In this document: positions 1 through 64,000 of the stretch, one piece after another
How the letters are laid out: each line of letters opens with the position of its first letter
How positions within the stretch are numbered: the first letter of the stretch is position 1
Sequence record: NC_100372.1
DNA: 64,000 bases
Reading direction: 5' to 3' (one strand)
Source: a phage
Notes under the pieces: generated by a model
The model's database searches: none
Told to the model about the DNA's origin: nothing
The model's input: the letters and a program-made list of their open reading frames with translations, nothing else
Program-made: the position numbers and the translations under genes

Positions 1-1983
1 TTATTTGATGTTATTCTTTGTATCAATCAGTTCACGGTATTCAATCATAGCAGGAGTGTCCCAATATTTCAAGCCTACATGCTTCAAAAGTGGATATTTC
101 TTTTCCAATCTTGCAATATAGGCCTTCCCGCACTTAACCCGGTTGGCGATTAAGATTTTGGCACGATGATTTAGCTCACCGTACTTCCACGTGGTGCTAC
201 CTTCCCACTTGTGGAAATGTGGCCGATAACTTCCAAAATCCTGCATGGGGATAATTTTACCTAACTGTCTGTACAGGCTGTCATATGAAGTTTCATTTGC
301 TGCGCGAGTTAGTAAGAATTTCCAAGCATCCTCTTTCAACAAATGTTCCACATTCTTCTCTGTAACATATTGGCAATCAGGATCAGTCCAAAGCAGACGA
401 GATTCCGACACCAGGTACAGATCTTCCCCTTCAGGAATCTGGAGTGCCGAACGCACACGGTCATAATCTTGCTGGTAGATGTTGCTCATCTGCCCTAGCC
501 AACAACTTCCGCGTTGGATATCCCCCTCATACGGTATGCAGTGCTTAATCTTCCTGAACTCTGCCTTAGTAATACGCTCACGCCGGAAGTAACCATCCTT
601 CTCAAGTTTTTTAACCCAATAACCTGGTTCGTAACGGGTTTTGGTTTCACCTTTCTTCGTAGGTCGGCGTGGAAGCTCCGATAACAATTTGACCGTATCT
701 GCAAAAAACGGATGGTGTGCCGCCTCTTTAAACTCTTTCACCAGATCCGTGTTCCGGCAATAGAAAACATTGCGTCCGGTAATCTCGCTTAAGTAGTTAC
801 ATTTATTCCGGTTGTATTTTCCGTCTCCGTCGTTAAATACTAAATAGACTCCCCGTAGGAATTCTACCTTTCCGTAACAAGCGTAGCCTATGCGGCCTTT
901 GTTTAAGCCACCTGCGAAGATCTCGCAGTCTCCCAAATTCCCTAGCCCTGTTTCTTCCCAGCGGTCATACATAAAATTCTTACCGAAGATGTGCCCGAAC
1001 ACTCCGCTGTTCTTCATCATCTCGCGTGCTTCTGAGGATGTTTTTGCTGTCTCCAATTCTGCAACAACTTCTGCTCCACGAAGGCGAATGCCTTCTTTGA
1101 CAAAAGCTTCCAAACGCTCTTGGAATCCACCATCGTCGTGACCTTCTATGGTCCATTCACGCCCTGGGTTAATATTGCAATCTCCGATAGGGATCTCTAC
1201 ACAAATTGCAGGATAATCTGTTAGTGTCTCCAGGAACTTAGAACGGTAAGGTTGGTGACCCATTACCACACGACTCTCGTCAGAGCTGGTATATCCTTTC
1301 AGGATGGTCATCTTCCAACCATCTTTTTCATAATAATACTGCGCCTCTACTTTGTCTCCCTCCAGCATCTTGCTCGTCATCGGATCGGTGACAGTGAACG
1401 GAAATTTTGCATAGCGCAGGCATGATGCAATAGCAGTGCGATATTTCAGAACATGCTCTTTCTTAACATGAAACTGAACTTTTACCCCGTTGTGATCTTC
1501 AGTCTTCCGCTCACGGATCTTGGTGACATTTGGGATACCCTGGTCCAAGAACAATAGGTATGTGCTTTCCACACCGTTGTGCACACTGATTACATCGAAA
1601 GTGTCCACCATGCTGAACGGGGCCTTTGAACCAACACCTTTATTGCCTACCAGAGCGTTGCTGTTGCGCTTGGTTGACTCACCGAGGTTCATGAAAGTGT
1701 TACGGACCATCTCTTCTGACATGCCTAATCCAACGTCCTGCACAAAGAAGTATGGTTCAAGGTCTGTAGGAGAGTGAATGATGATCGGTACATCACCTCG
1801 TCCAGACTCAACATGGGAGTCCACAGCATTGAAGATTGGTTCACGGCAGCTTGCCAGTACCTTATCTTCATAAATCCCTTTGATGATTAGCCCAAAAGTC
1901 TCTTTGTTCAGAGAAATTGATCCCCTGGTTACCTCCATATTCCCAGTTAGCACCGCTTTAGTTTCATTGCTGTTTACAATCAT
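1..1983 (-). CDS. GHKL (Bergerat-fold) ATPase domain protein, possibly rIIA-like
   Basis: 660 aa ORF. N-terminal third carries GHKL motifs in order: E-x3-NAxD (REPIFNAVDS), DxGxG (QDVGLGM), GxxGxG (GNKGVGSKA). C-terminal two thirds not recognised. Stop TAA at 1-3; start ATG overlaps upstream gene stop (ATGA). Confidence 0.5.
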   Translation of the reverse strand: MIVNSNETKAVLTGNMEVTRGSISLNKETFGLIIKGIYEDKVLASCREPIFNAVDSHVESGRGDVPIIIHSPTDLEPYFFVQDVGLGMSEEMVRNTFMNLGESTKRNSNALVGNKGVGSKAPFSMVDTFDVISVHNGVESTYLLFLDQGIPNVTKIRERKTEDHNGVKVQFHVKKEHVLKYRTAIASCLRYAKFPFTVTDPMTSKMLEGDKVEAQYYYEKDGWKMTILKGYTSSDESRVVMGHQPYRSKFLETLTDYPAICVEIPIGDCNINPGREWTIEGHDDGGFQERLEAFVKEGIRLRGAEVVAELETAKTSSEAREMMKNSGVFGHIFGKNFMYDRWEETGLGNLGDCEIFAGGLNKGRIGYACYGKVEFLRGVYLVFNDGDGKYNRNKCNYLSEITGRNVFYCRNTDLVKEFKEAAHHPFFADTVKLLSELPRRPTKKGETKTRYEPGYWVKKLEKDGYFRRERITKAEFRKIKHCIPYEGDIQRGSCWLGQMSNIYQQDYDRVRSALQIPEGEDLYLVSESRLLWTDPDCQYVTEKNVEHLLKEDAWKFLLTRAANETSYDSLYRQLGKIIPMQDFGSYRPHFHKWEGSTTWKYGELNHRAKILIANRVKCGKAYIARLEKKYPLLKHVGLKYWDTPAMIEYRELIDTKNNIK

Positions 1984-2480
1984 TTATTGCGCTCCTTGTA
2001 GTAGATATGGCTCCCGAATTGAGCTGTCCTCTGCATCTTTTTTGCCCATTTCGGTCGCACTTTTGTTGTATGGTAGTGTGTTGCTCCACCTGTTATATCC
2101 ATAGCCATGTATGCAACATGGTTGTTATTATAGACCTTTAGAAGCATCTTTGCAAGACTTTTAGCGTGATCCCATGAATCTTTTTCTGTCACCTTAAAAG
2201 TTTTGCCGTGGTTTGTCCACGAAAACTGGTTAGGTTGGTAGACAATCTTTCTTATAGTGTCTGGGTATTTGGGGTGAGATTTCCTGTTTAGTGTGGCAAA
2301 CCCAGATGCCAGCATACCCATCGTGCCATCCCCTCTAGCCTCCCTGTAGATATTGCATGCCAGAATGTTTTCCTTAGTATCCGACGGCTTGCAGGTGTGA
2401 TATACTTTTTGTTTTGGTGCTGCAACAACAGGCAGCGATAAAAATGCGCTCAAAATAATAGCAAAGATCTTAGTTTTCAC
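1980..2480 (-). CDS. secreted cell-wall hydrolase, SleB/CwlJ-like (Hydrolase_2-type) domain
   Basis: 166 aa. N-terminal signal-peptide-like segment (MKTKIFAIILSAFLSLPVVAAP), then NIYREARG motif typical of SleB/CwlJ-type hydrolases. GTG start with SD TGGAG 5 nt upstream; 4-nt overlap with downstream GHKL gene. Confidence 0.55.
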   Translation of the reverse strand: MKTKIFAIILSAFLSLPVVAAPKQKVYHTCKPSDTKENILACNIYREARGDGTMGMLASGFATLNRKSHPKYPDTIRKIVYQPNQFSWTNHGKTFKVTEKDSWDHAKSLAKMLLKVYNNNHVAYMAMDITGGATHYHTTKVRPKWAKKMQRTAQFGSHIYYKERNK

Positions 2481-2490
2481 AATAGCTCCA

Positions 2491-2516
2491 AATAGAAAAT
2501 CCCCGCCGAAGCGGGG
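2491..2516 (-). terminator. intrinsic terminator-like hairpin (RNA CCCCGC-UUCG-GCGGGG then U-rich tract)
   Basis: Perfect 6-bp GC stem with UUCG tetraloop on the minus-strand transcript followed by AUUUUCUAUUU; lies between stop of 2530..2910 and the RBS of 1980..2480. Confidence 0.5.
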
Positions 2517-2529
2517 TGTGTCTTAGAAA

Positions 2530-2910
2530 TTAATCGTAGTGTGCCAAAATCTCTCCATCGTTGCAAGTCCCCTCTACGAAGTTGTGAAGATTCATGCATT
2601 CATCTTGATAGAAGAATTTACCGCTTTTCAGCCGTAGACCAAACAACTCCGCATCTCCACGATGGCAAGCCTCTACAAGTTCATAGATTTCATACGGTAA
2701 CTCTCCATCGTCATGGAAGAACCCCGCTTTATCGTTGACATAGATGAAGAAATAGTCACTGCTGTCGCAAGCGTCCAGTATTTTAAACCAGATTTCATCC
2801 ACATCTTTTTCTCGGATATCGATCACACAAGTGGAGCTGCATTCGTACTCCTTCTCCGGCTCCTCGGTCAATACCACCAAGTAGTTTCCCCGCTTACCTA
2901 CTTTAGCCAT
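2530..2910 (-). CDS. hypothetical protein
   Basis: 126 aa ORF, tightly packed in the minus-strand early operon; no recognisable motif. Confidence 0.45.
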   Translation of the reverse strand: MAKVGKRGNYLVVLTEEPEKEYECSSTCVIDIREKDVDEIWFKILDACDSSDYFFIYVNDKAGFFHDDGELPYEIYELVEACHRGDAELFGLRLKSGKFFYQDECMNLHNFVEGTCNDGEILAHYD

Positions 2911-2919
2911 ACAACCTCC

Positions 2920-4104
2920 TCAAGCTTTAGCTAAAATGGCGCTAAACTCTTCACCAAACTCTTTTACAATCTTCATCAGGTTTGGGTATGCTTTGATCAG
3001 CTGAGCAACGATCTTGTCCCTGCCTTTACCAATAAGTAAGGCATTTCCTAAGGCGTTAGGTTTCATCATCGCCATAAAGACTGAGAATACAAAGTCTCGG
3101 TTCTCATCCTTGAAATTTTCCCAAAGGAAATCAAGGAAGTTTGCCACACAGCTGACAAGATCTTCGTCGGAGATACTTGCATTTTCCATCATATTACGAA
3201 TAGCGATACAACCTTCTGACCCCAGAATCCACAAGATGTCTGGCTGCTTAGGACCTACATATTCTTTGCAGCCTCCTGCCATAATCCGACCGATTTCTGG
3301 CAAGTTTCGTTTCTTGGTGTGGTAGGTCCAAATTTCTACCGCTGCAGTGTGACCAATTGCACCTTGTAGAAGGACACGGGCCATAGCGTCAGAAATAATA
3401 CCGCTGTCAAAATCGTGCAGGATGTCAGATGCAGCAACCCAAGATCGCGGTGTGGCAAAAGATGGACAATTAATCTCAGCCATGGCCTCATAATTATCAA
3501 TGGCTGATGGGACTCTTTTCAGATATCCAATTACAGAGGAGTGAACCCCATTAAGGAATGCGTAGTCCTCAATAAACACCTCTGCATTGCTTGTAACTTC
3601 TACAATAATAAAGCGGTTAGCTAGAGGAGCTTCGAGCGCCGAAAGAACAGCACCATCTGTAGCACGGTTACCTGCAGCTACAAAAACAGAACCCTTAGGA
3701 AATGCATAGGTACCGCACTTGTGGTCGAGCATAATTTGCATTGCAACCTTCTGCAGGTAGTTATCCGCATGAGTAAGCTCGTCTAGAAAGATAATTCCGC
3801 TCCAGTCCGGATCTGCAGGCCAAAATTCTGGAATTGCAAACACTGTACGTGTAGTCCCATCCGACTCCACAGGGATAGGCAGTCCAGATAAGTCAGCAGG
3901 ATCTTTATCTGACAACCGCACGTCAACCAGGTTGTCATCTCGCTCACCGAACATATTATCAGCAATCTGCTTCATCACCTGGCTCTTCCCCACACCCATC
4001 GGTCCTAAAATCAGGACAGATCGATTATGACGCTGGGCAAATTGAATAATAGCTGGCAACTCGCGGACAGTGATTTGACCACTTTCGAATACGTTTCTTG
4101 ACAT
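2920..4104 (-). CDS. MoxR/CobS-like AAA+ ATPase
   Basis: 394 aa. Walker A GPMGVGKS, Walker B-like IIFLDELT; size and layout fit MoxR/CobS-family AAA+ proteins. Confidence 0.65.
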   Translation of the reverse strand: MSRNVFESGQITVRELPAIIQFAQRHNRSVLILGPMGVGKSQVMKQIADNMFGERDDNLVDVRLSDKDPADLSGLPIPVESDGTTRTVFAIPEFWPADPDWSGIIFLDELTHADNYLQKVAMQIMLDHKCGTYAFPKGSVFVAAGNRATDGAVLSALEAPLANRFIIVEVTSNAEVFIEDYAFLNGVHSSVIGYLKRVPSAIDNYEAMAEINCPSFATPRSWVAASDILHDFDSGIISDAMARVLLQGAIGHTAAVEIWTYHTKKRNLPEIGRIMAGGCKEYVGPKQPDILWILGSEGCIAIRNMMENASISDEDLVSCVANFLDFLWENFKDENRDFVFSVFMAMMKPNALGNALLIGKGRDKIVAQLIKAYPNLMKIVKEFGEEFSAILAKA

Positions 4105-4373
4105 TAGTAAAAGTCCTCTACTTGTGTGTAAGTGTTTTCAAAGTTTTCCAAAACAGACATCACATCGGATCTGTCAATATCATACGCAACTCTCCAGCCA
4201 TATGCAACCCTTTCTGCTGTTGCCTCTTCTGGCGCTAGTCGTCTGCTGGCATAAAAGAGTGTTGGAGTACACTTTCTTGCTTGCCCTCTAACTTTCCCAT
4301 AATAATATCTGTGAATATCTTTGTCAAAATTTAATTCTTTTTCTGCACGAAGTTCGTACTGCTGGTATAACAT
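4104..4373 (-). CDS. hypothetical protein
   Basis: 89 aa ORF, 1-nt overlap with downstream ATPase gene, same operon. Confidence 0.4.
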   Translation of the reverse strand: MLYQQYELRAEKELNFDKDIHRYYYGKVRGQARKCTPTLFYASRRLAPEEATAERVAYGWRVAYDIDRSDVMSVLENFENTYTQVEDFY

Positions 4374-4417
4374 CTCTACTGCTCCTTAAGCAGCATCCTT
4401 GCCGCCATCCCTACCCA

Positions 4418-4798
4418 CTAAAATGCAGTCCGAATCCAGACAAGGTTCTTATCTGCCCAATCATAGAGGCAAGTCATTGCACTATTGAATTGCTCACACG
4501 GAGGATAATCTTCTTCCATCTTGCGCATAGCAGAGCCTTGTGGGTAAAGCTCCCGTGCTGCAAACCACGCGTCGTAGTCATCAACGGTATCGAAGTAGTA
4601 TACAACCTCCTCCAACTCAGGATCGAACTTTGAACTATCAGGATCCAGCTGTTCAGGGAACTTGGAGCGTAACTTGCCAGCCACAATACTTGCCAACTCG
4701 CTAACATGCTTGTTGTCCCACTCTACCAGTTTCCCGTCTTCAGTTATGCGTCCTAACCACTGATCATGAAGGTCAACTGTTGTCTTCCACTGGGCCAT
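4418..4798 (-). CDS. hypothetical protein
   Basis: 126 aa ORF, acidic, in operon context. Confidence 0.45.
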   Translation of the reverse strand: MAQWKTTVDLHDQWLGRITEDGKLVEWDNKHVSELASIVAGKLRSKFPEQLDPDSSKFDPELEEVVYYFDTVDDYDAWFAARELYPQGSAMRKMEEDYPPCEQFNSAMTCLYDWADKNLVWIRTAF

Positions 4799-4800
4799 TA

Positions 4801-5058
4801 TCAGTCTACCTCTTCTTCTCGTTGCAGTTCAAGATACCCATAGGTCTGGATATCTTCAAAGGTGTGGAACTCTCCATCTGCCGCTAAGGCACGGACAACC
4901 TGGCATAGAGTTTTATAAGGTACTTTCTCCAAACCCAGATTCAGCGCAGGAAAAACCTTATCTAAGTCAACAAAATATACAAACTGTAGCTCACCAGTTT
5001 CAAAAGGCGTATCTTCGATAAACATCTTCTCGGCATTAGTTAAGATTTGCACTTTCAT
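4801..5058 (-). CDS. hypothetical protein
   Basis: 85 aa ORF in operon context. Confidence 0.4.
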   Translation of the reverse strand: MKVQILTNAEKMFIEDTPFETGELQFVYFVDLDKVFPALNLGLEKVPYKTLCQVVRALAADGEFHTFEDIQTYGYLELQREEEVD

Positions 5059-5414
5059 TATTCTGCCTCCTCTTCTTTTTCTTCAGCATTAGTTTCAGTA
5101 CCACCCCACTCTGGAGTTTCCACCTCGACAGTAAACTCACGCACTACACGGTAATTGCCCATGAAGCGCTCCACTTCTTCAAGGCTTATGGAGAGGCCAT
5201 TGGCAACCAAGTCTGCAGCACCCTTCTCTACCAGGTAGTCCAGATTGGCTTCCAAGGCTTCAGGCTCAAACCCTGTCAATGCAATCATATAACCTTCCCC
5301 TTCATCAGGGAGGGCAATACAGCCCAACTGATTTTCTTTAAAAAAGCAGTGACCATCACTATTGATTGGTTGCTCATTGCAGTAAATAGCTGCACGATAA
5401 GTAACTTTAGACAT
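5058..5414 (-). CDS. hypothetical protein (acidic C-terminus)
   Basis: 118 aa ORF. Its first 24 nt (ATGTCTAAAGTTACTTATCGTGCA) are repeated exactly, in inverted orientation, inside the plus-strand gene at 7257-7280. Confidence 0.5.
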   Translation of the reverse strand: MSKVTYRAAIYCNEQPINSDGHCFFKENQLGCIALPDEGEGYMIALTGFEPEALEANLDYLVEKGAADLVANGLSISLEEVERFMGNYRVVREFTVEVETPEWGGTETNAEEKEEEAE

Positions 5415-5426
5415 TGATAGGCCTCC

Positions 5427-5705
5427 TTAGGCAACTGTCATTTTACATTCTTGAAATTTTAGCACAAGACGGTGATTGTGTCTAGTGTCTAAAAAGATTT
5501 TTTCAACCATCAGGCACACGGTATAACCGTCTGTCTTGTTGACAACAAAATCCCCAGGGTGAGGGAGAATGTCCCCAGGATTGGGGAAACATAACCCGCT
5601 CAAGAAGGCATCATCGGTGGTGGACTTAATGGATTTCCACACACTATCTGCCTGAACATTCTCACCAACATAATATACACTACCACATGACTTCATCATA
5701 GTCAA
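5427..5705 (-). CDS. hypothetical protein
   Basis: 92 aa ORF; 4-nt overlap with upstream gene. Confidence 0.4.
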   Translation of the reverse strand: MTMMKSCGSVYYVGENVQADSVWKSIKSTTDDAFLSGLCFPNPGDILPHPGDFVVNKTDGYTVCLMVEKIFLDTRHNHRLVLKFQECKMTVA

Positions 5706-6601
5706 ATCTCCGCGTAAATTAAACTGGAATCAGTATACTTCTTTAGTGGGTAAATATCCTGTCCATAGATGCCGTCATTAAACACCTCATCTACCCAAAG
5801 GCTACACTTATATCCCATCATCTCTAAAACACCCATCTCTTCTTCGGTAAACTTATCACCGCTCTTGCAAGATGTCAACACCTCATTCTGTACTCTTGCT
5901 ACCTCGAAGCGATTATTGGCAATATCGCTATTGGCGATCAAATACTCACCTAAAGGGTGTGCGGCATTAAAGATGCACAGTGGGCGGTTGACGTAATAGT
6001 CTCCAGGTGTATAAAAATTATTGAGGTCTTTCACTAGGACATTCTTATCAGTCACTTCATTTATAACATCATGCATATCGCACATCTTTATATGTTTGAG
6101 GATTCCATCCCCCATCACAAAATAAAAACTTGCTGAGACACTCTCGGCATAGATCTTACTAGATCCGTTGTAGTTGTATTTTACTCGGATGCTAACGGGG
6201 GTTTTTCCTGTCGCGTTAGCCATCATCCAAAGAAATGGCAGCTCATACTTCTCCTCTGAGGAAACAAAAGGTGAAGTTGCCAGAGATCGGAAACCTCCAG
6301 AGAAGTTGAAAGTTACAGAACCGCTCCGGCGGTATGATACTGCGTATTCCACTTTTATATCAACATATCCGTTGGAGTAAGTATGCCCTCCATTATCAAG
6401 GTATGTCCACTTATCTGACCCAGATACCAACCTCCGCTCAATTACCTTCATCACTACAGGGATTAGCGGATTAGTACAAACCGATTTTGAAGTAGCTTTA
6501 TCATCCAAAGCCTCGTAAATTGCAGAAAGGATATCACCTGCTGAGAGATTGGTTGTGATATCTTGTTTCCACCTGGTGCTAAAACTGTTAAGATTTGCCA
6601 T
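5702..6601 (-). CDS. hypothetical protein
   Basis: 299 aa ORF, first gene after the minus-strand early promoter; SD AGGAG about 9 nt upstream of ATG. Confidence 0.5.
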   Translation of the reverse strand: MANLNSFSTRWKQDITTNLSAGDILSAIYEALDDKATSKSVCTNPLIPVVMKVIERRLVSGSDKWTYLDNGGHTYSNGYVDIKVEYAVSYRRSGSVTFNFSGGFRSLATSPFVSSEEKYELPFLWMMANATGKTPVSIRVKYNYNGSSKIYAESVSASFYFVMGDGILKHIKMCDMHDVINEVTDKNVLVKDLNNFYTPGDYYVNRPLCIFNAAHPLGEYLIANSDIANNRFEVARVQNEVLTSCKSGDKFTEEEMGVLEMMGYKCSLWVDEVFNDGIYGQDIYPLKKYTDSSLIYAEI

Positions 6602-6641
6602 GAGTAAGTGCTCCTATGTTAGTTTTCTTTTGAATGGGTGC

Positions 6642-6670
6642 ACTATATCTGGGATTTAGAGTAAAGTCAA
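6642..6670 (-). promoter_or_regulatory. sigma70-like promoter, minus strand (TTGACT-17-TATAGT)
   Basis: On minus strand: -35 TTGACT (plus 6665-6670), 17-nt spacer, -10 TATAGT (plus 6642-6647); positioned upstream of 5702..6601. Confidence 0.5.
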
Positions 6671-6683
6671 CACGTTTTTGAGG

Positions 6684-6712
6684 TTGACATCTACCCAGGC
6701 GCTTGGTAAGAT
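6684..6712 (+). promoter_or_regulatory. sigma70-like promoter, plus strand (TTGACA-17-TAAGAT)
   Basis: -35 TTGACA 6684-6689, 17-nt spacer, -10 TAAGAT 6707-6712; back-to-back with the minus-strand promoter. Confidence 0.5.
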
Positions 6713-6743
6713 TTCTCCACCTACAGAGAACAAGAGACAACTC

Positions 6744-7721
6744 ATGAATCTTGAAAAATATTATACACCAGAAGAGTTAGAGCGCTTGCTCAAAAAATAC
6801 AGACGCAAACAGAATAACGCACGGAAACGGGATATAGAGTTCAACCTGTCATGGGAAGAATATCTCCTATTTGGTAAAAAACTTTTAGGAGAGGGAGTAT
6901 GCGACTATACCCTTATACCTTTCGACATGCACACAGATGAAAACGGACTGGGAAATCCTTTCTACCCATCTCTAGAGCGGATAGATGATGAAGGTCCTTA
7001 CGCAATTGATAATTGTTGTGTGGTAGGATTGAGGTGCAACTCTCTGAAGGACTGTCTGGTAGATAAAAAGACTGCAGTCTTGATTAAAGACGAAACTGAT
7101 CGAAAAATTGTCCAGCAGATGATGCTCCACCTGAGCGAAGAGCGTATGGAGAAATTGAAAGGTGATTATACTTTTGAAGATTTCATCTTGCAATATGGAA
7201 CGGAAGAGGATAAACTAGCACTCTTTGACGAAGAAGAGGAGGAAGATATGCTACCTATGTCTAAAGTTACTTATCGTGCACCCAAGAAGCACATTTCTGA
7301 CATTGTAAACGAACCTATCACAGAAGAGATTGAAGAAATGACGCAACAGGTACATGAAGAGGAAAAAGAGACTCAGGAGGTCGAAGAGGGGCTTACAGAA
7401 GAGGTTCCTGCACTACCTGATGATGTTGAGATTGCCAAAGCTTACACCTTCTATTGTCAAACGTTCTACGATGTAGGCATGAAAGTTGATCTGTCGTTCA
7501 GCCAATTTAAGAGCACATACATTCGAAAATGTTGTGCTTTAACTGGTGAGCGTCTCGGGGCCGGACTTAAACCACTATTAGTTACCGACTGGAACAAAGG
7601 TTTCACCAAAGGTAACTTCATGGTGGTATCTCCAATCATGGAAAAAGCTATGACAGACCTTATGAAGACCACCCGCATGACAATGACCGAGTTGGCTGGT
7701 ATTTTCAAGCACGTTAAATAA
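6744..7721 (+). CDS. protein with two degenerate HNH-like (HNH_3-type) modules separated by an acidic linker
   Basis: Track ORF 6678..7721 starts at TTG inside the promoter; ATG at 6744 (MNLEKYY) is the likely start. Module 1: ARKRDIEFNLSWEEY ... CDYTL ... SLERIDDEGPYAIDNCCVVGLRCNSLK; module 2: CALTGERL ... VTDWNKGFTKGNFMVVSPIMEKA. The His of the S-I-D-H-I-D consensus is Arg or absent. Confidence 0.45.
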   Translation: MNLEKYYTPEELERLLKKYRRKQNNARKRDIEFNLSWEEYLLFGKKLLGEGVCDYTLIPFDMHTDENGLGNPFYPSLERIDDEGPYAIDNCCVVGLRCNSLKDCLVDKKTAVLIKDETDRKIVQQMMLHLSEERMEKLKGDYTFEDFILQYGTEEDKLALFDEEEEEDMLPMSKVTYRAPKKHISDIVNEPITEEIEEMTQQVHEEEKETQEVEEGLTEEVPALPDDVEIAKAYTFYCQTFYDVGMKVDLSFSQFKSTYIRKCCALTGERLGAGLKPLLVTDWNKGFTKGNFMVVSPIMEKAMTDLMKTTRMTMTELAGIFKHVK

Positions 7722-7725
7722 TGAC

Positions 7726-7742
7726 AGGGGCCATTGGCCCCT
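7726..7742 (+). other. GC palindrome / stem-loop (GGGGCC-ATT-GGCCCC)
   Basis: Perfect 6-bp GC stem between 6744..7721 and 7755..9215; no clean U-tract follows. Near-identical to the stem of the terminator at 13437-13452. Confidence 0.35.
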
Positions 7743-7754
7743 TCTGGAGTTTTA

Positions 7755-9215
7755 ATGGATAGCAGAAGTTCAGAAATCATTACCGCACAAAAAGATGATG
7801 CCTTGCGAATGCTGCAGGCCGCTCGCATGTATCTTCTTGAAAAGCTGCCGTTTTATGGCACACTGTTGTCAGGGTTGCAGTTCGTAGAAAACCACACATG
7901 GTGCTCCACTATGGCAACAGACCATAAACGCATCTACTACAGCCCTGAGTTCATTATGGGGTTGGCAGATGAGCGTAAAACCATTCTTAAAGCATCTCTG
8001 ACTGACAAGCAGTTTGAGATGGCTGAGGTTTTCTATTCCCCAAAATCTGTGAAAGAGGTGGCATTTCTTCTGTCACATGAGGTGGGGCATATTATCTGTG
8101 ATCATCTGGTCCGTGGTAAAAGCTTTGAGCCGGAACTGTTCAATATTGCTTGTGATCACGTTATCAACACAGGTCTTGTGGTTGACTTTAGCAAGCCTCC
8201 TTGTGTTTTCTTCCCGAAGGGGAAAAGCACTGAGTTCGTAAAAGGTAAGCCTTTTGGCTTCTTAGCTAATTGCTACTGCGACATGAAGTTTCATGGATGG
8301 ATTGCTGAGAACGTCTATGCAGTTCTTGATAAACAAAGAGATCAGAATGGCGGTAAAAGTAAGAACGGTAAAGGTGAGAACTCCCAAGGAGATAAACGAC
8401 AAACCGATGATCACATGAGCGGGAACGGTGGCACTAGTGATGATCTTGGAAAGGCTATGGGGTATGATCAGCCGCAACCAGTAATCAGTCAATCTGATAA
8501 AGATCAGGCCATGCAGGATTCTGGTGACATGTTGGAAGCAGCAATGCAAGCTTCAGGAGGTCGTTGCCCCGAGGCGGTGCGCGAGTTTGTCAAAAACAGA
8601 GGCAAGCCTGTAATCAATTATATAGATATTATTAAGCAACGTATGTTATCTAAAAGAAAGGCTGAGTTAACCTACAGAAAACCTGGTCGCCGATCTGGGT
8701 CTTTGACCACCACAATGCGAAAAGTTGGAGCTATAAACAAGAATCAACACGTTATTGTTCCTGGTCGTAATCCGGAAAACACTATAGATATTGTAGTGGC
8801 TTTAGACGTTTCTGGGTCGATCTCACAAAGAACTTTAAAGAAAATGTTCAATGAGATCACCGGGTTGTGCAATCTGTATAAAGAGTTTAAGGTTACGATG
8901 TTCTGTTGGTCAACCGAGGTTGGAGAGGTTAAAGTATACACTCGCGGTAACATCGATGAGATGATCAACTATGAGGTCCACTCAACATGGGGCACAACAG
9001 CCGCCTGCGTGTTCGAGTATCTAGATGCTAACATACCGAATGCAAAAGATGTCATCGTCCTTACCGACCTCTACTTTGAGCATAACTTTGAACAAAAGGC
9101 TGTTGACAACAAGTGGAAAAAGTACGATACTTTATGGGTTCTCACCGAAGGGTATAATAAAAATTATATCCCGAGCTTTGGGAAAACTGTGGAATTAATC
9201 GAGTACGCTAAGTAA
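7755..9215 (+). CDS. vWA-domain protein with N-terminal HExxH metallopeptidase-like domain
   Basis: Track start 7734 is TTG; ATG at 7755 has SD GGAG 5 nt upstream. HEVGH motif (LLSHEVGHIICDH) in N-terminal half; MIDAS-like DxSGS (IVVALDVSGSIS) in C-terminal half; Gly/Asp/Ser-rich linker between. Confidence 0.6.
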   Translation: MDSRSSEIITAQKDDALRMLQAARMYLLEKLPFYGTLLSGLQFVENHTWCSTMATDHKRIYYSPEFIMGLADERKTILKASLTDKQFEMAEVFYSPKSVKEVAFLLSHEVGHIICDHLVRGKSFEPELFNIACDHVINTGLVVDFSKPPCVFFPKGKSTEFVKGKPFGFLANCYCDMKFHGWIAENVYAVLDKQRDQNGGKSKNGKGENSQGDKRQTDDHMSGNGGTSDDLGKAMGYDQPQPVISQSDKDQAMQDSGDMLEAAMQASGGRCPEAVREFVKNRGKPVINYIDIIKQRMLSKRKAELTYRKPGRRSGSLTTTMRKVGAINKNQHVIVPGRNPENTIDIVVALDVSGSISQRTLKKMFNEITGLCNLYKEFKVTMFCWSTEVGEVKVYTRGNIDEMINYEVHSTWGTTAACVFEYLDANIPNAKDVIVLTDLYFEHNFEQKAVDNKWKKYDTLWVLTEGYNKNYIPSFGKTVELIEYAK

Positions 9216-9230
9216 GAGAGGATGGTATTT

Positions 9231-9488
9231 ATGGCAACAGAGGTAGTAATTAAAGCTGAACGCCCAGTTAAAAAAGCTATCAACACGTTCCCTGTAGGAA
9301 CCATTGTGAGCATGATTACAGAGTCAGGCCGTGTATCTACACTGCTAATCGTGAAATCTGCATGCTCATCTTGTGTGTGGGCATACGATCTTGACGAGAA
9401 AGAACTGAAAGATTTTGTCGGGGAGCTGAAAGCAACAGAGCTTGACGCTCGTATCGAAGTATTTGGTGAAACTATGGAGGAAGAGTAA
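9231..9488 (+). CDS. small protein, member 1 of a tandem paralogous family
   Basis: Second ATG (9231) has better SD spacing than track start 9222. Shares Cys position and C-terminal E-I-x-V/I-F/Y pattern with the next two ORFs. Confidence 0.45.
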   Translation: MATEVVIKAERPVKKAINTFPVGTIVSMITESGRVSTLLIVKSACSSCVWAYDLDEKELKDFVGELKATELDARIEVFGETMEEE

Positions 9489-9751
9489 TGACTACAAAAA
9501 TCACCATTGCAGAACCAAAAGCTAACACGCAACCTATCGAAAAGTTTAAATGCGGTGAGGTGGTAACATTCACACCAGATAATGAAGATGCCAAGATTTT
9601 TGCCATGGTCACAGCCGAGTGGATGTGTGACAATACCACACAGGTGCTGCGTTTTGACACCTATCTTACAGATGAAATCAGGAACGACAAGATCGTGACT
9701 GGTGTGGATACTGAGATTATTTTCTACAAGAGCTTTTTAGAGGGTTTCTGA
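9488..9751 (+). CDS. small protein, member 2 of a tandem paralogous family
   Basis: 87 aa; ATGA overlap with upstream gene; KFxxGEVV ... C ... EIIFY pattern. Confidence 0.5.
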   Translation: MTTKITIAEPKANTQPIEKFKCGEVVTFTPDNEDAKIFAMVTAEWMCDNTTQVLRFDTYLTDEIRNDKIVTGVDTEIIFYKSFLEGF

Positions 9752-9752
9752 T

Positions 9753-9986
9753 ATGGCAAAAATTCGTAAATTATCCAGCAATCAGGTTGTGAAAGACTTT
9801 GAATCTGGAGAGATCTTGTATGTCCGTGATGCAGATGATGAATGTGAAGATCTTGTTATGCTGGTAGGGCACGCTGAAGACGGATGCATCCAGGCTGTTT
9901 TTCTTGAAACAGCGATGGTGCACTGGATAGAGCTGGACCTGAAAGCACGAAAACCTAAAGCAGAAATCATTATTTACGAAGATTAA
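9753..9986 (+). CDS. small protein, member 3 of a tandem paralogous family
   Basis: 77 aa; starts 2 nt after upstream stop; DFESGEILYV ... C ... EIIIYE pattern. Confidence 0.5.
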   Translation: MAKIRKLSSNQVVKDFESGEILYVRDADDECEDLVMLVGHAEDGCIQAVFLETAMVHWIELDLKARKPKAEIIIYED

Positions 9987-10002
9987 CAAGAAGGAGAGAG
10001 CC

Positions 10003-10452
10003 GTGTTGAGCAAACGTGAATGCGACAGCATTAGCCTGAATTCTTATAAGAAACAATGGTTTGGGGTAGAAGTTTGCCGACTACGGCTGGGCTCCTACTT
10101 GAACTTCGTCCATTATGAGAGTGACAGTCGTATCGTTTCTTATGAAGTGTTCTACACTAAGAATACATTCGAGCTGAGACGTAAGGTGGATGGCGGGAGA
10201 TCTACCGCCCAGAATAATTGGGAAACTATTCTGCCTCCAGATGTTATAGGAAGTCCCCTGAATGTATCTGAAGATGAAAATCTTATGGTTCATGCTATGA
10301 TGGGACTTGACAGCTTAGAGCTGGCGATCTATGATATGTCCATCGAAGCAGTTAAGTTGGACTACATCGAAAACACTTTAGAGGAAGGTATCAAGAAGTT
10401 TCTCGGTGAGAAATTGAAAGCCCACTTTCATAAGGAGCTATATCTGTTATGA
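10003..10452 (+). CDS. hypothetical protein
   Basis: 149 aa; GTG start with strong SD AAGGAGAG 4-5 nt upstream. Confidence 0.5.
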   Translation: MLSKRECDSISLNSYKKQWFGVEVCRLRLGSYLNFVHYESDSRIVSYEVFYTKNTFELRRKVDGGRSTAQNNWETILPPDVIGSPLNVSEDENLMVHAMMGLDSLELAIYDMSIEAVKLDYIENTLEEGIKKFLGEKLKAHFHKELYLL

Positions 10453-10694
10453 AGACCCGTAAAGAACGTAACAAGATTTTACCTGGCGCTCTCGAACATA
10501 TGATGAAGTGCAGATCTATCTGGCACTCTGCCAAGGAGGGGCAGCATGTAGTCGTGGTTAGTGATAATGCCAACCCGTTCGGTGATTATGTCACCATGAT
10601 GACTCCATACATCCGCGACGGTGTTGTGGAAGTGGTTCCTTATAGTGGTCTGCATGAGAGGCATTTTGAGAGCACTTTGCTAGTGGAGCTATAA
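10449..10694 (+). CDS. hypothetical small protein (possible diverged fourth member of the paralog family)
   Basis: 81 aa; ATGA overlap with upstream gene; GxHVVVVSD ... VVEVVPY loosely echoes the family pattern. Confidence 0.45.
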   Translation: MKTRKERNKILPGALEHMMKCRSIWHSAKEGQHVVVVSDNANPFGDYVTMMTPYIRDGVVEVVPYSGLHERHFESTLLVEL

Positions 10695-10696
10695 TT

Positions 10697-11263
10697 ATGG
10701 CGGTCAATGTGGCTTACAACACAGGAAAGCTTGACAGAGACATTGGGTGTCTTGTCCTTTCAGATACAGAGGAGTATTGGGGTTATGGGTTGCTGTCAGA
10801 CCCACACCCGAGCAACCTTGTATCAACAGTGCTATATCGCTACGACCCTGTACCAACGGTACACGACAAAGACATTCACGACCTTCGGATCAAGTGTCTG
10901 GAAGATCTTCTGAACAATGGCTGCAACGATCTGCGGGTAGCCAAGGAGAAGCTTACAAACATTCACAAAGAGGAAGTGATGAGCACCCTCAGTAAGAGAT
11001 CAGTGCACAAAAAGATGATGCTGAACTTTGCAATGGGTATCTACATGGATGGGTATAAGGGAGGGGATCCGATCCTCAAGCTTCGCTGCCCAACACTGTG
11101 GGAAAGAGTGGTTGACAGTAAGGACGGTACTGCCCTGCTAGAACTCCACACTGCAGGTTGGATTTGGCGGTATGTGGACGGATACCCTCTGTGGGCATGT
11201 GGGCCCGGTGAGTTTGTTGACAGACCTAGTGCGGTGGTGGATTTGCTATTGCAGTTTGAATAA
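10697..11263 (+). CDS. hypothetical protein
   Basis: 188 aa ORF, 2 nt after upstream stop. Confidence 0.5.
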   Translation: MAVNVAYNTGKLDRDIGCLVLSDTEEYWGYGLLSDPHPSNLVSTVLYRYDPVPTVHDKDIHDLRIKCLEDLLNNGCNDLRVAKEKLTNIHKEEVMSTLSKRSVHKKMMLNFAMGIYMDGYKGGDPILKLRCPTLWERVVDSKDGTALLELHTAGWIWRYVDGYPLWACGPGEFVDRPSAVVDLLLQFE

Positions 11264-11318
11264 AAGGTGAGTTATAAAGCATTCATACACCTATCAACAA
11301 TAAACAGGAGAGACTGAG

Positions 11319-11594
11319 ATGACGAAAGAAGAGGCAGATGTATTGGACTTTGCATTAGAGGCTACGCAGGAGGCTTTGGTGTTAGCTTGGAAAATGAACC
11401 AGCGTGCTGCAGAATGCAACCGCCGCATCAATGAGATTCTAGGTATGTCTATGTATGATTTCACCATGCATGCTGGAGAGATTCCTGAATTAACTGCTGA
11501 GATGAATGATCTTGACAATAAAATTAATATCATTCTGAAGACAGCAGAAACAACTCACCAAACCGCCCGTAAATTTATCAACGAGAAGGTGTGA
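11319..11594 (+). CDS. hypothetical protein
   Basis: 91 aa; SD AGGAGAG upstream of ATG. Confidence 0.5.
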   Translation: MTKEEADVLDFALEATQEALVLAWKMNQRAAECNRRINEILGMSMYDFTMHAGEIPELTAEMNDLDNKINIILKTAETTHQTARKFINEKV

Positions 11595-11596
11595 AT

Positions 11597-12070
11597 ATGG
11601 ACTACAGCTACTGCGGAGAAGAAGTACCTTTTAACTACAGCAATCTCACCACGAGCAATCCATATGAGACTCGTCACGGCACACACATCATTGCTATTGA
11701 CTTTGATGGAACGTTTAATGCGAGCCCTTTCATCTTCTCCCGCCTTATTAAGGACCTGAAGAAGGAAGGGTGGACAGTCTATCTTGTGACTTTCCGATTC
11801 ATCACTCAAGACAACGTGGACATCGAATACTGGCGCAAGGAGCTTGATGTTGGAGTGTTTTATACTGGGGGTGTTCAGAAGGCCGCTTTTCTGGCGCAGT
11901 TTGATATCTACCCAGACATCTGGGTTGATGATTCTCCAGCTTGCATTCCAGCTAAGAATCAGCTAGAATTTGCAATTAAGGAGATCGAGTATAAGTCTGA
12001 GGCTAAACGTAACGGATGGCCCTTTATTATTGAAGATTACCCAGATCCTGAACCGGAGAAAGAACCATGA
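11597..12070 (+). CDS. HAD-superfamily phosphatase-like protein
   Basis: HAD motif I IAIDFDGTF and a later WVDDSP acidic motif; ATG at 11597 preferred over track GTG 11591. Confidence 0.45.
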   Translation: MDYSYCGEEVPFNYSNLTTSNPYETRHGTHIIAIDFDGTFNASPFIFSRLIKDLKKEGWTVYLVTFRFITQDNVDIEYWRKELDVGVFYTGGVQKAAFLAQFDIYPDIWVDDSPACIPAKNQLEFAIKEIEYKSEAKRNGWPFIIEDYPDPEPEKEP

Positions 12071-12237
12071 AACGAAGATACCATTACGTGATGTGGAAGT
12101 TATATCATGGTGCTGCTAAGGCTTATCGAGCCGTGTTTGGTAATGACAATCACTTCATTATGTTACACCTTACATCCATTGAGCATCACAATGAGTGGAT
12201 TCGTGAAATCGTAATAGGTGACAAAGACTTTAAGTAA
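12067..12237 (+). CDS. possible small ORF (56 aa), translationally coupled
   Basis: ATG overlaps stop of HAD gene (ATGA); below the 60-aa track cutoff; fills an otherwise empty 200-nt gap. Weak evidence. Confidence 0.25.
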   Translation: MKRRYHYVMWKLYHGAAKAYRAVFGNDNHFIMLHLTSIEHHNEWIREIVIGDKDFK

Positions 12238-12267
12238 AGTATGGCTTTCTAGATGGAGACTGACTAA

Positions 12268-12648
12268 ATGTGCAAGTGTAAATCTTATAATTGGAAAGTG
12301 AAAGGTGCCAAGCATCCAAATGTTATCGTTGATGTGCCTAAAAAGCTCCGTGACGGCAAAAAACGTGTGTGCCTTGATAAGTGCATGGCTAAACCTATCA
12401 TGAGTCTATGGGCGGCAGGATTGAAAACTCTAAACTGCTGCTGTGGTCATAACAAAGATGTTCCAAGCATCATTATCCCAGAGGATGCAGACCCTAAAGC
12501 TTATGCCAAAATACTGACTCGCTACCCCAGCACCTTTCTGATCGGAAAATGGTGTCACGATGAACTTCAATGGTGGATAGCGTACGGTAGTGTAGGTGCT
12601 GCTTTTGGCTTCCCAGCTTTGTCAGAGCGCTACGTCAAATCATCATAA
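12268..12648 (+). CDS. Cys-rich hypothetical protein
   Basis: 126 aa with many Cys (MCKCK, CLDKC, NCCCGH); SD GGAGAC upstream. Confidence 0.45.
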   Translation: MCKCKSYNWKVKGAKHPNVIVDVPKKLRDGKKRVCLDKCMAKPIMSLWAAGLKTLNCCCGHNKDVPSIIIPEDADPKAYAKILTRYPSTFLIGKWCHDELQWWIAYGSVGAAFGFPALSERYVKSS

Positions 12649-12657
12649 TCTATTTTA

Positions 12658-12675
12658 AGGCCTCAAACGAGGCCT
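12658..12675 (+). other. stem-loop (AGGCCTC-AAAC-GAGGCCT), not a clean terminator
   Basis: 7-bp stem just after stop of 12268..12648; no U-tract on either strand. Confidence 0.3.
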
Positions 12676-12752
12676 GTGCCTTCATAAACTGCCTACCTCT
12701 GTGTGATTACCTCTCTAAATAAAATACCCTCTCAAATTGCTTAAAATTAAGC

Positions 12753-12781
12753 TTGACATCAACACCAGATTTATATATGAT
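12753..12781 (+). promoter_or_regulatory. sigma70-like promoter (TTGACA-17-TATGAT)
   Basis: -35 TTGACA 12753-12758, 17-nt spacer, -10 TATGAT 12776-12781; upstream of 12812..13219. Confidence 0.5.
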
Positions 12782-12811
12782 TATCTCATCAACCAAGCAG
12801 AGGAGATTGTC

Positions 12812-13219
12812 ATGGATAATCTTGCAAGTGTGAACGTCGAAATTGTTAAACTAAAGTTCTTGGGCTTTCGAGACCCTAATTCTCTAACAGCTATACTGAT
12901 GGATACCCACTTCACACCTGGGAAAGAGTACACTGCCTTCCGTTATATTTGCGGAGATCACGAATCGGCCTATAGTGTGAATACAAACCTCGGCGAGGGA
13001 TATTTCATCAAAGATATCACAGATCACTTGTGGGGTATGTGGGAATTGGTGGAAGAAGAGAATAAATCCCTTCCCAAAGAGATTTGGGTGCACACCTTCC
13101 ACACAGGTAAGTTCGGAGGTACGGAACATAAGTCTATCCACTATGATGAAGTAAGTGCCATCAAACAACAAGCTGTGCTTGGTGGATCTGTAGAAAAATT
13201 TGTTAAATGCGAGGACTGA
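12812..13219 (+). CDS. hypothetical protein
   Basis: Track ORF 12737..13219 contains the promoter; ATG at 12812 (MDNLASV) has SD GAGGAG upstream. Confidence 0.5.
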   Translation: MDNLASVNVEIVKLKFLGFRDPNSLTAILMDTHFTPGKEYTAFRYICGDHESAYSVNTNLGEGYFIKDITDHLWGMWELVEEENKSLPKEIWVHTFHTGKFGGTEHKSIHYDEVSAIKQQAVLGGSVEKFVKCED

Positions 13220-13222
13220 GAA

Positions 13223-13423
13223 ATGGCTGATTTTTGCAAAGATTGTTCTGAAGAGTTGTTTGGTTTTGACTGCAGAGATCTGGAAGGACTGATCACAGAA
13301 GACCAGTGGAAGGAAGGTTATGCGGCACCTGTTATTTGTGAAGGTTGTGGCTATACCTATGTTGACCATAAAGGTAAGCGCGTCAAGCCGTCTGAAGATG
13401 GGGCATGTTGGGAGTATTACTAA
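13223..13423 (+). CDS. small Cys-rich zinc-ribbon-like protein
   Basis: 66 aa; CxxC ... CxxC ... C spacing (CKDC ... CEGCGY ... C). Confidence 0.4.
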   Translation: MADFCKDCSEELFGFDCRDLEGLITEDQWKEGYAAPVICEGCGYTYVDHKGKRVKPSEDGACWEYY

Positions 13424-13429
13424 CTATAA

Positions 13430-13458
13430 AAAGAAAGGGGCCAAATGGCCCCTTTTTT
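13430..13458. terminator. bidirectional intrinsic terminator (GGGGCC-AAAT-GGCCCC flanked by T/A runs)
   Basis: 6-bp GC stem with TTTTTT on plus and a U-rich tract on minus; sits between convergent genes 13223..13423 (+) and 13471..19104 (-). Confidence 0.6.
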
Positions 13459-13470
13459 ATCTACTACTTG

Positions 13471-16400
13471 TTAAAGAGAGAAAGTCGCGTAGGCTCCCAG
13501 ACGATACTGCTGGTCACCAGGGAACATAACACCTATAGAGGCTGTCCCTAGAATCCTGCCTTCCTTTCCAGACTCCATTCTGAACCCTACCCATCCGGAA
13601 CTCCTTGCAGCCTCGATGTTGTCGCTATACCCAAAAGTGGCAAGCTCGTCAACACCAGCTCCAAACAGCAACTGAAGCTGACTTCTCGGAAGCCCTATAA
13701 TTTCAGGAATATATGCACCAAAGTACACCATCTGCCCTACCTTAGGACCGCTGCCGTACTCCATCGGCTTGCTTGTAGAGAAAGTCTTCATACCAGAAGT
13801 CCCTGCCGGATTAGGGTATGCCCCGTTTGTTGCTGTGCCTATCCACATTCTCCACTGAGGTGCCATCTGTCTGACAGTGAAAGATGTTGAAGACGTTTTG
13901 CGGCCTGCATCATCCGTAACTACAAACTTTATAGTGACATTACCAGGGGCTTTAAATGTTACCAATCCTGTGGTAGCATCCACTGTTGCAATGTTAGTAT
14001 TACTACTTTCCCAAGTCTTTCTAATCCCTGGCACATTGGAAGGGGTAATAGAAGGTTCCTGCATCTGCAGTTTACCGCCCACAATCCCTATGCCGTTACC
14101 TGGATTATACAACGCACCAACTTCATCTACAATGTTACCTGCCTTGAGGCTGTACTTTTTAGAGAAGTTGTAAGTGCCGTTATATGCGTGTGTCCCTGAG
14201 AAGGTTACATCTGCCTTGCCGTTGGAGATGCAAACCAAAGCATACTTCCTGTCAGGCAACTGTGCCCCAGTTTCTGGGTGAGTTTTACCCACCTGGAACA
14301 CGCTCGGGTCAGTAGAGTCGTGGCTATCACTAACAGAGCTTGGACCACCCATCAACTGTGACAAGCAATTCCTTACCCATGTCCAGTTATTGTCACTGGA
14401 GAAGTCTACAGTCAAATCAAACACAACCCACTCATTTGGCTTCCACACAGGTGTTGTGATCAACTTACCAACACCCCCACCCTGAAGGGTAGGAGATTGT
14501 TCAGTGATCAAGGCAGAGTATGCCAGAGTTCCCAACTGCATAGTCTGGCTTGCTGTTCTCACTACCTTAGAATCAGCATCTGTGAAGTTGTTGATGATCT
14601 GGAATGTGCCATAAGTGTTTTTACAGGTAATTCTGGCATTCAGTGTATCAATCTTTCTCACATCTGCCATGGCAGTGTTAGACACAGAGAAGTCAGAAGC
14701 TTTAGCTGAGTTTGCTGCAACAGCCGGATCAACGTTGAGGGTTGCGTTGAACTGGCAGGCAGGAGTAACCAGTAGCTTGTTATCACCTATTTGCTTCCAT
14801 GAAACACTTTGAACAGGGAGATTCCATTTAATACCTGAGAAAACTTTAGCAACCCTTGGTCCCAAAGCTCCAGTTCTGTTGTCTTTACAACACATAGACA
14901 TGGTGATTGTTGACGGAGTGGCCTGACCAAACAATTGCTGGGCTTTTGCAGAGGACATAGTGTAGAAATTGTCCTTAACAAACTCATCAGCTGCTAACGA
15001 TCCGTCAGATCTCCACCATTGTACCTGGTACCCTGTCTTATCCCAGCCACCAACCTGCTTTAAGTCCTCCCAAGAGATTTCCAAATCCCCCGTGGTAGGG
15101 TTGATTGCCGCAGTTCCCGGTGTTCCAGATGACCATATTGGTATATCGAACCACGCTGGCTTAACAGACTGCACTGCGTTAGGGCCTATTGCAGCAGCAA
15201 GTTGTTGACCCATCAATACGCGAGCATCTTTCACCAGACCCCACTCGATCATGGATCCGGAGTAACCCTCTTTCTTATACGCGGATGACCCATTCAAGTG
15301 AATAAGTCTACTTGTGCCGAAGTTATGTGCTCCACCGCCGTTGTCGTCTGCAAAATTGGTTATGATTCTATCCCTGATGTTTTTCCATGCCCTGCCCCCA
15401 ATCTCGTAGTCATGGTCATAACATCTTTGCAGCGTTGTCCAGCAAATGATCGCCATCCTTCTGCCGTTACTGAAGCCAAAAGCCTGATCGTTAAGCTCTC
15501 TCCACAAATAGCAGTTAGTGGTCCACATAGCTCTGTGAATGTTGAACCAGTTTATAGACTTGGCTGAGTTATCCCACTGAGTCCCAGGTAATTCAGGCCA
15601 CACTGCATTAACCAGCATGTCTTCTGTTCCTGCATCAACCAAGAACCCTCTTACCTTTTTACCCATGCCTACCCTGTCTTTTGCAATCCAACTGCCAAAC
15701 AATCTCAGTTTTGGACCGTAAACAACATCTTCCGGATGCTCAAAAGAGACATACTTCAGATATACTGTAGGGTCACCATAGGTGCCATCACAAACAGCTT
15801 TGTGCATGTTCTCGCCAAGGTCTAGACGAAGTCCTGTTACAACTTTTGACGTGTCGGTGAATTTGTCTGTTAAATCAAATTCATACCACCACCAACCTGC
15901 ACCCAACAATACCTTCTTACAACGCTGCGCATCTGTATCAGATATTCTCTTATCTCCTGAAAAAGGTGAGTCAGCAAACTGATAGTGCAGAGCAATTTCA
16001 AAAGGATGTGTGGAGGTCCCGTTTTCTGCAAGGACTTGTTTACCTATTAAGTCACACTTAATAATCATCACAACACGTTTGTACCCATTTGTTACTGGGA
16101 TCTGCATAGACATAGATGTCCCGTCCATGTTTGATCTCAGCGCAGTCATGATGATATAAGGATCAACGGCATTACCAAGAGTTTCAGGCCCTGGAATTAT
16201 CTTATACTTCTTAACCTGCCCCATGATGTAATCACTGGCGTAAGTTGCAGCCTCGAAGCAAGATCCCCCGTTAGGCAGTTCCCCTGGCCCCCAGAAAAAT
16301 GCGCCATAACAGTTATAAAACCACTTGTTAGGGTCGTATTTGTTCTTGAAGGTCTGAACCTCGTTGGCCTGTTTTGTCAAGAAAACCTGCGTATCTGTAA

Positions 16401-19104
16401 AGATTGCAGGGTTTACTCTTGACTGTCGATTAGCATACCCGGTTTGGTTAAACCATTGATTGCAAGAGTAATCCCTCATATAATCGTAATCAGAGTATTT
16501 GTTTGCATCCTCGTTCCAACACATGTTGAGGTTGGTGCCGCCCATGCATACAATATATTCTTCAACGTATTTATCACTTCGAGTGGGAATTCCTATGAAC
16601 CATCTGTTAACAGGCTCGTCCCAAGCGGTACGTTCATCTTTAACGCAGATTGCAATCCAGTCATGTGTCCCTGTTTTCTTGCACACATCCCGTTTCATAC
16701 CGTAGTAGAATTCTTTGGTATTTGGCTCAGGTGCGCTTATCAGGTAGCTCCACGCTTGGTCTGCATAGGTTCCGTCAGTGCGTGGGTCGTGATCAAAGGC
16801 GTACATGATGATCCTTTCCCCGCCAAGATGTTCACCAAGAGTAACTTTGATGTTCACATCCCCGTAACCGTTGCGAACAACATCCATATTATCAATAGAA
16901 ATACCTCTAGGAGTGTAGGCAATTTTCAGCGAGTTATCCTCACTGGTGCCCCCAAGTGTAATCCCTATGTTGTTTGTTGTCCCGTCGGCATATCTTACTG
17001 TGGCTTCCCAGCGTATTCCGAAATATCCTGCATCATGGCTGACAATTTTCAGTGTACGAGCACCTGGGTGAGGTTTTCCAGGATCAGGCCAAGGGTCTGG
17101 GTGTTCGTGGACAGTCAACGACGTTCCGTTTTGCTCGTTAACCTGCAACATTTTACCACCTCTGCCGTTAGGGTTGAACTCCCATACGGCCTGTGTCTGC
17201 ACTAAGTTGTTGTAGGTATTTCGTCTCTGATCATAAATCTCTTGGGTAACATCATAGGTGACTGATCCAGCATCCATTCTGTGGAGTCGGACCATATACG
17301 ATGTATCTCCTTCTACCGCAGGCTGAGTCCCATTCAGCCCGAAGTATACAGTATCGTTAACATGGAACTGCTTGTTTCTACCAACGGTATGCCACTTACC
17401 GTCAGAAGGATACGCAGGAACTATGGTGTTCCAGTTCAAAGTCCTTGTCGTGTGAGTTCTTCCTGTGCCATGCTTGTCATGATAGGTTATTTTTACAGAG
17501 TACAGGCCACGTCTGTTAACATTCCTGTTATACTGAGTAACAACAACTTCGTTGGCCCCGCCGTGGTTCCAGTTGGTGGAGAATTGGTAATTTGCATCTG
17601 TAACAACCGTACCCGCAGCATTTACCAGTTCAATCTTGTCAATAATGAACGTAGCCCCCTCTGGCTGAGGCTTCAATTTCATCTTGACCGTGTCACCAAT
17701 GTAAATATTGCTAACGCTGCTAACACCGTTAACGTCAAAAATATCATCAACACCCCAACTGTCTACTGGGACATTTTTATACCAATTCTCAGGAACCTCT
17801 GTGAACCCCTGACTATTAAGTCTGCCGCCAAACAGGTTGTTAGAGCCTGCAAAACTTCCCCTTGGGATGCCTGACCACCAAAGTTTACCATTAACAACAG
17901 TAAAGGTACCTAAAAAACCTTCTCTGTGAATGCCTTGGAAATAAACACTCTCTGTCCAGCTAACTGGGAGGCGTTGCTCAACGTATTTGGCTGTGGCAAG
18001 AGCTTGATAGTGGATAAAATTGGCCCTAGGGTTATTGTTTGCAGATTGTGCGCCAATATCATTACATAAGTTGCGAGAGAATCCGCGATACTGCTTAGTG
18101 CCATTATTGAAGAAAATGCCACTTGTTCCGTACCCACGAGCCATTATTACTTCATGGGTGTAGGTAATATTTAAGGAACGCCATGTATCATCTCCCCAGA
18201 CATCTTGCCCGTAGAATACGTTAACAAGCTGCTGGTCATTGGGCTTATGCATCCGCTGTGTAACAACCACTGCCCCGTTCGGACCGCACATGAACCCTTT
18301 CCACTCCTCGTCTGCAGGAATGCCTCTCAAATCGTCACGGGTAACCTGAGCAGGAGGCCAAACGAGAGTGTTTCTACTATTATTCCTCAGAAAGTCATAT
18401 CCAGCAATCCAGAAACCTCTAGGGCCACCGAAAATAACAGAGTTATCATGCACCTCGCAGTTAATGCTTGGGTTTTTCCAAGGACCTGTTTCAGGATTTT
18501 CTGATGTTTCACCAATCTTTACAGGAGTTGCATGCTGGTTTTTATCTACATGCAAAGATCCGTAGGTGTTGTTACCAGATCCATACAGGTTCAGTATGCC
18601 AGTGCCTTCTGCCTCTGCAATAACCCAAACAGTGTTGTTAATACCACCCATCACCTCAACAAGGCGCTCTGGGTGCGTGTCAAGGTGTAACCCTTTAACA
18701 ATCTGTTCAGGAAGAGGTGTCCACTCGTTTACGCAAACATCGTTACCACCTGCCGCAGTGGATCCGATAAGACCTGCAGTGCAGCCAATGTAGAAAAACT
18801 GGTTATCAAAAGTCCGGATCACAAACGCACGGTCTGCTCTCCACACATGATCAACATTCCAGGCTGTCTCGCTCGGGTAGTTTATAGGGCTACGATCCCC
18901 CGTGCGACACTCCCCGAACTTGTTATAGCCAGTAATATTAAGCTGACCATCGTCAAAAAGTATAGCTAAGCTATTTACATAAGCTACTGTAGTGCTTGTA
19001 CCGTCACTGTTGTCTATTGGGTATGACAGAACAGCAAGTTCCTTAACTCCACCCCTCTTATCGAGGAAATGACGACCAAGTTTTAGCAAAGGGATTGGAA
19101 GCAT
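13471..19104 (-). CDS. very large tail fibre / tail-associated protein with RCC1-like and Ig-like regions
   Basis: 1877 aa. N-terminal region has repeated G-rich beta-propeller-like repeats (LYGSGNNTYGSLHV); C-terminal region has Big_2-like segment (GNVTIKFVVTDDAGRKTSSTSFTV). Last gene of the late module. Confidence 0.5.
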   Translation of the reverse strand: MLPIPLLKLGRHFLDKRGGVKELAVLSYPIDNSDGTSTTVAYVNSLAILFDDGQLNITGYNKFGECRTGDRSPINYPSETAWNVDHVWRADRAFVIRTFDNQFFYIGCTAGLIGSTAAGGNDVCVNEWTPLPEQIVKGLHLDTHPERLVEVMGGINNTVWVIAEAEGTGILNLYGSGNNTYGSLHVDKNQHATPVKIGETSENPETGPWKNPSINCEVHDNSVIFGGPRGFWIAGYDFLRNNSRNTLVWPPAQVTRDDLRGIPADEEWKGFMCGPNGAVVVTQRMHKPNDQQLVNVFYGQDVWGDDTWRSLNITYTHEVIMARGYGTSGIFFNNGTKQYRGFSRNLCNDIGAQSANNNPRANFIHYQALATAKYVEQRLPVSWTESVYFQGIHREGFLGTFTVVNGKLWWSGIPRGSFAGSNNLFGGRLNSQGFTEVPENWYKNVPVDSWGVDDIFDVNGVSSVSNIYIGDTVKMKLKPQPEGATFIIDKIELVNAAGTVVTDANYQFSTNWNHGGANEVVVTQYNRNVNRRGLYSVKITYHDKHGTGRTHTTRTLNWNTIVPAYPSDGKWHTVGRNKQFHVNDTVYFGLNGTQPAVEGDTSYMVRLHRMDAGSVTYDVTQEIYDQRRNTYNNLVQTQAVWEFNPNGRGGKMLQVNEQNGTSLTVHEHPDPWPDPGKPHPGARTLKIVSHDAGYFGIRWEATVRYADGTTNNIGITLGGTSEDNSLKIAYTPRGISIDNMDVVRNGYGDVNIKVTLGEHLGGERIIMYAFDHDPRTDGTYADQAWSYLISAPEPNTKEFYYGMKRDVCKKTGTHDWIAICVKDERTAWDEPVNRWFIGIPTRSDKYVEEYIVCMGGTNLNMCWNEDANKYSDYDYMRDYSCNQWFNQTGYANRQSRVNPAIFTDTQVFLTKQANEVQTFKNKYDPNKWFYNCYGAFFWGPGELPNGGSCFEAATYASDYIMGQVKKYKIIPGPETLGNAVDPYIIMTALRSNMDGTSMSMQIPVTNGYKRVVMIIKCDLIGKQVLAENGTSTHPFEIALHYQFADSPFSGDKRISDTDAQRCKKVLLGAGWWWYEFDLTDKFTDTSKVVTGLRLDLGENMHKAVCDGTYGDPTVYLKYVSFEHPEDVVYGPKLRLFGSWIAKDRVGMGKKVRGFLVDAGTEDMLVNAVWPELPGTQWDNSAKSINWFNIHRAMWTTNCYLWRELNDQAFGFSNGRRMAIICWTTLQRCYDHDYEIGGRAWKNIRDRIITNFADDNGGGAHNFGTSRLIHLNGSSAYKKEGYSGSMIEWGLVKDARVLMGQQLAAAIGPNAVQSVKPAWFDIPIWSSGTPGTAAINPTTGDLEISWEDLKQVGGWDKTGYQVQWWRSDGSLAADEFVKDNFYTMSSAKAQQLFGQATPSTITMSMCCKDNRTGALGPRVAKVFSGIKWNLPVQSVSWKQIGDNKLLVTPACQFNATLNVDPAVAANSAKASDFSVSNTAMADVRKIDTLNARITCKNTYGTFQIINNFTDADSKVVRTASQTMQLGTLAYSALITEQSPTLQGGGVGKLITTPVWKPNEWVVFDLTVDFSSDNNWTWVRNCLSQLMGGPSSVSDSHDSTDPSVFQVGKTHPETGAQLPDRKYALVCISNGKADVTFSGTHAYNGTYNFSKKYSLKAGNIVDEVGALYNPGNGIGIVGGKLQMQEPSITPSNVPGIRKTWESSNTNIATVDATTGLVTFKAPGNVTIKFVVTDDAGRKTSSTSFTVRQMAPQWRMWIGTATNGAYPNPAGTSGMKTFSTSKPMEYGSGPKVGQMVYFGAYIPEIIGLPRSQLQLLFGAGVDELATFGYSDNIEAARSSGWVGFRMESGKEGRILGTASIGVMFPGDQQYRLGAYATFSL

Positions 19105-19152
19105 TGTGTTCTCCAGATAAGAAAACCGCCCCGTCAGGAGCGGTCAGATATA

Positions 19153-20898
19153 TTAACGTTGTGCAATAACCACATCCACAATATCACCAACACCACAATA
19201 TGTCAATTGTAACAAGGTGACACTGTTGGCTTTGTTGTTAATAACAGGAGTAGCCGACAGTATGGCATATTTATCGTGTAAAGTCACGTTGTGGCCTACA
19301 GCATCCTGAATGACATAGATGATTGCAGTGAACGGGTAAGGTTTATCTTCAGCCGATGTTCCAGGCCATTGCCCTATTGTAAAATCCCCTTTCGCGTGGA
19401 CAACATACATATTGGCCTGCCCGTTAGGTGTCCATGTTCCACTAGATGCGTCAGCCTCCTCTAAGTCAAACTCCACCTTCCCTGCATGGAAAGCAGGGGC
19501 AGTAATAGTTTTACCAGCTTCAATTTCTTGAGAGGTGGTTATCTTGCCACTGGAGTTAATGCCATTACAGACAAAGTTGACATTAGAGAAGTCTGGCAGC
19601 CACCCAGTCACTGTACCTGATATTTCAAGGTTGTGAAGGTAGGTGGTGCCAGTCCCTGCTGCGTTTAAACTAACATCTCCATTTACCTGCAAGTTTCTGG
19701 TAACGTTGCAGTTTTCAGAGTTTGCAGTTGTTGCAGTTAAAGTGGTGGTTGTCAGCTCGGTAATTACACCTTTGTTGGCTGTAAGCCCTTCTCCTTCAAA
19801 AGTGGCACGCTCATTCACCCTCAGAGTATTTAAAGATATGTTCTGGACAGATGCTGTGCCACGAATGACTATAGATCCGCCAACCTCTAAATCTCCATTG
19901 ATCAGTGCATCTCCCGTGCTTTCAATATAGCTAGGGTAGATCATGGTGCCATCTACAGAGTAGGTTATCCCTGTAACGGTGCCTGTCACCTCAAGGTTCT
20001 TAACCCTGGTGGTCCCATCAACCTGCAATGTCGGTTCGGTGGCTGCCTTCATGGCATTACCGCGAATGTACACGTAGTCAAAAAAGTTATTACCTAGACC
20101 ATCAAAATGCACATCGTTGTTATTAGCCACTGGTTTCCCAGAAGTTATAGTGTCAGCTATAACTCTGTGAGTTGATACTTCATGAGGTTGCAGCTCTGTG
20201 CTTCTCCAGTCTGCATGCTTAGGATCGCTCCACGCAAAAGTCAGTGTAGAAGTATTTGCCGTAAGGATTAGGTTCCTGAAGCGTGCAGTAGAATCTGCTC
20301 CATTAACAGGTCCGTGTAAGGTAAGGGTACCCCCAACTATAGTGTTAGCAAGTTCTGTAAGACCTTTTACCACCAAAGATCCTACAGTAACTTTCATCCC
20401 CTCCATGGCTTTAAATATGCTATCCACATAGTCAACAACAAACTCTGTGTTTGCTATAGACTCGGACTTATCATCCATTGGAGGTGTAGGTACTCTCGGG
20501 TCACCTTCGAACCTTGGGCTGTTAAGTTTTGCGTAGTATTTTGCCATTACTGCAGAATCGGTATATAATCTCCAGTTCGGAGATTGTGAAGGATCTGCTG
20601 GCATCCTAACTGGGTTAGATTTTGATGCTGCTGGGGCGTACCACCACTGAGTGCCTGTATCCCCTTTAAACTCATACAACTGGTTAAAAACTGTTGTGGA
20701 TGCACCATACGCCCAAGGGATTGGTGGCGTTTTAAAATAAAGGGTGTCAAGCATGGCTTTTCGTACCGTAGGGATAGTGGTCCCATCCTCTACGACAACT
20801 TCATCCACAGCGTTACCGTTGACAATCAAGTGCAAACGTTCAGAATCAACAATTACTTGATCTACCGCCTGCTCGAAGCTTGTCATGTCTTGCGCCAT
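19153..20898 (-). CDS. tail fibre protein (beta-helix-like repeats)
   Basis: 581 aa; Thr/Gly/Asn-rich repeated segments typical of fibre shafts; sits in tail-fibre cluster. Confidence 0.5.
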   Translation of the reverse strand: MAQDMTSFEQAVDQVIVDSERLHLIVNGNAVDEVVVEDGTTIPTVRKAMLDTLYFKTPPIPWAYGASTTVFNQLYEFKGDTGTQWWYAPAASKSNPVRMPADPSQSPNWRLYTDSAVMAKYYAKLNSPRFEGDPRVPTPPMDDKSESIANTEFVVDYVDSIFKAMEGMKVTVGSLVVKGLTELANTIVGGTLTLHGPVNGADSTARFRNLILTANTSTLTFAWSDPKHADWRSTELQPHEVSTHRVIADTITSGKPVANNNDVHFDGLGNNFFDYVYIRGNAMKAATEPTLQVDGTTRVKNLEVTGTVTGITYSVDGTMIYPSYIESTGDALINGDLEVGGSIVIRGTASVQNISLNTLRVNERATFEGEGLTANKGVITELTTTTLTATTANSENCNVTRNLQVNGDVSLNAAGTGTTYLHNLEISGTVTGWLPDFSNVNFVCNGINSSGKITTSQEIEAGKTITAPAFHAGKVEFDLEEADASSGTWTPNGQANMYVVHAKGDFTIGQWPGTSAEDKPYPFTAIIYVIQDAVGHNVTLHDKYAILSATPVINNKANSVTLLQLTYCGVGDIVDVVIAQR

Positions 20899-20907
20899 GA
20901 TTTCTCC

Positions 20908-21174
20908 TTAAGCTTTTTGCTCTTCGTTTTTAACGTGGTCAGGGTGCTGGCAACCCCACCGGAGCGAGATGAATTTGCTAATAAGCTGGGGGCAAGCTAC
21001 CGAAGGTGCGTATATCCACGCATACCATTCAGGAAGCGTATCATTGTACCCCATATGAATAAACACCCCAGTCATCACTGCCATGCCTATGTTTGACCAT
21101 AGCTTAGATTGGGACACTTTCGTAGGGTCATCAGATGCCGCAACCAACCCCCATAAAAACTGAGTTAATTTCAT
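20908..21174 (-). CDS. small protein with one hydrophobic segment
   Basis: 88 aa ORF exactly filling the gap between two fibre genes; hydrophobic stretch NIGMAVMTGVFIHMGY. Confidence 0.35.
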   Translation of the reverse strand: MKLTQFLWGLVAASDDPTKVSQSKLWSNIGMAVMTGVFIHMGYNDTLPEWYAWIYAPSVACPQLISKFISLRWGCQHPDHVKNEEQKA

Positions 21175-21183
21175 TTACCCTCT

Positions 21184-22230
21184 TTAAGCATAAGATATGG
21201 TAATCCATTGACCGTTTACAAATTTTTGAATAGCACCAGTCCAATAGTCACCTTGATACGGGTGTTTATAGGCGTAATTGCCGGAGCACATTACATGCCC
21301 AGGGTATACTCTTGATTCTCTGTAGGTGGTTCTGAAGCGGTTTGCTATCCTTACATCTTCAACACCCCTACTAGGCATAGGGATAGTAAGGTTACCACTA
21401 CTGTCTGCGCTGCTACCGTTTACCCTGCGGACCACGTTTCTCCCACCAACTGTTGCATATTGACCCCTGGTGGTTTTATCGTTACAATCTACTCTTCCAC
21501 CTATTTGAGCGCTGCCGCAGGATTGTTGTCCATTAACAGTGGCTCTAGGTATCGTTACCGCATTAGCATTTGCAGAGGAGCTTTTTGCATCATTGCATTC
21601 AAGATTCCCTTGGATAGCCAGTCTTGCACGGTTGGCAGTTATAGCATTGAGCTTCATAGCCGAAAACACAGGCTGCCCACCAGAAGGTTGAAATCTCCAA
21701 CGGAAACCGTCTATTTGGTGAGAGGGATCATCAAGGTCTGTGCCGTCAGCACCACCTATGTTGTCCATAATCCAGAAATCCATCATCGTCTTGTCTGGAG
21801 TTATGGTGGTATATATCGCCGCATTGTCTGTTGACGCGGATGCAAACTCGATTCTTTGAAGACCTAAAGTTTGAGTCTGGGTCATTGTGTCCCCAGTCTT
21901 GTCAACATACAGGTCATCCATTTCTTCAGGCGAGTATACATTGAGAACTTGACGTGCAGCAGCTTTGTCTGGAACGTCTGCCAGATTATTAGTGACCCTT
22001 AAGAATCTATTATCCCATCCCGGGACAACATCTTCTGTTAAATGCTTTAACCACGCAGAAAGCATGTGAAGTTCAAAGTTAACAACCTCACATGCCACTC
22101 TTTGTGTCATACCCCAACCTTTCAATCTCTCTTCTTTTTTTGGTTGGGACTTATTCAATTCTCCCGTATTTTCAAGCACAACATCCTGATTGGCCCAAAT
22201 ATCAAGAGGGATAACTGGTTTAGTCATCAC
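21184..22230 (-). CDS. tail fibre protein (paralog A)
   Basis: 348 aa; shares PL(D/E)IWA start, (Y)VDKTGDTMT(G) motif and C-terminal KFVNGQWITISYA with 23243..24283. Confidence 0.55.
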   Translation of the reverse strand: MMTKPVIPLDIWANQDVVLENTGELNKSQPKKEERLKGWGMTQRVACEVVNFELHMLSAWLKHLTEDVVPGWDNRFLRVTNNLADVPDKAAARQVLNVYSPEEMDDLYVDKTGDTMTQTQTLGLQRIEFASASTDNAAIYTTITPDKTMMDFWIMDNIGGADGTDLDDPSHQIDGFRWRFQPSGGQPVFSAMKLNAITANRARLAIQGNLECNDAKSSSANANAVTIPRATVNGQQSCGSAQIGGRVDCNDKTTRGQYATVGGRNVVRRVNGSSADSSGNLTIPMPSRGVEDVRIANRFRTTYRESRVYPGHVMCSGNYAYKHPYQGDYWTGAIQKFVNGQWITISYA

Positions 22231-22317
22231 GTTCTCCTGAGAAAATTCCTTAAGGACTATTTTAACACTTTAGAGAACAAAATGCAAGAACGGCATCCTT
22301 GCCGTTCTGGCCTTTGT

Positions 22318-22632
22318 TTACCTTTTACTATGCTCTACAAGCATGTGTAAAATCTTTTGCACATCAGCTCTGATACCGGAGACATCTGTCCTGACATCTT
22401 GCTTAAGGTCGTTGATATCAGCCTCTAGCTTACTTAACCGGGTTTCAATAATGGAATCAAGTCTATCTTTTGTAACCATGCTATTTTTCACTAAAATAAG
22501 GTCTTTCTCCAGCTCATCCAACCTCTTGGAAATGCCTTTCCATTTGGTGTGCCACTGGTTGAAAGCCCATACACAGATCGGGACAACGGTACCCATGCAG
22601 ATACCGTACAATGCCGCCAAATCCAACTCCAC
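22318..22632 (-). CDS. small membrane-anchored coiled-coil protein
   Basis: 104 aa; N-terminal hydrophobic helix (LAALYGICMGTVVPICVWAF) followed by heptad-like charged region. Confidence 0.4.
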   Translation of the reverse strand: MELDLAALYGICMGTVVPICVWAFNQWHTKWKGISKRLDELEKDLILVKNSMVTKDRLDSIIETRLSKLEADINDLKQDVRTDVSGIRADVQKILHMLVEHSKR

Positions 22633-22643
22633 AACACCTCCTC

Positions 22644-23228
22644 TTAGAGGGTAGGTCGTTCCGGGAAGAAAATGTCAGGGGCTTTAGATGTATCTATTTC
22701 AAGAAGTTTTACCCTGTACATTTTCAAATCCCTGATGTTGCGTTTTTGGTCATCAGTAAGATCGTATTCAAGGTCAATCATGTCTTGATAGGCACCAATT
22801 CTAGCAGTAGCCCAAGCAAGTTCTGTCTCTATGACACCCTCTGCCTGTTGAACAAAGAATTCATTGTCTGTGACAAATTCATCACCAACTAAACGCAAAG
22901 CGTCGTGGTGGAGCATAATGTTTTCTGGTACCTCTTCTTTTTTGGCGATAACCACACGAAGACCTGGAGCAGGCCACAAGGCATCAGGTTCTTCTGTAGA
23001 TGTCTTAAGAATACCCTTCTCGTCAACAAGTAAGAAGATACAGCCTGGATTTTCTTGTCGCAGTGTTCGTGATTGCACATACCAATCGCCATCATCATTA
23101 CGTAAAAAATATCCAGTGTATGCTGTGTAATCCTCAACCTCCTGAGGAGTCAGCTCCTTGGTCTCCTTGTTGGTGTAGTATTCGCCAGATCCCGGCTGGT
23201 AAAGTTTAAACTCTTGAAGTATTTTCAT
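22644..23228 (-). CDS. tail fibre assembly chaperone (Tfa-like)
   Basis: 194 aa directly downstream of fibre paralog B; C-terminal ELAWATARIGAYQDMIDL ... YRVKLLEID resembles the conserved Tfa C-terminus. Confidence 0.5.
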   Translation of the reverse strand: MKILQEFKLYQPGSGEYYTNKETKELTPQEVEDYTAYTGYFLRNDDGDWYVQSRTLRQENPGCIFLLVDEKGILKTSTEEPDALWPAPGLRVVIAKKEEVPENIMLHHDALRLVGDEFVTDNEFFVQQAEGVIETELAWATARIGAYQDMIDLEYDLTDDQKRNIRDLKMYRVKLLEIDTSKAPDIFFPERPTL

Positions 23229-23242
23229 GCTAGTCCTCCGAT

Positions 23243-24283
23243 CTACGCATAATTAACAGTGATCCATTGACCATTTACAAGTTTTTGTAAAGGTCCTGCC
23301 CAGTAGGTTGAACCACGCATCTCTTTTTTATCACCAAAATGCCAACCTGTGACAACGTAGCCGTTGCGAACTGGAGATTCAGAAACACCATCAACAAGTC
23401 TTGCACCGATTCTGATATCCTGTACCCCTGTCTGCGGGATGGTGATCGTTACATCGCCGTTACCGTTAGCCGTCACTCCATTCACAGAGCGCACCACATT
23501 TCTGTTACCTACAACACAATGCTGGCTTCTTACAACCATACTGTCACAACTTGCGCCGCCATTAACATATACGGACCCAGCTGTCAACTGACTAGCCACA
23601 TTACAGTTGGTGAATGTTGCTGTGCTGCTAATGGTAAGGTTGTTACACCGCATGTTATCGACAACTTCAACATTACCTACCACTTTCAACAGCGCACGGT
23701 TAGCCGTGATCGCGTTCAGGTACATCAAAGTGAACTCTGGATTAATGTCTGGCTGAGTTGGCTGGAATCTCCAACGAAACGCATCTACTGTAGATGTGCC
23801 ACCATCATCAAACGCCCCAGTGTTATCACTTAACCCAAAGTCGAGAGTTGTCTTATCTGGACCAATAGTTGTCTCTATCCAAGCCTTATCTGTCTCGGCA
23901 GCTTTAAAGTTGATACGCTGCAAACCTAAGGGGCCTGTCATTGTATCGCCTGTAACTTTTACATACCTGGCGTCTGCCTCTTCCTTAGTAATAACCCCAA
24001 GGTTTCTACGGGCGACAGGAATGTTCAGAAGATCGCTCAGGTTATTATCACGTACCAGATAACGGCCCTCTTGGGCTGGGATCTGCTCGTCAGCAATATA
24101 TTTTGCCCAAGTCCCGAGCATATTGAAAATATAGTTAAGTTCTTCACATGACGGCTTTTGACCAAGATCCCAACCTTTTCTCCACAAATCATCAATCGGG
24201 CGTAGCCTGTTCTGTCTGTGGGTGTTAGGCAGAACCTGATCCTCCTCTGCCCAAATCTCTAATGGAAAACTAGGTTTTGACAT
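23243..24283 (-). CDS. tail fibre protein (paralog B)
   Basis: 346 aa; PLEIWAEED start, KVTGDTMTGPL motif, C-terminal KLVNGQWITVNYA; paralog of 21184..22230. Confidence 0.55.
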   Translation of the reverse strand: MSKPSFPLEIWAEEDQVLPNTHRQNRLRPIDDLWRKGWDLGQKPSCEELNYIFNMLGTWAKYIADEQIPAQEGRYLVRDNNLSDLLNIPVARRNLGVITKEEADARYVKVTGDTMTGPLGLQRINFKAAETDKAWIETTIGPDKTTLDFGLSDNTGAFDDGGTSTVDAFRWRFQPTQPDINPEFTLMYLNAITANRALLKVVGNVEVVDNMRCNNLTISSTATFTNCNVASQLTAGSVYVNGGASCDSMVVRSQHCVVGNRNVVRSVNGVTANGNGDVTITIPQTGVQDIRIGARLVDGVSESPVRNGYVVTGWHFGDKKEMRGSTYWAGPLQKLVNGQWITVNYA

Positions 24284-24295
24284 TTTATCTCCTGA

Positions 24296-26368
24296 TTATG
24301 AGAAGTCTGGCGGAACAACATCTTCTACATACCCTTTCAGAGCAACCTGCCCCATATGCAGAACAGTAGAATCTCTGGCGGTAACAGTGATGCTGTCAGA
24401 CATTACTTGCGGGTATGCCCACACATACTGTTTTACCTCAGGGTATCTATACTCTATGGTTGCCATGTTTCCGCAAATACATCTCCATAAAAATTCTTGG
24501 TAATTCCTGGTTGGGTCGTAGCCATATACCGGAGCAAGCTCTTTGCTAGGAACGAACCCTGCAAGGTATTGTATTTCAGACGGTTTCCAACCTAACTTAA
24601 CGATAGGTATGTTTACAGACTCTTTTGCCTTTTCAATACCTCCCTGCATCACCCAATCGTAGCACTCAGTGCAGAAGAAATCAAGAGCACCTGCTTCCTT
24701 TTTATATTGGTCAGCAAGGTTCAGTTTTTGCGTAAGCTCGGTTTCCATAATAGTGGGGAAAAACAGTAAAGCTGTCATCTGAGCCGATGCAGCGTGTGCT
24801 TTTATTGCCTTTGAAATGGCTGCAATACGAGCGCCAAGCTTACCACGACAAAATGCTACATACTTGTCATAAACACCGCCAGTTTTAGGATCGTCAATAG
24901 TCCCAATGTCTAGTGCATATTCACCAGTCTCATCATAAAACGCCTGCTTTGTAGGGTAGTCATAAATACAAGGCTTACGAGTATCGGTATTGAACCACCA
25001 CCACGGTTCACCAATCTGCATAATCACTGGCAGGTTGTTTCTCATAGCGGCTGATGCAAAATTCTTAAATACTGCAGTAAGGAAATTCATGCCCTCTTCA
25101 ATGGTTGGAGACAGGAGGTAACTACAAGGCGTATAGCCTGTTTTAGCATAGTTATCGTTCCAGTCTCTCTGGGTCCATTCCAACGGACAGGCATCGCTAT
25201 AAAGCTCAAAGCTTACAGACTGCATAACGTCGAAGTCATGTCGTTTGGCATTGTACATAAAATCATCATGCCATTTATAAGCTGCAGCGTTTAGAGCTCC
25301 TGTTTTGTTTATAGACCATTGGGTTCCTGACCATGTGTAGTCATAATAATGGCTCATACCAACATAATGGTTTATGGTTCCTGTATAGCCCAGACGCTTG
25401 ATATTGCTCAACACCCTTAAAGGGGATACGTTCCACATATCGTCATATGCTGTGCAGATCCCAACATCGTGTTCTTTCACCTGAATATTGTTAAGTTGCA
25501 TCATTTTCCAGCCTGTGTCCGGCTGAAGAAGATCTAGACGCAACTCACACTCTACATTTTCCGTTCTCGGGTCTGTGCTATTACCTACCCAATCTTTAGG
25601 CATAAGTGGTATTAGAATCCTTCTCACCTGCCGAGGATCAACACCCATCATGTTGTTGTTCTGGTCCATCCCGACGCAGTCCTCGAAATCAATATGAATT
25701 TCTGCAACATTCTTATCCTCTGAGATGCTGACAGCATATTGAGCTAAAGGAACATAGATGATTGTACCATCAACAAGGTCTACAGTCATAATCATCTTTT
25801 CAGGGGTGGAGAAGTTGCTGGCATTGGTTATTGACATTCTGAACCAAAGCTTGGTGTTTCTCATCTCGTAGTGATCATCAAATCCAATGCCGAAATGGTC
25901 ATACTTGTCAACTGTTTCCCAAATGCACCCAGCCATGCCCCCATATGTTCTTGACACTAAACGGTTAATACAGCAGTTATTATCCGCAACAATACAGGTG
26001 CTTTCAGTCTGCTGTGTGGTTGTAACCCAGTATCTTGGGTGAAACATTCTCTCCTCAACGGTATCCCAAGATATTCTGTCAAGATTCTCATCTGAAACTA
26101 TTGTACATTTCGCTCTTTGTGTTCCAATCATAACCCCTTGGGAGTTTGATGAAAACTCCATAAAGAAGCTTCTTGGCAACCTGTTTGGCAATTTGTCAAC
26201 AATTTCTACAGGGATCTCAATACTGGTTGCCCCAACCGGGATAGTTACATCGCCCTCAACATGATCATAATCCCTACCCGGAACTGCAGTATCCTGAACT
26301 GTGCGGTAATGAAACCGTGCAGCCATTGTAGAGTAATCACGGTAAGGTTTAAAAACAGCTGTTGCCAT
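24296..26368 (-). CDS. tail-associated protein with Calx-beta-like N-terminus and putative glycosidase-like body
   Basis: 690 aa. N-terminus PGRDYDHVEGDVTIPVGATSIEIPVEIVD is Calx-beta-like; remainder Trp/Tyr-rich, reminiscent of carbohydrate-active enzymes. Assignment by pattern only. Confidence 0.4.
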   Translation of the reverse strand: MATAVFKPYRDYSTMAARFHYRTVQDTAVPGRDYDHVEGDVTIPVGATSIEIPVEIVDKLPNRLPRSFFMEFSSNSQGVMIGTQRAKCTIVSDENLDRISWDTVEERMFHPRYWVTTTQQTESTCIVADNNCCINRLVSRTYGGMAGCIWETVDKYDHFGIGFDDHYEMRNTKLWFRMSITNASNFSTPEKMIMTVDLVDGTIIYVPLAQYAVSISEDKNVAEIHIDFEDCVGMDQNNNMMGVDPRQVRRILIPLMPKDWVGNSTDPRTENVECELRLDLLQPDTGWKMMQLNNIQVKEHDVGICTAYDDMWNVSPLRVLSNIKRLGYTGTINHYVGMSHYYDYTWSGTQWSINKTGALNAAAYKWHDDFMYNAKRHDFDVMQSVSFELYSDACPLEWTQRDWNDNYAKTGYTPCSYLLSPTIEEGMNFLTAVFKNFASAAMRNNLPVIMQIGEPWWWFNTDTRKPCIYDYPTKQAFYDETGEYALDIGTIDDPKTGGVYDKYVAFCRGKLGARIAAISKAIKAHAASAQMTALLFFPTIMETELTQKLNLADQYKKEAGALDFFCTECYDWVMQGGIEKAKESVNIPIVKLGWKPSEIQYLAGFVPSKELAPVYGYDPTRNYQEFLWRCICGNMATIEYRYPEVKQYVWAYPQVMSDSITVTARDSTVLHMGQVALKGYVEDVVPPDFS

Positions 26369-27054
26369 TAACCCTCCTGTCTAGTTGCGTTTACTGTAAT
26401 ACTTTCACAATAAATAGTTGTGGTATCCCAATCAGGTCTTACGTCAGGGACATATAACAAAGTAGCCAGCCCACCAACCCCGAACTGGTTTTCTTCCCAC
26501 ACTGATCCGAAGCCGAGAGCTGTAGAGTCCCCTTCAAAACCAAAAGCTTGCCCTTGCGACTCCGTAAGACGCAAATGACAAGGCAATGGCAGCATATCTA
26601 AGATCTGGTCGATAGACTGCAATATGTCAAAGCAAGTTTTTCTAATGTTTATGTCAAACCTGAAATTGTCACCTTTCCACGTATCGAAATTGTCTCTTCC
26701 GAACAATTGTCGCAAGGTGGAGATGACATCTTCGCGAGTCCCACCCCTTGATGCTGCTGCTTGCTGAATAACCAGGGTAGCACGAAAATCCGCATCTGAA
26801 AGCCCATTCCGAAGAATACCGAGTTGATTACCAACTTCGTCAAGGTATCTCCCGCTGGCATTGTTAAGCAATCTTCCTTCAGCCAAGCCTACCAGCATTT
26901 TATCAACATCCTCCAACCTTTTAAGGTACACGGTTAAGAATGTGACTAAATTAACCTTCTCAGCCAGAAAATCTCCAGGCAGGTAATCAAGACCTCCCTG
27001 AACAAAATCTGGCAGAGTGTGGATGTGGTTGACATCCGACTTAATCTCTGCCAT
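26368..27054 (-). CDS. baseplate/tail protein
   Basis: 228 aa; 1-nt overlap with next gene; downstream of baseplate J-like gene. Confidence 0.4.
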   Translation of the reverse strand: MAEIKSDVNHIHTLPDFVQGGLDYLPGDFLAEKVNLVTFLTVYLKRLEDVDKMLVGLAEGRLLNNASGRYLDEVGNQLGILRNGLSDADFRATLVIQQAAASRGGTREDVISTLRQLFGRDNFDTWKGDNFRFDINIRKTCFDILQSIDQILDMLPLPCHLRLTESQGQAFGFEGDSTALGFGSVWEENQFGVGGLATLLYVPDVRPDWDTTTIYCESITVNATRQEG

Positions 27055-27065
27055 ATCTCACCGCC

Positions 27066-28556
27066 TTAAATAGTTTGTTGGAAAGTTATATTACTTTCGT
27101 CTAGGTCAAACACCTCAGTCATGTTTGCAACAATATCGTTTGTAGTGTAAGCTTCATCAGAGGCTCCCACAGGTTTTACTTGAATCACAAGTCTGTTAAA
27201 TCTGCCTATTGACACAGCAGCTGATGCAGCACCAACCAATTGGATATTGTACAACGTATCTGCAACATCCAGTCCGTTAACAACCTGCAAAAGAGCCTCT
27301 ACAATGGCATCTTTTTCGGTTGTGGAAAGCGCAGCACCTGAGTAGGTAATTCTTACATCTAGGCGGTAGGTATTTGCCTTGGAGTAATAAATCCTTTCAG
27401 TCTGACCGTCTGATGTGGTAATATCGTAGAAGATATTCCCATAAGTTCTGTTTGTGCAAGCTATGGTTTGATACAGCGCCTGACAGATATCCTCTGTTGC
27501 ACCACCAAACACCACCACTTGAAACTTATAAGGTGGTATACCTTTCGCATCCGTTTTATCGGTGTTGTTAGAGAACACTCTTACTTTCTCAACACCTTTC
27601 ACCTCGCTTACAGCGCTAAGAATTGCAGGACGGGTAGCTTTAGATGTCAGCTGTTTAGTGCTGGAAGCTCTTAAGCGATACTCAGAGTCTTTCTCAACAT
27701 CCCTACCCTCATTGAATCTTTCTCGGTTGGTAAGCTTGATAAATCCACTGGGAGTAGGTGACATTGTTGTCACGGTTTCTGCCTCTCTTGACAGCTCACC
27801 AGCCTCGTTAGCGATAACATCTAGGGTGATAGTTCTTTCCCCTACAATCGGGGATACTCTGAAATCTACCCTGCTATTAAGTCCAACTTGATCAAGATTC
27901 GAATTGTACCCTATCCACAACGTCCCTGTCAACATATCTATCTGAATTAAATCATCATTCAGCAGGGTTGTATTATCGACAATGAATTGCTTAATCTCAC
28001 CGTAAAAGCTTGGCAAATCAGAAGAGTCCAGAGCCTTATCTGTTAAAACCAGACTTTTTGTTTTGATACTTCCGTCTGTCTGGTTGGTAATTTGAAAGTT
28101 GTATTTCCCAATTCTTAGGTCTGGAGCGTTTATTCTGTGAGCAATAAGATTTCCCGCCACCTGCACATCGTTGCTAAGAACAAAGTTGCCACTGTCCAGC
28201 GTATAAGTTTTGGAATCATAAATCATATTGTATGGCACAGTTGTGTTGATTGTCAACTGGCAGGTACCTGATGATTTAGAACGGCCTCTTCGGTAAATAC
28301 CCTGTCTTCCAAGAAGCTCATCCAGGTAAATACCTTCTGCCCCATACAGCGTCTGCGATGCGTATACAGATGCTGCCATAAGAATAAGTTGATACTCTCG
28401 CTCGTTGAAGATAGTGGTCAGCTTATCTGCAACGGAGTTACTCTGTACGTTGAAGTTTTCGCCAAAAGCACGGATCAGGCTTTGCTTAGTTTCAACGATT
28501 AGGTCATTTAGGGTTGGTATAACGAAACCAGCCTCTGTCAATCCATACTTAGCCAC
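27066..28556 (-). CDS. baseplate J-like protein
   Basis: 496 aa; size, position and overall composition fit baseplate wedge (gpJ / gp6-like) proteins. Low-resolution call. Confidence 0.4.
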   Translation of the reverse strand: MAKYGLTEAGFVIPTLNDLIVETKQSLIRAFGENFNVQSNSVADKLTTIFNEREYQLILMAASVYASQTLYGAEGIYLDELLGRQGIYRRGRSKSSGTCQLTINTTVPYNMIYDSKTYTLDSGNFVLSNDVQVAGNLIAHRINAPDLRIGKYNFQITNQTDGSIKTKSLVLTDKALDSSDLPSFYGEIKQFIVDNTTLLNDDLIQIDMLTGTLWIGYNSNLDQVGLNSRVDFRVSPIVGERTITLDVIANEAGELSREAETVTTMSPTPSGFIKLTNRERFNEGRDVEKDSEYRLRASSTKQLTSKATRPAILSAVSEVKGVEKVRVFSNNTDKTDAKGIPPYKFQVVVFGGATEDICQALYQTIACTNRTYGNIFYDITTSDGQTERIYYSKANTYRLDVRITYSGAALSTTEKDAIVEALLQVVNGLDVADTLYNIQLVGAASAAVSIGRFNRLVIQVKPVGASDEAYTTNDIVANMTEVFDLDESNITFQQTI

Positions 28557-28623
28557 GTCACTCCTCCGGTATGAAAATCTCTACAAGGTATTTTACCAAA
28601 TTTTGTAACAATAGTCAATCTGA

Positions 28624-28656
28624 GCATAAAAATAAACCCCGCCGAAGCGGGGCTTT
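28624..28656 (-). terminator. intrinsic terminator (RNA CCCCGC-UUCG-GCGGGG then UUUAUUUUUAU)
   Basis: Same 16-nt hairpin core as at 2501-2516; immediately downstream of stop of 28661..32806. Confidence 0.55.
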
Positions 28657-28660
28657 ACTG

Positions 28661-31600
28661 TTAGTCGTGAGACTCATTCCAAGGACCTTGGAAACTTGAG
28701 TTAGAACGACTTACAACGACTGTAGGACAAGATATTGTAATGCCTGTCACGTTCCCTGTTGACCATGGTGTGTAAATCTCGATAATAATGTCTATAGTTT
28801 GTTCATCTAGACCTGTTATCCCAACTGCACACATGCCATCGTTATCGTTTCCGTACTTCTTGCCAGCAAGTAGTTGGTGACCAGCTATCCACGCATTTAG
28901 TTGAGAGTTGGCACGAGTACCGTTCAGTTTAAAGAAGAATGTTACGTTTTTACCTTGGCCTTGCACGTTGTCCACATATCTCCACCTCCAACGGCAAACC
29001 CTTTGCTGCGAGTTATATACTGGAGCACAATCTCCGTAAGTCCTGTGTGCAACAATCGCACCTTCGAACTGGTTAGCACGGATAACGGAAGCTTCTACAC
29101 GTCCACGGAATGTACCTCCTGTTGCATCTATGGTCCCTCTAAAGCTACCATTGTTGGCATAAACATCTCCACGGAAGGTACCACTGGTGGCGTTAACTGC
29201 CCCTGTGAAGTTACCTGCACTAGCGTTGATGTTACCTTTCACCCACACATCCATAAACTGGGCGTGCCCGTTCTTGTTAATATACCAACCGTATTTGTGG
29301 TACCCGTTGCCATCGTAGTTGTTTGACGAAATTTCTTGCGCGATCTTGGCAGAAGAGATCGTGCCGTTCTCTATAAAAGCGTCTTTCAAGAACGCTTGGT
29401 TGTTCTTGATTGCGAAAGCAAGGGTTGCTGTTCCATTGCCTGGGTTGTATACCGCAAAGTTGTTTGCGCTAACCATGAAATATGACTGAACTTGGCCTCC
29501 AGAGCCTTCCATGCCTAACTGGATACCTGCCACATACTTATTCCCTGCGGAGTCTACCTGTATTTTTGTGCCCCATTGAGCATTTACTTTGCCCTCTAAG
29601 TCGGTCACAGCCTTAGATGTTGTAGCCACTGCAGCTCTGAGTTCGGTCACATCTCCAACATCATCAATAATCTCCTGCTTAGCAACAGCAAGTTCTTGAC
29701 GAATAGCTGACGCTGTGCCATTAATAAGGTCAACAGTAGACTTATTAGTTTCAGAAATATTCGCAGACAATTCTTTCTTAGTCTGAGTCAGCTTATTATC
29801 CAACCCGGTAATGTTATTGGTGTTGGTTGTAATCTGCCCTTTAGCAGTGGTTAACTGCTCAGTCAAAGCTGCCGTTTTCTGATTCAATAGGTCAGTTGTG
29901 GCCTTGTTGGTGGTAGAAATCAACGTATTAAGATCAGACTTGGCGGTGTTTATCTTACCATCAAGCGTGGTGTAGTTTTTGGACACTGTGGCGTTGGTCT
30001 GGCTAATCTTCTGGTCAAGAGTCTCAGAAGTTCTGTTCAGCAAGTCCACAGTGGCCTGGTTAGTGCTCAGAATGCTCGCATCCAACTCAGATCTTTGAGT
30101 ATTCAACTTGCCCTCTAGGCTCTTATCACCAGCCAGATAGCCTTTTTCAACATCTCCGATCTGCTCAGTCAACTCTCCCTGTGCAGCAACCAGTTTTTCA
30201 TCCAACGCCTCTGTTTTCTTATTAAGAAGATCAGTGGTGGATTTGTTGGTTGACTCAATCAAGGATGATAGTTTAGCACTCTCATTCTGCAGGTTGTTGG
30301 TCAACTCACCTTTCGCTGCTGTCAGCTTATTGTCTAAAGCCTCGGTTTTCCGATTAAGGAGATCTGTAGTCGTTTTATTGGTTGAAACAATCAGAGAGTT
30401 CAGCTCAGAGCTTTCCTGTGCCAAAGCATCTTCCAATTCACCCCTTGTTGAAACAATCTTCTCGTCCAAAGCTTCGGTTTTCTGATTTAACAGATCGGTT
30501 GTAGCTTTGTTAGTGGTCTGTATTAGAGAAGTCAGCTTACCACTTTCTTTAGAAAGATCATCTGCAAACTTGTTCTGAGTGGCTACCAGTTTCTGGTCTA
30601 GAGTGGTAAGCGTTCCATTAACGTCCTGGAAGTTGTCGTGGGTTTCTTGGATGAATATTCCAACCCTATCCCCCAACTGAGCATACAGCTTGTCTACTCT
30701 AGAGAACTCACCTTCCATGTGGTCAAAAGCCTCGTCAACTCTACCATCCATGTACCTGTTAAGTTCTGTGACACGATTTTCAACCTCTTCGATAGAGGAA
30801 TCTAAAGTGCTCATCAACTCTTTATAAGTTTCTGTCTTTTTAAATTCAGCATCTATCTGAGGCATCAAATCTTCAATAGAGGTGTAGCAGCGTGCAGCGC
30901 ATTCTATAAACTGAGAACTACCAAAAGCGTTTGTGGTTCGAATATACCAATAATAGATCTTATCATTCTGCAGACCTTCAGATGTCCAAGTTGAACCAAC
31001 ACCCATACGAGTGGCTTTTGAAGTAACGGTTGCATCACTTGTGTCTGGCAGCCTTGTCATACCAGATGTCCAAAAGTCATACTGGGTGCTTACACTTGCT
31101 AAGTCCCTGCTGTGCGGAATCAAGGTGATAGCAAAGTATCCCTGCTTAACTTCTACAGAAACCGGAGCTTCAGGTGCCTGAATGTTAAACTCGCAGTAAG
31201 CTTCTGGAGATACACCACCTTTATAAGATGTTGCAACCACGGTTGCTGTGTATGATCCTTTGGTCAATCCTTCTACACGGACAAACTGCTCAACTGTCTG
31301 TGCTGTCCAAATAATCTCTCCGTTCTTTCTTACCTGCACAATATTTTGAGCATAAGTTCCAACGTTGTCCCAAGCCAAAACACCATGAGTTACTTCCCCA
31401 GCTTGAAGAACAGAGTATCTGAAGTTTTGCGGTTGAGCTACGCCGGACGGGGATATCGGAATATCCACATCTCCAGAATCCGGAAGTTGCCCTGTGGCAT
31501 CATTCCACTCTTTAGCATCTTGACGGAGTTTTACCTTGACACCGCCCTTTTTGGTGAACTCCCACTCAAGAACCCTCATTTCTTGGCCCACTATACCAAT

Positions 31601-32806
31601 ACTTGGAAGGTCCATCGTAACGTAACGCCCAGGCTTAAATTTAAAACCCCGCATATTGCAGGTTACTTCAATAATCCTACCAGCTCTGGCACGTCTTAAG
31701 AAGATTGCAGAAACACGCTGAGCTTGATAAGGACTGGTAACAAAGCGATAATCTATATCGATTATCTTTCTTTCTCCATCCTTCTCTATCCACTCTGGGA
31801 CAAACACTGATGGAAAATCTGTTTCAGAATACCCTTTAGCCGGACTAGTGAATCTGCCAGTTATTGTGTTGGATCTTTTGTCGAAGGAGGCTTCAGGATA
31901 GATCTTAACCTCACCGCAAACACAGTCCTCACTCAGTGTCATTGTTGCCGGGCCATAGTATGCACCTACCAGCAGACCATATTTGCCAGCTACATAGCTA
32001 AGGTCTGCACCACAAGCTTTCAGCATCTCTGCCATAATGCTTGCTGGTGCTTCATCCATGTCGAACTCGCCATTAATGGTGTAACGGCGCTCACTGGTTC
32101 CGTCCGCGTTTTTTACAGCCTCGTCGCATATGTTGGCAGCTTCCTTGAAGGACTCCCAGTTGATGGTTTCGTCAGGACATTTAAGGTACGTTCTTAGGTA
32201 GTCCAGAATCACCAGGGCAGCGTTATTGGTATGCACCTCTTTACTGATACGAGGATCATAACATTTTTTACCAACCTTGACGAGTGTAACGTTTGGCAAC
32301 CCAAAAGGAAACTTGTTAGGGTCAAACTTGAAGCTGGCACGTAGCCAACTGATCCCTCTACCTATCATGTCCGGTGTCCACGAAGGGCAGTGTGTGCCCA
32401 TGAAAGGATCAGAGGTTTTTCTGTCGTTATGTAGCTCCCAAGATACCAAATCTCCATATGAGGAAATAGGATTACCGTCGATAAGTATATCTTCTATACC
32501 TTCCAAGGGATGATTGGCAAGAACAATAGCACAATGAAGGGTTCTGTCCCTGTCCTGCTCCAAAAACGCAAGCAATCCAGATGTGCGTGTCTTCCCATAC
32601 ACTACAGAGCAAGGTGCAGCAGAAGATCTGAGAAGCTTTTGTCTATCTTGCTGACTTCTGTAAGATTTGTTACCTTCGAAAATCTTATCCAAGGTTCTGG
32701 TGGTAACAGTGTTCAGGCTGTCAGCCAGAGCTGCCTTGGATGCGTTCCAGTCATAGCTCGAAGATCTTGCAGAAGCAACGATGTTATCAATCATTGCAAT
32801 TGGCAT
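28661..32806 (-). CDS. large tail/baseplate protein with repeated coiled-coil segments
   Basis: 1381 aa; about eight repeats of TTDLLNQKTEALDEKL-type ~35-aa units in the middle; beta-rich C-terminus; N-terminal third resembles phage central-fibre / host-specificity proteins. Confidence 0.5.
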   Translation of the reverse strand: MPIAMIDNIVASARSSSYDWNASKAALADSLNTVTTRTLDKIFEGNKSYRSQQDRQKLLRSSAAPCSVVYGKTRTSGLLAFLEQDRDRTLHCAIVLANHPLEGIEDILIDGNPISSYGDLVSWELHNDRKTSDPFMGTHCPSWTPDMIGRGISWLRASFKFDPNKFPFGLPNVTLVKVGKKCYDPRISKEVHTNNAALVILDYLRTYLKCPDETINWESFKEAANICDEAVKNADGTSERRYTINGEFDMDEAPASIMAEMLKACGADLSYVAGKYGLLVGAYYGPATMTLSEDCVCGEVKIYPEASFDKRSNTITGRFTSPAKGYSETDFPSVFVPEWIEKDGERKIIDIDYRFVTSPYQAQRVSAIFLRRARAGRIIEVTCNMRGFKFKPGRYVTMDLPSIGIVGQEMRVLEWEFTKKGGVKVKLRQDAKEWNDATGQLPDSGDVDIPISPSGVAQPQNFRYSVLQAGEVTHGVLAWDNVGTYAQNIVQVRKNGEIIWTAQTVEQFVRVEGLTKGSYTATVVATSYKGGVSPEAYCEFNIQAPEAPVSVEVKQGYFAITLIPHSRDLASVSTQYDFWTSGMTRLPDTSDATVTSKATRMGVGSTWTSEGLQNDKIYYWYIRTTNAFGSSQFIECAARCYTSIEDLMPQIDAEFKKTETYKELMSTLDSSIEEVENRVTELNRYMDGRVDEAFDHMEGEFSRVDKLYAQLGDRVGIFIQETHDNFQDVNGTLTTLDQKLVATQNKFADDLSKESGKLTSLIQTTNKATTDLLNQKTEALDEKIVSTRGELEDALAQESSELNSLIVSTNKTTTDLLNRKTEALDNKLTAAKGELTNNLQNESAKLSSLIESTNKSTTDLLNKKTEALDEKLVAAQGELTEQIGDVEKGYLAGDKSLEGKLNTQRSELDASILSTNQATVDLLNRTSETLDQKISQTNATVSKNYTTLDGKINTAKSDLNTLISTTNKATTDLLNQKTAALTEQLTTAKGQITTNTNNITGLDNKLTQTKKELSANISETNKSTVDLINGTASAIRQELAVAKQEIIDDVGDVTELRAAVATTSKAVTDLEGKVNAQWGTKIQVDSAGNKYVAGIQLGMEGSGGQVQSYFMVSANNFAVYNPGNGTATLAFAIKNNQAFLKDAFIENGTISSAKIAQEISSNNYDGNGYHKYGWYINKNGHAQFMDVWVKGNINASAGNFTGAVNATSGTFRGDVYANNGSFRGTIDATGGTFRGRVEASVIRANQFEGAIVAHRTYGDCAPVYNSQQRVCRWRWRYVDNVQGQGKNVTFFFKLNGTRANSQLNAWIAGHQLLAGKKYGNDNDGMCAVGITGLDEQTIDIIIEIYTPWSTGNVTGITISCPTVVVSRSNSSFQGPWNESHD

Positions 32807-33243
32807 TAATACCTCCAGACATCAACAACGATAGAATCTTTCATGTCGAACATAAAGATCCCTTTATCACCTTTCGCCCAAATCTGATTGTTCCAGAACA
32901 CACCAGCGGTGAGCCCGTTCAGACCTTCGAAAATAACAATATCGCCACGCTGAACCTGTTTAGGAGTATCCAGTCGAGTCAAAAAGAGATCAAAAATAGT
33001 AGGCAGATGTGTGGTTTTGAAACGAAGCATGCACCATCTCTTGCTTTCCAACTCTGTTTTATACGTTCCTTCAAAGTTAGAAAGAAAATCTGTTCCGTAT
33101 TGGGCATCAACACACTTAGCCGCAAAAGTGCAGCAATCGTGGAATCCCCATTCAAACGGGACGGTGGCTTCTTCGTCAAACACTTTCCACAATCTTTCTT
33201 GCCAGTCCACTAAACGAGGGTGTGTGCTCATTAAACCTCCCAA
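32806..33243 (-). CDS. small tail-associated protein
   Basis: 145 aa; 1-nt overlap with downstream large gene. Confidence 0.35.
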   Translation of the reverse strand: MGGLMSTHPRLVDWQERLWKVFDEEATVPFEWGFHDCCTFAAKCVDAQYGTDFLSNFEGTYKTELESKRWCMLRFKTTHLPTIFDLFLTRLDTPKQVQRGDIVIFEGLNGLTAGVFWNNQIWAKGDKGIFMFDMKDSIVVDVWRY

Positions 33244-33797
33244 ATGATCGGGCGGCTTGCCACCTGATCCACATATTTAAAAAATCTGTCATTATCGTTT
33301 CTTGAGCTATGGCTCTCCTCTGTGTATCGATAAGGAAAACCTCTTAACCAGCTGTTGAAGATGGAAGATATGGATATGGACAAAGCACTATTCTCCCCTG
33401 TCTGAATAGCCATGTCTGTTATAAGGCCGTCAAACAAGCCATTGGTTGTAACAGGTAAACCATTCTCCATGGCTGTGATATACAACGTGGCACGACAACC
33501 CGAATACTCTGTCTTCAGCAGATCACCTACATACTTGGGATCAAACCCGTTCAATGTTGCTACCACAGACCCAAAGTTGGTGGCATCTTTCTCAGATACA
33601 GCAGTCAATGTTGCTGATCCCCCTATCCCTATAAAATGTTGCCCCTCAATCACCACAACACCAGTTCCTGAGCACACCCTAACAGTCCCTGTTGGTAGCT
33701 CTAGCTTTGCAGCAATTAAGATCTCAACACTATCAAGCTCCAGCTTTTCAAGAAATAAATTATCTAATGGCGCTCTAATCATCTTAGAAATCCTCAA
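33231..33797 (-). CDS. tail/baseplate protein
   Basis: 188 aa; overlapping-stop coupling with neighbours in structural module. Confidence 0.4.
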   Translation of the reverse strand: MRISKMIRAPLDNLFLEKLELDSVEILIAAKLELPTGTVRVCSGTGVVVIEGQHFIGIGGSATLTAVSEKDATNFGSVVATLNGFDPKYVGDLLKTEYSGCRATLYITAMENGLPVTTNGLFDGLITDMAIQTGENSALSISISSIFNSWLRGFPYRYTEESHSSRNDNDRFFKYVDQVASRPIIWEV

Positions 33798-34374
33798 AGA
33801 AGTTGATAACTATATTATCACCTTTTTGCATAGCATCGACTTTTTGCTTAATTTTATAAATATCCCTGATATGAAACCTACCCTTTGGGGATTGAGTTAT
33901 TATCTTCATAGTGTCCCCTGCGGCAATAGGTTTTCTAAGTCTTGGAGATATGCTTATAACAGCAGACCCAACACCATCGCTGCGCACTGGAGCTGTTACC
34001 ACTTTCAATTCATCGTTAACAGATATTTTATCCCCAGCTCTAGCTATGTCTCTGTTTGGCTCCCATCCGACCGTCTTCAAAAAATCGTCGTTACCAGTAG
34101 GCCCAAGGGCGATTGGCTCATTAGCTGTTACTGAGTGACCGTACGTTTTAATAAGAAAAATGTTCCCATCTTTATACACCTGATCAACAAAGCTCTTAAG
34201 CTCTAGCAGCTGTGACTCGCTGATATTGGAAACCGTCAAAGTGCCTTTCCAGTTAGGTGTGGCATAGGTCACTTTTTGCGTTTTACCTGTAAACGGACTT
34301 TTAAACGTAACAATATCTGCCAGCAGCTCCAATCTGATGTCTGGAAGGTATCTAGGCCTTTCCCATAAAAACAT
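33784..34374 (-). CDS. tail/baseplate protein
   Basis: 196 aa; in structural module. Confidence 0.4.
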   Translation of the reverse strand: MFLWERPRYLPDIRLELLADIVTFKSPFTGKTQKVTYATPNWKGTLTVSNISESQLLELKSFVDQVYKDGNIFLIKTYGHSVTANEPIALGPTGNDDFLKTVGWEPNRDIARAGDKISVNDELKVVTAPVRSDGVGSAVISISPRLRKPIAAGDTMKIITQSPKGRFHIRDIYKIKQKVDAMQKGDNIVINFFEDF

Positions 34375-34435
34375 TGTGCCTCCAGGTTAAACAATCATGA
34401 TAGTTATTTTACCAGATTTTGAGTTAATACGCAAT

Positions 34436-34466
34436 ACAAACAAAAAGCCCCCGCCGAAGCGAGGGC
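34436..34466 (-). terminator. intrinsic terminator (RNA GCCCUCGC-UUCG-GCGGGGGC then UUUUUGUUUGU)
   Basis: Variant of the CCCCGC-UUCG-GCGGGG core, downstream of stop of 34474..38283. Confidence 0.5.
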
Positions 34467-34473
34467 AAAACAG

Positions 34474-37400
34474 TTACTTCAGTTTCTCTTGCAACCCAGT
34501 AACAACCTCTGTCAATTTTTTAACCTGCTCCTCAAGGGAGGTTATTTTATCATCCTGTTCCCTACAAACTTGGACAAGCAAGCCTGTCACAGCTGCGTAG
34601 TCAACATTATAGAATCTTTCCTCGGTCATCAGAGGAATACCATCTTGAGTAGAACCAGGAACCTCTTTCCTTTTCACGAAAGAACCAACCGCTTCAGGTA
34701 ATGCTTCCATAACCTCTTGAGCAATTACCCCCGCGTGAGGCATACCATTCTCTTTTAGAGTGTAGGTATAGCCCTTCATCTTACGGATAGCTTCCAGCGC
34801 GTTAGGAATAACCTCTATGTTATCCTTCAGGTCTCTATCAGAGCTCTGGCTCACAGTGGTGCACTCAACTACACCGTTGACAGCAAAATATCTTGACTTA
34901 GCCTCGTCTGCCCTAGCCCCGCAGTGGAATACCCAACTAGCAGAAGAAGAGTTGTCGTTTATCTGAAACTCAAGAACGTTCTTCCTGTCTGCGCCGTTAC
35001 CCCAATAGTACATTCTACCTGAATTGGCGGGTAAGTTATCGGCGTTACTAGAAAGACTGTTAGCACCGACATGAATTTCCAGTTGATTACTGGTTTCACC
35101 AAAAGTGTAATTAGGTCTTAACTGGATGCCCTTACCAGCATCGTGTCTCCATTCTTCCCAAGTAAAGACATCGCCAACGTAGTTACCAGCACGAGTATAT
35201 CTGTCACCAAAATAGGTGATATATTCCTGCACACAACCTTGAGGTCTGTTAGCTGTGTTTTTGTAAACAAGCAGTGTACCAGCGTACGGAGCAGGGTAGT
35301 GGCGATCTATTACAAGTGCGTCAGCGTTTGAACCTTGGTGATAGAAACCTTCACGGCTACCATCATAGGCATTAAGGTCTTCTGTCCCCAGACCTTGACC
35401 ACGGTGCTGAATAACTTTGTTCCACGCCCTGTGGTTACCACCCTCAATAGATCTGGTGTATAACTGATCAAGGCGACCAGCCATTTGGAAAGCATAGTTT
35501 CCAGAAAACGCCACAGACAGTCCACCAACAACCATCGAACCTTCTGGCCCGTTGACGTTGCCAGCCATTATTTTTGACGGGTTATTAGGCCCGAACTGGT
35601 TGTTCCAGTCTCCACCAGTATGACATACAAAACCACCAGGGGCTGAGAAAGTACCATCTTTGTTGAAGTTGTAGAATCTGTGAGCGGAACCTACAACATC
35701 ACGAACAATAACTTGACCAGCTTCTGGAGTAGACCTGAACTCTGCTTGGCCTTGAAGGCCAGCACCATTACCGCATTTAGAGGTAAACGTGCCGTTAGTT
35801 AGATCCTCTGTTCCGTCAGATGCACACTGGAACCCTGCATTAGAGAATAACGCCTTTCTAGGACTGCCGTAGCACAAATAGTCAAGACCGTCTGCCCACA
35901 GCTCGACTTTAGGCATGTTCGTTTTGCTCATCACTGCATAGCGTTCAGGAGTCCCCAGGTAGTGCCACATAGTTCCACCACCAGTGTAGAAACCTGATGT
36001 TCCTTTGAACTCAACCAGAGGTCTGGTGTTTGTTACATCATCACCTTTGATTGCAAGACTCAAATCTGCAGATTCCAGAGGAGCACAGAACTTGACACCA
36101 TCTTGGTTACCTGTCACGTTGCCTACTTGCCAATCAGCCTCCCTGGTTGACACTTCTATTACAGTAGCGCCAGCATATACTGTAACAGGGAATGCACGTG
36201 CCTCTACATAGAATGCAACATACTCCTGCTTACCTCTGGTTGGAGATACACATCCGAGGATTGCTCTCTCGTTTTGGTAGAAATTAATAACCCCTTGGAA
36301 AGAATCACCTCTGTCCGTCCAGCCACCAGTTCTGTAGTGACACTGTAGTGTAGCACAGTTCATTGGGTCGCCGCCAGAAGAAGATCTGGTGACAATGGTT
36401 AAATCTGTCCCGATAGTTGCTGCAAAGTTGGGGTCAGTTCTGACGATAATAGGATAATACTTACCGTCCTGCATAGCTGCAGTTCTGGGCAGGTTTACAT
36501 ATGGTCTAGCGCCTGCTGCCAGAGGGATTCTGAATTGTGCTTGAGCATCCCCTACAGTCCTGGCACTGGTACCACCACAAGCTATCGGTAGTGGTTCCCA
36601 TTTGGCTTTCCGGTTGTTATAAACACCCCACTCAAGCGTTCCTTCACCTTGCTCGTCCATACCGCCATCCCAGATGACCATCTTGGCGGCTTTCTTAGAT
36701 CCCCAGAAACCTCTTTCTGCCCTTGAACTGCGGATCCATTCTCCAAGTCCCCAGTTTGCCAGCTGACCGTTCAGATCACCAACCTGCATATATTTAGGAC
36801 AATCTAAGACCCCATCCTCGCGGAAGCCTAAATATCTATGAGTTTCAGATCCTTTTGCGCCTTTGTGCAGGTGGATTGTCAACCAAGCCTTATTGTCGTT
36901 TCTTACCTCAGAGTAGATCCTATACCCATGCTCAAGGACACCGTCAGCGCTGTATTTGTCCCCGTTAACAATACCTGATGCCGACTTAACATCAGCCGAG
37001 CTTTGAGACAGGTAAAGGTGCCCGAAGGTAGGAGAATTCCTAGACCCAAGACCGATGTGCGATCTAAAGGTCTCATCGTTACGAGGTCTGACCATCGGCT
37101 GCCATGCAGTCCACTGGTTTGTGTTGGCCTGATAGGTTCTCAAATACCAAACATCTACGTTAGAGAATGGGTAGTATTCCTGACGACAGCCTGTACCGCC
37201 GTTAGCATTGTTCTGCCAGACAATCAAGTGACCAGCACCAGAACCTGCAGGGTAACCATTTGCCTCAGTTGCATAAGCAGTCATCGGCTGGTAGTATATA
37301 CCATCCTGATTACCAGTCAAGTTATTGATATTAAAATTTGACTCAAGGGCTGCACGTTGCTTATAGAAAGCCCCTAAATTAATGCGTGCACCTGCGGCAT

Positions 37401-38283
37401 CTCTGGCCCCTGTACCGCCCTGCTCTATAGCAAGAGGTTGCCACGAGGCTGTTTGTTGGTTCCACATACCCCAACGGCCTGTTGCATCAAGCTGCAAGTA
37501 CCCTGCCGTGTTTAAATCATCTCCGGCACGGATAACTGTTCTTGTTGGGTTGTTTGCCTCCAGGCGTTTAAATTCGTCACGAAGTGCTATTCTTTTTGTT
37601 GTTGCTACACCGTTGGCTACTGCAATGGTATACATGGCTCCGGAGGTAGCGCCACGGAAAATGCCATCAACAGTTGTAGTATCACGACGAGATACCACAC
37701 CGTTCAGAAATTTTTCACCCGCCGCTTCAGAAGGGTAGTTAGTAGTTCTTCCCTCTTCAATAACTGCAGGACCAACAAAGTTGACAAGGTGAATAACATC
37801 GCCTACAGTATGCACTGTGCCAAAATCTACCCGCTGTGCAAGTGCTTTAGCATCGTTGGCTGTCTGAACAGTAACATCCATTACATCCTGGACAGACTGC
37901 CCTTCGGCTGTCATGATCATAGATGCGCCAATGGTAGACTCCAGCTCCTCCCTTAAGGACGGATCTGTATATACCATCCACGCAGCGTCAGTAATCCCAC
38001 CGTCAGAATATGGTGAAGACAGTGCAGGGACAGTGTGTGGAAATTCGCCTTTCCAACGCAGGTATAGATCTTCCTCTTCGAAGTAGGCAAAATCCATTGG
38101 GCCGTTTAACTTACCACCTTCCTTAAAGGAGATTACATGAGAAACAGTCCCATCCACATGGACAACATCGCCAATTTTCACACGACGGGTCAGGTCTGGT
38201 TGTTGAACAACCAGGTAATCATCCTCTGTCACTGCGGTAGTGGCAGGAAGAGATTCAATTCTGACAACTTTAATATCAGCCAT
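34474..38283 (-). CDS. long tail fibre protein
   Basis: 1269 aa; first ~90 aa shared with the 222-aa protein at 40918..41586 (DD(F/Y)LVV-Q-D-TR-KI-DVV ... EGG ... FAY); remainder Gly/Asn/Thr-rich. Confidence 0.5.
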   Translation of the reverse strand: MADIKVVRIESLPATTAVTEDDYLVVQQPDLTRRVKIGDVVHVDGTVSHVISFKEGGKLNGPMDFAYFEEEDLYLRWKGEFPHTVPALSSPYSDGGITDAAWMVYTDPSLREELESTIGASMIMTAEGQSVQDVMDVTVQTANDAKALAQRVDFGTVHTVGDVIHLVNFVGPAVIEEGRTTNYPSEAAGEKFLNGVVSRRDTTTVDGIFRGATSGAMYTIAVANGVATTKRIALRDEFKRLEANNPTRTVIRAGDDLNTAGYLQLDATGRWGMWNQQTASWQPLAIEQGGTGARDAAGARINLGAFYKQRAALESNFNINNLTGNQDGIYYQPMTAYATEANGYPAGSGAGHLIVWQNNANGGTGCRQEYYPFSNVDVWYLRTYQANTNQWTAWQPMVRPRNDETFRSHIGLGSRNSPTFGHLYLSQSSADVKSASGIVNGDKYSADGVLEHGYRIYSEVRNDNKAWLTIHLHKGAKGSETHRYLGFREDGVLDCPKYMQVGDLNGQLANWGLGEWIRSSRAERGFWGSKKAAKMVIWDGGMDEQGEGTLEWGVYNNRKAKWEPLPIACGGTSARTVGDAQAQFRIPLAAGARPYVNLPRTAAMQDGKYYPIIVRTDPNFAATIGTDLTIVTRSSSGGDPMNCATLQCHYRTGGWTDRGDSFQGVINFYQNERAILGCVSPTRGKQEYVAFYVEARAFPVTVYAGATVIEVSTREADWQVGNVTGNQDGVKFCAPLESADLSLAIKGDDVTNTRPLVEFKGTSGFYTGGGTMWHYLGTPERYAVMSKTNMPKVELWADGLDYLCYGSPRKALFSNAGFQCASDGTEDLTNGTFTSKCGNGAGLQGQAEFRSTPEAGQVIVRDVVGSAHRFYNFNKDGTFSAPGGFVCHTGGDWNNQFGPNNPSKIMAGNVNGPEGSMVVGGLSVAFSGNYAFQMAGRLDQLYTRSIEGGNHRAWNKVIQHRGQGLGTEDLNAYDGSREGFYHQGSNADALVIDRHYPAPYAGTLLVYKNTANRPQGCVQEYITYFGDRYTRAGNYVGDVFTWEEWRHDAGKGIQLRPNYTFGETSNQLEIHVGANSLSSNADNLPANSGRMYYWGNGADRKNVLEFQINDNSSSASWVFHCGARADEAKSRYFAVNGVVECTTVSQSSDRDLKDNIEVIPNALEAIRKMKGYTYTLKENGMPHAGVIAQEVMEALPEAVGSFVKRKEVPGSTQDGIPLMTEERFYNVDYAAVTGLLVQVCREQDDKITSLEEQVKKLTEVVTGLQEKLK

Positions 38284-38297
38284 TCTTTCTCCTGAAA

Positions 38298-38314
38298 GGG
38301 GGCAAACAGCCCCC
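38298..38314 (-). other. GC hairpin (GGGGGC-loop-GCCCCC) immediately upstream of the RBS of 34474..38283
   Basis: 6-bp GC stem followed on the minus-strand transcript by only UUU, then SD AGGAG and the start codon; may act as a weak terminator or processing signal. Confidence 0.35.
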
Positions 38315-38318
38315 TATG

Positions 38319-40916
38319 TTAAAGGTACAATCCACGGTATTGAGCATAAAGGCCAAGACCGCGAAGGATTTCGCCAGAGTGATAGCCTACCGGATCAGAA
38401 ACTGCCCAGCAGCCATTTAAAACATTATCCCCATTAATAAAGTGGTGCTTTTGCAGTAGCTTCATACAGGCTTCTACAACAATATCTATTTGAGGTATTG
38501 TTTCTGAATACCCGCACAGACCTAGCCAGCAGCAACCTGCAAGCCATTCACCTACCACCCACATCCTATCTCCTCTATCTTGATAAGAGTATCCACCAGA
38601 GGTGTTAAAGTCTGTAGGCAAATTTCCTGAATGGGATGACTGGAATCTGTTGAGGAACCATGCCCATTTCTGGCAGAACAGGAACAGTCTTTCATCAACA
38701 GGCTCTTTATGTTTCTTGAGCTCATATATTGTGCGGCACGCAGCAACAAAAGATCTTGACTGGAGCTTAGAGTTATCTACCATCTCCCACCAACCAGTCA
38801 ACCCTTCATTACCTCTTTGCCATACATAACGTGAGGCAACTGGACCCTCTGTCTTAAATGTATTGTTATACCAGACTTGAGAGTCATACAGAAAGCCTAT
38901 TGTATTTGACAATCTATGGCGGTCTATGTTTTCTGCACCCATGCAGTAGACTGCTGGGTATTGCATACCAGGACAGGGCCAACTTGGCCTTTCCTCTAAG
39001 AGATAATTTTCCTTATCTATCACCTTTCCGGCAGGGAACACACCTGGGGTGTGCCTGTAGGCACCTTGCTTGTAGTTTCTGACATAGCAATCACCAACCT
39101 TGGCGGTTGATTCTGTCTTGCTTGCCATCCATACGCTAAACCAGATTAGATAAGCATCCCTATCTGCAACATAAAATTGCGGCAGTGTGTTGACGCAATA
39201 CAGATCGAACAAGCCATTACCTATCTGCCTGTCGCTCAGACTGAAATCTACAGAGGTAATTCCTTTAGGGTTAGCAAAGAAAGGTTTAATCTCATCTTCT
39301 GTGTGATGAGGTTGTGTTGGGTCTAGTTTAAAATCACCTAGGGTAAGAGTTTCTGTTACCCATTGCCCGTTAGTGGCATATAGATCAGCATACCATAACC
39401 AACGGTCTTTGTCAAGAAATTTGACCCTTACCATCTCATCATCTGATCGATAAGTCACTGAGTTTAAAGAAATCTCTCTTCCAAAATTGAAAGTTACTTT
39501 GCCTCTTACTATATTGCAACGGGTGAAGTTGTCGGAGTGGTTGTAAATGTCGGTACCATACTGCATACTGACACTCGCGCCACCGCTTACGGTAATGTTT
39601 TCCTCTTTTGGCAAGAGATACGGGTTACCGTCTTTACCAACCACCTCCACGAAATCGGTGACCTTGGCAACTGTCTCTGTTACCTCTGCCCCTCCAAAAG
39701 GGACCCCTATCCTATACTGTTTTTTGTTATTGTTGCCATCATTAAGGATGAAATGTGGCTGGAACAGGACCCCTTCTCCTCCAAAATTCATAACAATTTC
39801 GGCATCTCTGCCTATTTTGTATGTAGTCCCTTTTTGGATTATTTCGCAAGGCTGGCGTGCGTTCATTCTAAAATTGATATATCCGTCACTATCCCTACTC
39901 ATGACAGGTACTGTTCCTGCAACTAGACAAGCGCCATCTGTGAACGGGGCCTTAATCAACGTGGTCTTTCTGAACAGCTTGTCGTAGGCATTTATATCAC
40001 TAAAATTAAGCAACTTATTGTAAGACTGCTTAAACGCGGTGTAATACTTTTCCTCACCTGTCAGGGTGTAGAGTTGATAACAAGCGTCACACCACATCTC
40101 TTCCCCATCTAACTCTGGGGCTTGATTGTCTGCAACCACGTTTATAGGATTTACAATTACAGGGGATCCAGCAGGTATCACCGATCCGCCCTGCTCTTGA
40201 GGCAATCTCACACAATAGGTAACCTTGTGGTTGCCTGTAACACCCTTATCTTGCAGTTGGATTGTGCCGAACTCTGCAGACGTATGACCACTGTCGGCTA
40301 TGCTACCGTTGGCCCAATAGCGGTTACCATCCCATGCTATATACCACTCAACCCACCAACTTAATCCGGAAGTTGTCCAATTAGGATTAGCATCTGTGCC
40401 GCCGTAAACATCAGAGTCTACAGTGTTTCTTCCTAAAACACCGTTATACGCCTGAAAAGCCTTGTCCAAGTATTCTCCCCATGTCGGGGATCCTGCTGGG
40501 ATTTTTCCTCTACCTTTGTTAAAAGACACAACCACATCTTTAAACCCACCATGTGATGGAACTCCATCTGTGGATAACGGGTAGTGGGACAATCTTTGCA
40601 TTTTACTTTCTACTGCATATACTCCCAGAAGATGACTGTTGTAGGCTTCCCAAGCCTCTTTGGCCCTGTCCAGATAAAAATCGCTTTTTGATGCCCTGTA
40701 TGCCTCAATGTATCCCAGAATCAACACAGCTTGGGACTCATGCATTGCCCAATCATTATTTATCTTACTTCCTGACCAACCTGACGCTATAAGTCCATCC
40801 TGGTTTACCAGTTTGTTCTGTGTAGGGAGATTGGTAATACCTGTGTTGTTATCGAGGCACTTCCTGTGCCCCTCGATCATCTGAAATACGTTATCAATGT
40901 TGTGTTGAATACGCAT
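38319..40916 (-). CDS. putative polysaccharide-degrading tail protein (alpha/alpha-toroid-like composition)
   Basis: 865 aa; Trp/Tyr-rich with helical-repeat-like N- and C-terminal regions (AWEAY, GEWLAGCCWLGLCGY); lacks the shared fibre N-terminal anchor. By-eye assignment. Confidence 0.4.
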   Translation of the reverse strand: MRIQHNIDNVFQMIEGHRKCLDNNTGITNLPTQNKLVNQDGLIASGWSGSKINNDWAMHESQAVLILGYIEAYRASKSDFYLDRAKEAWEAYNSHLLGVYAVESKMQRLSHYPLSTDGVPSHGGFKDVVVSFNKGRGKIPAGSPTWGEYLDKAFQAYNGVLGRNTVDSDVYGGTDANPNWTTSGLSWWVEWYIAWDGNRYWANGSIADSGHTSAEFGTIQLQDKGVTGNHKVTYCVRLPQEQGGSVIPAGSPVIVNPINVVADNQAPELDGEEMWCDACYQLYTLTGEEKYYTAFKQSYNKLLNFSDINAYDKLFRKTTLIKAPFTDGACLVAGTVPVMSRDSDGYINFRMNARQPCEIIQKGTTYKIGRDAEIVMNFGGEGVLFQPHFILNDGNNNKKQYRIGVPFGGAEVTETVAKVTDFVEVVGKDGNPYLLPKEENITVSGGASVSMQYGTDIYNHSDNFTRCNIVRGKVTFNFGREISLNSVTYRSDDEMVRVKFLDKDRWLWYADLYATNGQWVTETLTLGDFKLDPTQPHHTEDEIKPFFANPKGITSVDFSLSDRQIGNGLFDLYCVNTLPQFYVADRDAYLIWFSVWMASKTESTAKVGDCYVRNYKQGAYRHTPGVFPAGKVIDKENYLLEERPSWPCPGMQYPAVYCMGAENIDRHRLSNTIGFLYDSQVWYNNTFKTEGPVASRYVWQRGNEGLTGWWEMVDNSKLQSRSFVAACRTIYELKKHKEPVDERLFLFCQKWAWFLNRFQSSHSGNLPTDFNTSGGYSYQDRGDRMWVVGEWLAGCCWLGLCGYSETIPQIDIVVEACMKLLQKHHFINGDNVLNGCWAVSDPVGYHSGEILRGLGLYAQYRGLYL

Positions 40917-40917
40917 C

Positions 40918-41586
40918 TTAGATAGCTCCTGCGATGATCAGTGCCCCGTACCAAGTTAGTCCATTATCATATGTTTCCAACTTGAAAATGTCTGTTGCAC
41001 CAGCTGTAAATGTTAGGATAGGATCTCTTCCGTAGGCCCATTTAACATTGTCAGGCCAATAAACTTTGTTACCACCAGAGGTCTGCGTTATGCATACAGT
41101 TATAGTTCTTGCCACTCCGTCGAGCCCTTCTGTTTGATTTTCAAAAGAGATTGTGGTGTTTGAAGTGAGCCGAACTTTAAACGTGTCTGCAACGTCAAGA
41201 TCCATGTCAAGTTGACCACCAATAGAGCCGTAATCAACTATCCTACCTGAAGAAGTTGCAGCAAGCTCTCCAAAAACAGACCATGCTTTTGCAGACACAC
41301 CTCCGGCACCCTCTACAGTGGAATCTGGGAGGATTATTTTAGGATAATCTCCATTCCATGTGTAGTAGCGCTTAGTTTCCGGATCATAAGCAAAATCCTT
41401 CTTGCTCTTAAGATAACCGCCCTCTGTGAAATAAACTATTTTAGTAATGCTAAGATCATTGACAACATCATCAATCTTAGCCTTTCTTGTCCCGTCAGTC
41501 TGGTTGACAACCAAGAAGTCATCACTCAAGACTGTTTCTGCATCTTCAAGATCTGGGATTGGTATTGTAGGATAAGCTACAGCCAT
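40918..41586 (-). CDS. tail protein sharing the fibre N-terminal anchor domain
   Basis: 222 aa; N-terminus aligns with that of 34474..38283. Confidence 0.45.
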   Translation of the reverse strand: MAVAYPTIPIPDLEDAETVLSDDFLVVNQTDGTRKAKIDDVVNDLSITKIVYFTEGGYLKSKKDFAYDPETKRYYTWNGDYPKIILPDSTVEGAGGVSAKAWSVFGELAATSSGRIVDYGSIGGQLDMDLDVADTFKVRLTSNTTISFENQTEGLDGVARTITVCITQTSGGNKVYWPDNVKWAYGRDPILTFTAGATDIFKLETYDNGLTWYGALIIAGAI

Positions 41587-41595
41587 GATTTCTCC

Positions 41596-42312
41596 TTAGT
41601 TAACATCAATAGCACGACCAGACTGGTTGGCAATAGCCTCATCATTAGAGGTAGCAATAACACCAGAATATTCGCGCTCATCTGGAGCAAGCGTCCAGGT
41701 ATTGCGGTTAATGGTTTGTTCTGCATCAGTCATCAGCAGATCTTTATCCTGAGTCAACAGAGAACCTACAGGGATCGGGTTTTCCATCTCAGGACCAGCA
41801 TACTGGTTCCACCACGTAGCATCTCCAGTTCTAGGCAATCTGAAGTTGATCAGGTAGTACAGTTTATTAGCCCACTTAATCCAACCTTCATCATCACAAA
41901 GAGAGGTTGCCCCGTCATCAGGCTGTGGGTAGGTAAACTGATCAAGACCTACGAAAGCCAGCCTTACAATCTCGTTCTCCTTGGTAACAACCTCAAAGAA
42001 CGCTTGGTATGTTCTAGATCTTCGATCCATAGTAGACTGGAAGTTTATGATGTTTAGCACATCTGGCTCTTGTCTTGCCACTTCCATAATCTTGTTATCA
42101 AGAACAGTCTTCATGACCTTCTTACTGAGAAAGTCCATATAAGGGAAGCCAAACAACTCATCAAAGTACCAGCTCCCCTTCCATGTATTAAACCTCATCC
42201 ACAGGCGCTGGCGCAGACTTACTTGGTTTGAATCTATCAACTCAAGACCTTTGTCTATCGCCAAATCACCTGTCTGTGGGTCCATCAATATATCACTATA
42301 AAGCGTAGCCAT
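41596..42312 (-). CDS. baseplate protein
   Basis: 238 aa in baseplate cluster. Confidence 0.4.
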   Translation of the reverse strand: MATLYSDILMDPQTGDLAIDKGLELIDSNQVSLRQRLWMRFNTWKGSWYFDELFGFPYMDFLSKKVMKTVLDNKIMEVARQEPDVLNIINFQSTMDRRSRTYQAFFEVVTKENEIVRLAFVGLDQFTYPQPDDGATSLCDDEGWIKWANKLYYLINFRLPRTGDATWWNQYAGPEMENPIPVGSLLTQDKDLLMTDAEQTINRNTWTLAPDEREYSGVIATSNDEAIANQSGRAIDVN

Positions 42313-42324
42313 TCAAGCCCTCTA

Positions 42325-43002
42325 TTAGTGCGGTCCACTTGTCTCGCCATCAGGGCAAGAGTGGGTATGACCTTTATATTCTGCATAGAATGAGTCCAAA
42401 TCCACACCAGCAGCCGTTATAATTCTACCTGATGGATCTATTGTGGCACCATTCATTCTGATATTTCCATCCACAGCAGCTCGTAAATTGGCAGCCCCGT
42501 TGGTGAAAGAAAACTCCCCGCTACTGTCGCACCGTAATGTCCCACCAGGTGTTTGAAGCTCAAAATCACCAGAAGGTGTTAGCTTAAAATAAACCCTATC
42601 ATTCCATAACTCTACATTATCAGGATCGATCTGCAAAGCATTCGAATCTGAATGAACAGAGGTTATTGCCCACCCTGGAAATAGGCCGTGAGTTTGTTGA
42701 TCATCGTTATTGTTTTCATTTCTCTCTGAAAACTGCAACCCTACAACATCCCCAGCCTTAATTGGTAGTGTTAACCTTGCCTTCCCACTGTTTGCAGACA
42801 TCACCTGGATTGGAACATCATAGATAAGAGGGTATCTCTCAACATCTCCGTCATCAAACGTGGTTTCAGCTATCGGCTGCACGGCTGCAGAAGGGATACT
42901 GTAATCTACACTGACAACTCTGGCCCTGATACTGGTGTGGTAGTCCCTCATTATTTTTTCTATAAAGGATCTTACAGCAGCATCTTTCCTATTTATTGCC
43001 AT
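42325..43002 (-). CDS. baseplate spike protein (gpV / Mu gp45-like)
   Basis: 225 aa; C-terminal GHTHSCPDGETSGP matches the HxH metal-binding tip typical of myovirus spike proteins. Confidence 0.5.
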   Translation of the reverse strand: MAINRKDAAVRSFIEKIMRDYHTSIRARVVSVDYSIPSAAVQPIAETTFDDGDVERYPLIYDVPIQVMSANSGKARLTLPIKAGDVVGLQFSERNENNNDDQQTHGLFPGWAITSVHSDSNALQIDPDNVELWNDRVYFKLTPSGDFELQTPGGTLRCDSSGEFSFTNGAANLRAAVDGNIRMNGATIDPSGRIITAAGVDLDSFYAEYKGHTHSCPDGETSGPH

Positions 43003-44000
43003 TATACCTCCTCAGTTTTGTCAACAACTCCACCTATTGTTTCCCCAAGGCCAAGCTCTGTAGTGTAATCACCGCCTTCTATGGTGCCCTTATGATGGAC
43101 TGTGATCACCTTATAGAAGCCTGTGTATTGCCTGCTTTTAAGATAAATGGTGGACTCTGGGAGGATAGCCCCATTAAGACATGTGGTTACAGTAAGACCA
43201 ACATCCTCTCTCGGGTTTTTCTTTTTCTTACTTGTGCCACCTTTCGCAGCAGCTTTAGCTTTTCGTTTTTTAGCAGGTTCTGGGTTTTTAGGTGTGGGTG
43301 ATCCGTGCATCCCAGACTCTGCACTTATTTCAAATACAGAGTCCTTGAACCTTTTTCCAACCTTGGTCCAATATAGAGCACCGTCCTGAACGCTGAATGT
43401 TGAGTTTGTCAGCCTTGCAAACCTGCGGAGGTTCTCTGCAGTGTTCCCAGAGAAAGCCATAGAGTATTGTAAAGTCTGGTTTCCAAAACCAACAACCCTA
43501 CCTTTTGGCAAGTTCATATCCTTCAGCAGGTCATTAAGCACAGAGTTCAGAGGTGTGCCCTTCTGATAAGATCTTGTGCTTTGGCACTTAATGATGTTCT
43601 CAGTGCCATCCCCAAAGATGAACTTAGTTTTTCTGGTCGGACCTTCCCATCTGTCCTCAACAAACTCTACAGTTCCGGAGAATATCAACTGGTTCTCATT
43701 ATCATAGCCAGCCTCAAACATAACTGCAAGAGCATCAGCTTGATGCATATCTAGATAGTTAACTGTATCGTCAGACAGGTTGTAAACTGTCACATAGCCT
43801 TTGTTTGGCTCTTTGGTATTGTCCTTTTGTATGTCAAACTCTATATTGGCAGCACCAGTGTCCGAGCTAATCTCATAAACTCCGGAATCACTCTCTCCTT
43901 TCTTTTCAACAGATTTTGGGATATTGGTTTTTGATTTACCGCCATGCTCTACAGGACGACCAAATAATAATCGCCATGTTCTACGTCTGTACTCTGCCAT
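43002..44000 (-). CDS. baseplate hub-like protein
   Basis: 332 aa; 1-nt overlap coupling on both sides; basic Lys/Ala-rich C-terminal tail. Confidence 0.4.
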   Translation of the reverse strand: MAEYRRRTWRLLFGRPVEHGGKSKTNIPKSVEKKGESDSGVYEISSDTGAANIEFDIQKDNTKEPNKGYVTVYNLSDDTVNYLDMHQADALAVMFEAGYDNENQLIFSGTVEFVEDRWEGPTRKTKFIFGDGTENIIKCQSTRSYQKGTPLNSVLNDLLKDMNLPKGRVVGFGNQTLQYSMAFSGNTAENLRRFARLTNSTFSVQDGALYWTKVGKRFKDSVFEISAESGMHGSPTPKNPEPAKKRKAKAAAKGGTSKKKKNPREDVGLTVTTCLNGAILPESTIYLKSRQYTGFYKVITVHHKGTIEGGDYTTELGLGETIGGVVDKTEEV

Positions 44001-44380
44001 TATTCTAACCCTTGCTGTTCCTTGTAAAGATCAACTGGGGTGCCGTATACAAGCTGTAACTCGGATCTTGCTCCAAGGTTGTATCTTCCAACCCTGCCCC
44101 AATATTGATCATCTTTAAACGACAGCGCCATCAATCTACCTTTCGGTAAATCGTCTCTGTAATGCAGTCCGTCTAAGATATCTTGACAAGCTGTTACTTT
44201 TCTGGTTACTAAAGGGCTGTCACCTACCGGACCAAGGGATAACCACCAAGACTCATCCCTCTCATTCCATTGCATACGCATTTCATACGTTTCATTGTCT
44301 AAAACAACACGCATGGTTTGATCAGGAAAGCCGTCAATGTCCCACACAAAGGTGATTATGCACCAATCTTTAAGCTCCAT
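44000..44380 (-). CDS. small baseplate/tail protein
   Basis: 126 aa; coupled to hub gene. Confidence 0.4.
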   Translation of the reverse strand: MELKDWCIITFVWDIDGFPDQTMRVVLDNETYEMRMQWNERDESWWLSLGPVGDSPLVTRKVTACQDILDGLHYRDDLPKGRLMALSFKDDQYWGRVGRYNLGARSELQLVYGTPVDLYKEQQGLE

Positions 44381-44391
44381 TGCACGCCCCC

Positions 44392-45303
44392 TTATTTTCC
44401 GTTCACTTTGTTGTAGTTTCCCTGCTCAGATGGGACTATGGTAGAAGGTCTTCCATATTCCTGATAATACCAATCCGCAGCAGATTGAGTAACACCGTTT
44501 TCATCCGTCCACATCATAGATTTGTATGGCTGCCACTCTTCTGCGGCATTTGTGGATGCAGTGTCTGCAAATGCCCCTGTATCCCTCTTGTTACCTACGT
44601 TACTGCCATTCTTACAGTCGTTGACAGCACCTTTTTGCTGGGTCTTGCCTACTTTCTTAGGGTTGCTGTACACAGTTGCATTAACAACCTTGTTCAAGTA
44701 GAATGTGCGGAACTCTGTAAGTTCTACATCAAACACCATCGCAGCACCTTCACCAACAGACTTGTTGGCAGAAAGGCTGGTTATGATGTAGTTCTCAAGG
44801 AGTCTTTCCTCGGTAACCAAAGAAACCAACTGGCGCTTATTAATGATCTCAGTCAAAGCCTCCAGTGCAGCGCCTGGTCGCATAGATGCTGCAGGATTTT
44901 TAGAGTCAGTATTCCTGTCAATGTAGTTTTGCTCATAGATTATATGTGGTGATGTATTTACCCTACCAGTAAAAGAAAATACACCATCTTTAATTACAGC
45001 GTGGTCTGACAGGGTAGATTTATCTTCCACCGCAAACCCAGTTTTATCAACAGAATGTTTGAAAGAGTAGTTCTCAACCTGATCGAAGATAATGGCAAGA
45101 TCGTTAGTAAAGTTTTTACCCTTCATCTCCGTATTGCGACCGCCATAGTTAAGACCGCTGACAAACATAGTGTACTTTACATCGCTTTCAGTTTGCTGCT
45201 CTGCCTTTTCAGCCTTTGGAGATTTAACCTCTTGAGGCTTGTACAGGTCTTTTTCATCAACTATATTGCTTGGCATAACCTCTCCAGGACACTCCGATAC
45301 CAT
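44392..45303 (-). CDS. tail protein downstream of tape measure
   Basis: 303 aa; position immediately after TMP. Confidence 0.4.
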   Translation of the reverse strand: MVSECPGEVMPSNIVDEKDLYKPQEVKSPKAEKAEQQTESDVKYTMFVSGLNYGGRNTEMKGKNFTNDLAIIFDQVENYSFKHSVDKTGFAVEDKSTLSDHAVIKDGVFSFTGRVNTSPHIIYEQNYIDRNTDSKNPAASMRPGAALEALTEIINKRQLVSLVTEERLLENYIITSLSANKSVGEGAAMVFDVELTEFRTFYLNKVVNATVYSNPKKVGKTQQKGAVNDCKNGSNVGNKRDTGAFADTASTNAAEEWQPYKSMMWTDENGVTQSAADWYYQEYGRPSTIVPSEQGNYNKVNGK

Positions 45304-45339
45304 CTAGATATTGTATCATAAAATAGCCGTTTTTACAAC

Positions 45340-45369
45340 ACCGATAAAATAAAGGGGGCCGGAGCCCCC
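45340..45369 (-). terminator. intrinsic terminator (RNA GGGGGC-UCCG-GCCCCC then UUUAUUUUAU)
   Basis: 6-bp GC stem with U-rich tract, downstream of TMP stop. Confidence 0.5.
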
Positions 45370-45382
45370 TATGTGCCGTTTA

Positions 45383-47719
45383 TTACCAAAGATCTGTTGA
45401 CATAAAGTTAATATCTTTGTTGTTCTCCCACTCAAGTTTTGCATCAATTATTTTGTTAAACTCGCCCTCATTTATTGAAATAGTGATTTTCCCATCACTG
45501 ATCTCTAAAGGTAGCATTTCCATAGTTCTTAATTGAGAAGCAAAACCAGGGCCACCTGGCAACGGAAGAGTACCGCCAGGTAAGGTGTCCAAAGGATCAA
45601 CAAACCCGTTACCTCCGGATATAATATCTTTGCGAATCATATCGCTGATAGTATCCAGTTGCTGATTTCTTTCACTCAGCGGGTTGAAACGGTCATTAAA
45701 TAACTCTCCGGCACTTAATATTGTGCCGATAATGCCCAGCTTGCCAAGTATGCCAACTTTACCACCAGGTGTCTTGAGGCCACCTCCACCTTTTCCTGCT
45801 GCGCCTCCACCACCAGATCCTTCTGCAGTGGCTGCACCTGCTGCTCCAGCTGCACCTCTTAGAGAACTAAGGAATTTAAAGGTTTTTACAAGCATGGATG
45901 CCATGACAAAACCTTTTGTCAGGGCGTTGACGACCAGCATGATGGCAGCAGCAAACCCTGCCCATTTAGCATAGCTAAAGGTGTCATGAAGCTCTTCAGA
46001 ATATTCCTTCGTCTTAGCTGTTATGAATCCCCATTTAATCCCCCATTCAAGGAAAAACATGCGGATCTTGACTATAGTGTTGTTCAGTTCACCAACTACC
46101 CAGTTAAGACCTCTCACAAACCCGCTAACAAAATCACCAGAGGCATCCCACACAAATTGCAAAGTCTCACCAGTGCGGATCAGTGTATAATAGAACTCTG
46201 TTAGTTCGTCAGCCCAACGGGTGAACAGTTTCTGACGGGACAGTTCGATGAAGGTTTTCAGTCTGTTTTCTGCCAGCACGTTAGACTTCTGCATTCTCTC
46301 ATAACCAGCTGCAGATGCCTCGTTCATGTACTTAGCCACATACTTCATGATCTTGGCTGTTTTAACCTCACCTTTCTTCATCATGTCCATGAACTGATCC
46401 ATGGAGAGTTCAGAAAGACCAAAAGCCTCTTTGGTGGCCTTGATGAAAGGTTCATATGCCCCAGGTAACGCCTCAGCAAGCTGTTGCTTAAGTTCTTCTG
46501 ACATTACCTGTCCTTTACCAAGCATTTGCTGGATTGCCATAATACCGCGCTGGTATTTTACCTCATCAGCACCATAAGCAGCAGCATATTGAGAGTATGC
46601 AGAGAATAGCTCATGTACCTCTTGGTTTGTCATCTGATTTTTGGCGTTCACCGCCATCTGAGAATAACCCTGAAGACCAGATTTGAGATCAAAACCAAGA
46701 CGCATAGCCTCCTGCTGGACAAACGCAACTTCACTGTTGGCTTTGTTTGGATCTCCAGTAACAGCAGTAAGAGCAGCACTTGCCCCCTCCATCATGTGAC
46801 CGGATCTGTTCACCGCAGCAAATCCAGAAAAAGCTGTATACGCAGCTGTTGCATTAATAACAGATCTACGTAAGTCTCTCAAGGCATCGCCTAGTGTAAG
46901 CGTTTGGCTGGTGGCGCTTTTAAACCCAGACTGCAGAGCTGACAGGTGGGCGTTAAAGGTTGACTTTTTCATCTCTCCGCGAGCAAACCTGGACTCTAAC
47001 TCGGAGTATCCTGGCAAGCTTCCACGGAATCCGGCTCCATACTTGGCAGAAAGTCTTATCGCAGAGTTGTATAGGTGGGTTCTCCTTGCCTCACGATCCG
47101 ACATAAGCCTATTATCCATACCAGCTTTACTGTCCCTTCTTAGCTGCCTATGGTAACGGTTCATAGCCGCTGTCTGAGCTTTCACAAGATTAGGGTCGGA
47201 AGCCACACCACCCATGTTAGGGTTACCGGGGATATATTTGAAAGATTTGGCATTAGCCAAAACTCTTGCCTTAGGTGCCTTATACCCGCCGTAAGACACT
47301 GGTGCAGATTTGGCAGCCTTTTTGGCCTCTTTAGCTTGCTGCTGGTAGAACTTACGCATCCTTGCCATTTCTGGATTTTTAGCAGTAAGATTACCTACAG
47401 CTTGTTTACGTCTCGCGTTCTCCCTACGTTCTATTGCAGCCCTTACTGCAGCCTCTTTCTTGGCTTGTGCTACGCTCTCCCTGTGCAGTTTAGCATTTGC
47501 CTGAGATTGCTGCCTGGCAACCCGCTGCATTGTTTGCTGGGTTTTAACAGCCACTGCCTGCCATCTACTCATTGGGTTGGCTGAGTTAAAATCCTCGCCC
47601 AGTTTCCTGAACTCCCTCCCAATACTGCGAATTTTCTCTACAGCTTTTTTGTAGGAGGAGTTCTCTATCTCAAAGCCAATCTTGTTGACTGTTGTGGCAA
47701 CTATTTTGTTTGTAGCCAT
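45383..47719 (-). CDS. tail tape measure protein
   Basis: 778 aa; long helical Ala/Gln/Lys-rich body, Gly-rich patch (GAAGAATAEGSGGGGAAGKGGGG) near C-terminus; sits after the frameshifted chaperone pair. Confidence 0.6.
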   Translation of the reverse strand: MATNKIVATTVNKIGFEIENSSYKKAVEKIRSIGREFRKLGEDFNSANPMSRWQAVAVKTQQTMQRVARQQSQANAKLHRESVAQAKKEAAVRAAIERRENARRKQAVGNLTAKNPEMARMRKFYQQQAKEAKKAAKSAPVSYGGYKAPKARVLANAKSFKYIPGNPNMGGVASDPNLVKAQTAAMNRYHRQLRRDSKAGMDNRLMSDREARRTHLYNSAIRLSAKYGAGFRGSLPGYSELESRFARGEMKKSTFNAHLSALQSGFKSATSQTLTLGDALRDLRRSVINATAAYTAFSGFAAVNRSGHMMEGASAALTAVTGDPNKANSEVAFVQQEAMRLGFDLKSGLQGYSQMAVNAKNQMTNQEVHELFSAYSQYAAAYGADEVKYQRGIMAIQQMLGKGQVMSEELKQQLAEALPGAYEPFIKATKEAFGLSELSMDQFMDMMKKGEVKTAKIMKYVAKYMNEASAAGYERMQKSNVLAENRLKTFIELSRQKLFTRWADELTEFYYTLIRTGETLQFVWDASGDFVSGFVRGLNWVVGELNNTIVKIRMFFLEWGIKWGFITAKTKEYSEELHDTFSYAKWAGFAAAIMLVVNALTKGFVMASMLVKTFKFLSSLRGAAGAAGAATAEGSGGGGAAGKGGGGLKTPGGKVGILGKLGIIGTILSAGELFNDRFNPLSERNQQLDTISDMIRKDIISGGNGFVDPLDTLPGGTLPLPGGPGFASQLRTMEMLPLEISDGKITISINEGEFNKIIDAKLEWENNKDINFMSTDLW

Positions 47720-47773
47720 GCTTTCCTCATAATAAAAAGGGCCAGATCCCAGAAAAGGAATCCGGCCCTTAGA

Positions 47774-48022
47774 TTATCCTCTCCTGCGCTTAGCTTTCGC
47801 AGCAGCTGCGGCAGCCTTCTGCTCCCGCTCCATTTCCCTGTTTTGGACGGTATCTAGGAATTCTTCGATATCAAGATACTCACAGAGTTTCAGGAAATAC
47901 GCCATATCTGCAAGATTTAGCGATTCAAAATTTTCCCCTTTGAAATTCTTGAGCACCCTGCACCAAAGAAAGTCGAACCAGTTAAGTGAACTGTTCTTGG
48001 CTGCCCACTCACTGGCCCTCAC
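47774..48022 (-). CDS. tail assembly chaperone, -1 frame extension (likely expressed as frameshift fusion)
   Basis: 82-aa ORF in the -1 frame relative to 48034..48507; this frame stays open upstream back to the slippery site at 48133-48139. Confidence 0.45.
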   Translation of the reverse strand: MRASEWAAKNSSLNWFDFLWCRVLKNFKGENFESLNLADMAYFLKLCEYLDIEEFLDTVQNREMEREQKAAAAAAKAKRRRG

Positions 48023-48033
48023 AACAACCTTGC

Positions 48034-48507
48034 TTATTCCTGCTCTTCCGGAGCCTGATCCAGATTGTTCACCTGCTGGATCATACCCATCTGCTGTAAC
48101 ATCTCCAGAAGGCTTCCTAAACCGTCTTGTGTGAAAAAACAGCCGTAGTTAACCTCCAGAACCTTACCTGCCAGCTTAATCATCTCCAGCAGATGCCCTG
48201 CAAACACAACATCAGGGTTAAGCTTATCCACACCATCCACGGTAATATCTTCGAACAAGATCTTAAATAACTCTTCAATAGAGTTATCATCAAGTTCTTG
48301 AAACAGGTAAGCCAGGGCTGTAGGAAGGACCTCTGCCATATTCTGACCACCTGAGAGAATAGATCCGCCGACAGCTCCTAGCGGGACAGCTACAATCTTA
48401 CCGATTTTAGGCATGTTTTTCATTGCTTTCATCGGTCCCCAGTGGGTGATCACAAAGTTGTGCCCTGCTAAATCAATCTCTGTTGTAGGTCTAAAGTTTA
48501 TAGCCAT
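48034..48507 (-). CDS. tail assembly chaperone
   Basis: 157 aa between tube and TMP genes; contains slippery heptamer T-TTT-TTC in frame. Confidence 0.5.
   Translation of the reverse strand: MAINFRPTTEIDLAGHNFVITHWGPMKAMKNMPKIGKIVAVPLGAVGGSILSGGQNMAEVLPTALAYLFQELDDNSIEELFKILFEDITVDGVDKLNPDVVFAGHLLEMIKLAGKVLEVNYGCFFTQDGLGSLLEMLQQMGMIQQVNNLDQAPEEQE
48133..48139 (-). other. candidate -1 programmed frameshift site (U UUU UUC)
   Basis: Minus-strand heptamer TTTTTTC (plus GAAAAAA) in X-XXY-YYZ register within GCFFTQD; the -1 frame downstream has no stop until 47774. Confidence 0.5.
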
Positions 48508-48614
48508 TTTATAGCATCCTTATTAGTCATGTTGTGCACCATATTTGTGTATTTTACCATGATTATGGTGCATTGTCAATTTAACCTTTCAAGCAATCCA
48601 AAAGAGTTTGTCAA

Positions 48615-48652
48615 AACCATAAAAGCAAAAAGCCCCACCCGAAGGTGAGGCT
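48615..48652 (-). terminator. intrinsic terminator (RNA AGCCUCACC-UUCG-GGUGGGGCU then UUUUUGCUUUUAU)
   Basis: UUCG-tetraloop hairpin after the tail tube gene. Confidence 0.5.
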
Positions 48653-48669
48653 TATACTAAAGTGTGCCC

Positions 48670-49143
48670 TTAGATAATACCTGCAAGACCTGCGAGGCCA
48701 GTGAGAGCACCAGTGATGTTGTCACGGTTGAGCCATGCATCCAGAATACCGATATCCCAGTCCAGCTGACCTACTTCGGTTCCGTAAGTGAGGTCAGGCT
48801 GTTTTTGGATCCAACCGATTGTAGCAATACCAGGACCCTGGCTACCTTCCAGTAGAACCGGGAAGAATACCAGACCAGTAATAGATGCCTGTTTCTGCCA
48901 GTCAGAAAGGTAAGCGTTCCATACAGAAGTGTTCTGCAAAGACACAGTCATAACACCAGATTGGTTACGAGACAGGGCTGCAGACATTTCGCCATCCACA
49001 CCAACATGAGGGTAGATGTTGTCTTCGTTTCTTGAAACAACAATCTTGGTGTCAGCAGCGAAGCCAGTGACACGCTGCTGCATCAGATACAGTTTGACCT
49101 TTTTAGGGTCATAAGCATAAGGAGTTAAAATTTGAGTTTCCAT
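48670..49143 (-). CDS. tail tube protein
   Basis: 157 aa immediately downstream of the sheath gene, followed by a terminator. Confidence 0.5.
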   Translation of the reverse strand: METQILTPYAYDPKKVKLYLMQQRVTGFAADTKIVVSRNEDNIYPHVGVDGEMSAALSRNQSGVMTVSLQNTSVWNAYLSDWQKQASITGLVFFPVLLEGSQGPGIATIGWIQKQPDLTYGTEVGQLDWDIGILDAWLNRDNITGALTGLAGLAGII

Positions 49144-49153
49144 CTAGTCTTCC

Positions 49154-50530
49154 TTATTCAGTCATTGCAACAGCATTGGTGGATTTAGAACCAACCTTGT
49201 CCAGAAGGACGTTGATCCGGATACGAACGAAGTGCAGGGCGTTGTTATACACCAGTTCTACTTTCACACCTTCCAGAACACGAGCAGCCAACTGATTGGT
49301 TGGGATCTCTGCACGTTTAGGAACTGTGATGATCGGGTCGTAGAACACATTGTTGTCTTCGTCAAAACCTGTCAGGATCGCGCCATTCTTAATGCCAGTA
49401 TTGATCGGGTTGTTCATCAGAACAGACTTGATAACCGGAAGATCATCATCAGACATCTTCATGCTTAAACCCATATTGGAGCGACGATGCATGTACCCAA
49501 ACATGGATTCTTCAGATCTGAACTTGATCCAGTGTGCAAAACGAATAGCGTCTGCATACTGACCTGAAGCACACTTACCTTCCCAGAAAGCGCCAACACC
49601 GTTAATCATTCTGTAGAAGTTAACGTGGTTTTCCCAAATCGCCATACGTTGAGTTAAAGTCAGAGATGGTGCAATCACACCTGGCATCTGTTTTAAGTGC
49701 AAGCTGTCACCGTAGGACGGATCGTTGGATGCCATAGCACCTATGATACCACCCTCCGGGAAGTCCTTATCTGCACGAGGATCGTACATGCCAACACTGT
49801 CATATTGTGCAGCTTTCAGTTTGGTAGCGATGTTGCTATCTTTGCCAGTCACATCTTCTGCAGTAGAGTAGACGTGCAGCTTGTAGTTGGCCTGAGCCCA
49901 CTTAGCACATGCTTCAATGTCGGTGTGGTCTTCATGGCACAGGAAGTACCAATTGTCCCGCTCAGCATTGATCTTATCAACTACTGTAGAAGGTTTTTCA
50001 GAATTGGCGATATTCTTGATTGTATAGTTACCAGTATGATAACCAACAGTGCAGTCACCAGTGATGGTGATAACACCTTCAGAAGCCTCTACAGTGATAT
50101 CGTTCAAGTTATCATCTGCTTCGATTTTAGTCTTCATTGATTCTGCAATCTGAGTTGCAGCTGTCCCACCAGAGATAGGAACTATCAAAGAGGTATTGTA
50201 GCCACCTTTTGCAATAGTCATTACGACATCAGTATCAGCTGCGGCAGCAATACCTTTAAAATCTACAGTGGTTTTTTCTTTGGCCTGTCTGCCGATCATA
50301 ACATATTGTGGAGGGAATACACCACCAAAAGCTTTTGCTGCAAACTCATACGCTGCAGAGCCTTGTGCGAAACCATCTTCCACCATCTGATCCAGCTCCG
50401 CATATACGCGAGCTCGCTCAGTGAAGTTGTTGTGGATAGCGATGAACAGGGGAGTTTCGAAACCTACAGTGTCAATAGGTTGGGTTCCGAGGTTAACTGT
50501 AACATCTACCACTTTATCTAAATATGGCAT
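49154..50530 (-). CDS. tail sheath protein
   Basis: 458 aa preceding tube and chaperones; size and position typical of contractile-tail sheath. Confidence 0.5.
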   Translation of the reverse strand: MPYLDKVVDVTVNLGTQPIDTVGFETPLFIAIHNNFTERARVYAELDQMVEDGFAQGSAAYEFAAKAFGGVFPPQYVMIGRQAKEKTTVDFKGIAAAADTDVVMTIAKGGYNTSLIVPISGGTAATQIAESMKTKIEADDNLNDITVEASEGVITITGDCTVGYHTGNYTIKNIANSEKPSTVVDKINAERDNWYFLCHEDHTDIEACAKWAQANYKLHVYSTAEDVTGKDSNIATKLKAAQYDSVGMYDPRADKDFPEGGIIGAMASNDPSYGDSLHLKQMPGVIAPSLTLTQRMAIWENHVNFYRMINGVGAFWEGKCASGQYADAIRFAHWIKFRSEESMFGYMHRRSNMGLSMKMSDDDLPVIKSVLMNNPINTGIKNGAILTGFDEDNNVFYDPIITVPKRAEIPTNQLAARVLEGVKVELVYNNALHFVRIRINVLLDKVGSKSTNAVAMTE

Positions 50531-50602
50531 TTGTTTCCTCTTAATATCTGTGCACGGATATCAAACACGCAGTGTAATCATTACACTACACAATTATAAC
50601 GA

Positions 50603-51154
50603 TTACTGACCACTGTCTGTAACCGCTTTACCAGAATTGGGTGAAGGGAAGTGTGTGGTTATTTCAGCCTTAATTCCCTGAAGATCCTCAAAAGCCCCAA
50701 TGTCTGTCTCAACAAACCTTACGTTAAATGTCAGCATTACTGTGGCTCTATTTTCATACGTCTGCTTATTCAACGGCACCCTTTGAGGTGAAATTGTTGA
50801 ATTGTTAGAGTAGGCAAAGCACGATCCCAGAGGGAAATACTTGTCATAAAACATTGGAAGGTTTATTGCTTGCAATACTCTGCTAAGTGCAGCATATGCC
50901 CTGCCGCGATAAGCTGTTAACAGATAAGTAACAGTGTAGCTGTGGGTGACGTAAGCATTACCCTCCGCATCTTGAAACTCATTATCTTCCCAAGTGGTGG
51001 GATTGATCGCCAGGGTTTGCAAAAGTACAAACTCACCTTCCGGCTTCGGTATGGTAGAGCTTTCTGCCAGAACTACAGTTCTTCCTGTGGCAACCTTGAC
51101 AAGCTTAGCGATGGTTGTTTCAAGATCAGAAAAAACTTTTTCGAAAGCTTCCAT
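50603..51154 (-). CDS. neck / tail completion protein
   Basis: 183 aa between head and sheath genes. Confidence 0.35.
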   Translation of the reverse strand: MEAFEKVFSDLETTIAKLVKVATGRTVVLAESSTIPKPEGEFVLLQTLAINPTTWEDNEFQDAEGNAYVTHSYTVTYLLTAYRGRAYAALSRVLQAINLPMFYDKYFPLGSCFAYSNNSTISPQRVPLNKQTYENRATVMLTFNVRFVETDIGAFEDLQGIKAEITTHFPSPNSGKAVTDSGQ

Positions 51155-51579
51155 CAGTTTTCTCCTTCAGGCTCTTCTACCACAAAAAATCTATATCTTC
51201 CACCACCAGACGTGACATAAGAATCGCATTTTAAAACGGTAAACCACTTCAGGTCACCACGGATGTCAGGCAGTTGAATTTGATCAGCCATTGCATATGT
51301 TCCTTCGTCTGGACTATACAACTTGGTTGAGGAGTAAACTGTAAAAGCCTCGTACTGTCTGTCACCCTCAGGATTTATCTGGGAGGAGTAATCTTTAGCT
51401 GCTCTTCCTGTCAACGGCTGCACAACACACTCTAAGACATCAAACTCTTCATACTCAAGTTCTAACCCCTCGTTAGCAAAAGGACTGCCAACTGTTTTGT
51501 TATATACTCTGTGGCGACCTTTGAATGTTTTACGAGGTATTAGCCTGTTCTTTCCTATCAGCTTATAACCTGCTGCCAC
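51154..51579 (-). CDS. neck / head-tail joining protein
   Basis: 141 aa; 1-nt overlap coupling. Confidence 0.35.
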   Translation of the reverse strand: MAAGYKLIGKNRLIPRKTFKGRHRVYNKTVGSPFANEGLELEYEEFDVLECVVQPLTGRAAKDYSSQINPEGDRQYEAFTVYSSTKLYSPDEGTYAMADQIQLPDIRGDLKWFTVLKCDSYVTSGGGRYRFFVVEEPEGEN

Positions 51580-51598
51580 TCAACCACCCCCTTATTTT

Positions 51599-52069
51599 TT
51601 ACTGTCCAATTTTAAAGGTTGCAGATTCAAGCAGCACATCGTAATGCCGCATAGCCTCGTTGAAGCCCTTCTCTTGTGCCCACTGCTCACTAACAGTAGG
51701 GTTACTAAACTGACCAGCCTCAATAACAAACTGGATAGCTTTGGCCCCTGTGTCCCCCATCTGTCTAAGAACAGCCTCTGCACTTGATCCTCTAGCCATA
51801 GCTCTCAACAATTTTTCTGTCAAGGTCTGTAGTTGCGTGCTGTGAAATGCAAAGGCCGTCTCCATGAAATTGCGAACAGGCAGCCCGTTCCAACCGAAGT
51901 TGTGAATAGCTGCCAATGTTGCCATATTTAAGCCTGACGGGTGAGGTTCATCATAAAAGCCGTAGGTTATTGTTTTGCTTTCAAGTTTCACAAGGTCTTT
52001 ATAAAAGCGATCTAAACGCTTTAGGTTGAACCTTGTTTGACATTTAACCTTTAGCATTATATTCCTCAC
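51599..52069 (-). CDS. head completion / neck protein
   Basis: 156 aa. Confidence 0.35.
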   Translation of the reverse strand: MRNIMLKVKCQTRFNLKRLDRFYKDLVKLESKTITYGFYDEPHPSGLNMATLAAIHNFGWNGLPVRNFMETAFAFHSTQLQTLTEKLLRAMARGSSAEAVLRQMGDTGAKAIQFVIEAGQFSNPTVSEQWAQEKGFNEAMRHYDVLLESATFKIGQ

Positions 52070-52110
52070 TAATGTATTTTACCACAAAGATACATCAAAA
52101 GCAACAATTT

Positions 52111-52788
52111 TTAAAAACTGCGTTTGCGTCTTGGGTGGCGAGGAGGTTGATTATTTAGACCACTAATAGGTGTAATCCCCTGAACATCGAACGGGCCGTT
52201 ACTGTTTTCATTAAATTTAACCCGAATTCCTTCGTCTACACGAACACCACCAATGATAATCATTCTGCTATAAGCATCTAGCTCAGAGTCTACATAATCT
52301 GGGTGTGCCAGCAGCCAATCAAGAAAATCTTTCCACTGAGCGTAGGAAGATCCACCACGAATCTCTATGGTCTCATCACCTATTTTTTCCAGACGAGAAG
52401 TTATACTTGCATTACCGCTGGAAACTTCCTGCATCATCAGCCACCGCACAAGCTGCACAAGCACATTGTACTTAAGCAGGGGTAGCTTATCAGGGTCTGC
52501 CGGATAATTTAGTTTCAGCTTCTCCATGTCAAGGAATGTTTTAATTACCTCATCAGGGAGTGTTTCCTCGTCAACATTGCCAAGCAATAACCTCATAATA
52601 TCAATAAGAGGTTGGTCTGGATCAGGTTCCGGAGGCACAGGATCTTCTTTTGGTGGTTCTTCTGGGGTATCGACTACACCATCATGGTTAGGCGGTGACG
52701 GGATAATCTCTTCATCTTCATACCATGCCATTTGAAAATACCTCGTAAAAATAAAGCCCCATTCCTGATTTGGAAGGGGCCTTAACAA
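52111..52788 (-). CDS. head-tail connector-like protein
   Basis: 225 aa; Pro/Glu-rich N-terminus. Confidence 0.35.
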   Translation of the reverse strand: MLRPLPNQEWGFIFTRYFQMAWYEDEEIIPSPPNHDGVVDTPEEPPKEDPVPPEPDPDQPLIDIMRLLLGNVDEETLPDEVIKTFLDMEKLKLNYPADPDKLPLLKYNVLVQLVRWLMMQEVSSGNASITSRLEKIGDETIEIRGGSSYAQWKDFLDWLLAHPDYVDSELDAYSRMIIIGGVRVDEGIRVKFNENSNGPFDVQGITPISGLNNQPPRHPRRKRSF

Positions 52789-52790
52789 AA

Positions 52791-53645
52791 TTATGCCAGT
52801 GCAGCCTCAAAATCTTTCATCATATTTTGGAAAGTTTTTGCCTTACTTAAGGTGACACCGTGCTCTTTAGCGAAGGTTTGGAGTGCATCTTTCGAACCAC
52901 TTTTGTCATCTTCGTTGTTAAGAGCTGAGGCTTGCTGTAGTATGGCATCAATATCATTACCGGAAGATCTTGATTCTTGTGCCTGTTCAGGATCCTGCTC
53001 AGTGCCTTCCGTACCATCCGGTGCGGTAGGGCCTGGTGATTCCTCACTGCCACCACCAGGCTCAGTAGGGCCTACAGGTGGCTCAGGCTCTGGTTCAGGT
53101 TCTGGGGCTACTGTAGAAGTCAGCCCAAGATTTACAACCTGAGAACGTTTCTTAGGCCACTCAATGGTGAAAGTCTGGGTATCTTCTGCATAAGCAACAT
53201 CGCATTGCTCATCGTTTATGGTCACTTTTTTGGGCATCCCTTCAGGGTCCCACAGATGACCTTCTGCTACGGAAACCTTGAAAGCAGCATCTACCTCTTT
53301 AAACACTGACGGGGTGAGTGTGATATTGACATCACCGCTTTGCAGTGTTAAAGTGCTTTCATCAAGGTTTTCTGTGAAGAACAGAAGAATAACACCCATA
53401 CGGATAGTTGAAATACCAGTATCAATTGGCAGACCTGTGTGTTTTGCAATCTTCTCGAAGAAGTCTACAATCGTTCTGCATGGATAGTGAACACTGCCAA
53501 TAACGAACTCTGTTGGTGGCAGCAGGGCTGATAAACCAACATTGATTTCTGGATTGTATTGTGCTAAAAATTGATAAAAACTTAACTGATTGTTGAAAAC
53601 TCTTAATAGAGGATCATACTCGACTGGATATACGGCTCTCTTCAC
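52791..53645 (-). CDS. structural protein with PEPEPEPEP linker
   Basis: 284 aa; central low-complexity PEPEPEPEPPVGPTEPGGGSEESPGPTAPDGTEGTEQDPEQ segment. Confidence 0.4.
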   Translation of the reverse strand: MKRAVYPVEYDPLLRVFNNQLSFYQFLAQYNPEINVGLSALLPPTEFVIGSVHYPCRTIVDFFEKIAKHTGLPIDTGISTIRMGVILLFFTENLDESTLTLQSGDVNITLTPSVFKEVDAAFKVSVAEGHLWDPEGMPKKVTINDEQCDVAYAEDTQTFTIEWPKKRSQVVNLGLTSTVAPEPEPEPEPPVGPTEPGGGSEESPGPTAPDGTEGTEQDPEQAQESRSSGNDIDAILQQASALNNEDDKSGSKDALQTFAKEHGVTLSKAKTFQNMMKDFEAALA

Positions 53646-53665
53646 GGGACACTCCTGTTAAACCC

Positions 53666-53702
53666 TAATAAATAAAAAGGGGAGGGGGAGAACCCCCTCC
53701 CC
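53666..53702 (-). terminator. strong intrinsic terminator (RNA GGGGAGGGGG-UUCU-CCCCCUCCCC then UUUUUAUUUAUU)
   Basis: 10-bp GC stem plus U-tract immediately after the major capsid gene stop. Confidence 0.6.
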
Positions 53703-53726
53703 ATATGGGATGAATCACCTTAGTGA

Positions 53727-54734
53727 TTAGTCACCTTTCAGAGTTGCTTTAACAACCAGCTCTGGGCGGGTGTTAACTGCCAGCATTGAAGTTTCAGATT
53801 CAATCTTCTCTTCACGCAGGTATGCAGAGTGTTTATACCACATGTACAGTTCCTGTGCAGGGGTGTTTGCTTCGTTAACATCATCTGCCGGAGCAAAGTG
53901 CAGCTGGAACATCTGATCAATACCCATCGGCAGGATGCGAGCCTCTTTCTTAGGAATATTGCCAGAGATATCTTCGATAAAGGTGATACCTTTATGTTCA
54001 AACACACGGTATACGCTGTCTTGACCGCCAGCACCCAGACGGCGACGCAGAGGTTCCTGAGCAGAGCCGTAATAGGTGTATGCCAGTTCTACCAGCGGGT
54101 GATGGGTAACAGCACTGAAGAACTCCGGTGAGCACAGAGCTACAATACGATAGCCAGCTGCGTTATCACCAGCTTGCAGTGCGATGTGCAGACGAGCTTC
54201 TTCCAGAACCTCCATAGGATCCTGATCTGCTTTTGCAGGGTCGATCTCAACAGACTTCTGAGACACACCCCACAGAGTGTAGTAATCATACTGGCAGGTA
54301 GCGTCACCAGGCGCATAGGATTTACCCAGAATAGCCTGGAACAGCGCTTTCTCACGCAGTGCTTCATGAGAAACACGGATACGGCGAACAACGCGGGTTA
54401 CTACATCCTGAACAGTTTTCGGAGCGTCAGGGGTGAAGTAACGACGGAAGTTCTGAACATCTGCAGCAGTGATGCCTTTGTCCAGAGGGAAGAACGGGAT
54501 GTTCAGGTTTTTAACCTGAGCACGTTCACTACCAACATAGTTACGCTCACCACCACGACGGCGTGCCGGAATGTCGGTTACAACTTCATCAACACGCTCG
54601 ATCTGAGCAATTGTTGAGGTGCCGAGACGGGTTTCGAACAGATCCATACCGGTAATCAGTCGGAATTGGCGCGGAACAAGGTCCAGAGTAGCACCTAAAT
54701 CGACAATGCCAAATTCATCTTTACGAGTAATCAT
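53727..54734 (-). CDS. major capsid protein
   Basis: 335 aa; position after scaffold and decoration genes, strongest terminator of the window directly downstream, good SD (GGAGAAA). Confidence 0.55.
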   Translation of the reverse strand: MITRKDEFGIVDLGATLDLVPRQFRLITGMDLFETRLGTSTIAQIERVDEVVTDIPARRRGGERNYVGSERAQVKNLNIPFFPLDKGITAADVQNFRRYFTPDAPKTVQDVVTRVVRRIRVSHEALREKALFQAILGKSYAPGDATCQYDYYTLWGVSQKSVEIDPAKADQDPMEVLEEARLHIALQAGDNAAGYRIVALCSPEFFSAVTHHPLVELAYTYYGSAQEPLRRRLGAGGQDSVYRVFEHKGITFIEDISGNIPKKEARILPMGIDQMFQLHFAPADDVNEANTPAQELYMWYKHSAYLREEKIESETSMLAVNTRPELVVKATLKGD

Positions 54735-54784
54735 TTATTTCTCCAAAGTAAAACTTAAATATTTCCCGAACAATTTAGGGCTTA

Positions 54785-55171
54785 TTATTCACCAACAGTT
54801 TGGACGTGAACTTTGTTACCTAAAGCTTCCAACTTATCCAGAATTCTTTGGTCTGCTTTAGCTCCCTCTGCACCTAACAGCATGTCTTTTGCAAAGGTAA
54901 CACCGTGAACGGCAACAACCAGGTTATAGGATTGACCAACTTCTAACGGTTTTGCAAGATGAACCGTACCAGCATCTTTGACAAGAGCACGGTCAACAAG
55001 AACGCCGTACACATCAGAACCGTCTGCGTTAGCGATGGTCCCAGTTTTTGTTACAACAGTACCAGCGTGGTGATGCTCTGTCAGTGTTACCTTGATTTCT
55101 TTAAAATTGTAGCCAGCATCGCTAGAATCAACTTTGCCGAGCACGATATCAGAATATTGAGCGGTAATCAT
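54785..55171 (-). CDS. putative head decoration protein
   Basis: 128 aa between scaffold and capsid genes; Gly/Val/Ala-rich beta-like composition. Confidence 0.35.
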   Translation of the reverse strand: MITAQYSDIVLGKVDSSDAGYNFKEIKVTLTEHHHAGTVVTKTGTIANADGSDVYGVLVDRALVKDAGTVHLAKPLEVGQSYNLVVAVHGVTFAKDMLLGAEGAKADQRILDKLEALGNKVHVQTVGE

Positions 55172-55191
55172 TTATTTCCCCCGTTAATGTC

Positions 55192-56169
55192 TTATTTGGT
55201 AGATTCTGCACGTGCACGAGCAAGTGCTTTTGCAACGTTTTCAGCAAGAATTTCTTCTGCGGATTTTGCAATATCATCCACAACAGGTTCGCCATCATTA
55301 CCATGTTCAGTGGTGGCAAACTCTTCTTTGGTTTTATGCACCTCTGCTTCCAGCTCTTTAATTTTGGCTTGAGCTTTCTCCAGCATAGCTACGATAGGTT
55401 CGTTAGCTTTTTCCAGCATGAAGTCAACCAGGGTTGCATGATCTTCTTCACCAACAAAGCTTAAAGCTTGAGCTTTAGCCAGCATTTTAGCTTTTTCAAC
55501 TTCAACCTGGGCCTTGATGATTTCTTCAGCTTTACTCTGGGTTGCTTTCAGCTCTTCTACTTGCTTCAGCAGATCCAGATACTCTTTAGTTTTGGTTACG
55601 TCCACCGGATTCTCCTCGGTATTTGCGGATTTTGCAACATCATCCACCTCGGTAGTTTTATCCACCTCAGTAGGTTCCTGTACCGCCTTGATCAGGTTCC
55701 CTTCTTTATCGAAGAGATCAGCGGTTACTTGTTCAAAAATCTGTTGTGTTTTTAACAGACTGTACTGATCTACCACACTAAGCTGCTTGCCTTCTTTTGC
55801 AGCTTTATGAATGGTCACGTTATCACAACGCTCTTCCAGCCATGCAATGCAAGACTCTGCGTCAGCTTGTGCCCATTCCCAATCAGGATGCTCTTTAGCC
55901 CAAGCTTCCTCTTCAATCTCAAAACCAAGCATGTGTGCGAGTGCTTTGGCATCGTCATACCACATATCGAAGAAACGACGCAGGTATTCTTCAAAACTCA
56001 GCTCCACAGTAACTTGGCGAAGTGCCTTAACAATATCGTCTGTTAACTGCTCAGGCTGAAGATCACTCTTCATCAAAAGAGATACAGGTCTGTTGTTAGC
56101 GCTATAGCCTTGCGCCTTATGGCACAGGGCAATCCCCTTCTCTTTAATAGTGATTGTTTTTTCAGACAT
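55192..56169 (-). CDS. scaffolding protein
   Basis: 325 aa; highly acidic, helical, coiled-coil-like (EELKATQSKAEEIIKAQVEVEKAKMLAKAQ); between protease and capsid. Confidence 0.5.
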   Translation of the reverse strand: MSEKTITIKEKGIALCHKAQGYSANNRPVSLLMKSDLQPEQLTDDIVKALRQVTVELSFEEYLRRFFDMWYDDAKALAHMLGFEIEEEAWAKEHPDWEWAQADAESCIAWLEERCDNVTIHKAAKEGKQLSVVDQYSLLKTQQIFEQVTADLFDKEGNLIKAVQEPTEVDKTTEVDDVAKSANTEENPVDVTKTKEYLDLLKQVEELKATQSKAEEIIKAQVEVEKAKMLAKAQALSFVGEEDHATLVDFMLEKANEPIVAMLEKAQAKIKELEAEVHKTKEEFATTEHGNDGEPVVDDIAKSAEEILAENVAKALARARAESTK

Positions 56170-56600
56170 TATTCATTGCCCTCTTCTACAACACTGATCC
56201 CGAAATTTACATTGGTAATTTCGCCCGTCTCTTCATCAACATTACCTGTTGCCTGAATGCTTAGGCCACCAACAATGCCAGCCTTCTTAGCTTCCCATAA
56301 TTCAGGATTATTGTATTTAACTTTAGCAACCCAAGAGCCAGCCTTGATGACCTGCTCAGTACCAATTACTACAACATCAAACTCTTCTTGAATCCACGTC
56401 TTTTCAATAGTGAAAGCATCTGTAGAGGTCAAGTGGAAAAGGTTTTCAGAAACCAGGCCTGCGGCGTATGCTGCGTCCCAATTATCTTTAGCCTTTTTGA
56501 TGGTGTCTTTACTCATCCACTCACCGTGAGCGTCTTTAGTGTCCGGTTCGTAGATGATTTCGTAGGAAATCATTTCTTCCTGTGGCATCTTATTCCCCAT
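56169..56600 (-). CDS. prohead protease-like protein (XkdF-like)
   Basis: Track ORF 56169..56744 overlaps portal by 89 nt; internal ATG at 56600 (MGNKMPQ) or 56588 avoids overlap. Motif IYEPDTKDAHGEWMSKDTIKKA resembles the XkdF-type family. Start uncertain. Confidence 0.4.
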   Translation of the reverse strand: MGNKMPQEEMISYEIIYEPDTKDAHGEWMSKDTIKKAKDNWDAAYAAGLVSENLFHLTSTDAFTIEKTWIQEEFDVVVIGTEQVIKAGSWVAKVKYNNPELWEAKKAGIVGGLSIQATGNVDEETGEITNVNFGISVVEEGNE

Positions 56601-56655
56601 GTGGATTATTTTATCACGCCAAAGGAGGTTTTGCAACCCCCTGTGTTGATAATTT

Positions 56656-58212
56656 TTAATTTTCCATGTTGGATATGGAATTATCTCTGGTTGATGACAT
56701 CTTAGAAGTGCCGTTGCCAGTGGATCCTGCAGCCATTCCATCACCAGCCCTACTGATATCCTGGCCCAAGAGCTTCATTAGCTCTTCCTGATCCATGTCC
56801 TCGTCAAATCTTTCATCAAACCCACCTACTTCAAGAATCTTATTAATTACTGCAGGAGTTTTTGGCAAGTAACCTACAGCACCGATCCTCTGGACAAACT
56901 TGGAGAAGCTCTCCATGTCCACCTCTTCAATCAGACCAGGTTTCAGTTTAGGCATATCATCATCTTCAAGGATGATACCATTCAATGCCAGAAGCTGTGG
57001 AATAAGATCTTTATTGAAGGCCTCAGTGATAATATCTATATCACGCTGAACAAAATGACCATGGATAGACTGTTTTGACTCAGACAGAGAGAAGGATCCG
57101 ACGTTATCGTTACCGAGGTTAATAAAGCCAGCACCGAAACGGTCAAGAATCGCCTTCTTACGGGCATCAATCAAATCTTTAGTGGAATACTGCTTGCCCA
57201 TACCGTCAACCCCCTTCAGGGTCATGGAGTAAAGCTCTTTACCAGACTTATCTCTATCAGACGGAAGTATAAAGAAACTTTGCTCCCCACTATGGGCGTT
57301 TGCTGCGTCAAGCATAAGATCTGCAACCATTCTCCCTTCCATTGAATTCGGGTCAATACTGGCCTTGTTCAAAATATTGGAAGGAATTTTCAGCTCAAGC
57401 ACACCACCAAGGTCTTTGGAACAGCCAACAACCTCAAGGTTTTCAATCAAAACTTTCTCACGGAAAGATCTGTAGCAACCTATCATCGGTGACACACCTG
57501 CAGGGTTAGATTCTGTTCCTGACAGAGTCATGAGCATAAGCTTTTTAGCAGGGATGAAAATTTCAGGCTCATTAAAGCCTTTTGAAGGCATTGCAGCGAG
57601 AGGACCAGCCCAGCGTGCATTCTGCGTGTTTAGAAATGCATTAGGTGATTGATAAATACCTGTCAGTGTTCTACTATTCTTGTCAAAGACAAACGGCTCT
57701 GATCTGGACAAACTGGCCTGTGGTCGGAACGCAATCTTATCAATGAGAAGCATCCCGGCGTATTTGCCTTCTTTCTCTCTGCGGTATACTTTCTCAAACA
57801 GTGAAAAACCATACTCGTTAAAGGTAGCTGCGCTTCTTGCAATATCTCGAAGAGTTTGTTGGTTTGCCAAATTACGCAAAGAATACTCTATAAGCTCGGC
57901 GGCTTTCTTAGAGTCTTCACTTTTAACATTATAAAGGATCTTAAAATCATTGAATGCTTTCGTGATGAAAACATATTTTGTATCTAAGGCAGTAGCAACT
58001 GTGGAATCACATTTCATAGTCTCCACTGTGGCAATCAGCTGAGGCCAACGCAATTCCTCAACCATCATAGATTGTGATTCTGCCATAATTTGGGAAAGTG
58101 CGCCAGAACCGATCTCACTCATACGAACATTATGAGTTGGTGCGCCTGCGTTCCCAGATTTATTCACAGTTTTGGCTGTGGCGTTGTGTTTCCTGCGGTT
58201 CTTTTTGGACAC
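56656..58212 (-). CDS. portal protein
   Basis: 518 aa immediately downstream of terL. Confidence 0.5.
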   Translation of the reverse strand: MSKKNRRKHNATAKTVNKSGNAGAPTHNVRMSEIGSGALSQIMAESQSMMVEELRWPQLIATVETMKCDSTVATALDTKYVFITKAFNDFKILYNVKSEDSKKAAELIEYSLRNLANQQTLRDIARSAATFNEYGFSLFEKVYRREKEGKYAGMLLIDKIAFRPQASLSRSEPFVFDKNSRTLTGIYQSPNAFLNTQNARWAGPLAAMPSKGFNEPEIFIPAKKLMLMTLSGTESNPAGVSPMIGCYRSFREKVLIENLEVVGCSKDLGGVLELKIPSNILNKASIDPNSMEGRMVADLMLDAANAHSGEQSFFILPSDRDKSGKELYSMTLKGVDGMGKQYSTKDLIDARKKAILDRFGAGFINLGNDNVGSFSLSESKQSIHGHFVQRDIDIITEAFNKDLIPQLLALNGIILEDDDMPKLKPGLIEEVDMESFSKFVQRIGAVGYLPKTPAVINKILEVGGFDERFDEDMDQEELMKLLGQDISRAGDGMAAGSTGNGTSKMSSTRDNSISNMEN

Positions 58213-58314
58213 AAGCTTTACCCCTCAAAACAGTATAACAAAATAGCCCTCGTGTCAGAGGGCTAGTATCTCCGATTACTCTATTCTACCACATCTAATT
58301 AAGATTGGCAACAC

Positions 58315-59862
58315 TTAGATAAAACGCTTGAACATAGAAGGTGATGAGATTGATGGAATCACACAAGGCAGCGCTACCTCCTCTTTCTCCAGGAAATTAA
58401 TCGCAGAAGCTACACAGTCGGCCCAGTCGTCTTTTCTGTTAAATGTTGATCTTTCCCCGTTGAACTTTTCAAGTTCAGTCAGAAATGCTTCCAGAGTGTC
58501 AGGATGGAAACTGGATTTTACAATCCTCACCATTCCTTGTTGGGCAAGATTGGCAAAAGGTGAGAACCTTGTCAGTTTAGATTTGTTGGAAGGCATTGGA
58601 TCTTCTTCAACCCTGAACCCTTCGGCGAGCAAAGATCTGGACGAGGTTAAGAACTCACTCTTACCTGCCTGACCGGGGTCTACAGAAAATACGATTATGC
58701 AATCATCTCCATCAAACTGCGCCTGTTTCCTGATGATCACATCTCGTTCCCCAGCCTTTTTACAGAACTTTCCTTCCAGACCTGTGGAATACCTACCGTC
58801 ATCCACGTTCTCAGGACAATAATCCCCGGACAGGTAATAAAAGCCGTCGCTATCTTTACTTACCTTAACACTGGCAGTAAAGTCAGGAAATTTATTACCG
58901 GAAGTTCTCTCGGTTCCTGCCTTATCCCATGCCCTGCAAGATACTGATCCAAGAGGTACTCTATCGGCATCCCGAAGGAAAGATCTTTGGAAATAGTTTG
59001 CACCCTCAGGTTTGGCAAACCAGTTGCCATGAAGAAGCTGGGCTTTTTCAAGCTCGGGTAGACCTTCAAGGAAAGCAAGGTATTCCGGGTTGTCTCTCAA
59101 ACAGACAGGATTATCGAAAATTGTTGCGCCTATAAACGAGAATGACAACGGTCTTGGCTTGATCTCCACACCCAGTCCGTTAACCGTGGTGTATTTCTCT
59201 ATTAACTCTTCTTTAGAGTCTCCCCAAATAAATTCACCGTCGCGTCGGATAAAATATCTTTTCTTACCACATTTCTCCGGATCTGGATACCCTTCATCGT
59301 CCAACCACCACCTAACCAGTTTGGCAAGCATGTGTTCTGAGTCGGGGTTACAGCTGATAACCATTCTTGATGGATACTTTGACTGAGATCGCAGACGAGA
59401 CATCAAATAGTCTATCTGCTCCCATTCGAATTGCGTGCCTTCATCGAAGCAAACCATGGTGTACTCAAGGCCTTGATGGTTAAGCTTATCTTGGACATAC
59501 TCCATGTGGCAGTATTTTACAACGGCCCCTTTTTTGCTCCTGTCCCACTTGCCAGTGCTCGGATCAAACCGTGGAAAAATAAACTTATGATCCTTCTCTC
59601 TGAACTTTGGTTTAATGTTTTCAGGCAGATCACTGTAGATAGCTACTGCTTTAGGCCATAGCCCACCCTCACCTTCCAACTGGGGAGTTGTTCTTCGGAA
59701 CATAACCACAGAGCTGTGCGGGTCATCAATAATTTTAAGCGGCATTAGCTGCAAGAGGAACGACTTGCCAGACCCAGCTGCACCTCCGATCACCAAAATA
59801 TCTGCATCGTTCTCTAGGATCATCTTCTGCTTTTCAGAACACGGTCCGTAAATCTTAGACAT
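58315..59862 (-). CDS. terL: terminase large subunit
   Basis: 515 aa; Walker A VIGGAAGSGKS, Walker B-like MVCFDEGTQ, C-terminal acidic nuclease-like residues; start overlaps o-spanin stop (TAATG). Confidence 0.7.
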   Translation of the reverse strand: MSKIYGPCSEKQKMILENDADILVIGGAAGSGKSFLLQLMPLKIIDDPHSSVVMFRRTTPQLEGEGGLWPKAVAIYSDLPENIKPKFREKDHKFIFPRFDPSTGKWDRSKKGAVVKYCHMEYVQDKLNHQGLEYTMVCFDEGTQFEWEQIDYLMSRLRSQSKYPSRMVISCNPDSEHMLAKLVRWWLDDEGYPDPEKCGKKRYFIRRDGEFIWGDSKEELIEKYTTVNGLGVEIKPRPLSFSFIGATIFDNPVCLRDNPEYLAFLEGLPELEKAQLLHGNWFAKPEGANYFQRSFLRDADRVPLGSVSCRAWDKAGTERTSGNKFPDFTASVKVSKDSDGFYYLSGDYCPENVDDGRYSTGLEGKFCKKAGERDVIIRKQAQFDGDDCIIVFSVDPGQAGKSEFLTSSRSLLAEGFRVEEDPMPSNKSKLTRFSPFANLAQQGMVRIVKSSFHPDTLEAFLTELEKFNGERSTFNRKDDWADCVASAINFLEKEEVALPCVIPSISSPSMFKRFI

Positions 59863-60149
59863 TAACCTCTCTCCTTTGGAAACAGTGTTCTTATATAGTC
59901 TTGCAAAATGATCAATTTAGCTCTATCATTACTACAAGACAGGTTATTATCCCTCATAATGCCAGAATTCACCGCATCTGGCGCACCTTTCTTCAAAGGG
60001 ATAGCTTTAGCAGGTGGTTTCATAGCACCCTCGGGAGGTTTAACAATCAACCTTCCTACATCCGGAGGGTCAATCTTGTATTCTCTCTCAACACTGGTTG
60101 CACACCCACACAATAACAAGCACAAAACAACCAGTGCAGTAACTCTCAT
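59862..60149 (-). CDS. o-spanin-like outer-membrane lipoprotein
   Basis: 95 aa; lipoprotein signal with lipobox LLLCGC, proline-rich mature part (KPPEGAMKPPAKAIPLKKGAPD). Confidence 0.5.
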   Translation of the reverse strand: MRVTALVVLCLLLCGCATSVEREYKIDPPDVGRLIVKPPEGAMKPPAKAIPLKKGAPDAVNSGIMRDNNLSCSNDRAKLIILQDYIRTLFPKERG

Positions 60150-60544
60150 CGAACCTCCTGATTGATACTCTCATTATAAATATCTATTAGCTGATCAGGA
60201 AGTGTTGACTTCTTACCTTCAGGAGATTGGAGGTAGATAATCTGCTTTTCTTTACCTGCCTTCTCAGCCATATTTAATTTATCCTGTAGATCAGAAAGAG
60301 ATTTTTCAAGGTTTTTAACCTCCTCTGCGTGGCCCATTTTAATTTTGTCGGCTTGCTTTTGTTGTTGGTCAAGGATCCGTTCCCACTTCAACTCTGTTGC
60401 TGACACACCTTCCTGATAAGCATCATTGAGCTTAGAGTTAAACCAATACACGGCCCCAAGATAAGCCATGCCTATAGCCGCTGCAAAAACTAAACCTTTT
60501 ATGATCCCTCTGTATTTACTCATCAATGTTAAGACTGAAATCAT
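60146..60544 (-). CDS. i-spanin-like protein
   Basis: 132 aa; N-terminal TM helix (GLVFAAAIGMAYLGAVYWF), coiled-coil periplasmic domain; 4-nt overlap with o-spanin gene. Confidence 0.5.
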   Translation of the reverse strand: MISVLTLMSKYRGIIKGLVFAAAIGMAYLGAVYWFNSKLNDAYQEGVSATELKWERILDQQQKQADKIKMGHAEEVKNLEKSLSDLQDKLNMAEKAGKEKQIIYLQSPEGKKSTLPDQLIDIYNESINQEVR

Positions 60545-60582
60545 TTTAAGGCTCCAGAAACGAAAAAACCCCGCAGCTATAC

Positions 60583-60615
60583 AGCTAACGGGGCGGGTTA
60601 AAATTGAGTAACCTA
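60583..60615 (-). terminator. terminator-like hairpin with U-tract
   Basis: Minus-strand RNA CCCCG-(17-nt loop with internal AGCU pairing)-CGGGG followed by UUUUUUCG; between 60650..60919 and the spanin/terL block. Confidence 0.4.
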
Positions 60616-60649
60616 AATAGATCGAAACTAACTAAAAGGAGACTAATAC

Positions 60650-60919
60650 TTATCGAGGCACTCGGTGGATGATTCTGACAGTAACCGCATTCTCATTCAT
60701 CAAGTAAGCATCCACATCTCTGTAAATATAAAACTTCTGCTCGCTATCAACAACACAAGCTACTGCCCCTTCAGAGTTGTCTTCAAAGAAGACCACAACT
60801 GCATCGCAGCTTAGTTCATGATACGACTCTCGAAGATTTACAGCAAGAGGGTTGAAATCTTCACGAAAATCTACAGTATGGGTTGGATTTACACGTTCTA
60901 CAATTTTAAGTGTATACAT
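60650..60919 (-). CDS. hypothetical protein
   Basis: 89 aa ORF just downstream of the tRNA array. Confidence 0.45.
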   Translation of the reverse strand: MYTLKIVERVNPTHTVDFREDFNPLAVNLRESYHELSCDAVVVFFEDNSEGAVACVVDSEQKFYIYRDVDAYLMNENAVTVRIIHRVPR

Positions 60920-60965
60920 TTTAAAGGTTCCTTTTGTGTGTATATATTTAAAGTATAACTAAAGG

Positions 60966-61042
60966 TGGTCTCCACGGAGTGATTCGAACACTCGACCTCC
61001 TGATCCCAAATCAGGCGCTCTACCAAGCTGAGCTACGCGGAG
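60966..61042 (-). tRNA. tRNA-Pro (anticodon UGG)
   Basis: Manual cloverleaf: acceptor CTCCGCG/CGTGGAG, D-arm GCTC..GAGC, anticodon loop UUUGGGA, T-arm GAGTG-TTCGAAT-CACTC, 3' CCA encoded. Confidence 0.65.
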
Positions 61043-61053
61043 TATTTATTATT

Positions 61054-61128
61054 TGGTGGCCCTGGGTGGAATTGAACCACCGTCTGGCGATTATGAGTCG
61101 CTTGCTTGAACCTTCCAGCTACAGGGCC
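61054..61128 (-). tRNA. tRNA-Met or Ile2 (anticodon CAU)
   Basis: Acceptor GGCCCTG/CAGGGCC, anticodon loop CUCAUAA, T-arm GGTGG-TTCAATT-CCACC, CCA encoded; G1-C72 pair argues against initiator. Confidence 0.6.
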
Positions 61129-61129
61129 A

Positions 61130-61205
61130 TGGTGCTGATGGCAGGACTTGAACCTGCAACCTATTGATTACAAATCAATTGCACTGCCAATTGTGCTACA
61201 TCAGC
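61130..61205 (-). tRNA. tRNA-Thr (anticodon UGU)
   Basis: Acceptor GCTGATG/CATCAGC, D-stem GCAC/GTGC, anticodon stem ATTGA/TCAAT with loop UUUGUAA, T-loop TTCAAGT, CCA encoded. Confidence 0.65.
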
Positions 61206-61209
61206 AAAA

Positions 61210-61308
61210 GGTGCTAGGTGATGGAATCGAACCACCTATGTATTCAACGACTACCTCGTCTATTTTCAGGATTAAAAATCCTCGCCCTTGCCAAAGGGCT
61301 TACCTAGC
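61210..61308 (-). tRNA. atypical tRNA-like element (about 99 nt; anticodon arm ambiguous, possibly UUU)
   Basis: Perfect 7-bp acceptor pairing GCTAGGT/ACCTAGC, D-arm GCCC-TTTGGCAA-GGGC, T-arm GGTGG-TTCGATT-CCATC, but about 30 nt between anticodon hairpin and T-arm; CCA not fully encoded. Confidence 0.4.
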
Positions 61309-61406
61309 GCAATATGTTGACCATGTGGCTAGTCGGCGATGACGACTGTAACATTTGATAATCCGGTTCTGCTTCCGGCTTTCGCTTAATTACAAGGTCA
61401 ACAATG

Positions 61407-61497
61407 TGGCGGAGAGTAATGGAATCGAACCATCATCGAGTCATCCTCAACGGGACGGTTTTCAAGACCGCTTGAGCACCATTGCTCCCTACCCTCC
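61407..61497 (-). tRNA. tRNA-Ser (anticodon UGA), long variable arm
   Basis: Acceptor GGAGGGT/ACTCTCC (one G-U), anticodon stem GCGGT/ACCGT with loop CUUGAAA, about 20-nt variable arm, T-arm GATGG-TTCGATT-CCATT, discriminator G, CCA encoded. Confidence 0.6.
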
Positions 61498-61601
61498 TTT
61501 ATAAATTACACTGATAATGACACTGATTTTCGAGCAGTTAGTGACTAGTATAAACGACGATAAATATCAATGTCATTATCTGTATGATTTATGCATTTAA
61601 A

Positions 61602-61688
61602 AATATAAATTTGGTGGGGAGTGGTGGAGTCGAACCACCCGAGTCGCAATGACAATAGATTTACAGTCTACACCGCTACCTCTACGGG
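61602..61688 (-). tRNA. tRNA-Tyr (anticodon GUA)
   Basis: Acceptor GGGGAGT/ACTCCCC, anticodon loop CUGUAAA, variable arm about 13 nt, T-arm GGTGG-TTCGACT-CCACC, discriminator A, CCA encoded. Confidence 0.65.
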
Positions 61689-61692
61689 ATAA

Positions 61693-61767
61693 CTCCCCAA
61701 TTTGGCACCCCGTACTGGACTCGAACCAGTGTCAACGGCTTAGAAGGCCGCTGCTTTATCCACTAAG
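61693..61767 (-). tRNA. tRNA-Arg (anticodon UCU)
   Basis: Acceptor GCCCTGT/ACGGGGT (two G-U), D-arm GCTT..AAGC, anticodon stem GCGGC/GCCGT with loop CUUCUAA, T-arm ACTGG-TTCGAGT-CCAGT, CCA encoded. Confidence 0.6.
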
Positions 61768-61835
61768 CTAACAGGGCACTGGGTGGCTTTCTTTTACACC
61801 TGAGCCGCCAGAAAAGGTGGGAGACCATGTTTATA

Positions 61836-61864
61836 ATATTACACTGTTAGGCAAAGTTTGTCAA
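61836..61864 (-). promoter_or_regulatory. sigma70-like promoter for the tRNA array (TTGACA-17-TAATAT)
   Basis: On minus strand: -35 TTGACA (plus 61859-61864), 17-nt spacer, -10 TAATAT (plus 61836-61841); about 60 nt upstream of tRNA-Arg. Confidence 0.5.
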
Positions 61865-61873
61865 GAAAATATT

Positions 61874-62212
61874 TTAACTATTGCCAACAGGCTGTATTTC
61901 TGTGGTAAATGGCATAAAAGGTGCTGGTTTTTCAGCCTCTTCTACTACCACCTCTTCCTCTTCACCAAACATCTCATCATATTCTTCCTGCATTCGGTCT
62001 GCCTTATCAAGAACATACTCTGCAATGCTTTGACGAATATTTTGTTTGGTTTTCGGGTCCAACATCAGCTCTCTTAAAACTTTGTGAGCTTCTGGAACCA
62101 TCGCTATAAAAGATTCCTTCATATCAAGAATGTTCTTCTCTAGCTGAATGGCGTTGGACTCCTCTTTCAGAGGTCTGCCTCTACGGCGACGCTTTTTAGT
62201 TGTATCCGCCAT
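61874..62212 (-). CDS. small basic protein with Arg-rich AT-hook-like N-terminus and acidic C-terminus
   Basis: Track ORF 61874..62332; internal ATG at 62212 (MADTTKKRRRRGRPLK) has strong SD GGAGG 4 nt upstream. C-terminus acidic (EEEEVVVEEAE). Confidence 0.45.
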   Translation of the reverse strand: MADTTKKRRRRGRPLKEESNAIQLEKNILDMKESFIAMVPEAHKVLRELMLDPKTKQNIRQSIAEYVLDKADRMQEEYDEMFGEEEEVVVEEAEKPAPFMPFTTEIQPVGNS

Positions 62213-62557
62213 GTTTCCTCCATTATCACGTGATAGGTGGATTTTATCACGGCAAATACTGATTGTCAAGTTCGCCGCAGGGTGGTATTCCCTGCGACTT
62301 GCCCAGCGTCCTGGACCAGCAAGACCCAACAAGTGGGTTACCAGATACCCATTACCGCGCTCTGGCTCGACCTTATTACAGGTTGGCTGGGGTCACATCG
62401 TCATGTGCTGGCTGCCCCTACCATTTTAAGTGTGGTGCACTATCAAGCCCTCTAAGGGGAACTCAGCCTTCTCCGAACCCTGTTTCAAAGCATCCGGAGA
62501 TAAAGCCATCAAACTCATCTTTAAATTGGATATTCATCATGATACACGAAAACAACC

Positions 62558-62800
62558 TCATTGTAAAGCACAAATAAATAAAACATACTTAATTTGTTTG
62601 TTATCGGGCTCAGGGTAGAAGTAGAAGATCTTGCTATCACCAATCTGAACACCACCATCCCAACAACATAAACCATAACCAGTATTCATACAAGCTAAGT
62701 CGTTGGCAAAATCTATTGCATCATCTAGTGCACGAAATTCACCTTCATCTTCTAAATAATCCTCATTCATGGAACGGAAAACGAGCTTAACCTTAAACAT
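62558..62800 (-). CDS. hypothetical protein
   Basis: 80 aa ORF. Confidence 0.35.
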   Translation of the reverse strand: MFKVKLVFRSMNEDYLEDEGEFRALDDAIDFANDLACMNTGYGLCCWDGGVQIGDSKIFYFYPEPDNKQIKYVLFICALQ

Positions 62801-62876
62801 AGCATTACCTGTAGACCTCGTAAGTTAAAATTGTATCACATCATATTGCAGATCTTATCAGGTAACATTATTTTTG

Positions 62877-63086
62877 TCAACAGATTCCGGCCTTATCCTT
62901 CCTGTCTGCGTATTCTTTAATCGCAACCTCACCTGCATTGGTGACTAGATCTTCAAAGTAATTCTCAAGCTCCTCGTCAATGTCCGGTGACCAGCTCTTT
63001 TTCCTGTCGGTGTGAATTGCAGACTTGTTGAACTTATTACAGTTCTTTGCTACCGGATTGTTCATTAAGCTCTCCTCAACGTTCAT
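62877..63086 (-). CDS. hypothetical protein
   Basis: 69 aa ORF; overlaps start of next gene by 11 nt. Confidence 0.35.
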   Translation of the reverse strand: MNVEESLMNNPVAKNCNKFNKSAIHTDRKKSWSPDIDEELENYFEDLVTNAGEVAIKEYADRKDKAGIC

Positions 63087-63654
63087 AGTAAATCTTATTC
63101 AACATTACCTCATCGTTTGCAGAAAGGATATCAAGATATGCATCACCAAATCTGCCTGCAACAACCTCTGCATGATACATCACTTCGTTAACATCGTCAA
63201 GAGTGATAACCGGATGACCATATCTTTCTGAATATTGTCTCAGGGTGCGATGTAACGAGTCGTCATCATATGCAGACTTTTTAATATCACAAACACGACG
63301 AATAGCCTTGATGTCGAAAAAACCTGTGCGATACCACCCAAGAAAAAAGTTCCGTGTAGTGTCAACATCTACATCAATACCATTAAGAACCTTATCTACA
63401 AGATAGCTGTCATCCTTTGGACTAGTGTCCTTAGTGCGAATGTAGTTGCCATCTTTTCCAGGTGATAGCTCCTTCTCATCACCAACCTGCATGCCATCAT
63501 TTGGCGGTGTTAGCCACTTATCAGGATGCTTACGATCACGAGCGTTAGAATGATTACGCTGGAAACCTGGCTTCCACTTGAAAGTTTTCTCCATCTGTTC
63601 TTCATTCTGATAACGTTTTGCAATCTTTTCACTGGCATCTTTGCGTGAACTCAT
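63076..63654 (-). CDS. hypothetical protein
   Basis: 192 aa; SD GAAGAGGAG upstream of ATG. Confidence 0.5.
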   Translation of the reverse strand: MSSRKDASEKIAKRYQNEEQMEKTFKWKPGFQRNHSNARDRKHPDKWLTPPNDGMQVGDEKELSPGKDGNYIRTKDTSPKDDSYLVDKVLNGIDVDVDTTRNFFLGWYRTGFFDIKAIRRVCDIKKSAYDDDSLHRTLRQYSERYGHPVITLDDVNEVMYHAEVVAGRFGDAYLDILSANDEVMLNKIYYER

Positions 63655-64000
63655 AGCAGACTCCTCTTCAAGTTATAGAAAAAACTCACTGTATCGCTTT
63701 GTAACGAGCTTTTCTATCAAACTGGTGCGATTGCCTTACTTGGTATAGTTTATATAGCTGTGGAGCGATTTAGGGGCCTTCTTGTCAGTTTCCACACATA
63801 AACTTTATCCGAACTCGCGCGGGAGGCTCTCAACCGACTCCTTCCGGCGCTGGCAAGCTTTCGTCGGTGGTCCACATTAGTGCTCGGCCTTTGGCCTGTG
63901 CTATCGCTTCGCTCCCACACATGTTAACAGTCCTGCATGTATGCACTTCTGTTATTGTGTGCACTATGGAGGCCCGGCATCTCGCCCCTCGTAGGCGAGT

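Follow-up and report, generated by a model that had tools for sequence, protein, structure and literature searches.

What kind of RNA is encoded by the atypical element in the tRNA array of Escherichia phage EduardKellenberger (Bas59; Vequintavirus murica, rV5-like)? The DNA analysed here, a stretch of 64,000 nt referred to as the window, was assigned to this phage, whose tRNA array is identical. ARAGORN found seven genes in the array, every one on the minus strand, in the transcription order tRNA-Arg(UCU), tRNA-Tyr(GUA), tRNA-Ser(UGA), the element, tRNA-Thr(UGU), a CAU tRNA and tRNA-Pro(UGG). A candidate sigma-70-like promoter, TTGACA-17-TAATAT, was identified upstream of the array by consensus scan only (61836..61864, minus strand). 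The element covers 99 nt on the minus strand, at 61308-61210. An earlier note on this DNA had given no strand for it but had correctly placed it between tRNA-Thr (61130-61205, minus strand) and tRNA-Ser (61407-61497, minus strand). ARAGORN called the gene with exactly these bounds, though as 'tRNA-???' with a 4-base anticodon (atcc). In GenBank the locus is labelled tRNA-Lys, tRNA-OTHER, tRNA-???(atcc), tRNA-TERM, 'hypothetical protein' or not at all; tRNA-Lys is the choice of BASEL and other annotators, while many annotators skip the locus. About five tRNAs have been reported for Vequintavirus (PMC6563267). No account of the element turned up in searches of the literature on Vequintavirinae/rV5 tRNAs, Hena1 and PARIS.

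Reading of the minus strand upheld most of the anatomy proposed in the earlier note. The acceptor stem comprises seven perfect base pairs, formed by GCUAGGU (positions 1-7, 61302..61308) and ACCUAGC (61213-61219); the 3′ strand, the discriminator A and the following CC together span 61210..61219. A8, A9 and the D arm, GCCC-UUUGGCAA-GGGC, lie at 61284..61301. The D arm had been described as normal. It is present, but not fully normal: A8 and U14 stand where U8 and A14 are usual, and the arm can be drawn either as a 4 bp stem with an 8 nt loop or, in a Sec-like form, as a 6 bp stem with a UGGC tetraloop. RNAalifold drew it with 6 bp. G26 and the anticodon-like hairpin, AGGA-UUUUUAA-UCCU (61268..61283), follow, with a 4 bp stem, a 7 nt loop and the triplet UUU. 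This hairpin is separated from the T arm by 31 nt, where about 30 had been estimated, made up of a 5′ linker, GAAAAUA (61261..61267), a 5 bp extra-arm hairpin, GACGA-GGUAG-UCGUU (61246..61260), and a 3′ linker, GAAUACAUA (61237..61245). The T arm, GGUGG-UUCGAUU-CCAUC (61220..61236), is normal as claimed, with a canonical T loop and a G50.U64 pair. At the 3′ end, A73-CC is followed by U (UUUU) and then by G1 of tRNA-Thr, confirming that CCA is incompletely encoded, its terminal A being missing.

The predicted minimum free energy of the element was −34.2 kcal/mol, compared with −22.5 ± 2.9 kcal/mol for shuffled sequences (z = −4.08), and 0 of 200 shuffles were equally stable. The single-sequence fold was exactly the five-helix structure described above. 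No alternative fold restored a standard tRNA in which the variable arm has its normal length, and the description of the element as a tRNA with an insertion, or a tRNA-like RNA, is correct as anatomy. The alternative implied by ARAGORN's 4-base anticodon, a stem AUUUU/AAAAU with the loop UAAUCCUG, was rejected, as this stem is missing in other genera. The Rfam tRNA model (RF00005) matched the element with 35.5 bits, which exceeds its gathering score of 29, although the alignment required a 26 nt insertion and left the first pair of the anticodon stem open. With the same model, scores of 60-77 bits were obtained for the class I tRNAs nearby (Thr, Arg, Pro, Met). No other Rfam family overlapped the element at E ≤ 10, and no dedicated family was matched in the Rfam model scans; YrlA/Y RNA-like (RF02553) gave just a spurious 25-bit match elsewhere in the array, against a gathering score of 69. 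An intron or ribozyme in the insert was also rejected, given the lack of any non-tRNA Rfam overlap and the presence of CUGAAAA instead of the hammerhead CUGAUGA.

Homologues were sought by BLAST, by scanning viral contigs, metagenomes and genomes for sequence patterns, and with a family covariance model, R1, built from 21 sequences. In total, 35 distinct homologues were recovered, from five Vequintavirinae genera, one Schitoviridae phage, and metagenomes or uncultured contigs. The named members belong to Vequintavirus and Avunavirus (including Av-05 and 24-2-1 (Avunavirus)), Seunavirus (PVP-SE1, SSE121, 4MG, GAP31 and others), Mydovirus (BIS47, Mydo, DP, Ro1) and Henunavirus (Hena1, pEp_SNUABM_01); the Schitoviridae member is the podovirus Salmonella phage UTK0002. 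R1 scores were sharply bimodal, with members at 83-119 bits, whereas no other sequence in the 315 kb of phage tRNA arrays scanned exceeded 33.5 bits, and each locus searched held one copy. The results of existing tools agree with a departure from ordinary tRNA: ARAGORN called the element in none of the eight other-genus loci scanned, and the Rfam tRNA model left the Seuna/Mydo copies unreported at E < 0.05. Searches with the 5′ half only returned known members and chance matches, and nothing further. No bacterial genome was found to carry the element. The family appears to be phage-only, since the scan of genome contigs gave just a chance match, in Sporosarcina. The copy in UTK0002 shares 88% identity with an Erwinia Henunavirus copy yet has a different tRNA neighbourhood, which indicates that the element was transferred horizontally at least once into an unrelated Schitoviridae phage. 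Phage V18 and O157 typing phage 4 carry at least partial deletions of the element, so that it is dispensable under some conditions.

Covariation was assessed in an alignment of 21 homologues over 20 pairs, or 420 pair cells. Standard pairs occupied all 420 cells (100%), compared with 85% in shuffles and 34-47% when partners were slid. Double-sided changes were present in 10 of the 20 pairs, amounting to 54 double-change cells where 13.9 were expected, and covariation was seen in all five helices. The same cloverleaf was predicted independently by RNAalifold. Compensatory changes affected four of seven acceptor pairs across the family, and three of four D-stem pairs covaried. In the T stem, 51:63 covaried (U:A or C:G) and 50:64 alternated between G.U and G:C. 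The fourth, closing pair of the anticodon-like stem was found as A:U, U:A, C:G and G:C. The tertiary pair of the elbow, 19:56, was G:C in 15 sequences and U:A in 6, and was never broken; the D-loop UUUGGCAA goes with the T-loop UUCGAUU, and the D-loop UUUGUCAA with UUAGAUU. This tertiary covariation probably reflects one or few evolutionary events. The extra arm was hypervariable in both sequence and length, falling into several unrelated sequence types, but was a hairpin in every homologue, with compensatory changes within each type (A:U to G:C in Av-05, for example).

Closely related copies gave the same picture. Roughly a dozen substitutions separate the Vequinta/Avuna copies, and none breaks a pair: two are compensatory double changes (at 4:69 and in the stem of the extra arm), three are switches between Watson-Crick and G.U pairs (7:66, 50:64, 1:72), and the remainder fall in loops, linkers and the 3′ tail. 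No pair-breaking substitution was found among the 35 distinct sequences, which come from six phage lineages. Since the G.U pairs exist only when the minus strand is read, selection acts at the RNA level and the minus strand is the functional one. Together, these patterns of substitution show the element to belong to a selectively maintained family of L-shaped, tRNA-like RNAs. A plus-strand ORF (61148-61342) overlaps the element. A coding role for it was rejected, as the length of the insert (24-34 nt) does not keep to multiples of three and the pattern of selection, with its compensatory and G.U changes, is of the RNA type.

These data bear on two explanations. The earlier note had offered a pseudogene as one option. 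On this view, the element would be a tRNA gene in decay or the remnant of one that had received an insertion. Such decay would fit the unfinished CCA of the window copy, the lack of CCA in Avunavirus, the partial deletions in V18 and typing phage 4, and the fact that many annotators pass over the locus. However, a pseudogene is rejected, because the helices and the 19:56 tertiary pair covary and no pair is broken; the horizontal move into a Schitoviridae array also argues against it, and we consider it highly improbable. Alternatively, the element might be a cis element of the polycistronic tRNA transcript, serving as processing punctuation or as a terminator or attenuator, with no function in trans. 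Its position between other processed RNAs would suit this, and the hairpin of the D arm, with the U run after it, looks like an intrinsic terminator (a terminator-like call was made at 61299-61284). The U run, however, is confined to the Vequinta/Avuna loop, and the cloverleaf, the elbow pair and the encoded CCA retained elsewhere go far beyond the needs of punctuation. A cis element is therefore very unlikely.

In its core the element resembles canonical and class II tRNA (RF00005). It has the 7/5 acceptor/T branch, found in all members (A8 being unable to pair with C65), the T loop UUCGAUU, G18 and G19 in the D-loop, and the 19:56 elbow pair. It also lies in a tRNA array with RNase-P-type junctions, and CCA is encoded in most lineages. 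Other features differ. A8/U14 replaces U8/A14, and the anticodon-like stem has exactly four Watson-Crick pairs in 35 of 35 distinct homologues, flanked throughout the family by an invariant G...G, in place of the canonical 5 bp stem. To our knowledge, a stem of 4 bp with an invariant G.G is shorter than that of any tRNA class. The variable region, at 31-40 nt across the family, is neither the 4-5 nt of a canonical tRNA nor a class II arm with few unpaired neighbours. It consists of a 7-9 nt linker, a hairpin and a 9-10 nt linker, and the extra arm is flanked by 7-9 invariant unpaired nucleotides on each side, compared with 1-3 in class II tRNA. The best-conserved parts of the molecule are in these linkers: G(A/U)AAA, the first five bases after the anticodon-like hairpin, and AUACAUA, before the T stem, each present in 35 of 35 distinct sequences. 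The invariance of AUACAUA holds for members found by BLAST or by 5′-half patterns, several other searches having required the motif. AUACAUA was considered as an antisense seed and rejected, as its complement had 8 matches in the window against 15.7 expected; the only exact match to the seed complement in the window was the element itself.

The anticodon-like loop varies by lineage; it was numbered across the family by alignment from its 3′ side. It has 7 nt in Vequinta/Avuna copies (UUUUUAA, UUUAUAA) and in Henuna-type copies (CAUCAAA, UAUCAAA, AAUCAAG), 8 nt in Seuna/Mydo copies (CCAUCCAG, CCAGCCAG, CCCUCCAG, CCUUCCAG, CCCUCAAG) and 6 nt in one contig (GUGAUA). Position '37' is A and nearly invariant. 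The '34-36' triplet is UUU, UAU, UCC, GCC or UCA according to lineage, and position '33' is U only in Vequinta/Avuna, being A or C outside that clade (A33 in CAUCAAA, for example). The canonical combination of a 7 nt loop, U33 and a purine at 37 is thus present in the window copy, UUUUUAA, but not in most of the family. In Seuna/Mydo, positions 33 and 34 vary while C35 C36 A37 is fixed, except in one locus, L042 (CCCUCAAG). The discriminator also follows lineage: the UUU-bearing Vequintavirus copies are the sole carriers of A73, most lineages in other genera encode U73-CCA, and Avunavirus combines the triplet UAU with a U or C discriminator and no CCA. A kissing interaction of the anticodon-like loop with the loop of the extra arm was rejected, as the types of the two reassort and many members lack complementarity; a possible loop-loop pairing in Seunavirus (UCCA:UGGA) and 4MG (GCCA:UGGC) represents one compensatory event and is not general.

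The earlier note had suggested that the anticodon hairpin would read UUU. Decoding through UUU is not established, given the homologues with other triplets, with 6 or 8 nt loops, and with A33 or C33. Nevertheless, the main rival to the explanation favoured below is that the element is a genuine, if structurally unusual, tRNA-Lys(UUU), charged by LysRS and decoding AAA and AAG. Such a tRNA would top up lysine decoding, or replace host tRNA-Lys destroyed by a nuclease by virtue of its different anticodon stem. Its loop is canonical, with 7 nt, U33, UUU and A37; its acceptor, T arm and elbow are intact; its Rfam tRNA score exceeds the gathering score; and BASEL and other annotators call it tRNA-Lys. 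Anticodon UUU and A73 are identity elements of E. coli LysRS, so that the window copy matches the LysRS set. Against this, the anticodon stem is one pair short with its invariant G.G, and the 31 nt extra domain with its invariant linkers is unrelated to lysine identity and, judging from known class II binding geometry, would face the class II synthetase. The anticodon is not conserved either: orthologues have other triplets, loops of other lengths and A33 or C33, some beside canonical isoacceptors, and Avunavirus has UAU with its U or C discriminator. PVP-SE1 illustrates this, as its UCC-like copy coexists with a canonical tRNA-Gly(UCC) and would be redundant as a decoder because that tRNA is present.

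Codon usage in the window ORFs was also compared with these readings. Lysine codons total 59 per 1000, and AAG is raised well above its level in E. coli, in keeping with a need for tRNA-Lys. AAA, at 33.9 per 1000, is no higher than in E. coli (about 34 per 1000). AGA (15.8 per 1000), AUA (12.0) and ACA (23.4), codons served by canonical phage tRNAs, are used several-fold more than in E. coli. As AAA is not raised in the manner of AGA, AUA and ACA, this side observation was counted against routine decoding.

Phage tRNAs can neutralise defences that target tRNA, and T5 offers a precedent both for this reading and for the one favoured below: its tRNA-Lys neutralises PARIS AriB, a protein that recognises the anticodon stem-loop, and allows the phage to escape PARIS because this stem-loop is unlike the one in host tRNA-Lys (PMC11464382). 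The element is likewise a phage RNA of tRNA-Lys type, with an anticodon stem AGGA/UCCU compared with GUUGA/UCAAU in the host. Unlike the element, T5 tRNA-Lys(UUU) has a standard cloverleaf with a 5 bp stem. Host tRNA-Lys is a target of PrrC and RloC as well as PARIS, and in an eLife study (12:e85183) phage tRNAs with altered anticodon loops reportedly evade nucleases. An unusual but working tRNA-Lys is quite possible, although on balance we consider it somewhat unlikely.

We tentatively favour the explanation that the element is a processed tRNA mimic or specialised tRNA and not a routine decoder, tRNA-Lys-like in this phage through UUU and A73. A routine role in ribosomal decoding seems unlikely because its anticodon-type arm is one layer short and its extra domain is rigidly conserved. 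The element would be co-transcribed with the phage tRNAs from the minus strand, and its 5′ end probably released by RNase P; the CCA of the upstream tRNA usually lies 2 nt away, a junction of the kind commonly seen where RNase P processes tRNA arrays. The mature 3′ end would arise by 3′ trimming followed by completion or repair of CCA, and aminoacylation may be possible. Folding is the one step that is shown: the RNA takes on the L shape of a tRNA, its acceptor/T/D 'elbow' being intact, and the extra domain (the G(A/U)AAA linker, the hairpin and the AUACAUA linker) sits where the variable region joins the core. This tRNA body, with its lineage-specific anticodon-like loop and discriminator, would then be presented to a tRNA-recognising protein. 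The most plausible partners would be a host aminoacyl-tRNA synthetase, a defence nuclease directed at tRNA (PrrC/RloC/PARIS type), or both; against such a nuclease, the element could act as a decoy or as a nuclease-insensitive surrogate.

Recognition by such a protein was considered in the light of the triplet and discriminator sets. While UUU with A73 corresponds to LysRS, UCC or GCC with U73, together with G1:C72 and C2:G71, matches the GlyRS identity set, and UCA with U73 is CysRS-like, comparable to SelC* tRNA-Cys (PMC5389517). These sets, with the fixed C35 C36 A37 pattern, suggest from sequence that recognition by a synthetase or other anticodon-reading protein may outweigh the geometry of ribosomal decoding. 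Several side observations run the other way. The co-change of UUU and A73 is a single evolutionary event, which weakens identity mimicry, and Avunavirus fits neither lysine nor a clean identity set. Within each genus the loop shows conservation instead of hypervariability, contrary to what a fast arms race would predict, and we know of no anticodon-nuclease target that matches the UCC-like or UCA-like loops. The window loop is a textbook 7 nt tRNA-Lys loop, and no other tRNA-Lys was found in the array by ARAGORN or in its annotation, which counts against a mimic.

An elaboration of the mimic would make it an aminoacylatable RNA with a constant, Sec-like body on which loop and discriminator switch identity, countering tRNA-directed host immunity as a decoy or nuclease-proof surrogate. 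The identities would be Gly-like for UCC or GCC with U73, Cys- or opal-like for UCA with U73, and Lys-like for UUU with A73, and the immunity in question would be PrrC, RloC and PARIS-type nucleases or tRNA-modifying toxins. In a variant, the element would be a natural recoding tRNA, given the 8 nt or opal-type loop in some genera. We regard this elaboration as speculative and rather unlikely.

The Sec-like features prompt comparison with tRNA-Sec (RF01852) and its relatives. Like tRNA-Sec, the element may have a 6 bp D stem with a tetraloop, and it has a long extra arm. The Henunavirus and Schitoviridae copies carry a UCAAA loop, and tRNA-Sec is the best Rfam match for UCA-type copies, at 39 bits. 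The U73 and UCA of these copies recall SelC* tRNA-Cys, and the diverse anticodons of the family, including UAU, recall allo-tRNAs (Mukai et al., PMC5389517). The likeness ends there: the branch is 7/5, not 8/5, 9/4, 8/4 or 9/3; the anticodon stem is shorter than in tRNA-Sec (4 versus 6 bp); there is no G73, the window copy having UUU and A73; and scores, even for UCA copies, are at most 39 bits against a gathering score of 47. An identity as tRNA-Sec or allo-tRNA was ruled out by the 7/5 branch, the short anticodon stem and the lack of G73.

Phage tRNA arrays have long been known to carry unexplained stable RNAs, among them T4 rnaC and rnaD and several in T5. T4 species 1 RNA (rnaC) and T5 RNA1, RNA2 and RNA3 are, like the element, structured RNAs embedded in a phage tRNA array, and in rnaC a terminal stem closes a canonical T arm. 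These RNAs are 119-144 nt long, with an architecture unlike that of the element. Homology to T4 rnaC/rnaD or T5 RNA1/2/3 was rejected, as R1 matched none of them; on T4 and T5, ordinary tRNAs alone scored, at ≤28.8 bits.

The stable RNAs of T4 and T5, which are tRNA-like, or Bacillus cereus tRNA-Other, could nevertheless serve as models for a further explanation, in which the element, charged or not, would be a tRNA-like regulator that acts through a different partner. The core and linkers would then form the functional surface, and the anticodon-like loop would have no special role. Conservation is indeed highest in the core and the two linkers, not in the loop or the extra arm, and the reassortment of extra-arm types with loop types implies that those parts do not co-evolve. 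No partner enzyme was found beside it, the flanking proteins having no Pfam match and PHROGs assignments that are unknown-function or tail-fibre-like, and sequences complementary to the AUACAUA linker are not enriched in the window. Such a regulator is decidedly unlikely.

The mimic and the working tRNA-Lys carry different implications. If the element is a mimic aimed at synthetases or tRNA-cleaving defences, it would add a layer of RNA decoys to the conflict between phage and host over tRNA. If it is a working tRNA-Lys, then the ribosome and LysRS would tolerate a 4 bp anticodon stem and a large insertion in the core. Annotation of the locus is at present inconsistent, and a dedicated covariance model would fix this either way. 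The family is also easy to study. The RNA is short, each locus searched has a single copy, the covariation is clear, and deletion variants exist in nature; E. coli phages that are simple to work with carry it, among them Bas59 from the BASEL collection and relatives of rV5, and each lineage provides its own loop.

Directly upstream of the element, as a neighbour and not an established part of it, lies a 98 nt structured spacer (61309..61406, minus strand; z = −2.2). In two loci, L017 and L067, the closing stem of this spacer has been swapped for fully compensatory sequences.

A copy of the tRNA-like element is carried by the Salmonella phage vB_SenP_UTK0002, an N4-like podovirus of the Schitoviridae (stretch L039, 1201-1308), and shares 88% identity with the copy from an Erwinia Henunavirus. 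The tRNAs flanking the two copies differ. Judged from the sequences, this combination of high identity and different flanking tRNAs indicates that the element has moved horizontally between unrelated phage families. Types of the extra arm, the hypervariable hairpin within the insert, were common to several genera, which suggests that recombination has also occurred inside the element.

Natural deletions of the element were found in phage V18 (L011, ~850-943) and in O157 typing phage 4 (L010, ~840-931). Each leaves a fusion in which a 5′ portion of tRNA-Tyr runs into the element's 3′ portion; tRNA-Ser is lost, together with the element's 5′ half. In the resulting chimera, the acceptor strands are no longer fully paired. 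Thus, the tRNA-Ser and element genes lost in these two phages are dispensable in some Vequintavirus lineages.

The 98-nt spacer that separates tRNA-Ser from the element in the window (61309-61406, minus strand) is a structured RNA in its own right, with a predicted three-way junction. The stem closing this junction, UGUUGACC/GGUCAACA in the window, is exchanged for GAGGAUCA/UGAUCCUUC in stretch L017 and for GUGGAUCAUG/CAUGAUUCGC in stretch L067, the pairing being fully compensatory in both cases. The inner hairpins, CCGG-AAGCAGAA-CCGG and AGUCG-UCAUCGC-CGACU, are kept. As far as seen, the spacer RNA occurs in Vequintavirus only, and an Rfam scan of the spacer returned no match.

Another conserved orphan RNA, ~175 nt long, lies directly 3′ of the element in Seunavirus, Avunavirus and some Mydovirus-like contigs (L003, 1018-1195; L004, 1016-1195; L009, 1012-1190; L075, from 1112), all outside the window. 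Its sequence, AGUGCAU-UAGCUCAG...GUAGAGC-G-CCGUU-CGCGGAG-AACGG-..., resembles a tRNA body bearing a putative D-loop insertion of ~115 nt. Compensatory changes were observed in the anticodon-like stem, and the T loop is atypical. An Rfam search with the L003 copy gave no match; just past the L009 copy, at 1198-1280, Rfam gave a weak, sub-threshold match to tRNA-Sec.

Consensus scans of the window gave a terminator-like signal at 61284-61299 (minus strand), formed by the D-arm hairpin of the element and the U run in the element's anticodon-like loop. This match is probably coincidental, since the U run is limited to the Vequintavirus and Avunavirus copies. tRNA-Tyr and tRNA-Ser are separated by 114 AT-rich nucleotides (61498-61611, minus strand), within which the scans picked out a second promoter-like sequence, ATGACA-18-TATACT (61576-61547).

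The CAU-anticodon tRNA at 61054-61128 (minus strand) was labelled tRNA-Met by ARAGORN, whereas the BASEL record has it as a tRNA-Ile reading ATA. As ATA is used at 12.0 per 1000 codons in the ORFs of the window, a lysidine-dependent tRNA-Ile2 is plausible. A further structurally odd tRNA within the subfamily is the 86-nt tRNA-Lys(UUU)-like gene of Salmonella phage PVP-SE1 (L077, 10079-10164, minus strand), whose D loop carries an insertion of ~10 nt; ARAGORN reports it as 'tRNA-???(ggca)', and GenBank gives tRNA-Lys. ARAGORN also reported an amber-suppressor-like 'tRNA-Pyl (cta)' in a metagenomic phage contig of 152 kb, at the end of the part that was scanned (L056, 7862-7934); this contig, too, has a copy of the element.
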